A program made the translations under genes and the position numbers. From Lama glama (Eukaryota), in contig CM052841.1 of NCBI GenBank assembly GCA_028534125.1, positions 67,642,001-67,706,000 on the forward strand: a DNA stretch of 64,000 bases, given 5' to 3'. This document shows positions 1 through 64,000 of the stretch, piece after piece; the stretch's first letter is position 1, and each line of letters begins with the position of its first letter. The notes below the pieces were generated by a model. That model ran no database searches, had not been told where the DNA came from, and saw only the letters and a program-made list of their open reading frames with translations.

Positions 1-1317
<1,317 letters not shown>

Positions 1318-2276
1318 GAGCGGGAGCCCGCCCCCAGAGCAACCTCGTGACCTCAGTGCGCCGCCTGTGGGTGTCCTGGACAGTGAAGGCCCCTCGTCCC
1401 CCCCACCCCCGACCTCGTCTGCGCCCGGCCTCGCGCCGGGCCCGCCCCTCGCCCAGAGAGAGCAAAGGGAAAGAGCCGCGTCCCCACCCGGAGCCGAATC
1501 ACATGACCTAGACGTCCCACAGCCGCCGCCGCTTCCTCCGGCCCTTCCCTCTGCGCTGCGCTCCCCGGGGAAGGGGACGGCCATGCGTCCTGCCCCGGCC
1601 CGGGATCTCTTCCCGGAGAGCCCACGGGGTGCGGGAGGGGCTGCAGTGTTTGGAGATCACGGCGTTTTTTTTTTTTAATTCAACTTGAAGATGTGCGTTT
1701 CCCCCGACCTTCAAAAGTCGTCCGAGGCCTGCCTTGCAAAGGTTACCCCGCCCTCCAGAGCCTCCGTCTTAACAAGATCCATTCACGGGCCAAATGTCAT
1801 TCCGCACGTGCCTTTCCGATGGATTAAAGGTGCTTTTGTTTTTGTGAGTTTTAAGTAAATATTTGTATTGTATTGTCCTAACGTTCAGTGTCCCTGACTT
1901 TCAATCACGCACGGGAACCCAGCTGCAGTCCCACTGGGAGAATTGGACAAGCAGGCGGGGCGTCCACTCTGGGATGCAGTGCACAGCCCGTCTGCTCGGG
2001 GGTGGGGCATAAACGGGAAGTTTGCCAGGGCAGCAGGGACTCACCCCAGCCCTGAAAAGGCAGGCGCCAGTGCCCTTTCAGACACATTTTTGATTAGCTC
2101 TGGATTTTTGTTTTAAAGGGGAGAAAAAAAAGGATCCTATACATTGCCTTTCCCACGTACGCTTAGAGGAAAACACAGACTTAAATTCATTGCAACTGCT
2201 TCCTTGTTCCATTTTCCTTCCTGCAGAGCCAGGGCAGGGAGACCCCATTTCCTGCAGACGATGACTTAACGATAAT

Positions 2277-2592
2277 TGGTGCTGATTTTTACGCTCCTCT
2301 TTTGTGGTGCTATCTGTTGAGATCTCCTTGAAGGCGGCACGGGGGGCACCTGGCCGAGCCGTGCCCCGTTCTCCTGTCTTCCCCGCTCCTGGCTCTCGCC
2401 CCCACCACCCGGGGTTTTGCCAAGGCTGCTGAGAAGGACGCAGGTCCGCTCGCTGTCCTCCCCGGTAGCGGTGACGCTGCCCCGGGCCCAGGCCCAGGAT
2501 CAGGCTGCGCTTCTGTGATTTGACAACACACACGCACGCGCCCCACAGACGCTCTCCGTGTGGTCCGCGTGTGACGAACGTTTGTGGTGCTA
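2277..2592 (+). promoter_or_regulatory. Cluster of miR-29 seed-match sites in the COL5A1 3'UTR
   Basis: TGGTGCT at 2277-2283 (7mer-m8); TGGTGCTA at 2305-2312 and 2585-2592 (8mers); 6mer GGTGCT near 1829 and 2977. miR-29 repression of fibrillar collagen mRNAs is established knowledge. Confidence 0.8.
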
Positions 2593-3396
2593 ATATCTGT
2601 GTTTGTTCCGAGAACTGAATTGAAGCTGCATGGGGCGTCTCAGCTGGGCTGCCGTGCCGTCGGCGTCTCGGCAGACAGACAAATGTGCAATGAACTCTGA
2701 GTCCCTCCGGGGCTGCCAGCGGTGCCTCGTCCCCACCAAAGCAATTTGGAGTTTTCCATCTGCAAATGTCCCCAGGCGCAGGTCTCAGCTGCGAGGAAGC
2801 TCGGGGCTGGCCGGCCCGTCCTGCCCCCTCCTCCTGGAGCAAGGACCGGGACCTGCAGGCCGGCGAGGAAAGGCGATCCCTTTACTGTGAAAAGCTGCCC
2901 TCGTGCAATGCCCTTTCCTTCCATGACGGGAGAAGCCAGACAGGCCCTCGGGAGGAGCCGTGACGGTCCCGGTTCCGGTGCTGCCCTCGCCCGCCCTGCC
3001 CCGTCGGAACGTGGCTCCAGCCTGGGAAGCCCCAGCAAAGCACCCCGGGAGCAAGGGAGCACCGCCGGCGAGGCCTCCCCGAGGGCCGGAGACCCAGGCT
3101 CGCTCTCGCCGAACAGAAGTCTGGCTTCGAGGTTCTCCCAGATCCTGGACGCCAGCGTCTGCCGACGGCCTTCTCCCTCATCCCTTCAAAAGAAAAGCCA
3201 TATCAGAGCGGTGCCGCCCGCGGCCTGCGGGCTCTGTCTAGGTCATGTGATTCCGTTCTGGTTTCTCGTCCCGCCCGAGTTCTCCTTTTGTTCTGTCCAT
3301 CTTTTCCTTCCGTTGGTCCCTTTGAAGCCGTTGTGATTTGTACTGAAGTCAAAATGTGTCCCATTCTCCCCAGAACACTTGGCTATTGTGTATTGC

Positions 3397-3402
3397 AATA
3401 AA
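3397..3402 (+). terminator. Polyadenylation signal (AATAAA), COL5A1
   Basis: AATAAA in an AT-rich context, followed by U-rich sequence (ttttatttttt). Confidence 0.7.
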
Positions 3403-3687
3403 ATTGCTTCTTATATTTGCAGAAATCCTTTTGGCGTAATTTTATTTTTTCCCCCTTAATCTATATAATCGGACACGTGGACAAAAAGTAAAAGCAGACA
3501 GTAAAAAGAAAGCCCACGGGGAAGATTTAAGACACTAGGCCCTTCAGAACAGAATGTCAGGTGACACGCCGTGCGTCCCCGGAAACTCCAGCAGACGTGT
3601 TCACACATTTTAACTGTAACGCCCGGGAAGGGTGTTCTTACGAGATTTTAAAGCTTTGTAACAGAGGAATAATTGTCACTGCTTTTC

Positions 3688-3693
3688 AATAAA
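3688..3693 (+). terminator. Distal polyadenylation signal (AATAAA), COL5A1
   Basis: AATAAA followed by GU/U-rich downstream sequence (gtgtgattggctgtcttctt); the AT-rich UTR character ends here. Confidence 0.75.
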
Positions 3694-6581
3694 TCCAGTC
3701 TCCTGTTTCCACCGTCAACAGGTGTGATTGGCTGTCTTCTTAAGTGTGGCCAAGGCCTTCCCCTGCTCAGACTGACATGTGGCCCCAGGCTCAGCGACAG
3801 TAGGAAAACTCTCAGGTCCTGGCAATGGTCACAGGAAGAGGAAAGGCGGCCCTGCCCAGGCCGCGGGAGCTCTTCCTCGGAGGAGGGGGCAGTGGGCCTC
3901 CCGCGGACAGAGCTGTTCCCTGGGGCGCCCTCGGGATGTGGTCAAGCACCAGGCCTCCAGGCTTCCTGGGGGCGTTTCCACAGCCTTGAGCATCCAGACC
4001 TCCGGGGTGTGTGGGGCGCACCTCGCCCTGGGCAGTCGGCGTCCTGGGGCCGGCCGCAGGTCCCCGCGTCCCCCACTCTGCTGTCCAGCTTCATAGTGGG
4101 GTCATACTGCCCAGCCCCCGGGGCCAGAGTGGGGTGCGTGGCTCGTCCTGGCCACTGACCCTGAGCAGAAGCGCCGGCAAGTCTGATGTAGTGGTTCCCT
4201 CTCTTGTCACCAGCCATGAGCCTCCCCGGCAGGTTCCCAGAGGGAGCTGTCCCCGGCCAACCTGCCGTGCGCTTGCAGCAGGAGCCAGACACACATTGTC
4301 ATGTTCAGCCCCTGACAGTGGGGACTGTTGTTGCTGCAGCAACACCTAGACTCCATGGCTCTCAAAGCACGGTCCGGGGGCCAGCGGCAGCCGCGTCGTC
4401 TCCTTGCTAGCAGCGCAGCCTCCCAGGGCCCGGAGGCAGGCCTTCTGCACCAGACACTTCGCAAGAGGCCGCGTTATCTGTGTGCTGACAAGGCTGCTGG
4501 GTGATTCCGGCGCTCACCTGGGTTGGGGATCCACTGGCCTGCACAGCCCTGGAGTAACAGGAACGGGAAGCCAGAGTGGGGAATTCCCTTCACAGCAGCA
4601 GCGCGAGTTGGCAGGTCCTGCTGTCGGGTGTGGAGGCAGGGACTGTGCTCAGCGGGCGGAAGGCTCCCTGTCTCCAGGGACAGAACCCACGTGGTCAGAT
4701 TGCTGTCTGCTGCCGGCGAGGGCTTGCGGGCAGTCACAGCGTGTGACCTGGGGAGAGGTCGCAACGAGGCCGGTGCCGCAGGCTGGGCGCGCTCGCCCGC
4801 GCTTGTCTTGAAAGGATGCAGGACGCGCAGACTTGAGGATTTTCAGAGCCGGAAAAGACAACTTTCTCAGCAGCCACTGAGACGCTAAAGACGAAACTGA
4901 GAAACGCTTTGCGGGACCAACGCCGAGTAAGCGCGTCCATCACAGGCGGGAGCAGCGCGTCTGCGGTGGAAGCCTCGGCGCCGTCACAGCACCCACAGGT
5001 GGCTCCGGAAACAGCTGGCCCTCCCGCCAAGCCGGCCAGGTCTGCAGCTGCCGCAGGGAAGCCAAGACGGGGCCCGCGGGGAGGGTGGGAGCCACGGGCC
5101 AGGCGCTGGCCCTGGGGGCCAGCTGGAGCTGCTCGCCTGCAGGAGGGAGGAGTCCTACTCGGAGCCACCAGCCTGGCCTGAGTCAGCCACCGAGACTTAC
5201 AGTGACTCCCAGGCCGCCGGGGCCGCACGGGCCCTCCGGTGCCCCACAGTCTGGGTGAGGGACACCCAGGAAGGCCAGGGGCCGCCTCCCCTCACTGGAG
5301 GCAGGTGAACCTCAAAGGTGAGGGGCTGAGCCTGGGAAGAGGAGAGGGAGGAGGGTAGCAATTGAGACCGTCGGGTCCTGTGTGAGACCCCTCTGGGGCG
5401 AGGCCGACAGAGCCCCCGCTTCTCTGCGCCTCTTCCCTGACCCTGGAAACCTAGCTATGGAAGCTCCTGCCCGTGGCGGGGCTGGAGGATGAGAGCGCGC
5501 GGGTGCTGGTGCAGCCCGGAGCCTGGACTCAGAGAGCGCTCCCACGGGCGCATCCCTGGGGGTGGGAGCAGCGAAGCCGGACCACGCGGGTACCGCTCTC
5601 CCAGCACAGGGCCCCTCCCCTGCACCCACCATCACGTCCCCAGCAATTCACCCGCAGGAGCTCGCCGAGCACCCGTGGCCGCCCACACTGGGCTGGGTCT
5701 TCTGGAGATGCGGGCTGAGTCATGACACCGGCCTTTGCTTCCCGAACTGGGAGAGGTGGGGGCAATGGAAATGATGGTACCGGCCTGGGTCTCGACTGCA
5801 AAGGGGCTGAGCAGCCTCAGTGCCCGGCACCTGCCTCGGGAGCCCTGGAGGGATGGGCCGCGGGGCCCCGGCAGGAGCTGGGTCCTGGCCGGCCGCCTGC
5901 TCTTCAGCATCCCCAGGGGCTGCGTTAGTCTTTGCTGAATGAGGCAAAATATCTGTCCCCACAAAAAGGAAAGCAGGTCGTTGTTCACTGTCTGGAGACG
6001 GAATTGATTCAAGCTTCCCGTGTTGGAAGAGACACTTCTGTGCCCCGCGTCTCAGCGCTGCTGCCCCGTGCCCTAGGGCGTCCTCGGAGAGGGAGGAAGG
6101 ATGGAGGGCAAGGGCGAGTACACCCGCTGGGCCTGGGCAGGGGGCTTTGCTGCAGAGCTGCGGCCCCTCGCGCCAGGGGTCAGGGCGAACGTCTTTCCAC
6201 ATCTGCCAGGGCTCCTGACCTCCAAGAGCTGAGCGTGACCGCAGCCTGCCTCGGGCAGCGCCTCCATTTGGGTGGCGAGTGGGCGTGGAGACACCTGCCT
6301 GTCTCCGCCAACCTGCCTGGTTGGGGCCCAGGGGGGCTGGGATCGTACTGACTTCTTGGTCCAGGACAGGCTGGCGGCTGGGCAGGGCCTGAGCCTGGGA
6401 GAGCCAGCTCATCTCCTCCTGCGGGGGGACCCCCGCCCTCCTCCGGGTAAGGAGGGAGGAGGGGGCAGTGGCAGCTCAGGGAGCCTTCCCTCGGGGGAGG
6501 ACTCCTGCAGGAAGCGCGCTCCCCCACCCGCCTCCCTTGCCCCGACCGCCCCTCCCACCCCCTGAAGGTTCTGCCACTGCG

Positions 6582-6670
6582 CATTCATTCATTCGATGGC
6601 AGCTTATCGAGGGCCTGCCCTTTGCCAGGCACCGACACCCAAAGCGGGGCGACAAGCACCACAGGTGGGT
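6582..6670 (-). mobile_element. L2 LINE 3'-end fragment
   Basis: cattcattcattc...ttatcgagggcctgccctttgccaggcacc resembles the L2 terminus CATTCATTCATTCAACAAATATTTATTGAGCACCTACTATGTGCCAGGCAC. Confidence 0.55.
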
Positions 6671-9428
6671 ATGATTTAGCTGTGTTGACTCAAAAACGCG
6701 GTGGAGTGGAAATGGGAGCAAGGGAAAAGCAGGCCTGGCGACGGGTCAGGACTCCGAGTGCACAGCCCACCAGCGCCCAGGGCGCACGTAGGAGGGAGGC
6801 AGGCCGACCTGGAGCTGGAGGACGTTCGTCTGGACGTCCCCCAAGATGTGGTCTGGGTGGAGGGGCCGGCAGGACGCACCGGGAGCCCCAGCCAGGACAA
6901 CATCCTTTCCGGTAACCCCCAGGAGCAAATCCTTCAACAGACCCACAAGCACAAAATATTCTGCCTCCCACCGCTCCCCCCGCAGCTGACAAACGGCTCT
7001 CCCGCAGACTCGGGAGAGCCCGTCCCAGGCGTGTGCTGGGGGCGACGTGCTCGGCAGCACGAGGACTTGCTGCGCCTTGGACTTTCTCAGGTTCGAAACT
7101 CCTAGACGGGGAGGCCTCGGTGGGCCGGGCTGTTTAAAAGACCCTAATTACGGGAGACAGACCAAGCGAGGATGCCACGTTCAGCGTTTGTGCTGTGTGT
7201 GGCCCCGTAACAAACTCCGCCTAAACGCAGAGGGAGGCAGCGCCCCGTGTCCTCTCACCCTTCCGCGGGGCAGCAGCCTGGGCACAGCTGGCTCGGCCCG
7301 CACCTCCGGACTGCTAACAAACCGCGGGCCGGGACCCGCGCCTGTGACTGAGTCTCAGCTGGAGGCTCAACCGGGGGAAGATTCCACGAGATGCGTGTTT
7401 ATGGGACCTGAATGCAAACCCTGGGTGTGCTCCTCAGGCACGCGTTAGCCCCGCAGGCTGCAGACAGGGCGGCGGGGAGATGTCCAGCTGCCTGGTTTCT
7501 TCATCTGTCACACCCAGGCCAGGGGGCCAGATGTGACCAGGCCCGAGGGGCCTTCTGTGCAGGAGCGTCAGCACCCAGCTGCATGGCAGCTCGCTTCCCG
7601 GCACCAGCCACACCTGTGCACCCGCTGTGTGCTGGACAAGCGATCTCAGGACCCTGGGCACGGCCCCTCTGATGTGACTCGGGGAGCAACTGCCAAGGGC
7701 CCAGCCCCCGCGAGGGGCGCAGCCCTGGGCCGGCCAGTGAGCGGACAAAGGGATAGGAGGACACCCTTTTCACAATGAGCTCAGGTCCACTGGCAGGGAC
7801 TGGACTCCCAGCCAGTACGCTGGGAACCACCCAGAGGTGACAGACCCATAGGCGGAGGGGCGGTTGGCCCAGGATGGGCTGGAGTGTGCGGGAGGAGGTG
7901 TGGCCGAGCCTCAGACCGGAGGGCGGAATTCAGGGATGCACAGGAGACGCCTTTGGAATTCCTCAGGCATGACTCTGTGATGCCAGTCAGTCTGTCTGTC
8001 TGCCTGCCTGCCAAAAGATGGGAATGCTTGTCAGTAGAACGGGCCCTTTGCCCTTGAAGGCTGGACGCTGGAGCTGGTTCTCTGACATCCGGAAGATGAG
8101 AAAGAAAGATGATTGGGGAGGGGCCATGGCTTGGCAGAAGGAGCCTCATTTTCCACGGCTGCAGCCAAGGCAGCAGGGGTAGGGGCATAGCATCGGGCCA
8201 GCTCGATCCAGCCCCCACCTTGGCCACGGCAAATGCTACAGGGATGTGAACACGGAGGGGATGCAGCCCCTGCCCTCGGGGGCCCACCATGTGGGGGAGA
8301 CCCTCGTGCACATGGGAGTGGGGCTGTGGGGTGTTGGCTGCTTGTCCCCCAGCCCCACTGCCCATCGGGCACCCACAGGCCATGGTGAGGGGCACAGACT
8401 CGTGGAGAGGAGTGGGGTCCCTGCAAACGGCCGCCATCAGAGGCTTCACGGGGCCGAGGACATATAGCAAGAGGGAACAGAGGGAGGATATAAACCAAAC
8501 AGCGCGATGGGAGACCCAGCACAGCCGTGCCAGCCGTCACACTGCACGCGATCGGCGGAGCCAGGCAGCGGGGGTGAGGACGCAGGAGTCAGGACGTGCA
8601 GCTGGTGGGAGACACCACGTTGGAACAAGCAGGTTGGAAGGAAAGAACGAAAAACACTCAAACCAACAGGAGCCATGACGCAGGCGCTTTCCGGAGCCTC
8701 AGTCCGGGGTCCTGCGTTCTCAGCAGCGCCTGCAGGAGCTCCCTGGTCCCACAACCAGGCTGGTTCCCAGTGACCCTGGCGGGTGGACGGCCCAGGCCGC
8801 GGGCTGGCGGACGGCAGGGGCGAGCGGGGCGCCTCACCCCAGCCCGATGCACCACCACGGGGCCCTCCGCACTCTTCCCCCGCCCCCACCCCAGGGGCTG
8901 GGACGAGGGTCCCCTCAGGACCGCAGCCTGTCTGAAGGTAACAGACACACGCCACAGGCATGGGGCCCCGGAGGCCCTGCTGGGCGGGGAGGTGCCGGCG
9001 GGAGCGGCCGGGGTGGACAGTTACCACCACCGTGTACGAGGTCGCGGGGTCTCAGGCTGTACCTGCGTCAGTGTGAGTGACCGCCAGTGGTAACTCTGCT
9101 TCCACTTCCTGTCTCAAGTTACATCAAACCTCACGTTCTGTTGGGGCCGTGCCATCGCTCATCTGATCATTGTCTGTCTTCTCTCAATAGAGCAGCTTCC
9201 AAGCGTCTTGGGACCACCTTCTCTGTCCCCCCGTGTCACAGGCCCAGACCGGCGCCCGGCACATCGCACAGGCGCTCACTGAACATCCCTCTTCTGTCTG
9301 CTGCGGGGCCAGCAGAACTGGGAGCCGAATTCCTGTGCCCTGGCCCAGGGACTGCCTTTGGAGCACCAGCGCTGCAGAGTTCTGAAGTTCTGGAGCAGGA
9401 ACAGCCCCCGAGGGCAAGGCAGCCAGTC

Positions 9429-9889
9429 TGTACAGGGACAGGAGTGTGGGGGAGGGGACGGCGTGTCCCGGGGCCCGGCCAGAGCCGGGACGGCCCCGCC
9501 ACGTGAGGGTCCTTGGCTTCCCGCAGGAAGGCGTCCGGGAGTCAGCCGCAGTCGAGTGGGGGTGGATTTACTCAGAGACACACGCTCCACAGACAGAGCG
9601 CAGCCTCCCAGAGACCAGAGGGGGCCGTGCTGAGCGGGGGCTGGCGTTTACGGGCTGAGGACCATCGTAGGCTGACAGGTGCGGGGGCGGGGATTCCCAG
9701 GAATCGGGCCTTTCCTGGTCAGCCTGCCCGGGGCGTCCTGGCGCCTGTGAGGGCCCTCCCCCTGCTGATGTAGTGCAGTGAGCGCATCGTGCAGCTCAAG
9801 GTCACAGGGAGTCGACTCTCCCGCCACCTTGGTGCTAATGGCTGGGCCATCCCTTGGCTGGCTGTGCCCTGCCCCCTCCCTCTGTCTCA
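9429..9889 (-). mobile_element. ERV1 solo LTR, MER41-like (copy A)
   Basis: The minus strand begins TGAGACAGAGGGAGGGGGCAGGGCACAGCC, like the recalled cetartiodactyl MER41-type LTR start. Homologous along its length to copies at 48381-48883 and 50641-51088. Confidence 0.7.
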
Positions 9890-10309
9890 CCGTGACCAGA
9901 CTTTAGTCTTTGATCACTGCCCTGGGATCGACCCTTCTCTTGCTGTGTGAGCAGGCCTTCAGCCCCAGGGGCGCCTCCCAGGGGGCTGGGACTGTCTCGT
10001 TCCTGTGCAGGGGCCAGGAAAGAGGCTTCTAAGCCACTCACGGTGCAGGTGGAGACGTGTCCGGGGAGCTGGAGGGCAGGTGTGGGAGTCGGGACGGGGA
10101 GGAGGGTGGGAGGGGCCCGAGGACCCCGCGAGCCACCGGGGAGCCCTCATCCTGGCTCACCACCCTGGGCAGCCTCTGTCCTTCTCTGGGCTCAGCTGCC
10201 CACCCCTGGCTAGAGAAGCCCCCGCGGCTCCCCCGCTGAGCAGCGCCTGCTCCGTGAGCGTGAGCGTGAGCCCGTCTCTCCTCGCGGAGCTCCGCCGCTA
10301 GTTTTGGTT

Positions 10310-10880
10310 TCCCTTCTTGTGCAGAGATTACTCAGTGTGCTACCACCTTTTAAAATTAATCCGCATGCAATTTGTTCAATTTATTAAACTTGTGAATTCA
10401 GAAGTCCACTGGTTCCTTAAGCTTTCAAGCTGCGCTTATGAACCGTATGCTACACGTAACAGGCACTTATTTCGGGCCAGGCATGAGGGCCCAGGCACAT
10501 TTTAATAAACTTTGCAGAGGCTTACAGATAATTTTTGCTTCACTCATTGACTCAGTTAACAGCTTTAAACATTTTAATTGCATTTTCAACTTGGATATAT
10601 ACAAATTTGTGTTTGCCAGGTTGTCTGCCTTTGACGAGAGCTTCCGAGTCTAAGCTAATTTTTAGAAATCTGCTAATGTAAACCTGCGAACGGGATGGCT
10701 CGGGGGTCTCTGAACAACAAACTGTAAACGCGGCAAGATTCCCACGTAAAATCGTCCCGTTGCTCAAGGTCACATTTTCAACTAGATTATCAGGTTGTTA
10801 CTCCAAGGCCAGACTCTCTTAAATTATGCCAACTCCCAAGTTAACAAATTGACATCAATTTTTATGCTGAAATAGTAACA
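10310..10880. promoter_or_regulatory. AT-rich non-repetitive island, candidate conserved enhancer
   Basis: Sharp compositional switch from GC-rich flanks, with many TAAT/ATTA, forkhead-like (TGTTTGC, GTAAAC), AP-1 (TGACTCA) and nuclear-receptor half-site (TCAAGGTCA) motifs. No repeat family recognised. Function is inferred only. Confidence 0.45.
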
Positions 10881-11772
10881 CCGTGCATGTCAGCTTCTCA
10901 CCTGCGCGCACTGGGCGAGACGCTCACAGCCCGCCAAGTGGGCAGTCCCGACGCACGTGGCCCGGGTGCGGAGGGCCCCTCCAGCCCCGGCTCTGCGGGG
11001 CCTCCCTGCGGTGTGTCCTGCCCCCGCCCAGGGGAGGCCACGTCCCGGGTTCCCCGTGCCTGTCCGGGCAGTGGGACGCCCCCCTCCAAACACAGCACTT
11101 GGGCGCGTTGAGCAGAGCTGACGCTGAGCTGCGGGAGTGCCTAGTGCTCCACAAGGTGACCGTTTTGAGCTGTGGGTACTCGACAAGCAGCAGACGCCGG
11201 GAGAGGCTTTCTCTGAGCTCCCTCCATCTGCCTGAAGACAGATCCTCACGCCTGCTAAACAACACAGCCTAAGGGCTGAGGGTGTTTCGTCTGCAGGGCT
11301 CAAGCCCAGGAGAGGCCTCTCAGGTGGCCCCGAGGGACCGCTCCGAAGAGGCAGGGGAGGAGCCAGGATGCACAGGAGGCTTTGCCACGAAGGCCAGGGA
11401 GTCGGAGCGTGAACAGACGGGTGTTAATTAAAGACCAGGGGCCCCAGGTTCAGGAACTGAGGGCTTGTCTGTGTGCGGGAAGGGGCAAAGGCCTGGGCCA
11501 CTGAAGTCCCTCCTCTGATCCGCCCCTGTGCCGCCCAGGGCCGCGCCCGGTGCCTTCCCACCCTGAGCCCCCAGGGGGCGCCGAGGGGGCCTGCAGGGGC
11601 CGGGCTGCCTGCTCGTCTGCGTCCTGGGCTCCCTCCCCTCACTCGGGGCGGCTGCAATCTCTTCATTCCCGTCTGAAGGGAGTCGGGTTGTCGGCCCGTC
11701 CCCGGACTTTCATCCACCAGGAAGACTGACTCGTCACGACACAGGAGACGAGAGGCGGCACTGCGGCGGGCA

Positions 11773-11820
11773 GGCCCCACAAAGGCCCCACAAAGGCCCC
11801 ACGCCGCCGCCGCCGCCGCC
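11773..11820 (+). repeat. 11-bp tandem repeat (GGCCCCACAAA x~2.7) followed by a (GCC)6 microsatellite
   Basis: Seen directly in the sequence. Confidence 0.8.
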
Positions 11821-12380
11821 CCCCCTCCAGGAGGCCTGCCCGCCCTCCCCGCCGAGAAGGTGCTGAGACCCGGATTCTCAGCCCCCGGGGGCCACTCGTT
11901 CCCCCGTGACTCCGCTGGCGTGGACCAAGGTGGACGTGCGAGGAAGCTTCTCTGCGCGTTTCGCTGGCTGCTCTGCCTTGGTTTACGGGGGCGCAGCTGA
12001 GAACGCAGGGCGGAGGGAGAGCTACTCTTCCTCCCCTGAGAGCAAGCATCTCTGAGCAGCTGCCATAGTCCCGGGCCTCACGCCCCTGGACACTGGTGTG
12101 GTCTCCGATGGACCCTCGATGCTCACGTGACTTTCATGACTTGGGGTCCTGATGCCAACTCCACAGCCGGACAGGGGCTGCCGGGGGTGGGGTGGGGCCC
12201 GGACCTGCCACCTCCATCTCTACTGGGACTCCGGGTAACAGCTGGTTCCAGGATCTGACTCTTCCTTAAGAAGTATGGGAAAATCACCCAGCCTGGTCCC
12301 TCCTGGGGCAGGGGTCAGTGGCCTCCGGGGGTCAGTTTAATGCCCCTCCCCGACCCCAGCCCCACCTCCATGCCCCACAG

Positions 12381-12402
12381 GCCGGAGCAGCTGCAATCTG
12401 AC
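12381..12402 (+). pseudogene. Possible remnant of the ficolin neck exon (PEQLQS)
   Basis: After acceptor ccccacag, CCG GAG CAG CTG CAA TCT = PEQLQS, resembling the recalled pig ficolin neck GEPGQLQSCATG. It sits at the expected position, but the match is short and has no donor. Confidence 0.3.
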
Positions 12403-12659
12403 ACACTACTGGTCTTTCCTCAAAGTCTCAGGGCGCCACCCCTTTGGGATGCCCTGGCCTGGCTCCCGCACTCCTCTCCCCACCAGAAGCCAGCTGCCCA
12501 GCCCGATCCAGGTAAATCCTCACCACACACATCCCTGTCCCAGGCCTCAGAGTCCTCCTCCACCCGTGCAGGTGTCTCTGTTCTCCCCCTCACCCCCCGC
12601 TGCCCCTGCCCTGCCCGGGGCTCCTGGCCTGGCCTCCGCTTCCCGGCTTCCCTTCCCAG

Positions 12660-12785
12660 GACCTGGGACCTGTGAAGAGCTGCTCACCAGGGGACACTTC
12701 CTGAGTGGCTGGCACACCATCTACCTGCCCAGCTGCTGTCCCCTGACCGTGCTGTGACATGGACACGGACGGCGGGGGGTGGACC
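12660..12785 (+). pseudogene. Ficolin pseudo-exon, first fibrinogen-domain exon
   Basis: [32 protein letters not shown], then a 2-bp deletion (CTG TGT GAC to CTG TGA C, creating a stop), then MDTDGGGWT. Donor GTGAG is mutated to ATGAG (12786-12790). Confidence 0.95.
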
Positions 12786-12955
12786 ATGAGTTGGGGGTCC
12801 CCGAGACGGCCGTGTGGTCCTGGGCCAGAGGGGGCCGGGCCAGGAAGTCTCACCTACCGGCTTCTCCACCTGCGGGGAGATCACGTGCGGCCGAGGCCCC
12901 TGGGGCTGGGGGGGCAGCAGGGCCCCGTGTCCCCAGCCCCCTCCCTCCCGCCCAG

Positions 12956-12991
12956 GATTTCCAGCAGAGCCCCGGCCGGGGTCTGTGGTCC
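12956..12991 (+). pseudogene. Truncated remnant of the second fibrinogen-domain exon (VFQRRxDGSVD)
   Basis: Acceptor ctccctcccgcccag, then GAT TTC CAG CAG AGC...GGG TCT GTG GTC, aligning to GTT TTC CAG CGG AGG...GGC TCT GTG GAC. The rest of the exon (FYRDW...GEFWLGN) is not detectable. Confidence 0.55.
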
Positions 12992-13807
12992 TGGGGGTCT
13001 GGAACCCACCTGCCCTGCCCTTAGACCTGGGCCATTGCGCACAGAGGAGCCGGCTCCTCAGTGCCCCCCGGGGCCCCCCTGACAGCGGACAGTGTCACAG
13101 CTGCGCCAACCATAGTCCCTCAGAACACGAGGGTCAGAGCGTGAGGACCCTGGGGTGAAGACTTCGTCCAGCCACGGTGCCACTGGCGTCTTAGAACCCA
13201 GGACAGGAGGGACTGGGCCACTGCCGCTTGGGCCCCACCCCAGCCCTGATTCCACGTCCCACCAGGTCTTCCCTTAGAGGCTGAGGCTCAGGGAAGAGAG
13301 ATTTGTCTCCAGCCCCTGTCCTCTGTCAGCCCCCAAGAACACAACTCTGCACAGCCCCGGGGAGAAGACGGCGGGGGCGCCGGCCTGTGACGGGTCCTGG
13401 GCAGGCAGCAAAACCGCCTGGCTCCTCCCCTCCAGGGCCCCACGCCCGACGCCTGAGCCGCCCCATCGAGTGCGTGCTGGGCCTCCCCGGGTAAAGGAAA
13501 GACTAAGGCGGCCCCCCTGCGTGGGCCGTGAGCCCTCCGCAGGCCAGTCCCGGAAAACGCGTGCTTTGGAGGTAGTGTGACGTGTCCGTCAAATGAATAC
13601 GCGAGAGGAATTTCAGGTGTGGCGGGAGGACCCGTGGGAAGTGGGCTTCGTCCATCCGTCGTATAACCGGGACCTTCTACATGAACTTGCAGGAAGTTCC
13701 CCTGGAAGCCAAGTTCAGACATTGCTTAGGAGTTTACCCAGATTCCCATCTCCCACGCCTGGAGGCAGAGGCGCCTCTGCTGGGCCCTGAAAACCTCCTT
13801 CCGACAG

Positions 13808-13940
13808 GCACCAGTGAGCTCCGGGTGGGCCTCATGGAATTGGAGGGCAACCGCCAACTTGCCAGTAGCAGGCGTTCAAGATGGCGAGCGAGGCGGAGAC
13901 GCGCAGGCTGGTCCTGGGGCCTTTGTCCGGGGCGGGGCAG
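13808..13940 (+). pseudogene. Ficolin pseudo-exon, third fibrinogen-domain exon
   Basis: GTSELRVGLMELEGNRQLA / FKMASEAETRRLVLG / FVRGGAG versus ficolin [46 protein letters not shown]. Two 1-bp deletions; donor changed to GCGAG. Confidence 0.92.
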
Positions 13941-14466
13941 GCGAGGTCTGCATGGGGCGCGGTGGCCTGGGCTGCGGTGCGGCTCCGGGCCCGGGGAGCA
14001 GAGGGAGCCCGCTCAGGGTCCCGGCTCTGCCTCTTCTGAGATGGTGGCGGGCACGGAGCACCGCCAGCGCCTGAATCCACATGATGAGGTGACACGGTGT
14101 ACTCCCAAGTGCACCCATGAGGGTGATGCGCAAAGCCCAGCAGGCGGGGGCGTTACTGTTTATCACCAGCCCTGATGAAGACGCGGAAGGATGGCAAGTC
14201 GGCACGCCCCCCTGAGGGCTCCCTCCTCCGGCCCTGGGGCTCTGCCTGAGGAGCGGACGAGCTCCTGGGCCACAGTGGCCCCCATCCGAGTGGAAGGGTG
14301 CCCTTAGCCGGCAGCGGCAGACCGATGAGGGGGTCCCAGGGCGACTGTGTCAGCAGAGGGTGTTCACTGGGGTCGTGGGGGTGGCAGCCCTGGACATGAC
14401 AGCCCTGACCTGGACCCAGCACCCAGGACTTCCTAGCCCTGAGTGCCTGTGGGGCCGCTTTTCCAG

Positions 14467-14790
14467 GCGATTCCCTGATGTCCCACAACAACCACGCCTT
14501 CTCCACCAAAGACAAAGACACAGACAAAAGTGATGTGAACTGTGCGGAGCAGCACCTGGGGCCTGGGGGGACCACAGCCGTCACGAGTCAGCACCTGGGG
14601 CCTGGGGGGACCACGGCCGCCACGTGTCAGCACCGGGGGGCTGGGGGGACAACAGTTGTCACGTGTCGAGCCTGAACGGCCGTTACCTCGCGGAACCCCA
14701 CAAGACTTTGCAAACGACGTCAACTGGAGGTCGGGGAAAGGGCCCAACCACAGCTACAAGTGGTAGGAGGTGAAGGTGCGGGCCACCTAG
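14467..14790 (+). pseudogene. Ficolin pseudo-exon, terminal exon
   Basis: GDSLMSHNNHAFSTKDKDTDKSDVNCAEQH...NSCHVSSLNGRYL...FANDVNWRSGKGPNHSYKW*EVKVRAT*. Two frameshifts, premature TAG at 14764-14766 and the ancestral stop at 14788-14790. Confidence 0.95.
14550..14666 (+). repeat. Tandem repeat, 3 x 39 bp, inside the ficolin terminal pseudo-exon
   Basis: Units 14550-14588, 14589-14627 and 14628-14666, consensus CAGCACCTGGGGCCTGGGGGGACCACAGCCGTCACGTGT. Confidence 0.95.
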
Positions 14791-15858
14791 GCTGGCCAGG
14801 GCCAGTGGGGGCAGCTGGTCCAGAGCCCTCCCCAGGAAGGGACCGCGGGGCGCTGCACCACCATCCCCGTGGGAGCGGAAGAGTTGAGCCCTGTTCCCTG
14901 GCGTGCCCTCCCTTCCTGGAGGGCGCGCGTCTCACCCCGGAGCCCGTCCCCCCTTGCTCCTCGTGCTGGCGCTCAGCCAGGGCAGGACAGAGCGGTGCGG
15001 GCCTGGGGAGCTGGTGCAGGGGAGGACGGCCCTTCCTGCCCCCGGAACCTGAGAGCGGGGCCAAAGCGCTCCCCTCCAGGGCCCGGGGGGGCCCCACGGC
15101 GGAACAGTCGTCTTTGTCCTTTTGCGGACCTGGGGCGATGACAGTGCCCGGATGGGTGTGGGAGCTCGTCACTGAGCGTGTGCGTCGCTCCTCCCACTCC
15201 GGCCCTGGGTTTGATGCGCAAACTTCTAGGGCAGCAAAGAGCCCACGACACCCCAGGGCCCACAGTCGGGGGTGATCAGGTGCGGGGGCTCCCCCATGTG
15301 CCGCCCCCCCCCGCCCGCTGCACCTCCCTTTCACAGAGGCCGCGCCTCCAGCGGAGGAGACAGTGCCCACCGGCGCAGCTGGGAAGGCAGCCGGAGCTTC
15401 AGCCCGCGCCTCGACCTTTCAGGCCTGAAGGATTCTCCTGGAAGGACCCTCCCCTCCAGAAACCTTGATTTCTTAAGTGCTGCGCTGTTACCGTAGGGGC
15501 AGAGCTGCACCGCCGGCCGCGGAGGCGTGCTCAGCGCGGCCGGCCTGAAACTGCTTCAGCGGTAGCTTAGAACCTGCGTAACCGGGAGCTGGGCTAGGAG
15601 CTTTTTCTTTTTCAAACGATTTTGGTAAGTATTTAATTTGAGCCTTGCTGTAATTTATTTATAAATACTCCTTTGCTTTCAGGACTTGCCAAGACTTATT
15701 TTTTAAGTGTTTATAGAAATGCGGCCAAAGGTCATTGGGGCAGCAAGGGGCTGGTGGAACCAACCGCCTGCGGCAGTGAAGCCCCTTGTATTATACGTGC
15801 ACGTGCATCGGACGCACGCGGGGGCCACCGGAGGACAGACGACCTTGGTGGGGGGAGT

Positions 15859-16064
15859 CCGTGGGCGTGGGCGTCGCCCACCCCTCCCCAGCTGGCCCAG
15901 ACCTCCTCCCAGCAGCCTCTGCCTGCTTCCAGGACTGCCCTCCACGGCCCAGGCGCCTTCCCCCAGGCTGGGCCATGGCTGCTCTGTTGAGGGTGTTGGG
16001 AGCTGGGACACAGGACAGGAGGACACGAGGCAGGAGGGCAGCACCCCCTGGAGAGGGCAGGGCC
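15859..16064 (+). repeat. Dispersed direct duplication, copy 1 (paralogous to 26335-26687)
   Basis: Shared blocks such as cccctcc(c/a)cagctggccc(a/g)gac and ccaggctgggcc(a/c)tgg...gagggtgt(t/c)gggagctg...ggaggacac. This copy lacks ~150 bp present in the other. Confidence 0.8.
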
Positions 16065-16477
16065 CCAGCGGAGGCTCTGCTTCCTCGTGCCCAGGGTGTG
16101 CCCTGTGGGGTCAGAGCCGGAGCCAGCCTGTCAGCCTCCTTTGTGTCAGAGCCCACGAGGGATGCTGGCTCCCTCCGTCTCTCTCCTGGCCTGAGGAGCG
16201 TCACCCTCTCCCTCCAAGAAAGCTGAAGTTTGGGAGCTGTGGCTGGCCCCAGACCCTGGAACCAGCATGACACTCTTGCCCCAGCCCACCACAACCCACT
16301 TATCTCAGTCCCCTCCCCTCCTCTTCACCACTAGGTTACAAGCTGTCCCAACGATCCAACGCCTTGAGGGCGATTTACAAGAAAAGGACTTGGAAGGGGC
16401 CACCTGGTCACCTTCAGGCTCAGTTGGGTCCAGGTGGAGCACGAGGCTGCTCACCAGAAATGGGACACTTGTTTTGC

Positions 16478-16650
16478 TTTTTGGCTGCATTAATGAAGGC
16501 ATAGCGTCTAGAATGAGGGAGGGGAGAGCCATGCTCCTCTCTGCACAGGCCAAACCACACCTGTGCCCTGGGGTCTGAGTTTTGCACTTTGTAGCACTAA
16601 GGAGGGGGCATGCCTAGGAATGGGAGCAAAGAGCTGGAAATGACACTGGG
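16478..16650 (+). mobile_element. L3/CR1 LINE fragment
   Basis: ttggctgcattaatgaaggcatagcgtctagaatgagggagg...ctctctgcacaggccaaaccacacctg matches the recalled CR1/L3 ORF2 consensus. Confidence 0.65.
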
Positions 16651-16991
16651 AGAAGTGGCTGAAAGTGGGAGAGTCCAGCCCGCTTCAGAGGGGGAGCTGT
16701 GTGTGTGGGACAGTGACCCCATCCCCGGAGGACTGTGGTTGCCCGAGGACCTCAGGCTCAGCCCCCCATCCTTTCATCCCTCTGCACACAAGGTGCCTTC
16801 TGCCCTAAGTTTTCTGTCCTCTCCCAGCCCCCATGATCAGGAAGAGCGGGGGGCCCCTTGTCCTGGTCACCCTGGGTCCTCCAGGTTTCAGCACCAAACT
16901 TCCCACTTCCTGGGAAACCCCTCAGTCCTGGACAAACCAGGATGGTTGATCACCCCGAGAGGAGGCTCAGTGGCCATTAAGACTGCAGCCT

Positions 16992-17077
16992 GGGGGGGCT
17001 GTAGCTCAGTGGTAGAGCACGTGCTTAGTGTGCATGAGGTCCGGGGCTCAATCCCCAGTACCTCCAACAAGAAACAA
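16992..17077 (+). mobile_element. tRNA-Ala-derived SINE (Vic-1-like, camelid)
   Basis: gggggggctgtagctcagtggtagagcacgtgcttagtgtgcatgaggtccggggctcaatccccagtacctcca plus a short A-rich tail. Has an A box and a degenerate B box; matches the recalled camelid SINE consensus. Confidence 0.8.
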
Positions 17078-17489
17078 TTGTAACCCAGTCATTAGCAACG
17101 GAGGAAAACCCCAAACCTGGACCCTCTCTTCTCAAGGCCGGGGGGGGGGGCTTCTTTTCTTAGTTAATGAAGAAAGACAAAGCCGAGCTCTGACCCCACC
17201 CCCCACCTCGCAGAGTGCCTACCGGCTGCAGAGCCCCCTCTGGTGCGCAGGTGAGTTTATTCCCACCGTGAAGGAGGGCCCGGTCTGGCCGGGGGAACGA
17301 GGCGTCTCCCCGTGGTGCCCCTCACACGTCGTCAGCGAAAGGCTCGTGCAGACGGGCGCCCTGTGTTTCTTCTAGACCCGGCCTGAGGTTCAGGTCCTTC
17401 AAGGAGTCAGGACTCCGTCACCTCCCGCTGCCTGCCCGGCCTGGCTGGCTTCCACGTGTAAGTGCAAACACGGACGGAGCGGCTCTGTT

Positions 17490-18175
17490 AGTTAGTCCGT
17501 CTGTTACTGAGGTACACAGTTGGTTCACAGCGTTGTGCCAGTTCCTGGTGCGCAGCACAGCGATTCAGTTGTACGCGTGTGTATTCTTTCCCATTACAGG
17601 TTATTCCCAGGTGTGGGATGCAGTTCCCTGTGCTGCGCAGCAGGACCTTGCCGTCCGCCCGTTTTACGTGTCGTAGTTCGTCTCTGCTCATCCCAAGCTC
17701 CTAACTCATTCCTCTTCCTCTCCCCCCTCAGTTGTAAGTTTGTTCTCTGTGTCTGTGAGTCTGTTTCTGTTTTATAAATAAGTTCACTTGCGCCAAGTTT
17801 TAGACTCCACGTATGTATGATCTCACATGGTGTTTGTCTTTCTCTGTCTGGCTCACTTCACTTAGTGTGACCATCTCTGGGTCCACCCAGTTGCTGCAAG
17901 TGGCATTATTTTATTCTTTCTTATGGCTGAGGAGTATTCCATTGTATATATGTATAACCAGACCTTCTTTATCCCGTCATCTGTCTGGACTTTGAGGTTT
18001 CTTCCATGTCTTGGCCATTGTAAACAGTGCTGCTGTGAACACTGGGGTGCACGTGTCTTTTCAGATTAGAGTTCCCTCCGGATGTATGCCCGGGAGCGGG
18101 GCTGCCGGACCACAGGGTGAGTCTGTGTTCAGCTGTTGCAGGATTCTCCACGCTGTTTTCTGTAACAGCTGCACC
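17490..18175 (-). mobile_element. L1 LINE 3' end (cetartiodactyl type, 5'-truncated)
   Basis: Antisense L1 3'UTR/ORF2-end motifs: tttgttctctgtgtctgtgagtctgtttctgttttataaataagttca, tggcattattttattctttcttatggctga, ttccatgtcttggccattgtaaacagtgctgctgtgaac. Confidence 0.9.
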
Positions 18176-18959
18176 CGTACAGATGGCAGATTGACAGAGG
18201 TCACGCAGCCCCTTGTGGGACTGGCCCCTGAAACCCTGGCACCTTCTCCCAGCGCAGAGCCCCCAGGCCCCCGGCCCACCCACGTGTGCCCTGCGCTGCA
18301 GTGTGACGGCAGCTTGTCCCAGCAGCTGTCGCACACCGCCGTCCGATGCAGAACTGGCGTCAGAGGGGCAGTGCCACTGCGGCAAGGGTGAACCCCACGG
18401 CACCAGCCTGGCGGCCGGAGCGGGCGCTGGAGCGCCAGCGAGTTTTGCTTGCTCAGGGCGCTGCTCCTGGTGACTGGGAAGGCGGGTCCCCAGAGCACGC
18501 TCCGCAGGCCCGGGGAGAGAGCCTGCAAATGCGCGCCTTCAGCGGCGTGTGTCTGTCGGTGCTGGCTGTCGGGGGCTGGGGGGGCGTCACAAGGAGAGGA
18601 GCTTAGGGAAGAGCTGAGCCGCCTGCAGGCAGGAAACAGTGAGCCCGGGAGTCTGAGGTCGTACGAGGCTGGAAAACCCCTGGGCATTTCCGGACGCCAA
18701 ACAGCAAGAGGCGGAACTTTCTTCTAAAGCCGTCGAGTTCCAAAGACCAGCGAAGTATTTTCTGGAACAGAGCGACTCAGCCTTGGAAATAGGACAGATC
18801 CTTTCTGCCCGAGCTGGAGGCTCTAGGCAGGCCTCCCTGACTTGACGGATGCAGGGAGACGTGGAGGTAAAGTGGTACGAAGCGCAGTGAGCGCCGTATC
18901 GCCGACAGGCGGAGCCGGACGGCTGGGGGTCTGCTTCCCAGGTCCCCGCGGGGCGGACC

Positions 18960-19459
18960 NNNNNNNNNNNNNNNNNNNNNNNNNNNNNNNNNNNNNNNNN
19001 NNNNNNNNNNNNNNNNNNNNNNNNNNNNNNNNNNNNNNNNNNNNNNNNNNNNNNNNNNNNNNNNNNNNNNNNNNNNNNNNNNNNNNNNNNNNNNNNNNNN
19101 NNNNNNNNNNNNNNNNNNNNNNNNNNNNNNNNNNNNNNNNNNNNNNNNNNNNNNNNNNNNNNNNNNNNNNNNNNNNNNNNNNNNNNNNNNNNNNNNNNNN
19201 NNNNNNNNNNNNNNNNNNNNNNNNNNNNNNNNNNNNNNNNNNNNNNNNNNNNNNNNNNNNNNNNNNNNNNNNNNNNNNNNNNNNNNNNNNNNNNNNNNNN
19301 NNNNNNNNNNNNNNNNNNNNNNNNNNNNNNNNNNNNNNNNNNNNNNNNNNNNNNNNNNNNNNNNNNNNNNNNNNNNNNNNNNNNNNNNNNNNNNNNNNNN
19401 NNNNNNNNNNNNNNNNNNNNNNNNNNNNNNNNNNNNNNNNNNNNNNNNNNNNNNNNNNN
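18960..19459. other. Assembly gap (500 N, true size unknown)
   Basis: Run of N; same length as the second gap, so probably a placeholder size. Confidence 0.99.
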
Positions 19460-19550
19460 GGCCAGTGTCCCTGTCGCAGTTGGAGGGCCAGCCTGGCAGT
19501 GGGCTTTCCCACCTGTGTTTGAAAGTAGTCAGGTGAGGAGGCGACACAGG

Positions 19551-19673
19551 GCAGAGCCCTGGCCTTGGAGTCCGCCTTGCCCGAGGGCCGCCCCCCGTAC
19601 TGTGTGTCCTTGGGCAAATCACTCAACCTCTCTGAGCTCTGCCCCTTGGGCTCCCAAGTGAGGACAGGACTAG
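19551..19673 (+). mobile_element. MIR SINE fragment
   Basis: MIR core: tgtgtgtccttgggcaaatcactcaacctctctgagc. Confidence 0.75.
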
Positions 19674-22600
19674 GGCTGTGGGGAGATTTAGATTTAGATA
19701 ACACAAACTTTAAAAGTCTAGTACAATTCGTTTCAAAAGAGTTTCCTAAACAGTGGGTACTTTCAATAAATGGTAACAATAAATATTTATAAGAAACTTG
19801 GGGAATTGGAGTCAACATAACATTTTCACCCCAGACCTTGGGCCTGTGACCAGAGTTCCTGAGCAGGAAGGGGTCCATGTAGTTCCCCTGGAGAGGGGAC
19901 ACATTTGACCCCAGGGCACAGAACAAGTTCTAGGAGAACTGGGACCAGACAGGCATTTCCTTCTGTGGAAAAAATCGATTTTGTTGATTTCAAAAGTAAA
20001 ACATCCTCACATGAGGCGACGTAGAGACCGCGGGGTCGGCCACGCCGTCACCAGAGACGCCAGCCGAGGCGTCTTGGGTGCGTCTCTTGCCTGGCCTTCT
20101 GGGACTCCCTCCCCCAAGGGCGGGCTGGAGGGCACCGATCCTTCCGTAAATATGTCCTCAACCTGGGGGCACGAGGGGCTGGTCTGTCCTCACGGTCAGT
20201 CCCTCTCCAGTGTGGCCCCTCCGCCTGTGTGGGATCCGGAGGGAGGCCACGCTCCCTTGAGACCCCGATTCTGCAGATTCAGGTTTCTGTGCTCACGGAC
20301 CCCAGGTAAGCACGGGAGCCCCTGTACTGAACACTCTAAGGGCGTCTTTCCAGAAAGCCCCTGAGCAGAGGAGAAAAGGAGGGGCGTTCCCCCTCCTCAG
20401 AGGCCGAGCTGAGAGCCGGCTGGGACGCTCCGCGGGGCCGCCGCGGGCTTGAGAAGCAGACGGACCTGGGAGTAAGCCCCGCCCCTCCCCCTCAGACCTG
20501 TGTGACCTGTGTGACCTTGGGCCTGGCCTCCCCGGCCTGGAGGGTGAAGCGGAGATGTTGAGAGTCTTCGGAAGAAGATGCATGGAGAGAGTTTAACCTG
20601 GGATGCTATCCTCGGTCAATGAGTGGCCAGTTACTAGCTTCCAGGGACAGGAAACGCAGGTCCGTCTCACCTGGACAGGTGTGGGCAGCCTGGGCAGCCG
20701 GGGTCCTGAAGCACAGGAACCAGGGGAGCTGGCCAGCGGGCCCGGGGCCACGGCTACCCGCTCAGCTGCGTGTCCTCTGGTCTTCGACCTCGCTCCTGCA
20801 GGCAGAGGAAGCCACCCTCGTCTGTGCCCACTGGGACGCCCACTTCCTGCAAGCACTTGGATTAACCCAACAGGAGGTGCCAAACGCTCCTTCCAGCTGG
20901 GCCCCGTCGGGCTGCCCGCTGAATCAGGCTCACTTCCCCTGGCAGGAGGGCCCCCAGGACCCCTCTGTGGGAAAGTGTCGGCCTTGTCTGTGGCCTCAGG
21001 AAAGCCCAGCCCGCACACCCCTTCCTGTCACCCAGCCAGACCCAGACGCCGCCCTGCGCCTCGACGGGGCATAAGGAAGGGCTGGCTGAAGACAGCTCCC
21101 TCCCTCCTCTGAGTTCCAGAATACACCAGTGACTGAGGCAGCCACTGGGCACTTACCACAAAGGAAGGGAGAAAGTTCCGAGCCCTGACGTGCCAGATAC
21201 GACTCACGCCAGCCGCTAGCGCTCGGATTTCCCAGGTGGAAAACTGACGTCACATAGCGAGAACGGGCTAGGCGTCATCTCAGGCCTAACGCTCTGGGGA
21301 TCACCAGGTCTGTTCACCGCAGCTGAAGATGAGGCTGCGCCCCGTCCCCCCACATCCCAGAGGCTGTGCTTCACACCGTGTGCTGCGAAGCTTGCACTCA
21401 GCCTGAACACGAGGTGGGCGTTTTCTGAAGGGCTTCTGCAGACGCGTAGAAGTGCTCACTAAGGAGAGTCAGGTGGTGACCCCATGGGAGGAGCTGAGAG
21501 CAAACTGTCCCGTGGTTTGAGAATTCTCCAGGCTGGTCTGCGTGGGCTGGCCTTCCACCTGCACTAACCACCCGAGTACGAAAGAAGTGGGGCATGGCCA
21601 GACCAGAGGGCTAGCACAAGAGGGGACACGGAACCTCAGGTCCACCTCTGTGGGCACTGGAGTGACTCCAGACTTTGCAAATTTCTGTGCAGTGGCTCCA
21701 GCCCACTGAGACCGAGGGCGCAGACAAGCTGGACTGCCTTGGGTGCCATTCTGCCTCCCTGAGCTGCTGGATGGGGTGGCCTGTCCCCGCAGGACAGGTC
21801 CGGGTTCCATCTGTCAGGCAGGGGAGAGAGGCAGCAGCTCTCTGCCCTTCAGCCCCACCTGCGACCATGCCCGTTCCGTGCCAGGACGCCTCCTCTTCTC
21901 TGCTTCGTGACACAGTGACTGCAGGCGAGGTGTCGACAGCACGGTCAGCCAGCACCGTAACGCCCCTAGGCGTCTGTGGGCCTGTCTGTCAAGTTCAGAC
22001 GTCTGAAAGTTGGGTCAGTACAAGTCCTTTGACTTCTGGCAGCGGTTGGGTGTTTGGGGCCATCTGTTCTCATAAGGACTAACCGACAAACCATGACCAA
22101 AGTGATTTGCTTGAAGGCACAGCCAAGTCAACCATGTAGAAAAAGGCTTCTTTCTACGCTCTTGGAGAGACAGAACCTGGAGGGGGAAGCCAGCACGCGG
22201 GGCCTCTTTAATGCCGGTCCCCGAAAGACGGCTGAGAAACCAGCCGGCCACCTCGCCAGCTTTGCAGAGCTAAAGGTCAGGTGCGGGGGTCGAAGGTCTG
22301 TCAGGGGAGCGGGTTTGGGTAGAATCCAGGAGGGGTCCCCCTGGGAATAAGGGTGAGCCATCGCTGGCCAGCCTTAGCGTGGACTGCAAGCTGGTTTTGA
22401 GACGTCTGAGTGCCCAAGAGAAAGCGTCAGCTCCTGAGGTTCTGTTAAGGTCCTTCGAGATCGCCCGTGTCCCCTGCCTCAGCTAAACCGACGCTAACCT
22501 TCTCTGAAGGAGAAGCGCATCCTCCCAGGACTCACGTGATTTCTGCAGACGCGCACGTTGCTCACGTTAAGTGTCAGCGCGCTGGGAGGCAACCAGGTCC

Positions 22601-23039
22601 GCGAGGGTAAAAGACGCCCCTTGCAAGAACAAACAGAAAGAGCTGGCTGCAGAAACAGACGCCGAAGCTGGAGGGGCCGGAACGACAACACAGGTGCTGG
22701 TGCAGACGGAAACACAGCCTCAGGGGTGAGGAGCCAGCAGAGACGCTCAGAAGCACTGCCCGTGGTCAGAGCTGTGCCGCGCGAGCGGCACGGTCCGCGC
22801 CGGAAGGAAGGGAAAAGAGCTGCAGAGGAGCCGGGAAGAGGGGAGGGCACAGCTCGGGGGCAAAGCGCATGCGGGGCGCGCACAAGGTGCGGGCTCAATC
22901 CCCAGCGCCCCTGTTAGTAAGTAAGTTAGTAAATGGGTAAATAAACTTAATTACCTCCCCCTCCCCCAAAAGAGCCGTGAGATAAGGCTTTAAGAGGAGA
23001 GAGAACTGAAAAGGCGGCACACCGCCGCTATAATTTTCA

Positions 23040-24620
23040 GAAGATACGTTTGATGTAGAAAATTCAAGAGAATCTGAAATTCAATTTTTAGAATGAACCA
23101 GCTTGCAAAGTCAATTCTGTTTCCAAATTTAGCCACAAAGAATCATGAACTGAAATGTTAAACTTTGCACTAGTGACGCCCAAGTCAAATAGCCGTGAGT
23201 AATCCGGCCAGCCGTGTGTGGGTCCTCCTCGCGGAAGCCTGTCCGGTGCGGATGAGAGACCCTCAGAAAGGTCAGAACGACCGGAGCGTATTCCACCCCC
23301 GTGGACTGGAGTGCTTGGTGCCGTGCACACCTTCACTTCCCTCTAACTGATCTGCAGATTCACCGCATTATCAACTAAGTGCCCAATTTACGGTGAAACT
23401 TGGCAAGGTGAATTTAGAATTTAACTGGGATGTTCTTGAGCCAGAACAAGGAGGACGTGCTCTACCTGATGTGAATAATTATCATAAAAATATGGTCACT
23501 AAGACAGTGTGGCACTAGCCATATCAGCAGGCCTTTGCAGGAAACCCCTGTCGTCACTGACCCGGTACCAGGCGCCCCACCCGCTACTCACCTGCGGCCC
23601 TCGCTCACCTTTCACGTCTTCTGGCCGCACAATACCTTGCCTGACCTGTTGGTTCTCTTCGTGGATCAAAGAAGTAGAAATGGAGAAGGAGAAGTTCACA
23701 GATGACCAGATCTCTCCCCGGCTTCCCCTCCTGTGATCCGCAAAAACCTGTGTGAACAAGTCAGCATCTAAAGAGATCACGAGGCGTCGACAAGCCTGCA
23801 CGCGGTGGGCGGTGGCGGGGACTCCGGCCCCCATCCCAGCGATCAACTGAGATCACTTCCCTGGTCCCTTTGAAACTTCCCCGGCTGAGCAGAACCATCT
23901 GGAGATAGCTTCGGGGACGCCGAGCCCACCGTCTCTCCAGATTGCTGGCATTCTGATTAAAAGCCAGCATCTCAAGTATTGGTTTTTGACCAGCGAGCAG
24001 CCAGACCCGAGTTTGGTAACAGCTCCAGGGTGCAGAGCGACCCAGCAGAGCGGACTGAAGAGTCGAGACACAGATTAGGCGTGCAGGGACCTTGAGGTCA
24101 GACAGCGGCGGCCCTACAGAGCAATGAGGAGGGAATGAACTGTCAGTCAGTGAGGTGAGCTGCTGGGGCCTCATGTGGAGAAACAGGAAGGGAGACTCCA
24201 CCCTTACTACACAGCAGAAAAATAGTGGGAGAGTTAGAGGCCAAACGGGAAGGCGGAGCAGCAGACGGCCTGGGAGGACAGCCTCCGGGGGCGAAAAGCG
24301 CTGGGCGGGTGAAAGGCCTGACCACCGGCATTAAGAGGGAGAGCTCTGGGTTCTCCCACGGCACCCAGACACACCCAGGAGCAGGGACGAGGTGCCTGCA
24401 ACACACGGAAGTGACGGAATGCTTGTATCCGGAGTAAGTAGAAAACGGGTGTGAAGCAGTAGTCCTGCGGAAAGCAGGGCAGTGACTTGCCCGACACTCC
24501 CCAGAGAGGACGCTAAACGCCCGATAGAAGAATGAAGAGGGGCTCGACCTCATCGGGGATCAGGGAAGTGCAAGTGCAGACCCCATGAGACACCACTGCC
24601 CGCGCAGTCCGGTGAGGCCG
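23040..24620 (+). mobile_element. Ancient L1M ORF2 fragments, interrupted by an LTR
   Basis: Degenerate L1 ORF2 motifs: tgtagaaaattcaagagaatct, ctgatctgcagattca, ctacctgat...aagacagtgtggcact, atcagggaagtgcaagtgcagaccccatgagacaccac. Likely extends further on both sides. Confidence 0.7.
23522..24021 (+). mobile_element. ERV1-type solo LTR inserted in the old L1
   Basis: 3' half has an ATTAAA poly(A) signal (attgctggcattctgattaaaag) and the ERV1-like terminus ...gagtttggtaaca. L1 homology stops near 23520 and resumes after 24021. The 5' boundary is approximate. Confidence 0.55.
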
Positions 24621-26171
24621 CAGCAGGCGGAGGGGACCGTCACCTCGCACCTCCGCGCGGGCGCCCGGGCCCGCCCTGGGCCCGGCAGTGCCTCCTGCTG
24701 TCACACAGGTGCCTGCTCACCGACCTCCGTCCTGCCCGCTGCGGTGTGTGCCCAGGCTTAGAGGACACACGCAGGACACCACCCCGCTCAAACTGCAGCA
24801 ACCAAACGCCCACCAGAGCCGGGCAGACGCGGTCCCCAGCACGTGCATGCCGGGGGAGCCTCCAGAGCGGCGATGCGGACACCCCCCTCCCTGCAAAGCC
24901 AGCTGGGGGTTTGCACATGCGGCGCTGAGTGGAGGAAGCCAGCTTCCGGGGGGACGCTGTTCAACCGTGTTTGCACTTAAAATTCAAAAGTGAGCAACGC
25001 CGCACAGACATGTCCAGGGATGCGGGCCGAGTGGAAATGTGGACGAAAGAGCCAGGGTGTCCCCAGGTGGGACGGCAGCCCCTCGGGAGGGCGCGGGGCC
25101 TGGCGCTGGGCTCCGGCTTCGCGGGGCTGGTGCGCTGGAGGTTTCGTGTGCTCTGGGGCAGAGGTGGTGTATTTCGCCGTAAAAAGGAAGCTTAAATGAA
25201 ATGAAACGGGGCGTGCAGACGCCATAGCCACCCTGCAATGGCTCCTGCTGCAGTGCGGCTGTCCCCGGAAGCGCCGGGATTTGCCAGGGCCCCTTGTCGC
25301 ACCCCGTTCCTGAGAGGCCGCGGGCACCTCCCAGGGCTGCAGTGCTGCATCTGAAGGGAGGTGTCCCCGGCGGGGGCTCCCGCGCACCGGGAGTGGCACA
25401 GCGGGGCCCTCCTCGGGCTTTGTACAAGACTCCACAGATGCAGGAGGGACGACAGTGGCGCTTGCCCTCCAAGTGTCCCCAGCAAGGTCCTGGCTCGGGT
25501 TGCGGGGTGAAGACCACACCAGCCCCGGGTTCGGGATGTCTGGGTTAGGGCGGGTCCTCGGGTGGGGCCTGGAACATAGCTTAGGGCTGGCGGATACAGC
25601 AAAGTGGGGACTTTGAGATGAGGGGGTTCCAATCAAACTGCTGACTTCTGTTGATGAGTTGAGGGTCTCTGGGGGAAGTGCCTGCCTTGAGTATGCGTCA
25701 TTACGCACTTGCACCTTCCACATGCCTGAGCCAGAGTCTCCGGGAACAGCCGGACACCTGGCAGCACAAGTGCCTCCCTGCCCCACCTACGGCGACCTGC
25801 TGCCCCTTCCGCCGGGGCCGGCCTGCAGCGTCCGGCTCCCTCCCAGCAGCGGGGCGCGTCCCCGGGCTCGCGCTGCACCTACCCCTTTGTTGCCACTCCC
25901 TTCCTTCCTGCCCCTGCGAGGACCCGTGTCTGGAGGGCTGTGGGAAGGGCAGCCATGCTCCCGGCTGGACCTGGCGGGTTCAGCACCCCGTACGCCGGGG
26001 ATTCCCCTGAGGCATCTCTGGCTGTGACAACCGTCTACACCGGGAGCCCTTTGGCTGGCGGAGAGGCTGCCTGCCAGGCCCAGCCCAGTTCAGCGCCCAG
26101 CACCCTGACTTCTATTCGGGGCCAAGGAGGAAGCAGGGCTTGCCTTGGACGTGCCCCAGGCAGCACCACAC

Positions 26172-26296
26172 AGGCCTGGGTTCTCCTGACCCAGGCTGTG
26201 TGGCCTTGGGCCAGTCACTTGACCTCTCTGTCTTCTTGGTCAAGTGATTTGGGATAACAGGGTGGGTTTACGGGCCCTGTGAAGGGAGGATAGTAA
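26172..26296 (+). mobile_element. MIR SINE fragment
   Basis: gctgtgtggccttgggccagtcacttgacctctctgt...gggataacag. Confidence 0.7.
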
Positions 26297-26334
26297 GTGG
26301 GAGGCATGGGTCAGGGGCAGACCAAGAGGTCAGA

Positions 26335-26687
26335 CCGTGGACATGGGCATCACCTGCCCCTCCACAGCTGGCCCGGACTTCCGCCCAGCATCCTCTCTGC
26401 CTGCTTTCAGGACCGCCCTCCACGGCCTGGCCACCTGGCCCCGCCCGTGCCAGGCCTCAGTTTCCGTTGGGTGTTTCACAGTCTGGGAGCAGGAGCCCGC
26501 TGGCTGGTGGCTGCTGTAACCCTGCACCGAACCGCCCCCCACCCACAGCTTCGCTACCTGCCCCGCCCCCCCGGAGCCAGGCTGGGCCCTGGGTGCTCCA
26601 CCGAGGGTGTCGGGAGCTGTGTCCCTGGGGACAGAGGACGGGAGGACACAGGGCAGGAGCGCGGCAGCCCCCGGAGCGGGCGGGGCT
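26335..26687 (+). repeat. Dispersed direct duplication, copy 2 (paralogous to 15859-16064)
   Basis: See copy 1. Confidence 0.8.
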
Positions 26688-27048
26688 CACTGGGCATAGA
26701 GCCTGCAGCCTGTGACGTTTTTCGGGGCCAACCAGAATGTTCTTGATTTCTTTTAAAATCGGAAGAAAAAAACTGAGTAAAATTTGACCCAGTTTATATT
26801 TGTCTTTGAAACTCCATGGTTGTAGAATATAATTTTTAATACCTTCCATGGAGGAAGAGGCCCAGGAAGGCAGCAGGACCGCAAGGAGGAGACTCCCCCA
26901 GGACCCCACGGCACATCTTGAGAAAAGCTGAGGTGAGCTTTGGCGCTGCCGCCCGGCGGTCAGCTGTCAGAGGAGGTTTTTCTCTCCCCCGCCCCGCCAC
27001 TCACAGGCCTAAAACTTCCCCTTTCCCACCCAACACGGGGCCCTACAG

Positions 27049-27250
27049 CAGGTTTTCTCAGCCTCGGTGTTAGCTACACTTTGGCCCGGACAGCCCTCGC
27101 CGTGGGGACCACCCTGCGCACTGCCGGCTGGTAGCGGCATCCCGGCCTCTACCCGCTGGATGCCAGCGGCACCCTGTCCCTGAGCCGCGGCAGCCGGAGG
27201 TGTCCTCGCCGCTTCTGCCGCACGTCCCCTTGGGGATGGGGGCAGGTGAC
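27049..27250 (-). mobile_element. MER20 DNA transposon (hAT-Charlie)
   Basis: caggttttctcagcctcgg...gcggcatcccggcctctacccgctggatgccagcggcacc...gtccccttgggg aligns with the reverse complement of the recalled MER20 consensus. Confidence 0.85.
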
Positions 27251-28269
27251 TCTGGGAGCACGACCTCTTCAGTGTCCCAGACCCTCAGGGTGCCCTGATT
27301 TCTTGGCCAATATCTGAGAATTGTACCTACTGCAAGCCCCGCCCCCTGCCTCCCCGGGTCCTGGCCAGGGTGCCTTTTAACAGCGTTCTCGGAAAGTGTG
27401 TTTTGTGTGTGTGTGTTTAACGTGCGTAGACGGCATTGGGCCTCGTTCTGAATTCCACTTTCTCCACTCGGCGGGCACCGCGGGCGCCTGTGGCTCTCCA
27501 GAGCACGCCTCTTACTATTTGTCTGCCTTTCGTGCGCTGCTTTCGACTGCCAAGTCTTCCCCAAAGGTGTGCCGACATCATTTTGGACCTGTCCACGTGC
27601 CCAGCGCAGTGGCCAGGTGGCCTCTGCCACCGCCGCCACCAATGCCGCACGCGGTGCAGTGTCCCCAGGTCCTGTGCTCTAAGGAGTGCGATTTCCAGGT
27701 CGCGCGGGCTACGGATCCTTAACTCGGAGGCAGGACACGGGCCGGCCCTTCAGAACGGCCGCGCCCCCGGAGGGGCCACGCTGGCTCCTCCCCTCCCCGG
27801 CTCTGCACCGGAGTCCAGCTCTCTGACCGTGCCCCGTGCTGGAGCCTCGAAGCTTCCCTCTCCCATCCCCTGCGCCCGTTTCTTCTTTGCTGTTATGGTT
27901 GCTGCCTTCTCGCGTCCTCTCCAGACAGCGATCGCCTGTTGTTTAAGACCCCGCAAACACCTCCTCCTGCTCCATCAGCTCTCCCATCACCTTTGCCCTT
28001 AGACTTTTGTGAGCTTGTAATTTTTGCTTTTAAGTTTCATTTACAAAGCCTCCCCCTCCCGCAAAGTCCCAGAGATCATCTCCTGCCGCTGTTCACCCAC
28101 TGTGCTCCTCCACCCCAGGGATGCTTAACTACCCTCCAGCTCGTGGGCCCATTCCTGGAACTGCCTACCAAGCCACTGTCCTGTCCCACGGGGTCAGTGG
28201 CGCCACCTTTGGTCAGCTGAGCCTACGTGTGGTCGGTTGGCTGTGTCCCTGAACTCCGGATGCCAGCCC

Positions 28270-28725
28270 GCAGCTCTGTGCCGCGACCGCACGGTATTCA
28301 TTCGCACCTTTGCAGAAAGTCTTTCGATCTCCAAGGACAGTCCACACTCTTTACTCTTCCACAGTCCATATGGCACCGCCACATAAGTCTCAGATGGCTT
28401 TTGAGTCCTGCCAGAAAACGTTTTGATTGGGCCTGCACTGAAACTACAGGTTAATCTGTAGGCAGCTGGCGTCTTTACAACAATAGCTCTTCCCATCAGA
28501 AAGCACGGCGTCACTGTGCTCAGATCGTATCGCTTTCACATTCAGCTTGGGTTAACTCCTAGACGCTTTACGGTTTCTCTTCCTATTGTGAATGGCACCT
28601 TTTAAAAATCATATTTCCTAATTGATCATTACCAGTGAAATGAATGTTACTGACTTTGTAGGCTCAATATGTCCAACCGACAGTCCCAGTACATCTGCTG
28701 ATTCCATCGGCTTTTTTCTAGAGAG
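28270..28725 (-). mobile_element. Ancient L1M ORF2 fragment
   Basis: ttttgattgggcctgcactgaaactacaggttaat...gtctttacaacaat...ttcccatc, ctattgtgaatggcacc. Confidence 0.65.
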
Positions 28726-28820
28726 ATGATTTAATGAGGAAAACCTTTAATGACCCACTAAAAAGGGAGCTGAGAAAAACCAGTTTCCTTTTTTCCTGGA
28801 ATGAGAAGAACTCATTCTCT

Positions 28821-29058
28821 CTTACACACACATACTCTGTGCACACAAGCATGCAAGCATGCACACACACGTGCTCATATATACTCATGTACACACGCAG
28901 GCACGCACACATGGACACTCTCACACACGCACGCACACATGCTCACATACACCCATGCACCCACACATACATGCCCACACGCGCACGCACATGCACACAC
29001 GTGCCCACACATACATGCCCACATGCGCACACACAGGCACACGCGTGCCCACGTGCAA
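28821..29058 (+). repeat. Degenerate (CA/CG/TG)n purine-pyrimidine tract
   Basis: Seen directly; it produces the His/Thr-rich ORFs in the track. Confidence 0.9.
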
Positions 29059-29789
29059 GAACAGCCCCTCTCCTCTCTCCTGCACAGTCCTGGGGTCCTG
29101 CTTGGCACCAGGGCACGCGCTCTGTCAGCGGCACACGCCGGGACCCAGGTGGGCTCCTACCCTCCAGGAGCTCAGCTCTGGCCGGGGAAACACAACACGT
29201 GTTCAAAGAGTCATGGGAGCAAAGGCATGAATTCTGCCTTGCGTTTCTGCCAGCCTCAGTGGCCGTCACCTCCTCTCTCTTCCTGGGGAGGCGAGAATGG
29301 GCACCCACCCCGTGTGAGAGGCGGGAGCAGATGTCCTTGGAGGGCAGGGGTCCCTCTTGCGATAAGCCCTCCCACCTGGGTCCTCCTGGCTGAGGTGCCC
29401 CAGGCAGCCCAGGCCAGCAAAGACACGTGCTCCCGCCCTGGCTGCAGCCTAAGCTGCAGCCTCAGGGACGCCCCAGCCCTCTAGAGCCTCGGTTCCCCTG
29501 TTCACCGTGGGGCGTTTGGACTAGGGGTGCTTTCCGACTCTTTCCTGCTGAGGCTGGGACCTGCCCCCCCCCCGCTGGCTCCCCCGAGATTCCAGCGTCC
29601 CTGGACCTCCTCCAGCAGAGCCCCGCACCGTCCCCGTGACACGCCCACTGCTGGGGCCTCATAGAAGAGGCCAGTCCCCCGGCTCTTGTATCTGGGCTCT
29701 GCTTGGGGTAAAAAAGCCTAAATTCTGTAGGAATTGGGTCCAGCCTATGGGGGTTCGCCTCCGTGGCGGTTTGAGGCAATGTGGAACGA

Positions 29790-30290
29790 AGCTCAGGAGG
29801 TGGGATGTGAAACGGGGCAGCCGCTGGGGAACCTGCTCGTGGCTCCTGGAACCCAGAGCAACCGCACCCCCGGCGAGCCCGCTCCCAGGGACATCCCCGG
29901 GCGGGTGTACCTGGATGTTCCTGAACGTACCTGAACAGCGGACGTGCCCCCGAAAGCCTGCACGCTCGTGTCCGGCATCGCGGCTCACGACAGCCGAGGT
30001 GGAGGCAGCCCAAACGTCCACGGGTTGATAAGTGAACAAACATTGTGCTCCATCCACACGAGGGGTGTTACTTGAGCATCAAGGGGAACGAGGTTCTGAC
30101 TCACGATACAACACGGACGAGCCTTCAGAACGTGCCGAGGGAAGGAGCCAGTCACGAGACCACGGCTGCCTGGCCCCACTGGTACCGAACGTCCAGAACA
30201 GGCGGCTCCCTGGAGTCGGAAAGTATGTCTGGCAGCTGGGGGAGGGGCCCGGGGGGCGACCGCTGGGGTGGTGCAAAGTTCTAAACCGGG
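29790..30290 (+). mobile_element. Old L1MB-like 3' fragment
   Basis: gtgggatgtgaaacggggcagccgct, ggtggaggcagcccaaacgtcca...gataagtgaacaaa, aaggggaacgaggttctgactcacgatacaacacggacgagccttcagaacg. Confidence 0.7.
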
Positions 30291-30394
30291 AACGTGCCCC
30301 GCTCGGCAGATAACGCTAAGAGCGTCGAGCTGCGCGTGCTGCGTGAGTGACTGTTACAAGCTGTGGACCAGAGCGCAGCAAAGCCGCCTAGAGA

Positions 30395-30760
30395 GAGGGG
30401 ATCGCCGTCCGAAGTGAAGCAAAACCACGATGCCGCGTACACGTGGAATCTAAGGGGGAAAGACACGAATGAACATATTCACAAAGCCGGCAGGCTCACA
30501 GGCACGGAGAGCAGCCCTGCGGTCGCCGGTGCGGGGGGGCGGGGAGGGGTAGGTCAGGGGTCCGGGGTTCGCAGGCAACACAAGTGAAAGAGATGAACAG
30601 CAAGGTCTCACTGCAGAGCGCGGGAACCATATTCAGTGCCTTATAACGGCCTGAAATGAAGGACGGTGTGGAGAGGAGCGCGTACAGGCATGACTGAATC
30701 ACCACGCTGGGCACCGGAAACTAACACAATGCTGCAAACAACCACGCTTTGACTAAGAGA
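30395..30760 (+). mobile_element. L1 LINE 3' end (cetartiodactyl type)
   Basis: acgtggaatctaag...gacacgaatgaacatattcacaaa, agatgaacagcaaggtctcactgcagagcgcgggaaccatattcagt, gactgaatcacc...gaaactaacacaatgctgcaaac. Confidence 0.8.
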
Positions 30761-32225
30761 AGGGTCAGCTCTGGGAGGACGGTGACGGTGGCCGGGAGTG
30801 CTGGCACATAGGCCCCAGAGCTGGGGGCGGCCCCAAGGCCCTAGACGGGAGGGTCCCTCCCGCCCGGGGCTGCGGGCTGCGGGCAGCGGAGAGACCCTGG
30901 CCTGCTGGCCTCCGCTCCCCCTGCTTGTTGCTCCTGCCTTGTCTCCGGTCCAGCCCTGCCGGCCTCTTCCCTACCTCCCCCGAGGCTGGCAGCCACACCG
31001 GGCTTTCCACGGCTCCCCCTCCTGCGACCGAGGATCCCGAGGGGCTCAGCCACCTGCCCCCACCCGGCGCCTGGAGGTCAGGGCGGCGGGAGGCAGGGCG
31101 GCCGGGCTCCGGCAGGAAGCGGTCCTCACCCTCGGGCCAGCTTAATTTCCCAGAGATAATAACGCCAGCCTGAGCGTCTGCCGGGCACCTGAAGACAGAC
31201 GACCCGTGTTTGCAGAGTAATAGCTTGTGTCAGAGCAAATTGGAATTTATATCTCAGGAGGCAGATAATCCTCTTCAGAGCCCTCAGCGTGCTCGGGACC
31301 GGAGATGTTTGCACCGCGACGCCGGCGGGGGATGCCAGGGGGCGGCTCCATGGGAGACCCTGCCCGCCCGGGGCCTGTGTTTCACATCCTAATTGAGCTA
31401 CAAACCCGAGCACACCGCGGGGAAGACAGGTCTCGCTGTGTCCTCCTTGCGATTTGCTTGGGTGGAGGCCATTCTCACCCTCAGGAAACTCAGGGAAGAC
31501 AAATCAGGAAGCAGGGATTTTGTGTGTGTGTGTTGTTTTGTTTTGTGTGGTGTGGTGGCTGGTCGTTTTTGAGGGCATTTGTAAAGCTTGTGGACAGACG
31601 AGAACACTCCAGGAGCGCATTCTCACCCCGTTAAATAGCTCCTGAACCCCACCCTCCCCTGCGCTGTGTTCGCAGGGACCAGAGCACAGGCCGCTTTGCT
31701 CTCTGCTTGAGCGGCGGCGAGCTGGCCGGGGACGGTCACATAAAACGCGTGGAGCGAACAGCAGAGGCCAAAGCCGCGGTGACCGCAGGCGCTGCCCGCT
31801 CCGAAGAGCTGCTCCCAGAGCCTTGTGCAAATACATTTACTCTGCGTAGACGAATGGGACGAGGCTGCCCGCAACATTTGTTCATCACAGCGGATTTAAT
31901 TTTTAGACTTTCATTAGGGCAGGATTAACCTTGCTGAAGGGTATTGAGATGTGGGTGGAATGAATAAAACTGATTCCGGAGACACACTGCCATGGGAGAA
32001 GCGCCGGGTGGAATTAGGCATTTACCGCACGCAAGTACCTTCTCCTTGGCACCCACGTGGTCTCTTGCCTGGGCTCTTTCTCTCCTTCAACAGAGACGAG
32101 CTCTCTGGAAGGCAGAGAGAACGTGGCCACAGCCACAGATAAGTCACCGCCATCCTGCTCTGTGGCTGGGGAGGCAGCGAGAACATGACCCGGCAACGCC
32201 AGGTGAAGAATTCCAGGGAAGCCTC

Positions 32226-32250
32226 TGATTGGCTGGCCGCTGGCCAATCA
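32226..32250. promoter_or_regulatory. Inverted CCAAT pair enclosing an NFI-type palindrome
   Basis: TGATTGGC-tggccgctg-GCCAATCA; CTGGC-N5-GCCAA at 32233-32247; ETS core GGAAGT about 10 bp downstream. Motif evidence only. Confidence 0.4.
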
Positions 32251-33949
32251 CGACGGAGGGAAGTCGGGTGGCGGTGCCGTGTACAGACAACGTGGCCGCC
32301 TCTGGGGGCTCTTGACCAACTGGTCCCGTCTGCCGAAGGCTGTCCCAGTTTCAGCAGTGGCAGTCCGTGTCCCATCTGGCAATCAAGACGGCGGGTCTCT
32401 CTAAACGCAAGAATCCATCTAGAAATTTCCAAACTCATTTAGTGAGTTCTGTAGCACGTCATAACCTGTTTCACAAGCATTTCATGTGGGCAGCTTCTGC
32501 ACAGACTGTGTCCAACGGGACAGCAAGCAAGAGCTGAAGCCAGGTCAGGTGTGTCTCGGGGGTCTCGCCCCTCGGCCGAAGGCAAACCCCAGCCGCCTCG
32601 GGTTAAACGGGACCCGCCATGGGGAGCTTCTGTGACCCCCAGCCTCTCGCGGGAGGCAGATTCCTCTTCCAAGCGTTGCCAGCCCGGAGCTGCGCAGCTG
32701 TGACTTGGGGTCAGTCAGGCGTGAGTATCAGACATAACTGGCTCCCTACCTGCAAGTCCTCCCGAGAGAGGCACCGATCAAGCCGCCATGAGAGCTCTCG
32801 CTCCCGACAGAGGGGTCCTGGGCCACAACTGTTGGACATCTAGGTGTTCCAGTTTCCCTTCAAGCAAGAGGATCAAGGCCCCTGGCCCCTCCATGACCTG
32901 CTCAGATGGCCAGGAGAGGGCATTTGGGCCGCCCTGGTCCCTGTGAGCTTGCTGGTGGCGGAGTGGCCCTGGGACCTCAGGTCACCTGGGCTCAGACACA
33001 GTGGGGGAGATGCTGCAGAGGAGGGGGGCACACAGCTTTTAGCACCATCCACGTGCAAGTTTCCACCATCTCTGTTGTCCAGAAAACCCAAGAGCATGTG
33101 ACAACAGTAGGTGGCATTCGTTGTGTGCTGGCTGGGGTGGCACTGAGCTGCAGCTTTGCAAGGGGGAGAGTCTGGCCTTTTCCTGGACAGCCACTGTCCC
33201 CTGATGTCCCTCCCACCACTGGCATCCTTGAGGGGTCCTTCCTCCAACCTGCTTCCTCCAATCAAGTCTCTCTGGTTCCACTCACCTAAAAGGGTGCAAA
33301 AGGTCACCTAACCAAAATAGTTCACACCTCCTTGTAAAGACCACGGGGCTTAACCTTTCAGAGGGAGGCTTGCCCCTTCCGTCTGAGCATGCGTCACCTG
33401 GACCTGGACTGCTGAATCCGGGAGGTGACTCATCAGATCGGGGCATCTCCCTGACCCTAGGACAGTGCCCCCAGCCCCGCAGGCTGCAGGAGGGCCCACA
33501 AGGGGCTTCGGGGTTCTGGAATGCCGCCAGGCCCTCTCCTCCAGAGGGATCCGGTTTGGGGTGGGAGTGGTCCCTCGGTGCTCCGAGGGCAGGCTGCCGT
33601 CAGTGGGAGAGCAGGTGGCGCTGCGCCACCCTGGGGCTGACAGTGATGGACGTGGTTGGATCAGGGACCAGACAGCAAGGAGCTGAGGCCCCCACTGCTC
33701 AGTTCAGCCTCTCTGCCCTGCTCCACGGAGGCAGCTCCAGACCTCGGGCTTCTCCAGCTGCCGGACGTCTGCATGGGTCCAGGGAGGTCGCGTGGGCTTC
33801 GGCTTCGGCGGGCTTGGGGGTGGAAGGGGCGGGGCCTCGTCTGGCGCACAGAGGTGGGACTGGGCGCTGGGCTTTGTCACCAGGCGAAGGGGGGGCACTC
33901 CCATGGGAGCTCGCTATAGAGGGCGTCGCTCACCTTTCGGAGGACTGTA

Positions 33950-34072
33950 TCACCACCCCCACTTTCCAGGTGAGAACACTGACGCTCTCTCCGGGGAGGC
34001 TGCGTGCCCATCACCGGAAGTGGAGTCTCTGTGGGGCTCCTGGAGCCCGAGCTGGACCCGGGTCATGCGACC
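33950..34072 (-). mobile_element. MIR SINE fragment
   Basis: atcaccacccccactttccaggtgagaacactgacgctc resembles MIR ATCCCCATTTTACAGATGAGGAAACTGAGGCTC. Confidence 0.55.
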
Positions 34073-36473
34073 TGCCCCTGTGGTGTCCACCTGCTTCCTG
34101 GGCGGCATCTTCTCAAGTCCCGTCTGATCTTAAGACGAGTTTAAATTCACCTTTTTAATAAACAGGAGGACGTGACACCTTGGAGGGGAAAGGGGTCCCT
34201 GGAAGTGTTTGCTGGTGTTGAGGGCGTCCACTAAGGGTGGACTCGTCCTGTCTGCCGGTCACGGGGAGGCACCTGCTCTTTTGTGGGTGACCCTTCGATG
34301 AAGGACTTGGCCGGCGTCTGCCCACAGCCAGCCCCCAGCCAGGAGAGAGCAGGTGCTCGGCGGTTATGGCCTCAGGAAGGGGCAACGGGGCAAGTCCCTA
34401 CCCCAAGCCTCTCCCGTGACCAGGGTCTTGCCCCCAAGGACTTGCTGGAGAGACTTAACTGGGACTCAGCGCAGGAAACAGACCCGGAGGCGTCCATGCT
34501 GACACCCTCCGCGATTTGGGACAGGCTCTCTGAGGGCCAGGGACACTGTTCAGCCGGCTCCGGAGGGCACCGGACCGGTCGTCTTTGCATCACAAATGAA
34601 GAGCCGCTCCCGCCTTCGCGGGCCTGCGCTCCGGGAGCCTCCGCCGCCAGCCTCCGCCCGGGCTGCTCGCTGCCCGTCATCGTACAAAATGCTGCCGGGG
34701 CCTTTCCGCGGCTGCAGGGACAGCTCTGATTCCCTGCCGAGGGCTTGCACCGCGGGGCCCTGACGGGAGCCGCGCCCCGGAGAGGAGTGCGGGCAACGGC
34801 GGTCTGTTGACTGCAGGTAATTAAGTCGCCGCGTGGCTGTGGAGCACAAATTATATGATGATTAATCCCCAGCACAGCGAGGGCATTTTTCATCTTCAAA
34901 GCGCTCCTTTCTTGCTCATTATTCATCTCAGCTCCAGGGAGAGAAGTGCTGGTTCTCTTCTCAGCAGCAGGGAAGCCGAGTCAGCCGTGCCCACCCCGCC
35001 CGCCGCCTCGGCACCCAGGGCAGGCAGCCCCAACGGCCAGCTCGGGCGGCCACGGAGCTCCGCGTGCGTCTCCAGCCTCGCCAGGACACGGATGCCGGAG
35101 TCAGCACAGACGTGACTTTAAATAACAAGAAAGCCGCCCGGCCCCCGGCCCGCCCTGCCGTGACAGCCGGTGCCTTTGCGACGTCTTTGTTCTTATTTTC
35201 GTCTTGCACCTGCCTCTCCGGCGCGCAGCCTCCCCGGAAGGCCGCCGGCCTTGCCGTTCTCGGAGCGAGCAGTTTAAAGGGAGGTGCTGTTTCGCTCTCC
35301 AGTGCCTTCCTTTCCACTTGGGACCAACTGCTCTAAGTACAGCCACGCCCTCTCTTGTATCCACATTGTTGTGAGTGTTTGAGGCTGTAAATAACGTTCC
35401 CTCGGTGCTCAGGACAGAATCATTATTTCCCCCCAGTTCCTGGGACGGGTGATAAATTAAACGTTTGTTCTGCTCCCCACCCCACTCACGGCTGGCAGGG
35501 AAGGCAGGCGACGCGCTGCACCTGTCAGGGAGGGTGAGGGGCTGCACCGAGGCCCGGAGAGGACCCAGGCCTGGCTGGGCTGGGCGCTGGGAGGCGCCCC
35601 CAGCGTGCGGTGGGGGGCGCCGTCCTGACTCAGGGCTCCTCCTGGCTTCTTCCTCCGCACGATCTTCCAAGTGTAGGCGCTTATCCTGGGGGCTCAGAGG
35701 TCAGGATGCCCCCGCACTGGTTCTTTTACACGGGGAGGGGCAGGAACCTGAGGCAGATGGCTGATTTCTGGAGCAAGCACTGCCTCTCCGTCTCTTCTCC
35801 ACCTGCCAGCCTCCCACCCCGTCTGCGGGGGTCAGACCCGCACAGCCCTCAGGCAGCCTCGCCCAGAACCTGAGACTCGGTGTTTCTCCCGGGGTGCTGG
35901 CATGACTCCGGCAGGGGGGAGCAGTCCTTCCTGGTGGAAGCGGAGGCCGTGGGCAGACAGGGCCCATGGAGGCGGCCTGACCATTTCCCGGGAACAGGAG
36001 CCGCGGTTCCGCGGCCACAACTGGGCCAGCAGGAGGGGCCCGTGGGGTCTGACCTCTGCGACAGCTGCAGCGCCAGTGATGGACGTGGCGGGCGCTGGCC
36101 CGTCGCGCCCTGGGCTCCCGTGGGGGCCCCTGTGTGGCAGCCGGTCCTCGGGCCCTTCTTGCCTCGATTTGATTGCCCTCTGCTCTGAGACCCCCTGCCG
36201 CCTTTTTGACGTTAAGATGTCCTTGGTGAAGTAGAGGACAGTGTGGAGACACTGCCTTAGACTCTTCCTTGGGCTTTGGTCTGCGTCCGCTCAGCAGCAG
36301 TGGACGTGCTGGGTGCTGACGGGTCGGGACCGAAGCCGGCTTCCTCCCTGCCCTCACCTGCCCGTCGCTCCGGGTGCCACGGCTGGGGAGCTCGGCTCGG
36401 CGGCACCGGCCCCGCGCGCCCCGCCGTGCTTCTCTGCTGGCCCTGCACCCTCCTCCAAGGGATGTCAGGCGCC

Positions 36474-36660
36474 GCACACACAGGCACACACTTGCGGGAG
36501 CACACACGCATGCTCACCCCTCGCTCAGACACAGACACACGTGCTGACAGACTCGTTCCCGTGCACACCGTTCGCAGACACGCACGCACTCCCGCACATG
36601 TGTGTGCGCTCACACACGCTCACAGCCCTCTGACGCACACACAGGACACACACCCACACG
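36474..36660 (+). repeat. Degenerate (CA)n-rich tract
   Basis: Seen directly. Confidence 0.85.
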
Positions 36661-39600
36661 CCCCGCCCGCTGCCGGGGTCTCTCCCCTCCCGGACCCCCA
36701 CACCAGCTGGACGTCTTCTTCAGGCAGGCGGCGGGCAGAGCCAGGGAGAACCTGGGGTTCCCTCCCGGGCGCAGCCTCATGCCCACGTGCCCGGGGCAGC
36801 TGAGAGGCCCGAGCCTGGTGGGGACACGGGCTCCGTGCTCCCTGGGGGGCGGGCGCCCGGGCGGGTCGGTGCAGAGCCTCCGCCCGCGCTCGGCACAGGC
36901 TTGGCTATCTGTCTCCCCGGGCACGGGGACGGGCAGGCTGTGTCCCCTGTGCTGATGACCGCCCACGCGCCTGCGGCCTTCAGAATGGCCCGCCCTGTCC
37001 GGCACCCGCCTCAGCAGCCCGGGAGGCAGGCCACGGGTCACAGGCTGACAGCTGAGCAGCGTGAGCTCTGGACCGGGGAAGAGCCAGCGCTCGCAGTACT
37101 GGGCAGCCGCCGGCCTGCACCAGAGTCCCTGCAGATTTCTTCCATTCAGACACCAGAGGCCCCCAGAAGGCCGGCGTCTCGGGGCAGGGGCCGCAGGGCA
37201 GAGGGCTTTGGCTCCCGTGGAACGTGCCAGAAGACTCTTCCTGCTGCACCAGCACCTGCGGCTGACCGGCTTTCTCAGGCAGCTCCTGGAAAAACAGTGC
37301 GTCTGCCCAGCAGGGTGCGGCTCCGGACCCCCTAACCGGGACTCCGGCGCCAGACGAGCCACCCTGGCTGGCCTTCGTCCCCACGGCCAGGAGAGCTGCC
37401 CTGCTCTGTCACCCCTGGCTGGGTCTCTTGGTCAGCAGGGGGTACAGGTGACCAACGACTGCGTTTCACAGAGGAGGCTAAGGCATTCATTGGGCCAGGG
37501 ACAGGGGCCACGGAGCCACCGCGTGGCCTCAGGTCAGTCCGCCACCCGTCTGCTGCTGCTGGCCTGAGCCCTTCCCAGGAAGGCGGCCATGGGGGTCACA
37601 TCCCAGCCCCACGGGCTCCCCTGGGAACTTCCTCACCTCTCCAGCCCAGGCCCTCGGCCTCGGGGAGCCCATCGCTGACCGCAGACGGGCAGCGTCTGCC
37701 CACTGGGGCCCGCTCACCCACTGAACCCACTCGGGTCCAGGCACATGGTGGGTCCTGGCCTCGGACTCTTGTAAACATGCCAGGTGCTATTCACTGAGGT
37801 CACATTCCAAGTTAATGGTGGCCAGGTGCATGACAGGGCACCATTCTTGACCAGAGCCCCCTCCCCTGTGAAGGTGGGATGTGGGGACAGACACTGTCGC
37901 ATGTGCAGAGCCTGGAGGGGCACCGTGCCCGGCAGACTGCGAGGCGGTCAGCTCCGAGGCGGGTGGCTTGATCCTGGGGATTTGCTCAAAGCTTTCTCAT
38001 TTGATCAGCCCTGCCTGTTCCATATGGGAAGCTCGGGTGGATGCAGGAAAATCAAAGAATCCCATTAAGAACTAGCCAGAAACAGCCACTGCTGGAGCCC
38101 CCTGACGCCCCCAGTCTCTTCCCGCGCTGCCCTGGGCCGGCCGCCGGCACGTGGCCTGGGTTCTAAGACACAGGGCAGAGCCTCCCCCGGCCACCCTCTG
38201 CTTCTCGGCCGGGCTCTGGGCCCGCACCCTGGCCCAGCACTGCCACAGGTGCCCCTGGCGTGGGCTGACCCTTGCGCCTTCATACAGGCAGAGACCCCAG
38301 CTCACCCTTCGAGCACCTTGTCCAAGGCCGCATCCCACCCACCCGGCTGGGACCAGACCTTCTGCGGAGCCTGGAGGCAGGGCTTCTCAGCCTGGGGCCC
38401 AGCGGTTGGCAGGTGAGCCGTGGGCAACGCTTGGGGAGGAGGCCTCCCCGGAGCCCGGGAGCGCAGAGGGGAGGGAGTGAGGCCAGGCTCCGGCCTCGGC
38501 TGTGGCGCCCAGGGGTGCACCCCGCCAGCCCGGCTCACACGCAGCGGCAGGAGCTGTTGCTGGCTGTGCCCCTGGGATAGAGCCGCGTGCTCAGAGCATC
38601 CTCTGCCTGTGAAAAGGGAGGCAAATGGTGTCACCACAGCTGACGGCACCTCCACGCCACCCTGCCTCCCGCCACCGCTGCCACCAAGGCCGACAGCACG
38701 CCCTGCAGTGACAGGTCCCCCTGCAATCCACCCATGTCCAGCTGTCAGAGGCCCCACAGCACGCCGTGGGGGAAGGCAGCAGGCGCAACACGAAATCTCG
38801 CTTCTCCGACGGCCCCGGAGGAGGCCGGGAGCTCAGGAACCGAAGGCCCTGCTGAGGAGGACGCAGAGCGGCTGGGGAGGCTGGCCTGCGGGGAGCAGCC
38901 GGGCGCCAGGGCGGGGTCTGGGCCACCCCCGTCCACCGTGGTCCCTGGTCAGGAGGAGGCGCCCAGACGTCTGGGCGAGCAGCTGGCAGCTCTCCGAGGC
39001 CGTTTCCCTGCGCGTCCGGAACTGATGGGCACCATCCTCTTTCTCCCTCCTCACCTTCCAGGACTCAGGGCTGGAACGGTGACCGAGGACAAGGAGTGAC
39101 AGGCAGCGGCCACCCCCGGGGCTTTGGGAGCGCTGGGCCAGCTGCCATCTCCCCACCGAGAGGGCTTTCTCTCCCCCTGCTGCCGGTCACTCCAGGGGGA
39201 GTGGCAGCTTCCTTCTCTGACCGATGGACCTCTGCGCTCTGTGCGACCGTTCCGTACGCTGGACAAGGGCTGCCCTCCTTTCTCTCGTTCCCCGTGGCTC
39301 CGGGCTGAGACGCTTGCTGTTGGGAGCTGGGGTCACGGGGCTGCACCCCACAGACGACCAACTGCCCCCCAGCAGCCGGGGTGCGGCCTGGAACCCTCAG
39401 CCCTGGCTCAGCACAGGGACAGGTAGCCCGCAGGTGACCACAGCGCCGTGCTGCCCCTGGGGTCCTGGACCCACCCGTCTCCCCGGACGGACCGTGGGCC
39501 CCTCCCCACCCCGCCCCCTCCTCTCTGCCCCACTCCCTGGGTATCTGAACACACTCATGCTTATCGGTGTGTGCGTTGATCGCTTGCTCATTGCCTCCCC

Positions 39601-39839
39601 GTCCGCAGGAGAATGAGTGTGGAGTCCAGTCCACCCAGTTCCCGGTCCTTGGAAAGCACCGCGTAGACGTTCATGGAAGAAATGAGTGCGCAGGTTGGCA
39701 CTGGAGAGACAGCAGGGCCCAGAGAGGATGCGCCCCAAAGGCGTCCCTGTTGGGGGCGGGGGGGCAGACGTCCGCCAGGAGGGACAGAGCCAGGGCGGCG
39801 GGAAGACACGCACGGAGACAGCCAGGCAGTGCTGTTCGT

Positions 39840-40230
39840 GATGACCCCACCGCGCAGAGCCCCGAGGGTCCGCCCAGAGACCAGATAAACAAACTGCGGG
39901 GCAGCCGTGCAGCGGGAACTCCCCACAAAGGAGGGGCGCCCCGGCAGCGCCGGCGAAGGCCCGGGACGCCCACGGGGCAGAGCGCACCGGCCACGGCACT
40001 CCCCTGCGCTGCCATGCGAGCGGGTCTCAGAACGGGCGCAGCCAACAGTGGTGGCCGCAGGCACACGGAGGCACCGCGGGCGGGGGACCGGAAGGGGCTC
40101 CAGGGGACTTTCTGGGGCGACGGAAGTTTTCTGTAGTTTGGGGCTGGAGTGGTGGTCACCTGGGTATCTACAATTGTCAAGTATTTTTAATTAAAACTGT
40201 GCTTTTGGTGTGTAAATTTTTCTCAAATAA
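39840..40230 (+). mobile_element. Ancient L1MC/ME 3'-end fragment
   Basis: gataaacaaactgcgggg, ggggactttctggggcgacggaagttttctgta...gtggtggtcacctgggtatctacaattgtcaa. Confidence 0.65.
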
Positions 40231-40416
40231 CGGTGAAGGAGCACAGAGCGCACTTGAACATAAACTCCAGCTGCGCTCCGGCTCGCCCGCCGGCAGGACC
40301 CCGGCACGAGGGCGGAGGGGTGCCTGGGTCGACGTGGTCACCCTCACGTTCCACTGGTCACCTCGGATTCCGGCCCTGTAAGTGTGAGTCCTTTCCGGTC
40401 ACCGTCGTTTTCCACG

Positions 40417-42880
40417 CAGCTTTCCTAAGATACCATTCACGTGCCATGAAGTCAACCCACTTCAAGTGCGCGAATTCAGGGTGCTCACCGAGCCGTGCAG
40501 CCGTCAGCACGGTCTAGTTCTGGAGCGTTTTCATCACCCCCAAAGGGACCCTGTGCCCTCAGCCGAACTTCCCCGTCCCTGGGTGCTGGTCCGCTGGCTT
40601 ACTGGCTCTCAGACTTGCCTGTTCTGGACGCTCCACCGTAACAGACTCACGGCACACAAGCGCGTGTGGCCGGCTTCCCCCAGCATCAGGGTCCCTGGCC
40701 CACCACGGTGCAGTGCGTGGCAGTGTCCGTTTCTCCCCCTTACAGAGCAGTATTCCATCAGATGCATTGACCACTTCTGTTTATCCGTCAGTTGATGGAA
40801 TCGGGGCTGATTCCTCGTCTGTCTGCAGTGGGCGCTGCTGCTGCCCTGTCGGCTCACTGAGGACCTCAGCCCCTGCGCTGAACCCGCCGTGTGACTCTCC
40901 AGGCCGGACCATGGCGGATTACAGCAGCCCCGCCTGGGGCTCCCAGGGAAGCCGCCCCCCCCCCGCACCACACCTGGGTGACGGCCGTGCACCGGGCTCT
41001 CTGGGCAGCTGAAGGCAGGGACCCAGGTCCCGGTCACCCTCCTGCCTCGTGTCTGTGTCCCGGGCCCCGTGGCTCAGCCCTGAGTCCCCTCACCTGACAC
41101 CCGGGGAGGCCTCCCCTTCAGGCCTGTCTGTGCAGACTTCCCTGCGGGAGGGCACCCTGCAGGCACGCCCCCCACCTCTGACCCAGCACCGGAGCCCCTT
41201 CCTCCATGGCCAGCCCACTCCCCACCCCAACCCCAGGGTCCGTGACACTGCCGGGCCTTTGGCTGGGGCCCCGCACATCTGCGCCCATCCAGCGGACCCC
41301 CGACGGGGCAGCGGTTCACGGGGCGGTGAGACGGGGATTGGGCGTCTGTCCAGTTTTCTCTGCTTGCTTCCGCCCTCGCGGGCGGCGACGAAGGCTGACC
41401 TCTCCCCCTCCCGTCCTGTCGCTCTCATCCGCTGCCCTGATGCCCTCCCAGCTCAGCCACACTCCCGACACCTGCGCGTTTCGGGGACACCGCCGGGTCA
41501 GGGGCAGCGGGGTCGCACGGCACCACGCCGCGCTGCTCGCCTGTGTCTTCCCAACCGCGAAAGGCGCAGGGCCTCTCCCCGGGCGCTCGGCAGCCGCTTG
41601 TGACCGTTGCTCGGAGAAGTGTCCTCCGCCCTTTAAGAAGTCAGGTCACTTCTCTTCTGCTACGATTGGGAGTCAGAGTCGTTTCTGGCGTCTAGACTCG
41701 AGCCCCTTGTCAGATACACCGCCCGCACATGTTCCCTCCCGTTCTGTGGTTTCTCTTCGCTCTGTGTCTCTGATGCACCAAGTTTTTAATTTGAATAAAG
41801 TCCAACTGATGTATCTTTCCTTTTGTTCCTCGTGCTTTTGACGTCAGAGCAAAGACACTAGTGCCCAGTCTGGGCTCACAGAGATGCCGGCCTGTGTTTC
41901 TTCCAGCAGGTTCACAGACACCGAGGTCTCGGCACGTTTTGAGACGGTTTTAACGTGCAGGTGATTTCTGTGCACGCAGGGGCTGCCCAGTGGCCCCAGC
42001 GCGGCTCGTTGGAGAGACTGTCCTTTCCCACCGCTTTGCCTCCGGACCCTCATGTGACCCCTGTCGACCACCAGCACGAGGGTTCGCTTCCGACGCTCCG
42101 TCCCGTTCTGTTGATCTGAGCGTCTGTCCGTGGCGCCGGAACCACACTGGCTTTGAGGTAGATTCTGAGACCAGGACATGGGAGTCCTGCAACCCGGTGC
42201 TTCTTTATCAAGGTGGTTTGCACTTTTCTGCTTTCCTTGTATTTCCGCATGCATTTTAGCGTCCGGTTGTCTGTTTCCACACAAAAAAGCCAGCTAAGGG
42301 TTTGATGGGGAGCACACCGAGTCTGCAGACAAGCTTGCGGAGCATCGCCGTCTTAGCGTAAGTCTGGCGTCAAGAACACGGGGTGCTTTTCCATTTACTT
42401 GTAACTCCCGTCAGCAGCGTTCCGTGGTCTTCCGTGCACAACCCAGCACTTCTTCTGCGAGAGGCACCCCTAGCTGCCCCACTCCTTAGGTTGCTGTTAG
42501 AAATGGAACTGACTCCTTGTTTTCGCTTCTGGGTTGTTTGTTACAAGCATGTGGAAGTATAATTGATTTTTGCACGTTGATTTTTCCTCCCGCCCCGTGG
42601 CTGAGCTCTCTCTTGGTCAGGAGAGCTCTCGGTGCTGCATCACTGTGGGCTCCTTGTGACTGTCTGTATACAAGGGTCAGGTCATCTGCCAGCAGAGACA
42701 GTTGACTTTTTCCTTTCCTTTCTGGATGCCTTTGATTTCTTTTTCTTACCTAGTTGCTTAGGCTGGAAGCTTCAGTGCGAAGTTTTATAGAAGTGGTGAG
42801 AGTGGACGTCCTTGTCTTAGTCCTCATTTTAGGGAAAAGCATCCAGCCTTTCTGCCTGAAGTATAATGTTCTCTGTGGGC
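40417..42880 (-). mobile_element. Old L1MB-like element (3'UTR at ~40417-40860; ORF2 portion at ~41480-42880)
   Basis: cagctttcctaagataccattcac...ttttcatcaccccaaag; agccccttgtcagatac; gtttttaatttgaataaagtccaact; agaagtggtgagagtggacgtccttgtcttagtcctcattttagggaaaagcatccag. Confidence 0.8.
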
Positions 42881-44639
42881 ACAGTGGTTATTTTTAAATG
42901 GTGCCAAAGCAAAGTCTTCCTTCACTGTGCCCACAGATCCTTCAGCAACGAGTGTCCAGAACCCTTTGTTCTTTCTCTGCTTCCTCATGCTTGCCACCAC
43001 CCTGCTCTGTCCTTACTGCCTCAAGATTTCAAATTAAAGCCACCAGCTGCTTCCTACAGTACTCCTGACCTTTCAGCTAAAGTTGGAACCACAGGACACC
43101 CTGAGCACTTGGTGCCTGAGCCCTCAAGGCAGACTGACTGACTGGGGTTCTCCAGTCCACGAACTGGGGCTCTCCTTGGGGGAATGCTGACAACAGGCAT
43201 TCAGACAGCACCTCCTTCTGGATTCGCAGCTGTCACGGATCCTATAGGAGTGCACCGTTGGGTGGGCGGATGCATAAAGGTGGAGTATGCGTTCTTATTG
43301 CAGGGAAAGTGTAAATCTGGCAGCAACACTGACCCCGGCAGAGTCGTCATTAAATCCATGCAAAGCTCATTTCCTCTGCCTTGATTATCTGTCAAGCCCC
43401 TACCATGTCAGGCGCTGGGGGAACCGGGTGAGGGGGCTGGACAGGAGCCCTGCCCTCTGGCACGTAGGCCTCGTGGGCTCCGAGGCTTGCGCCCGGGGAG
43501 GCCGCGCTCTGCACCGGTCGTCGGGGGGGAGGGGGGCGGGGCTGGCTTCTCCCGGCCGAGTGAGGATGGCCGAGGGCTTGCCATCCGAGGGACCTGCCGT
43601 GTGTCCGTGCCTTAGCGAGCCCTGGACCTCTGACCTCGGGGAAGGCAGCTGGCAGAGTGAGGGAGAAAGGAGCATCATGCTGTGATGTGACCCTGGGCCT
43701 GGGGCTGGAGCGGGGTCATCCCTGGAGCAAGGCTGGTGGGCACCAGGGCTGTGGATCCAAGCTCCAGCCTCTGCCACCTGGAAGTGACCATGTCAGAGGC
43801 AGGTGAGGACTAAACATGGTTCCTTAACCTTAAACACATATTCTTCTCTGTCAATCTGGTCTTAAAACCAGACTCCAGATTCACACCGTCCTATTAATTA
43901 CAGAGTTTCACGTGCAGCCGAGTAACGGAGGTGCACACAGGCTGATAAATCACGAATGGCAATTGATTCTGGATGCAGGGCAAGTGAGGTTTCTTGGTGC
44001 CTATGGCCCATGCAGAAGGCAGGGATGACCGGTGGGTGTGGCACCTGCAGAATGACTCCTCTCCCCGCCCCGGCCGCTCCGAAACCGGCTGTGTGCTGTG
44101 TCCGTGGGCACGGCCCCAAGGCAGTGCCGCGGTCCCCGCCCCTCTGGGTCATCCGGCCGCTGCAGTCCGACAGGACAGCCGTGTCCAGCCAGACGGGGCT
44201 GCCTTGTGCTTCTGTGCCACCCTCACTTGTCCCCACGTGGTCTGTGCCGTGGAAGGAGCTACCGGGATGGAGGCGTGTTTTGAGCCAGGGACACCAGAAC
44301 AACTGTGCTTGGAACATCCAAGCGTCTGCTGGGCAGGAAGCTGGGAGGTGGCGGGGGCAGCCCAGGAGGGCCCGATGGGGGGTGTCGCCCACACTGTGGG
44401 CCCCATGAAGGAAGACCCCCCGCCCCAGCCTGTGTCCCACATCCCCCAACTCAGACATCCTCCGCCCGTCTCCCCTTCACTGTGTCAACAGCAGGGAGAA
44501 ATGTTTTCTGAGATCCTTTTCTCCTAAAGTCTCAAAAAATCAACATGAACGACGAAAATCCACCGGGTTCCCTAGAGGTGCCATTTCTCTGGCATTGGAT
44601 TCAATTTTAAAATGTGGCTGCAGTCAGCTTTTGTATCTT

Positions 44640-44775
44640 TCTGTGTGTCTGTGTCCCTGCACGTGTGCACTTCTGTCTGGCGGTGTGTCTGTGTGTGTGC
44701 GTGTGTGCGAGCATGCGTGTGCCAGCGTGTGTGTGTATGAGCTTGTGTGTGTGCCTACACGCATGTGTACACAAG
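44640..44775 (+). repeat. Degenerate (TG)n-rich tract
   Basis: Seen directly. Confidence 0.85.
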
Positions 44776-44858
44776 CCCAGCCCGCGCGGTCTTGCTTTGA
44801 TGAGCTGAGGACCGCAGAGCCTCTTCCTCTCCCCTGGTACAGGGGGCTTAATCTGCAC

Positions 44859-45230
44859 GTTCTAAAGGGCAGAGCCAATTTCTACGAATTTCACGTGGTG
44901 TCCTTGTGCGAGCCTTTCAGCGCAAAGCCTGGCTGGCCTCAGACATTGTCCCATTATCCGGGGACGGCTGAACACCACAGAGAGCTCCTTTCTTTTCCTG
45001 TGGGCCCGGGGGCCTAGGGCTTCACTGCTACAGGGGCGAGGTCTGTATGAGGCTTTGATCAGAAAGGCAGAGCCATCGGAGATGTATTTAAAGGATTTAT
45101 TATAGGAATTTGCCCCGACGCAATTGTGGGAGGCCTTTAGTTCGTGTGTTCTAAAGGGCAGAGCCAATTTCTATGAATTTCATGGGGTGTCCTTGCGTGA
45201 TTCTTTCAGTGGAAAGCCGGGCTGGCCTCA
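44859..45230 (+). repeat. 83-bp direct duplication (44859-44941 and 45148-45230)
   Basis: Both copies begin gttctaaagggcagagccaatttcta(c/t)gaatttca and end ggctggcctca; offset 289 bp. Confidence 0.92.
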
Positions 45231-45800
45231 TTCTGCGGGAGGCTCTCGTTTCTGTGTCCGCCAGTGGCGCCCGAGTCAGCGGGCAGCCTGTCGGGGAGGG
45301 GAGATGGATGTGGAATGCAAAGTCGGGGAGCAGGGCAATCCTGCTGGGGTGAGTGGAACCTCCAGGGTGGCCAGGCTACTGCTTCTGGCTTCAACGCCAA
45401 GGGTCCTGCGGGAGCGGCTGGGGCCCTTCGCCGGGACTGGAGCACACCCCTGGCCCCGGGGTCGGGGCCTACGGAAGAGCGGGCAGGTGCTGACGCCACC
45501 GCCCAGGCCCGCAAGGTGCACCCGCAGACACGAGGGAGCAAGCGCCTCCTGGTGGCCGCGGCCTTCGGCAGAAGCCCTGCGACCCGGGCGGGACCACCCC
45601 GGGGTCAGGCCAGCCCAGGGCTATGCGGGCCGGGAACCTGGCAGCAGCGCGGCGCAGGCGGCTGAGCAGCAGAAGCCCAGCCCAGTCCACCCCGCCGACC
45701 TGGCGTCGCAGGAAGCGCATTTAAACAGACCCAGAGTCCATGCGCACCCCTAACACGACGCTGCCTCCCTCACGAAGCTGAAGGCACACTAAGCATCTTC
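45044..45800. mobile_element. MLT2-like (ERVL) LTR, degenerate
   Basis: tgtatgaggctttgatcagaaaggcagagccatcggagatgtatttaaaggatttattataggaatt...attgtgggag resembles an MLT2 terminus. The distal boundary is uncertain. Confidence 0.55.
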
Positions 45801-45902
45801 CCAAAGCGGGCTCGGGGGCCCTTCCCCACCTCCGGGTGCTGCTCGCTCCCGCTCCCGCTGAGTCACGCCCCGTGTGTGTCCTGTGACTTGGTGTGCCCCA
45901 GG

Positions 45903-46375
45903 TGTATTAGTCACTAGTGCTGCGTAACTCCTCACCCCGAAACTCAGAGGCGTCACCCGTCCCCCTGAGGACAGGAATCTGGGCGTGGCTTGCCGGGGGC
46001 CCCCGCCCAAGGTCCCACAGCGCTGCCCGCGGGTCCAGCGGGTGCCATGTCTGGCCTGCAGGCCGGACGGGGTTGGTGGGGGTGGTTCCCCACGCTCACC
46101 CGCATGGCTGTCAGCTTGGGTGGTCGGGCCCTTGCCACACGAGCCTCCAGCGGGGCAGCTCCCCACGGCGGAGCAGCGAGGGCCCCACAGCAGCGCGGGG
46201 GCAGGAAGGCAGAAGCCTCTGTCCTTTTGTCAGCAGAACCTTGGGAGCGAGCGCACATCACTTTTGCCAGATCCCACCCACTGGTCAGAAGCGAGTCGGT
46301 AGTGCGGCCTGCATGCAAAGGGAGGGCGTGACACAAGGCCGTGAACACAGAGAGGAGAGGACCGCCCTAGGGGCT
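45903..46375 (-). mobile_element. MLT1 (ERVL-MaLR) LTR
   Basis: tgtattagtcactagtgctgcgtaac..caccccgaaactcag, caggaatctgggcgtggctt, catcacttttgccagat...gtcagaagcgagtc. Confidence 0.7.
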
Positions 46376-48380
46376 CCCCCATCCCCCCACTGAGACAGTT
46401 ACCCGCCTCGGTTAGAAGCAGAGAAGTGGGAGCTGGGGGCGGGAGGGCGGCCTATCTAGGTTAGCCGCAAATTCGCGACCTTGCCCCTCCCCATCCGCAC
46501 TGCACGTGTCCCGAGAGGGTGCTCGCCCCAGCCCGCGCGCACACCTCTGCCCTCAGCACGCACCTCAGGCGGCTGCTCCTCGCTGACGCCTGACCCACTT
46601 CCTCGCCCCCAGGTGTCGGCACCGGGACACTGCCCGTGTGTGGGGACGGTCATCCCCCACTGCGGCTGCGGTGCTTTGACCCGAGCAGGCAGGTGCCTGG
46701 GAGCCGCGTGATCGAATTTCTAGAGCCTTGTTGCTGCCCTGGGGCCTTCCGGATGGAGGAAGCCCCGGCGCCAGGCTGCGGAAGGCTCTGGAGCTGGGTC
46801 AGCAGAGGGGTCTGACCCACAGCCTCCCAGCTCCTCTGGTGCCGGGGTCACCTCGGGAAGTGTCCCTCTGGGGGGCAGCTCCGGCTCCAGGTGAAGGCTG
46901 TGGCCGCTTGTCCTGGCCCCAGGGCCGCTCCCACCGCCCCCTCTGACTTCCGCAGGGTTGACGGGGATCCATCCAGCCGTTCCTTCCATCTTTCAACCTT
47001 TCCTTGAGCAAATATGGATCTGGGGCTGACTCCTCGAAAGCCGACCACGAACAAGACAGGCAGAGTGACTGCGTGATGGGGCCAAGTCCACGCGGAGGTA
47101 GAGGCACCCAAACACTTAGGGCAGACGTCCACTCCGCAGGCGGCGAAGTCCGCAGGAAGCCTCGTGGGCCAGAAGGGCCTCTCTGATGGGCATCGGGGGG
47201 TGCTTTCCAAGGCAGGGCCAGGGTGGGGCGTCAAGCGTGGGCTGAGCAGCCCCAGACTTGCATTTCTGCATTCTGGCAGCCAGAGGGGAATGTGGGGAGG
47301 GGGAGCAGGCCGGCCACCTGGAACCATCCACGTGGTAGGGACGGCGGGGGCGGGGCTGGCCAGCCCTTTCGCCCCTCCAACCCGGGAGTGACCATGCCGA
47401 CCTCCCTGCTCACACGAGAGCCTGCGAAGCCCCGTTTTCTAGATCCTCCGAGATGTTCGTCCACGAGGGGGGCGGGGCGGGGCCTGGGGACCAGGGAGGG
47501 TGCATCTGAGGCAGACGGCCTAAGGACGCCAGTGGGGCACCTGGGTGAGGACTGCAGGACCCTCAGATGGGATGTGTCCCCAGCCTCCGGCCAGGCCCGC
47601 ACCAGACTCTCCAGCCAAAGTCGCTTCGTTGGGGAGACGTGAGAGGCAAAGCGCAGGCAAGAGGCCCTGGCCCCCGGGCACTCCGCTTCTGGGCGCGGCC
47701 CCAGGGAGAGCAAGCAACGCCCCAGGGGTCTTACAGGGGCTCTGAGAGCCCGAGGAGAGGGGCTGCTCTGCCTGCGCAGAGCCAATTGAGAACCAACACG
47801 CTCCCCCCCAGGGATGTGCTGTGCGGGAAGAGGCGTGATTAAGGCCCGAGCAGCTGTCAGAGGCGTGTGCAGCCCAGGAAGCCAGGGTTCTAATTAGTAA
47901 TTAGGCCCTCTCTGCAGAGCCACGCCAAGCAGACAAGGACACCCTGACCTGAGTCCCGAGAGGCAAGGGGACGCAGCCTGTCTGATTTTCGGAAACAGTA
48001 ACGGCTTCTGTCAAAGCTGCTTGAATGAAAGGACGGCGGGGAGGCTCGGCCAGGAGGAGGGCCCAGGTCTCTGCTCCCGAACCCGCCAGGGCCTGGAGCC
48101 GCAGAGTTGGTGGCTTTTCTGGGGCGAGCACACGGCCAGCACAGTGACGAGCTGTCTGGAAGGGGCGCAGAGCATTGCAAAGACCTCCCTGGTCCACAGG
48201 ACAGGCGAGCTGGGAGACAGGGCCGGCGGCACGCCCGCCCGACTCCAGGGAAGGGAGAGATCCTGGGCCAGCAGCCCCGATGCTGGGCGGCCCCCCAGAA
48301 CCCCAGGGGTGAGCTGCCCTGCCCTGTGCCACCAAATCTTAGAACTTTGCAGCTGGCCTGCCCTGGAGACCAACTTCCCC

Positions 48381-48883
48381 TACAGGGAAAAGAATGTGGG
48401 GCGAGAGGAGGGCCGTGTCCCAGGTCCCGCCGCGTCCCCGGGACACACCCGCCACGTGAGGGCCCCTGGCCTCCCACAGGAAGCAGCTCATCAGTGAGCC
48501 ACAGCTGAGTGGAAGGGGGCTCACTCAGAGATGCACGCTCCGTACACGGGGTGCAGGCCGGCTCACTCAGCCGGGGCGCCGCCGGGAGGCGCGGGGAGAC
48601 TGGATTTATGGGCTTGGTAGCTTCAGATGCTGACAAGTGGGGGTTATCGCAGCTGCTTTGGGGAGGAGTGGGGAGTCCCGGGGACGGGGCTGCCCCTGCC
48701 CCTGGGCCGTTTCCGGTCAGCCCAGCGCAGCCCTGGCCCCGGAGGGGACCCGTTAGCAGCTGCTGTGTTTCAGCAAGCCTGTGCTGGAGCACAAGGCTAC
48801 TGGGCGTGGAACCTTCCACCACCTTCGGGCCAATGGCTGTCATTCCTTTAATGGCTGCGCCCTGCCCCCTCCCTCCTGCCTCA
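48381..48883 (-). mobile_element. ERV1 solo LTR, MER41-like (copy C, more divergent)
   Basis: Same architecture as copies A and B (gccacgtgaggg..cctggc..ccc.caggaag; ends atggctgtcattcctttaatggctgcgccctgccccctccctcctgcctca). Confidence 0.7.
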
Positions 48884-49296
48884 CCCCAGCCTCCTGGTTC
48901 CCAAAGAGGGTAGCTGAGGCCAAGAGCGGCGTGAGCGGGTCGTGCAGGGGCTGGTGGCCGAGCCGGGACGAGGGCCTGGGGCTGCTGGTTCTCTGCCTGA
49001 GACTCCCATGAGGTGCTAATAGTCGTGAGCGCTTACTAAGACACAGAGTGAGTTCCTTCCATGGGACTTCTGTGGCTTTTAAAAAGCCCGAAGTCACGAT
49101 GTCTGGAACCCAGTCTAGAGGACGCTGGCTGCAGTATCCCGAGGGGGCGCCCTCACTTCCGCTACCGCCCCGCCCACAGACCCCCAGCGCCACCACTCCC
49201 CCCGCCCCCGGCCCCGGCTCTCTCAGCTCCCTCTGCCCGGCGGGGTGATGGTTCCCGGGCAATAAGGCCGTCCCCAGCCGGGCTGCAAGCACCTGG

Positions 49297-49899
49297 TGTT
49301 GCCGACAGTGACAGCGGTGGCCGGTGTCTGGGTCCTTGTCCCGCCCCAGAAGGAATTCAGAGGCAAGGCTCGGCGGTTAAGAAAGTAAAAGGATTATTAA
49401 GGGATGGACGGCACACTCTCGGGGGAGCGGCTGTCCTGAGCTTCTTTGGCAAGTTGGTACACAGGGTGTAAAATGAATGGGCGGAATATTCACTGGGGAG
49501 GGAATGGCTTGGGGTCGGTTCCCTGACTTTCTTCCCAACACCCTCTTCCCAAAGGGAGGAGGGATTTCTGTCCTCATTCAGTCTGGGTCGGAAGTGCCGT
49601 GGCGTCGGTGCGTGCCGGGTGCCTGCGAGCTGCAAGGCTGGTTTTATTGAGATGAGGGTGTAATGAGCAAAAGGTCACATTCGGACCCTGGAGATTCCTG
49701 CCTTTTCTCGCCTTCCTTTGTTGGCTCCGGCCAGTCTTCACCCCAAAGCTATGGCCAGTTACCAGCCCAGGGGTTCCTGCTTTCCCTTCTCTGCCCAGGG
49801 ACCCCGGTGCTCACATGACGTGTGGTTTCCTGTGTGTGGCCGGGGCCCCTCCTTTCTGCCCATTCCTGCCGCTTGGCCCGCGTCCTCCCTTCTCCGTCA
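49297..49899 (-). mobile_element. ERV1-type solo LTR (different family)
   Basis: Begins tgttgccga, contains gggtccttgtcc...aggaattcagaggcaag...aaagtaaaaggattattaa (antisense U5 and decayed poly(A) signal) and ends in ...tca. Boundaries approximate. Confidence 0.6.
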
Positions 49900-50194
49900 C
49901 ACCCAGCTGTCTGCTCTGACGCAGGACAGGTCGCGTGTAGCTGTTTTGCCTCCACCTCGGCCGGGCCCCCTGCCCATCACGTGGTCTTCAGGTTCCCAGG
50001 CACAGAGCGGGAGACCGGGGCCCGGAGAAGTTACCACTCTGCCTCCACCCCGCAGACGTGGCTCAGCTCGGACTCAGCTCACGGTCCCTCTGACTCCGAC
50101 ATGTGATGGTGACCATGACCGTGAACAGGCCCCACGAACCGGGGGATGCTGGCTACCCGCACGAAGTGTGCTGCAGACTCACACCCACGGTGTC

Positions 50195-50235
50195 CACACA
50201 CACACTCACACACACACACACACACACACACTCAC
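50195..50235 (+). repeat. (CA)n microsatellite
   Basis: Seen directly. Confidence 0.92.
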
Positions 50236-50640
50236 ATCTGCGGGCGCCTCTTCCCAACAGCTCATCCTGGGGCGTAACTGCTCCCCAAGGTGCCAGAAAT
50301 AAAGTGAAGAACTTCCCGTGAGCGGCTGCGATGCTGAAGAGACCTGTTCCAAATGGGGAAGAGTTGGCCGCCCAGGGCCTCCGCCCCCGCTGTTGAAGTG
50401 GAATCTGCTGACGCACCAGAGGAACAGAAATAAAACGACTGCGAGTGAGAACGAGAGCAGGTAACGAGCACACGGCAGCAGCTGCACCGCGGCGGCGGCC
50501 AGGGGGCGGCGCGCGGGTGATGCTGGGTGGGGGCTCGGCCACGCGGTGGCTTCACGGGGCCTTGGGACAGGCACCTCCTGGGACCCTCCGAGGCACCGGC
50601 CACAGCCGTCTTTGAGGCCTCAGACCCACGTCAGCCAGTC

Positions 50641-51088
50641 TGAGACAGGACAACGTGGGGGAGGGCGCGGCGTGTCCCAGGGCCCGGCCCCGCCACGTGA
50701 GGGTCCTTGGCTTCCCGCAGGAAGGCGTCCGGGAGCCAGCCGCAGTCCAGTGGGGGTGGATTTACTCAGAGACACACGCTCCACAGACAGAGCGCAGCCT
50801 CCCAGAGACCAGAGAGGGGTCCGTGCAGAGCGGGGGCTGGCGTTTATGGGCTGAGGACCGTTGTAGGCTGACAGGTGCGGGGGCGGGGATCCCCAGGAGT
50901 CGGGCTGCCGCCGCCCATGTCCTGGCCTCTCCTGGTCGGCCCGGGCCGTCCTGGCGCCCGTGGGGGCCTGTCCCACGCTGACGTAGTGCAGTGAGCGCAT
51001 CGTGCAGCTCAGGGTCACAGGGAGTCGCCGCTCCCGTTGCTGTGTCACTCCCTGAGTGGCTGTGCCCTGCCCCTCCCGCCTGTCTCCA
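50641..51088 (-). mobile_element. ERV1 solo LTR, MER41-like (copy B)
   Basis: Near-identical core to copy A at 9429-9889. Confidence 0.75.
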
Positions 51089-51124
51089 GGCCACCACCAG
51101 CACGCGCTGCAGAGCGCTCGGGGC

Positions 51125-51460
51125 TGGGTGGCTCGGTTGTTGTAACAGACCGGGCGGCTCAAACAACAGGCTTTTGGGGCCTCGCATCCTGGAGGCTGGA
51201 TGTCCAGGACCCAGGTGACGGCGGCCTGTCTCCTGGGCTTGCAGACGGCCGCCTTCTCCCTGTGTCCTCGCGTGCTCGCCCCTCTGCGCCCGTCTGTGTC
51301 CACGTCTCCCCCTTTGTAGACGGGCCGGATCAGGCCCCACGCTAATGGCCTTTAAGTCGATGACCTCTGTAAAGACCCTGCCTCCCGACGCAGGCACTTC
51401 CTGAGGTCCTGGGGGTCGGGGCTGCAGCCCATGAAGTTTAGGGGGACACGGCTCAGCCCC
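51125..51460 (-). mobile_element. MLT1A-like (ERVL-MaLR) LTR
   Basis: cagaccgggcggctcaaacaacagg...ctggaggctggatgtccagga...ctcctgggcttgcagacggccgccttctccctgtgtcctc...gggggacacggctcagccc. Confidence 0.85.
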
Positions 51461-52499
51461 ACTGCTCCCCTCACCCTGCCTTTCCTAGGCCCCCCAGTCC
51501 TCTCACTCACGTGATAAACGTCACCCACGCCTCTTGCGTGTGGCGCTGGACGGGCAGCCGTGGCCCGCAGGTGCCCCGCCTCTGGTGGACGTGAGAGCGG
51601 AGGACGGCTGCGCCACAGCAGGGTCGGAGCCAGCCCGCCCCGTCGGCCATGCAGCCCTGGGGCGCCACCCCTTCGGGACTGGCCTGTAGCGAGCTCTTTG
51701 AATGTTCGTTAATTCAGGATTGCATCCCTGGGCAGCTGCTAGCAGGACCAGTCTGCCCCTCGGGCAGTTCACAGGCACCAGGACAAAGGGGGCAGCTCCA
51801 AGACCTGAGAGCAAGGTGGGTGCTGAGCCCCGGGGAGCAGAGCTGGCAGCCGCCCTTGCTGCCCCAGAGCCTCGGGGGAGGACACATGCTGCACGTGGAG
51901 GATGATCTACAGCATGTGCCCTTGGACCCAGCACCCAGCCCCTCGAAGGGCATCTCAGGAGATTGTCGGACGAAGGCACAAGGGTGTGATGGGGGACAAC
52001 CCCCAAATTCTGGGGGCTTCTCCCAACACAAAATCCACGCAGCCTCTCAGGGACCCAGGCCTCCGGCCTCAGGGCTCCACCCTCCTTGGTACAGCCAGCA
52101 AGAGAGGGCGGGGGCCGCCCGTGGGCTTATGGCTGACCTGGAAGTGGAACGCATCGCCTCACCCCCGCCCCGAGTCCGGCTGGCCAGACTCCTGCACGCC
52201 GTCACACCCGACCCAAGGATGCCGGGGAGGTGGTTGCATGTGCCCTGGAGGAGGAGCGCACGGGTAGAGGACCAGCCACCCCTGACGTGACAGTCACGTG
52301 AAGTCTGTCTAGACTAATTTGACGTTAACCCCAACTGGAGCGTCCAGTGAACCAAGCATCTAGTGGCGGCATCAGACGCTCATCCGACATCCATTTACTC
52401 CTCAGTCTCCAGGACCCCACCCTGTGGGAGACACAACCCAAGCCCTAAAAGTGTAGGTGTTTACACCCACAGGCATAAGTAGCATGCAGAGATACAGGA

Positions 52500-53598
52500 G
52501 GAGCTTCACAAAAACATACGTGCATCTACATTTCCTTTGGCAACTGTCCCTTCGAGAGATGGAGCTCATCTCCGTCCCCTCGATGCAGGCTGGCCTTGGG
52601 GACCAGTGGTCTAAGGAGCTGAACGTGGATGATGTGACGGAGAGGACTCCTGAGACGTGGCTGGAAATGGAGTTGCAGCCTCCTCCTTTTTAAAAGAAAA
52701 ATATATATATATTATTGAAGTCCGTTTATTTACACGTTGTGTTGATTTCTAGTGCACAGCAAAGTGATCCAGTTCCACGTGCAGATACATACTACACATA
52801 TGTTATTTTTCATATTTTTCCCTTGTGGTTTATTGTAGGACTTTCAGTGTGGCTCCCTGTGCTCTGCAGCAGGACCGTGCTGTTTATCTGTCTTATATAC
52901 AATAGTTTGTGTCTGCAAATCCCAAGCTACTGATTCATCCCTCCCCACCCCTTCTCCCCGGTGGCAACCGGGAGCTTATTTTCCATATCTGTGAGCGGGT
53001 TTCTGTTTTGTACATAGATTCAGTTGTGTCATATTTTAGATTCCACATGTAAGTGATACTTGCCTTTCTCTGCCTGGCTTACCTCACTTATGTGACAATC
53101 TCTCGGTCCATCCACGTTGTGGCAAATGGCATTATTTTGCTGACTTTTATGGCTGAGGAGTATCCCGTTGTGTGTATATAACCAGACCTTCTTTACCCAG
53201 CCGTCTGTCGGCGGACATGTAGGCGCCCCCACGCCTCGGCTGCTGTAAATCATGCTGCACTGGTTCTTTTTTTGCATCTCCTCCTTGATTCCTCTCTTGG
53301 ACCGTTCATGCTTGGGAGGCCACCTGCCCTGGGCTGAGTTCAGCTGAACAGCCCTACTGAGAGGCCCCCGCCACGTGGTGCGCCATCTTGGAAGCGGCTT
53401 CCCAGCCCTGGCCAGGCCTTCGCATGGTGCAGCCCGGCTGCCACCTTGACTGCAGCCTCGGGAGAGACAGGAGGCAGAAGCCTTCCTTTAAGCTGCTGTT
53501 GAATTCGTGTCCCACAGAAACTGCGAGATGGGGGATGTCTGTCGTTAGAGCCTCCACATTTTGGGGTAACTTGTTACACAGCAGTAGGTGACTAACAC
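52500..53598 (+). mobile_element. MLT1 (ERVL-MaLR) LTR split by an L1 insertion
   Basis: 5' part gagatggagctcatctcc..ccct..atgcaggctggccttgggac; 3' part gccatcttggaagcgg...ccttgactgcagcctc...cccacagaaactgcgagat...ttttggggtaacttgttacacagcagtaggtgactaaca. Confidence 0.8.
52689..53271 (-). mobile_element. L1 LINE 3' end with target-site duplication
   Basis: Same family as 17490-18175; flanked by TTGCAGCCTCCTCCTT (52673-52688) and TTGCATCTCCTCCTT (53272-53286). Confidence 0.88.
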
Positions 53599-56111
53599 CA
53601 TCTTTGCAAAGTGAAGGGCCAAGACTCTGACTCTGCCGTGCCCTCTCTCGTCTCTGTGTCCACACAGAGCAGAATTCTGAGAACCCCCTGGCTGGACTCA
53701 GGGAGTCAACTGACCAGCTGGGTGTAAAACCCAGCCACAGTCTTGCAGGGCCTCTCGGGGCAGGTCTGTGGCACCAGGGTCTCCCCAGCTCTCCAGCCGG
53801 CACCTTCCGAGGCCCTCAGTCTGAACATGGGTCTCGGGGAATCATCGTAGCTATGGCTTCTCACGTCTGAGCCAGCGAGAGCCCTCAACACATCCTCACG
53901 GGACAAGCAGAGAAACGCAGGTATGAAGGCGCCCCTCTGTTCTGTAAGCTTCTATGACTAATACGCATGACCTTTAAAACTGGGGCAACAAAGTATCTAA
54001 AAGCGAGTGGGCTGATCCAGCGATGCCACACGAGCAGGAGACTCTGTGGCATGGCAGCTCCGAGCACTGGCTCCCAGGAGCCGCCTGGAGAGCCGGGCCC
54101 TGTCCGTGCCGCCAGCTCCTCCCCGACCCCCGCTGACTCCTGGCATGCGGCTTGTTTTCCTGCAGTCCTTAGGGGGATCGGAAATTGGCTCAAGAGCCAG
54201 TGAGTCCATGTGGACTGGGAACGGCTAAAACGCTGTTAATGGAGCTGGATGGAGACTGTCCGCCCATCCCTGGACCGTCCCCCCTGCTAATGGGCCTTTC
54301 TGGAAAGGCCACTCAGGGCTGGTCCCGATGCCCCATGATGGGCCAGTCAGGTGCTTAATGGCCTGAGGCCACAGTGTGTTTAAGAACCACTTTCCCAGAC
54401 TCGTTTCCCTTGCTGGCCTGCCTGGTCCACGGCCTTGCTCTGAGAGGTGGAGGGAAGGAGGCGGGCAGAAGCACCCGGTGGCGGCCTGGAGCCTGATCAG
54501 CCTGCCCCACTCACCTGCCACGGCCCTGAGCAGGGACAGTGGCGGTGCAGGGCAGGGCGGGCAGCGTCACCAGGGACCTGGGCTGGTCACTGCCCGGGAA
54601 GAACCCCAGGCCCACCTTTCACGTCCTGATCTCTTCGTCCTCCGAGACATGAGGCTGTGGGCTCTGGAGACGCCCTGTGAGGGATGGTCCAGGGGCCGGC
54701 TTGGGGGCCAGACACAGCGATGTGAAAATGATAGATGCACCCCCAGGTGCTCCCCAGCTTTGGGTGGGGCTGGAGGGGGTGGCGGCGAAGGAGCCCAGCC
54801 CAGGGAGAACGGTGACTTTGAGGGGAAAGCGTCGCCATGCTGCCCCCATCACTGCCCCTCCTGGGGCGGAGCCGGTGGAGGGACTGGGCGGCTCGTGTCC
54901 TGAGCCTGGGGTCCCTCCACGAGAACACTGGGGGCAACACAGCCCTCTCGGAGCTGCCCGAGGACGGGAGGAGATGGCACTGAACACAGCAGAGCCCCTC
55001 CACCCAGGCTGGGCATCAGTTTAAAGAGACAGGCTGAAGCGCTGCTCAGCGGTGCTGACTGCGACCCCCGCCCCAACCCTGATGGGCACTCAGCCCCGCG
55101 CTCACCCCGGCGAGTCGGGCTGGAGGACTGGGCCGGCCTCCGAGCACCCGGCTCTCCGGCCCGGGGTTTCTCCACCACGGCGAGAAAGAGAACAACTCCC
55201 TCAATTTATAAAAAGCGTGTCCGTGGGCAGGAGGCGGCCAGGCGTGGGCAGCGCTGACAGCTCGTGGGACGAGGACCGGGAGGACGCGCGGCCCGCCCGC
55301 CGGACCCGCGCTCAAGGGCGCCCGACGCGCAGCCCCAGCACGACCGGCCGGTCCAGGGACCCCGTCGCCCGACTGACCGAGGCAGGAGGGGCTGCGGGGA
55401 GCCACATGCTTTTCCTAGCGCTGCCTCCTCCGTATTCCAGTTTTTCACAGGGCTAAATTCGGCTTCCTTTTCCTTAAAAAGTAAAAAAGGAGACGTACTT
55501 GGGCCAAGTCTCTGTTACGCACATTCTCTCATAGCCGACCTCAAAGCTGTGCTTCTCAAAAAGCAAACTGCTCTGCACAGGAGGTCGGTGATGAGAAAGG
55601 GGAAGCGAGGGCCGATTCCAGCACAGCCTCGGCGGCACGACTTGTCCCCCCGCCCCCGGGTCCCCCCCATGCGGGCACAAGGGACGCCGCCGCATCCCAG
55701 CTCCAGCGCAGCGGCCCTGCCCGGTGCGGAGCCCGCCCCGCCCTCCCGCCCCAGCGCAGAGGCGAGGTCACCCTGCAGTTCGTCGCCACGTTTGATTCTG
55801 CGACGCGAAACGAGCTGGCATCCTGCCAGCCTAGCGGGCAGAAAGTGGGCCGGGCCCTCACCCACCGGCTTTCACTTGATAATTGTGCCAAATCAGACGC
55901 TTGCCGTCTGTCCTAGAGGGACATGAGGGCCACGTGGAGGTGAGCTGTGGGAAGCCAAGCCTCCAGCCACGCCAGAGGGCACTCCGGGCCTCTGGGGGCC
56001 TCCTGGGCCTGGACCGTGTCTGATGAGGAGGGCACGTGAGTTGGGACCCAGTCTGGGAAGGCAGTGGGAAATGATCGTCTCAGAGCCCCTGGGACTCAGT
56101 GTCTCGCTGAC

Positions 56112-56175
56112 GTTGCCCAGCGCGGCCCAGAGAGGTAAGGCAATCTCCTAGAGGTCACACAGCAGCTGTGCAGTT
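56112..56175 (-). mobile_element. MIR SINE fragment
   Basis: ggcccagagaggtaaggcaatctcctagaggtcacacagc. Confidence 0.65.
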
Positions 56176-57126
56176 GAGGGGAGGCCCGCTGCCAGGCCCC
56201 CGTCCCGCTCTTCCCAGTACATCTCAGGACCCTCTGGGTCCGGATGCAGAGACTAAAGGCACACGTGGGACCCGGGACAGAGTCCTCTGACTCCCGCCTC
56301 GTCTGCAGGACCCGGAGGGCTCCGTCGTGTGAAAGGTCAGGCCTCGGCGCCTCTGCTGATGGCTGACTTTCAGTCGCCTCCCAGAGTTTCTGCATCTGTC
56401 AGAGGGGAGCTGGTGGCTGCCAGCGCGGGGTGAAATGTGGACGTGGAGATGCTCGGTGAGCCAGTGCGGCTGACACATTCTAAATCCTCCTGATTCTGAG
56501 CGTGGCCCAACTCCAGCACGGCTCTCCTGGGTGTAGACGTGGCCACTGCCACCCGCAGCTCTGCTCTCTGGTAAGGACAGAGGGGTGCAGGCGGGGTGTC
56601 AGTCTGGGACGGGCCTGAGGCAAAGCCGGGCCAGGCAGGGAGGCTGGGAGGGCCAGGCAGGGGGTTTGGACGCCTGGCTTGCCCGCCCAAAGGCCACCTT
56701 CTCCCAGGAGCCTGCCCGGACTCCCTGCGTGCTGGCCTCCCCACCAGCCTTCTTTCGCTCTCCTGGGGGCCTCCCCACACCTGTGAGTTGCAACCCCAGG
56801 ACTTCGGACCGTCTCTCTGCCTGCTTCCTGCTTAGGCTCTGCTGCCCGGAGACTCTTGCCCTCGAGGGAGGCGGGGGTGGAGAGGGGAGGGCGGGGGCTG
56901 CCCTGCCTCCTGTGGTGCCTGCTTCTCCTGCTGCCACCAGTGTCCCGTGCAGGACCTGGTCCTCCCTGTGCTCAGGGCGCCTGGGCGTCTCCTGCAGGAG
57001 CCGGGGCTCCCGCGCCTGCTCTCCATTCCTGGTCCTCCTTAGCCACTTGACCGGGAGCCTGGGAGGGTGCAGGCTGGGTCTGATCCGTTCCCATGTTCAT
57101 CCACTGATCACATGTGAATGAACGAA

Positions 57127-57156
57127 CAGACGGACGGACGGACGGACGGACGGACG
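57127..57156 (+). repeat. (GGAC)n tetranucleotide microsatellite
   Basis: cagacggacggacggacggacggacggacg. Confidence 0.9.
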
Positions 57157-59669
57157 CCTCCGTGGCCGCCCGCCTTGGGCTCCCGCAGCCTGGAGCGCTC
57201 ATTCGGTTCTGGAAGGAAGACCTCGAGGCACCTGGTAGGGCTGTCTCAGACCTTCAGCCTCCATCAATCTGCTTTTAATGATAAAGTGACATTGAACTAC
57301 ACCCAGTCTCTGCCTCATTAAATTGAAATTAAGTTGCTCACGGAGACGTTTAAGGTCGACTGAGTTCTTGGCAGCTGCAGGGCCGTGGACACTGGGCTAG
57401 GCCGAGAGGTCCAGTCCGGTGCCTTTGACCCTCAGTTTGTAGCCTGAGCACTGCCTGCCCTTCCCCGACGCCCTCCGGATCTTCGGGGGGGACACGGGCC
57501 AGCCGCGACTCTCCGAGCAGCTCTGATGCCGACCCGGGCACAGGGGTGCGACCATTTATCACCCAATTAACAGTGTCAGCAGAGCCGTTATTTAAATGAC
57601 CAGCCGCATGTGTAATCCATCTTTGATGAAACCATAATTGTGCTTCCCAGTCGATGAGCGCCCAGGCTCTCCTAAAACCTTCTTGGTATGAGTAATACAT
57701 GGCGGTGGTCCCCCCAGGGCCGCGTGTCGGTGGGACAGGAACAGCACAGCTCGGGCCGGGGAGGAGGGGCCCGTGAGCCGTGCCAGGGCCTGCCCGCCCA
57801 GCCCCGCGTCGTCGCAAGGGGCTAACGCCCCCCAGACAGACGTCCAGCCTCAGGAACGTGCGGCCACCTGGGCGAAGCGGGGAGGCACAGGGGCTGGACA
57901 TCGGTGGGCTTGGGTGTCGGGTTCCAGCTGCATCTTTCCTCCCCGTGCAGCCCCCCCGGCCCGAGCCCCCCACCTGGGCTCCGCAGGAGGGAGGAAAGGA
58001 CGGCATTCTCCCTGGACACCAGCAGCCCCGCCCCAGGCAGAGTCAGTCCTCCCCGTGCAAAGGTCCTGGGCCCCCCTGGGGATAAAGCTCAGCTCCAGAG
58101 CAAAGGGTGGGCCTGGCGGGCCCTGGGGGGCGTCCAGAGGCCCTTTTTATGCTCCTTGGGAGGGAGGGCTGTCCTGGGACACTTTCCTGATCTTGGTCAA
58201 CTCAGGGGCATGGCCAGGGGACAGGCACCCCGATGGCTGTGATTGTCTTGGAGTCCCTGAAATCTCAGGGTTTCTTCTCTGCTCTGTTCGTCCTGCTGAG
58301 ACGTAAGGGGAGCAGGTGTGCAAAGTCCAGCCAGCGGCGCAGCATCACTTTCCACTGAGCGGCAGTCTCGCGCCTGCATCCTGCTCCGTGCGGTGGGGGC
58401 ACCGAGGGGCTCCTCCCACCCCAGCCCCCGCGCTCCTTATACGCATCAGCCCCCAGCACGTAAGGAGGCGCACCCACTGACCTCCTCATCCGGCTGTGAG
58501 CTTCCGGGGCTGGGGCGGGTGACGCCCAGGGCTGGAGGGCTCTGTGAACGCTTCGGGGACCAGACCCTTCGCAGGACCCTCCTGGCCAGAGGGCACCCAC
58601 GCGGCCTGCTGAATGGCTTCTCCAGCTGCGCCCCAGGTCTGAGAGATGACCTGGAGAAGCGAGAGGGTTTCGCGCATCCAACCCCAGCTTCATCTGTCCA
58701 GCCCCGTGCCCCAGGCCCGCGTCCCACTCAGCCGAGACCCTCACGTGGTTCCCCGCACACATGGGTCTTCGGTGGGCATTTGTTTGAGTTGCCACGTGAA
58801 GGCAGGCTTGGGGGCCCCGGGCTAACCCGAGCCCGGCTCTCAGCCCCTCCCCGGTCAGGCGCTACCCTCTCTAACCCCCGCGTTGCCCCCACCTTCCTGC
58901 CCCCATGGCCGGAGCGCCCCCTCCGCCGTCTGTCCGTCTCCCCCCATAGCCGCCACCACCACCGGCTGTGCAGTATGATGCGACCGTGCGTGTGAGCCCA
59001 GCACACCCTCCACCGCGTCCCAGACTCCCATCACCTGGTGTCTCCCTGATTCTCACGCGCGTGCTTCCCCTCCCCCACGGGAGGATTCCGCTCGTCTCGT
59101 TGTTCTTACGCCTGAGCCCCCGGCAGGGGCTCGGCGGCGCGCACCAGCTGAGTCAGTTCTGCCACTGTTGACGGTGGGAGCGAAGGGGCTGCAGGTCCAG
59201 GCCGCGGGAGCAGCCCCTCCCCACCCGGGGCACCGGGGCTGGTGGGGTGGGGGTGCCCTGGTGCCCCGCCTCCTCCCCTGCCCCCGCCCTCTGGCCGGGC
59301 CGCTCCTCGCTTCCCACCGGGTGAATCCGGCGGCCGCTTGAACCCAGCGCTCTTCTCTCTGCCTGAGTCTGCAGGTGAACTGCTTGTAACTCACGCTCTA
59401 AAAACGCACATGTCATGAGTATCCCGTTGACTCGATCACGTCTGCTTGGACGCCGTCAGCTCCTATAACCCTAGGGGTCACAACTGAAAGCAAATAGCTG
59501 ATGGTGGGGTTCACGTAATGTCTGTCTCGCCCCGAGGGCAGCCGCCTGTCTGTCCGGTCACTGCTCCGCCCTCCTTGTCCGGCCACCGCCTGGCAGACTT
59601 ACTCTCAGTGAATAAACACTCGCTGAGTGTGTGCCTCTAGCACAACCTCCTCTCGGCAGGAGCGATGCG

Positions 59670-61730
59670 ACCAGCCCAGACGGAGCAACGGGCCAGACCC
59701 CTCCCCCTCCTGAAACAGCTGAAAGAAAAACAAAAAACGAGAACATTGGGCAAAATACACCAAGCAACGATTCCTAAGAGTTCAGGCGTCAGACAAGATA
59801 AGAACGCACCCCGAAAGGCGTGGGGCAAAGGAGGAGAGCCCGGGCTGTTCCAGCGCGCGCCCCCGGAGAGCGGCCAGGTTGTAGTCGGGACGGAGCCCAG
59901 GAGGCCCCGACGCAAAGGGATGTCCGAGTGGAGGAAGTGGAGCTGGCGCTCGGGGGGCTGCGGCAGCCGGAGCTTGCCGGAGAGAGCTGCGGAGAGCCCA
60001 GAAGTCAGCAGAGGGGCCACACGTCTTCGGCCAACCATCACACTGAGGCCGGGGCAGGTCCGCCCAAAAGGGTTCCAGGGAACAGTCCTGGGGACTCACG
60101 GCGCCTGTTCCCACAGCCAGAGTGTACGCCGCCCCACGTCATCGGCGCCCAGTGGCGTCCTCGAAAGAGCGCCGAGCAGGAGCCGCAGCCCAGACGCCGC
60201 TCAGCTCCCACCCGAGGAAGCTACCCAAGAGGACAGGCGTTCCCGGAGAAAGCTCGCGGGTACGGACGGGGTTACCCACAGTCCCGAGTGTTAGCAAGGC
60301 AAAGCGCGTGACATCCCGCCTCTAACCAAACTCCCCGGCGCCCAGAGGGCGAGAAGGTGCAGCCCGCGCTGAGGAGGGAGATCGAGCGACTGAGAGCGAG
60401 CCACAAATGGCACAGACGACAGAGTGGGTGGATGAGGACTGAGCAGGCTAATTGATCGCCGTAGATTCAAGATGTTGCAGGAAGAATAAACGCAGCAAGT
60501 AGAGACACGGAGGATACAGGAGGAGCCAAATCAAACTTCCGGACGTGGAGCCACGACGTCTGAGACGAAACACACACGGACAGAACTGACAGCAAGGCTG
60601 ACGCTGAAGAATAAGTTTGCTGAAACCTANNNNNNNNNNNNNNNNNNNNNNNNNNNNNNNNNNNNNNNNNNNNNNNNNNNNNNNNNNNNNNNNNNNNNNN
60701 NNNNNNNNNNNNNNNNNNNNNNNNNNNNNNNNNNNNNNNNNNNNNNNNNNNNNNNNNNNNNNNNNNNNNNNNNNNNNNNNNNNNNNNNNNNNNNNNNNNN
60801 NNNNNNNNNNNNNNNNNNNNNNNNNNNNNNNNNNNNNNNNNNNNNNNNNNNNNNNNNNNNNNNNNNNNNNNNNNNNNNNNNNNNNNNNNNNNNNNNNNNN
60901 NNNNNNNNNNNNNNNNNNNNNNNNNNNNNNNNNNNNNNNNNNNNNNNNNNNNNNNNNNNNNNNNNNNNNNNNNNNNNNNNNNNNNNNNNNNNNNNNNNNN
61001 NNNNNNNNNNNNNNNNNNNNNNNNNNNNNNNNNNNNNNNNNNNNNNNNNNNNNNNNNNNNNNNNNNNNNNNNNNNNNNNNNNNNNNNNNNNNNNNNNNNN
61101 NNNNNNNNNNNNNNNNNNNNNNNNNNNNNGATGAGGACTGAGCAGGCTAATTGATCGCCGTAGATTCAAGATGTTGCAGGAAGAATAAACGCAGCAAGTA
61201 GAGACACGGAGGATACAGGAGGAGCCAAATCAAACTTCCGGACGTGGAGCCACGACGTCTGAGACGAAACACACACGGACAGAACTGACAGCAAGGCTGA
61301 CGCTGAAGAATAAGTTTGCTGAAACCTAAGACAGAGAGACAGAAACTTCACAAAATAAACCACAGAAAAGGAAAAAGGCCGGAAAAATAAGTGAGGGCAT
61401 GAGAGAACGGTGGGGCCGCTTCAAGCACCCTGACAAACATGGAACTGGAGTCCCTAACGGAGGGAGAGGACGCTCAGGGAGAAATATGGGAAGACATAAA
61501 AACAAACATTTTCTAAATTTGATAGAAACCGCGAATCCACAGCTCCAAGGCCCTCGGTGGGTTTCAAGCACAGGAAACCGCAAGCACGACGACGCCAAGG
61601 CTGAAAGCGACCCGGTTCCTCACGCCTGTGACCCAGAGGACGTCTTACAGGCAGTCAGCGCAAGAAGGGCACGCTACGCGCAAGAAGACAGAGAGGGGTG
61701 CCAGGCCCTCCGTGAAACAACGGAGCTGAT
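59670..61730 (+). mobile_element. Ancient L1M 5'UTR plus ORF1 remnant
   Basis: 59670-59880 resembles an L1M 5' end (cctgaaacagctgaaag...gggcaaaatacac). ORF 61399-61758 (RERWGRFKHPDKHGTGVP...FLNLIETANPQLQ) is a degenerate match to L1 ORF1p (ELWDxxKRPNIxxIGVPE...FPNLMKxINPQIQ). Confidence 0.7.
60630..61129. other. Assembly gap (500 N) flanked by an identical 199-bp overlap
   Basis: 60431-60629 is repeated exactly at 61130-61328. Confidence 0.97.
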
Positions 61731-64000
61731 GCAGAGCGGAGTGTTATTCTGCCCCTGATGGCAGAGGTTCCAAAACACAAGCGGAGGCTGGTGGAGCTGG
61801 AGGGAGCTGGTGGCTGGAGGCCGGGTGCTGACGGGCCCCCGAAGCTGGACAGCCGGGCCGTCCGGAAGGGCGTCCGAGGGGCGCACCTCCGGGTCCAGCA
61901 CTGGGCCGCGGGGTTCTTTGAATTCGCCTTGACTGGGGACAGAGGGCCTCTGGCCGTTCGTCCTGGGGTTGAGCCAGGGCGAGACGGGGTGAGGGAGCAG
62001 GAAGGCTGGGCTTCCCTGCTGCGTGCTGACGCCTGCTTCCAGCTCTCGGTGTGCTGGGTTTTGAAGCGTGAGCCCACCCAGATCTGCTCGGGTCCTAGAC
62101 CCCTGAAGGCCGTGTGCTCAGTGGGCGCGTGTGCAAGACGGGTTACCCACTGGGATGTCACAGGTTGGGAAAGGAGCCCCGAACTGGACATTCCACAAGA
62201 AGACGGTCGCTGCACTGCAGGCTGTTGTGATGGTTCAGCAAGACCGTGTGCATGAAGTGTCCACCGCAGTGGACGCTTGTGTAAGCGCCAGCAAGACCTC
62301 ACTTCACCTCTCTCTTCCGTTCATTTACTCTGCAAACGTCCTGCTGGGCGCTGGTAGGCGTGAAGTCCCCTCCACGCCGCGTCACAGCCTAGACAGCTCT
62401 GCTCTTCAAGGTAACCCTGGGGATCGCTCGTGCCCTTTGGCACCAACCACTGCCACGTGGGACGTGATTCCCGCCGCCATCTGGGGCCAAAGTGCTCTCC
62501 TGGGACTGCCACGTGGGGACCAGGAATTTTCCTTTCTGAGCCCTGCTGGCCGGTGGCTTACCCCGCCAAAGCACAGGTGCCGAGCGTCTTCAGTTCCCCG
62601 ACCACATGGTGAGGTCAGAGTCTCAGGAAGGTCCCATCTGATGCCAATAGTTTGTAACACTGAGGTTTTCCCAAGGGTGTTAAATTGCTTGCACAGAGAA
62701 ACACAACTCTTCCACATAAAGGAGCCCGGACGCGGAGGGGAGGAAGGTCCAGGGGCTGGCCCGTCCCAACCGGCTGGCGTATGGGTGAGGCCGGCTGGAA
62801 ACATCCGGCACCATCAACTGCCAGATGTCTGAGCTGCGCGCGCCGCCCAGATGAGGCCAGGCCAGGCGGCGGAGTCACAGAGTCGCGAGCAAGTTAAACG
62901 GGGCCGATTCAAAGCCCGGCGGGAAGCCGCCTCTCCCAGGAGGTCCTGAGACAGCCCCCACGCCCTCGTCCCCCTCTCTCTGCGCCCCTCTGCCTCCTAA
63001 CAACCAGGCTGCGAGTAATCCCGGGCTGGGGATTTACGCCGAGCGGGAACTCAGGCAGGAACGGCTCGCTCTCACTCATCTTCCTTCCGACTGACACAGA
63101 GATCGCAGGCACGAGAGGAAAGGGCTGCATAGCTTTTGTTATAGGAATTCAGGGGTCACCATCCTCAGTGGTGACCTGCAGTCACCACAGGGCCTTTGCA
63201 CGTGAGGTCAGCGTGGAAGGAATCGGACCGTGCCGTGGGAAGCAGGCGGTCCCTTGTGTTCTGCTTCTAGCTTCCTTGGCGTGCGGGGCCCCGGCTCATA
63301 TTCCTCCTGCTGTCAATACCAATTATTCTGGGACTTTGCTTCCACAATGGCGTTTCAACATCTTAATCAAATTATGCCGGGAGAGCTTCAGTGAAAACAG
63401 CCCTTGCTGGCAGAGCAATTGCAAAATGTTAGGAAAGAAATGACAGAGTAAGGCTCCCAGGAAAAGAACGAGACGACCTCAGGCAGAGGCCTTAGAGCAG
63501 GCGAGTCTCTGGAGGGTCCCAGCTTTCTCTGCTGGGGGAGAGGCGTCAGCCCCTGACCTGCGAAGTCGCAGGCGAGCGGAGATGGGAGGCGGGGAAGGGG
63601 TTGAGGTGCACACGGGCCAGCGGGCAGGGAGGCTGTCACGCATCTGTCTCTCCCTCCGTCGCCGCCCGGGCAGCTCTGGGCGGCCTGGGCAGCAGGAACC
63701 TTGCCCTTCCCTGCAAGTGCCCGTGAGCTGCTGTGGGTGCCACCCTCGGGCTCTGTCCACCATCCACCCCCCGGCCCCCGCCCAAGCCCGGAATACTGAC
63801 AGTCGACGGGGATGGGCAGTGAGGCTCCCTGTTGGCCTCACAGTCCAGGCCGACTGCACACGAGATAAAGCCACAGCGTCTCAGCACGGAAACGTGGGTT
63901 TTCTGTGATTTGGCCCCAATCTGGTTTCAGCCCCACGGAGTCACGAGCTGGCTGAGATGGTTGAGCCCTGACCCCCTGGGGTGGGACTGCTGGCCTCCTG

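Follow-up and report, generated by a model that had tools for sequence, protein, structure and literature searches.

Decayed FCN2- and FCN1-type remnants in the llama genome and the probable loss of both ficolins

Known losses of ficolin genes

The mammalian ficolins are three; they bind microbes and trigger complement. In mouse and rat, Fcn3 is a pseudogene, a single ficolin gene at a locus different from that of the FCN1/FCN2 pair. Together with MASP proteases, ficolins and MBL set the lectin pathway in motion (accessible parts of PMC3078537 and PMC10855846), and most non-human species have two ficolins according to the available text of the review PMC3078537. Lineage-specific loss of lectin-pathway recognition genes is a kind of event that is already known. 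The accessible text of PMC7498332 describes the erosion of FCN2 in goat, sheep, Tibetan antelope and cow, and that of FCN3 in the Cape golden mole and the tenrec. The FCN3 case, as given there, is also a lineage-specific ficolin loss, but it concerns another gene at another locus, and only one gene. The ruminant case (accessible part of PMC7498332) is nearer to the locus described here, as the same gene was lost in another lineage of even-toed ungulates. Ruminants keep an intact FCN1-type protein, whereas in the llama sequence FCN1 is broken too. Pig, hippopotamus and whales keep FCN2, so the ruminant and llama losses would be independent under the accepted tree of even-toed ungulates.

Gene names can obscure this comparison. 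Three cattle and sheep proteins named 'ficolin-2' (P0072, P0065, P0053) group with FCN1-type proteins by exon 1 and the last exon, a grouping that fits the published ruminant loss of FCN2 and indicates that the names mislead. The panel of PMC7498332 included alpaca and Bactrian camel, neither of which its accessible text lists for FCN2, and FCN1 is not mentioned in that text. The method described there was conservative, since only extreme outliers were kept and gaps were masked. That both camelids are missing from the accessible list of PMC7498332 nevertheless weighs against calling a camelid loss lightly.

The plus-strand remnant

The window analysed here is a 64,000-nucleotide stretch of the llama (Lama glama) genome. 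It holds remnants of two ficolin genes, assigned below to FCN2 (plus strand) and FCN1 (minus strand), which face each other tail to tail after a fibrillar collagen gene. We take the collagen exon to belong to COL5A1 by its sequence and synteny; in human, FCN2 and FCN1 presumably follow COL5A1 in the same tail-to-tail arrangement. The plus-strand ficolin exons lie in order within 12,381-14,790 and are separated by introns. The features of this part of the window are as follows:

1,171-1,317, plus strand: last coding exon of the fibrillar collagen gene, the synteny anchor (Pfam COLFI, E 4.6e-17)
12,381-12,411, plus strand: probable FCN2 neck exon remnant, EQLQS-like and weak (frameshift-aware score 25 against pig FCN2)
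12,660-12,785, plus strand: FCN2 remnant, first fibrinogen-domain exon (PDB ficolin-2, E 2.5e-13; HMM; frameshift-aware alignment)
12,956-12,969, plus strand: FCN2 remnant, 14-nt stub of the next exon (AG acceptor and stub seen by eye)
13,808-13,940, plus strand: FCN2 remnant, penultimate exon (exon HMM; frameshift-aware alignment)
14,467-14,790, plus strand: FCN2 remnant, last exon (PDB ficolin-1, E 5.5e-6; Pfam PF00147, E 1.8e-5)
14,550-14,666, plus strand: tandem array of three 39-bp units over the former GAWWY..CH motif (repeat and alignment)
14,792-14,914, plus strand: segment that follows the stop directly and resembles read-through sequence in a blue whale FCN2-type model (tblastn)

Exons were scored with exon-wise HMM profiles built from 67 intact ficolins, with six reversed or shuffled windows as the null. 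Three of the FCN2 exons reach 63, 19 and 38 bits, whereas the null never rises above 4.3 bits for any of the three. No exon HMM match above the null was obtained for the neck exon at 12,381. Among stop-free pieces of the remnant, the top PDB matches are ficolin-2 and ficolin-1, at the E values listed, and the C-terminal fibrinogen-like domain is closest to ficolins. Pfam recognised two of six pieces and returned nothing from the short or shifted ones. The best protein-database matches are pig ficolins at 86% identity, and the leading matches are artiodactyl (best 120 of 171). The segment after the stop matches the blue whale model with a tblastn E of 2e-7 and 54% identity over 41 amino acids. 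Introns are kept at ficolin positions, which rules out a retrocopy or processed pseudogene. By exon HMM, no signal-peptide or collagen exon of this remnant scores above the null upstream in the window, and collagen-like Gly-X-Y exons have no match clearly above the null on either strand of the window. The missing collagen-like exons are read as deleted, decayed or, for FCN1, inside the scaffold gap described below. Collagen-like tblastn matches across the window stay at the level of shuffled controls and are attributed to chance in GC-rich DNA. A 'WAIAHRG' match in the intron at 13,028 is likewise at chance level (score 31) and lacks HMM support.

The fibrinogen-domain exons were compared with the exon lengths of intact whale FCN2. 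The exon at 12,660-12,785 measures 126 instead of 128 nt owing to a 2-bp deletion, carries an in-frame TGA at 12,755 and ends in the donor ATGAGT, with AT in place of GT. The exon that follows has 130 nt in intact genes and is represented here by the 14-nt stub from 12,956; the rest of it and its donor are not detectable, the best HMM score for it in the whole window being 0.7 bits. The exon at 13,808-13,940 has 133 instead of 135 nt, with two 1-bp deletions, and its donor is GCGAGG, a GC donor that by itself is not necessarily lethal. The last exon has 324 instead of 248 nt because the 39-bp unit is present three times, adding 78 nt, and two 1-bp deletions lie in it as well; a TAG at 14,764 stands in place of Ser, and the exon ends in VRAT and a stop. 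Each of the three 39-bp units has lost one and the same base and shows the WGD change; the differences between them number 3, 6 and 7 over 39 bases. As the missing base and WGD are common to the three units, the frameshift and the WGD change came first and the triplication later.

Features of a functional ficolin are missing from the remnant: it lacks a signal peptide and an open frame, and neither its splice sites nor its GAWWY/CH ligand-site region are intact. Such a sequence cannot code for a ficolin. FCN2 is almost certainly dead in this genome. An initial sequence-only reading had described ordered ficolin exons with introns rather than a retrocopy, the 2-bp deletion with its stop, four 1-bp deletions, donors changed from GT to AT and GC, an exon that is mostly missing, the premature TAG, the decay of GAWWY to WGD and the absence of recognisable upstream signal-peptide or collagen exons. 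These observations hold; the triplication of the motif had escaped mention.

Errors of sequencing or assembly could mimic such damage in a region whose GC content is about 65%, in an assembly that has gaps, one of them false (a 199-nt overlap). Against this stand ten lesions of five kinds, a triplication whose units have diverged, and many missense changes at invariant residues. Raw reads bear on the same question through a word test, in which one sample of 363 words from 12,000-15,500, a stretch that ends short of FCN1 exon 1, was used for all runs. Shares of 0.79-0.96 of these words were reached by 20 of 24 listed runs, which come from 9 studies and carry 5 organism labels. No RNA run is listed among the holders, from which nothing follows on expression. 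Since 393 of 3,471 words overlap one or more of the ten lesions, the share in a genome free of lesions would be capped at 0.887. This ceiling is exceeded by ten of the twenty runs, nine of which, in three studies, do not include the best holder, a possible source of the assembly; in runs other than the best holder the share rises to 0.93. The lesions are therefore not all errors, although the word shares confirm no single lesion. The earlier argument that the lesions speak against sequencing error is borne out, and we regard error as a very improbable explanation of the remnant.

The paralogue can be assigned from the last exon. At ten diagnostic columns the remnant has the FCN2-type residue in seven and the FCN1-type residue in none, with three that are neither or unreadable, and 55 of 74 residues are identical to whale FCN2; for artiodactyl FCN1-type proteins the figure is 43-47 of 74. 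In a tree of 27 rows the remnant falls outside the starred FCN1 clade (98/98), on a long branch (0.4) that belongs to no starred set. Because it has an FCN2-type last exon, lies on the strand of COL5A1 and is the first of the pair, the remnant at 12,381-14,790 is assigned, by position, strand and sequence, as the FCN2 orthologue. The loss of this particular ficolin, as first proposed, is supported. FCN2 (ficolin-2, L-ficolin; ficolin alpha in pig) of pig, peccary, hippopotamus and whales has the same exon order and phases, and shares with the remnant the diagnostic residues of the last exon and its VRAT end. Unlike those genes, the remnant has no open frame, exons 1-3 are undetectable, one exon is almost deleted, and the GAWWY motif is frameshifted and triplicated.

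The minus-strand remnant and its surroundings

Downstream of the FCN2 remnant, on the other side of a scaffold gap, the opposite strand carries three further features:

18,960-19,459, no strand: 500-N scaffold gap whose true size is not fixed by the assembly (no overlap between its flanks)
19,460-20,670, minus strand: remnant of FCN1 intron 1, which continues into the gap (matches to pieces of dolphin and beluga FCN1 models that stem from introns)
20,671-20,771, minus strand: FCN1 exon 1 remnant, signal peptide (HMM 15.4 bits against a null maximum of 6.1)

The start position of exon 1 reads ACG instead of ATG, and the exon measures 101 instead of 103 nt, with two 1-bp deletions. A TAG occupies codon 6 of the ACG frame, and the GT donor is kept. 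No ATG occurs between 21,072 and this donor, and the frame of the 3' part of the exon has a stop upstream and then no Met. The remnant is identical to pig and whale FCN1 at 23-24 of 32 residues; the comparison with dolphin FCN1 (24 of 32) leaves eight that differ, including prolines in the signal core. The intron matches dolphin and beluga intron-derived sequence at 19,891-19,844 (E 7e-4) and, colinear with it, at 20,542-20,302 with a borderline E of 0.009, to be read against a reversed-window control that gave two hits under 0.01, the best at 0.006. In the 64 kb no second exon-1 match is clearly above the null, the next best scoring 6.0 against a null of 6.1 bits. Exons 2-9 of FCN1 were not found by exon HMM in the assembled sequence of the window, and they may be deleted or lie inside the 500-N gap. 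A dolphin intron piece that would place exon 2 just inside the gap was rejected, as 2,194 of 2,936 random windows score at least as high (21).

By its FCN1-type exon 1 and intron 1, and by its orientation opposite to FCN2, the remnant at 20,771-19,460 is assigned as the FCN1 orthologue. FCN1 (ficolin-1 or M-ficolin, ficolin beta in pig, and the single ruminant ficolin of that type) likewise has this exon 1 and intron 1 downstream of FCN2. In contrast to the intact gene, the remnant has lost its start codon, contains two frameshifts and is without exons 2-9 in the assembled sequence. Both FCN1 and FCN2 are thus broken as assembled. The initial claim that no ficolin exon follows the plus-strand remnant stands in the sense that none is intact; it had overlooked the broken FCN1 exon 1 at 20,771-20,671 on the minus strand. 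That exon lends direct support to the suggestion of the same reading that the whole cluster was lost.

Several other elements were observed around the two remnants. GGAAGTG motifs lie upstream of the FCN1 exon 1 remnant at 20,850-20,830 and 20,940-20,930 on the minus strand (by eye), and we take them to resemble the ETS-type sites of myeloid promoters. Direct similarities of 76-83% at 15,856-16,063 and 26,332-26,686 flank this exon. An element of about 470 bp is present in three direct copies (9,420-9,888; 48,381-48,885; 50,632-51,086), the first and third of which are 80% identical overall and 98% identical over 134 nt, a pattern that would fit recent conversion in patches or a repeat of low copy number. 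A tRNA-like short repeat at 16,994-17,066 on the plus strand, which ARAGORN annotates as tRNA-Thr and Rfam as tRNA, is probably a tRNA-derived SINE, in our view resembling the camelid Vic-1 SINE; a more decayed look-alike is seen by eye at about 22,850-22,910. Rfam and ARAGORN gave nothing beyond the one tRNA-like element. Two fragments at 17,625-17,985 and 52,854-53,209 are 72% identical to each other and are presumably L1-like. The same 199-nt sequence, without a single difference, stands on either side of a second 500-N gap (60,431-60,629 and 61,130-61,328); the contigs there probably overlap, which would make this gap a false one.

Extent, age and meaning of the loss

The preferred explanation is that FCN2 and FCN1 are both lost and that no intact replacement exists, which we consider probable. 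The remnants occupy the syntenic site, and both gene types are intact in pig, hippopotamus and whales, as expected for unitary pseudogenes. The protein database bears on an intact copy elsewhere. Among the ficolin matches there is no camelid name (best 120 of 171, 1 of 2, best 120 of 655), in listings that consist of cluster representatives and carry the names of those representatives; the taxa among the matches listed are pig, peccary, hippopotamus, whales, ruminants, donkey, rhinoceros, bats, rodents and afrotherians. No close match to the remnant exons appears among the protein matches listed (best 120 of 171, best 120 of 655), no full-length camelid ficolin stood out among 28 unnamed or odd matches compared, and none is present among the printed members of ten clusters. 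The absence of camelid FCN1 and FCN2 from these listings is a pointer toward the lack of an intact copy, and it is suggestive only, because 51 and 535 matches lie beyond the best 120. Metagenome matches to mammalian ficolin (80 of 226 loci) have a best-segment identity of at most 74% and are set aside as distant fibrinogen- or collagen-like genes.

Both remnants could be real and yet be dead duplicates, with an intact copy of FCN1 or FCN2 type surviving inside the gap or at another place in the genome. The 500 N at 18,960-19,459 could stand for a longer stretch, and near-identical paralogues may be hard to assemble from short reads. We consider this unlikely, as the two genes expected at the site have each been located, with the gap lying between them, and the listings just described offer neither a close exon match nor a camelid name. 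It is also conceivable that only FCN2 is dead, as in ruminants, which keep an FCN1-type protein after the loss of FCN2; FCN1 would then be alive in the gap with a different first exon, or the exon 1 lesions would be assembly errors. Those lesions are known from this assembly alone, the donor of exon 1 is intact, and exons 2-9 are missing from what was assembled. Three separate lesions within 101 nt, the eight differences from dolphin FCN1 in 32 residues, the lack in 64 kb of a second exon-1 match clearly above the null and the fact that the best 120 of 655 matches include no FCN1-type last exon from a camelid make a living FCN1 distinctly improbable. We therefore retain the loss of both genes as the explanation.

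The depth of decay provides an estimate of age. Invariant columns were defined from 14 intact artiodactyl ficolins, and intact genes were compared by leave-one-out; the measure is a protein-level proxy. The last two exons of the FCN2 remnant are changed at 14 of 60 scored invariant columns, compared with 0-4 of 65-69 in intact genes (Fisher p 0.005 for the comparison with the most changed of these). Inactivating mutations are thus accompanied by relaxed selection, as in a unitary pseudogene. The implied neutral change is about 0.11 per site (0.06-0.19). At neutral rates of 1.5-3.5e-9 per year, this corresponds to a central age of 32-74 million years and a full range of 16-127, an estimate that depends on these rates and on 60 columns. 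The camelid lineage is younger than the upper values, so only 'old' is a safe description. The Old and New World camelids split 16-17 million years ago, and the depth of the decay suggests that the loss of FCN2 is probably older than this split.

Together, these results suggest a sequence of events. Both genes would have left selection early and decayed neutrally over tens of millions of years, probably from before the Old/New World camelid split, and no intact replacement would remain elsewhere in the genome. The loss was probably tolerated because other recognition proteins of the lectin pathway cover the role; MBL, collectins and perhaps FCN3 may feed the same MASP step, as the accessible parts of PMC10855846 and PMC3078537 would allow. 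We lean towards a loss of FCN1 and FCN2 that is common to all camelids, with FCN3 perhaps kept. The FCN3 locus is outside the window; among 150 representatives no FCN3-type sequence was recognised, and the one candidate compared is not FCN3.

A joint origin of the two losses can also be envisaged. From exon 2 to the penultimate exon, FCN1 and FCN2 are identical at 204 of 210 residues in pig, 207 of 210 in gray whale and 211 of 213 in false killer whale, and the last exons of these species agree at only 58-63 of 82. A near-identical middle beside a diverged last exon points to gene conversion in pig and whales; by this route, a single lesion in the near-identical part might have ended up in both genes. 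In the boldest form of this idea, camelids are free of ficolins: FCN1 and FCN2 died together before the camelid split, possibly through gene conversion, FCN3 is gone too, and MBL and collectins alone are left. We give this form a small chance.

No report of a camelid ficolin loss was found in the literature, a search whose scope did not extend to subscription papers, bioRxiv supplements and TOGA tables. The accessible supplements of PMC7468183, PMC12905343, PMC5865188 and PMC6386725 contain no FCN or ficolin term, nor do the main texts of PMC12905343 and PMC6598621, and the accessible text of PMC7924851 holds nothing relevant. The double loss of FCN1 and FCN2 is thus probably unreported so far, and automated gene-loss tables may already list it. 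The initial description of the loss as lineage-specific needs qualification in that FCN2 loss is also published for ruminants (accessible part of PMC7498332).

If the joint loss is true, it would constitute a second, independent loss of FCN2 among even-toed ungulates beside that of ruminants. Veterinary immunologists should then not expect FCN1 and FCN2 proteins in camelid serum or leukocytes. Lacking both M- and L-ficolin, such a livestock lineage would serve as a natural double knockout for studying the contribution of these proteins beyond MBL, FCN3 and collectins.
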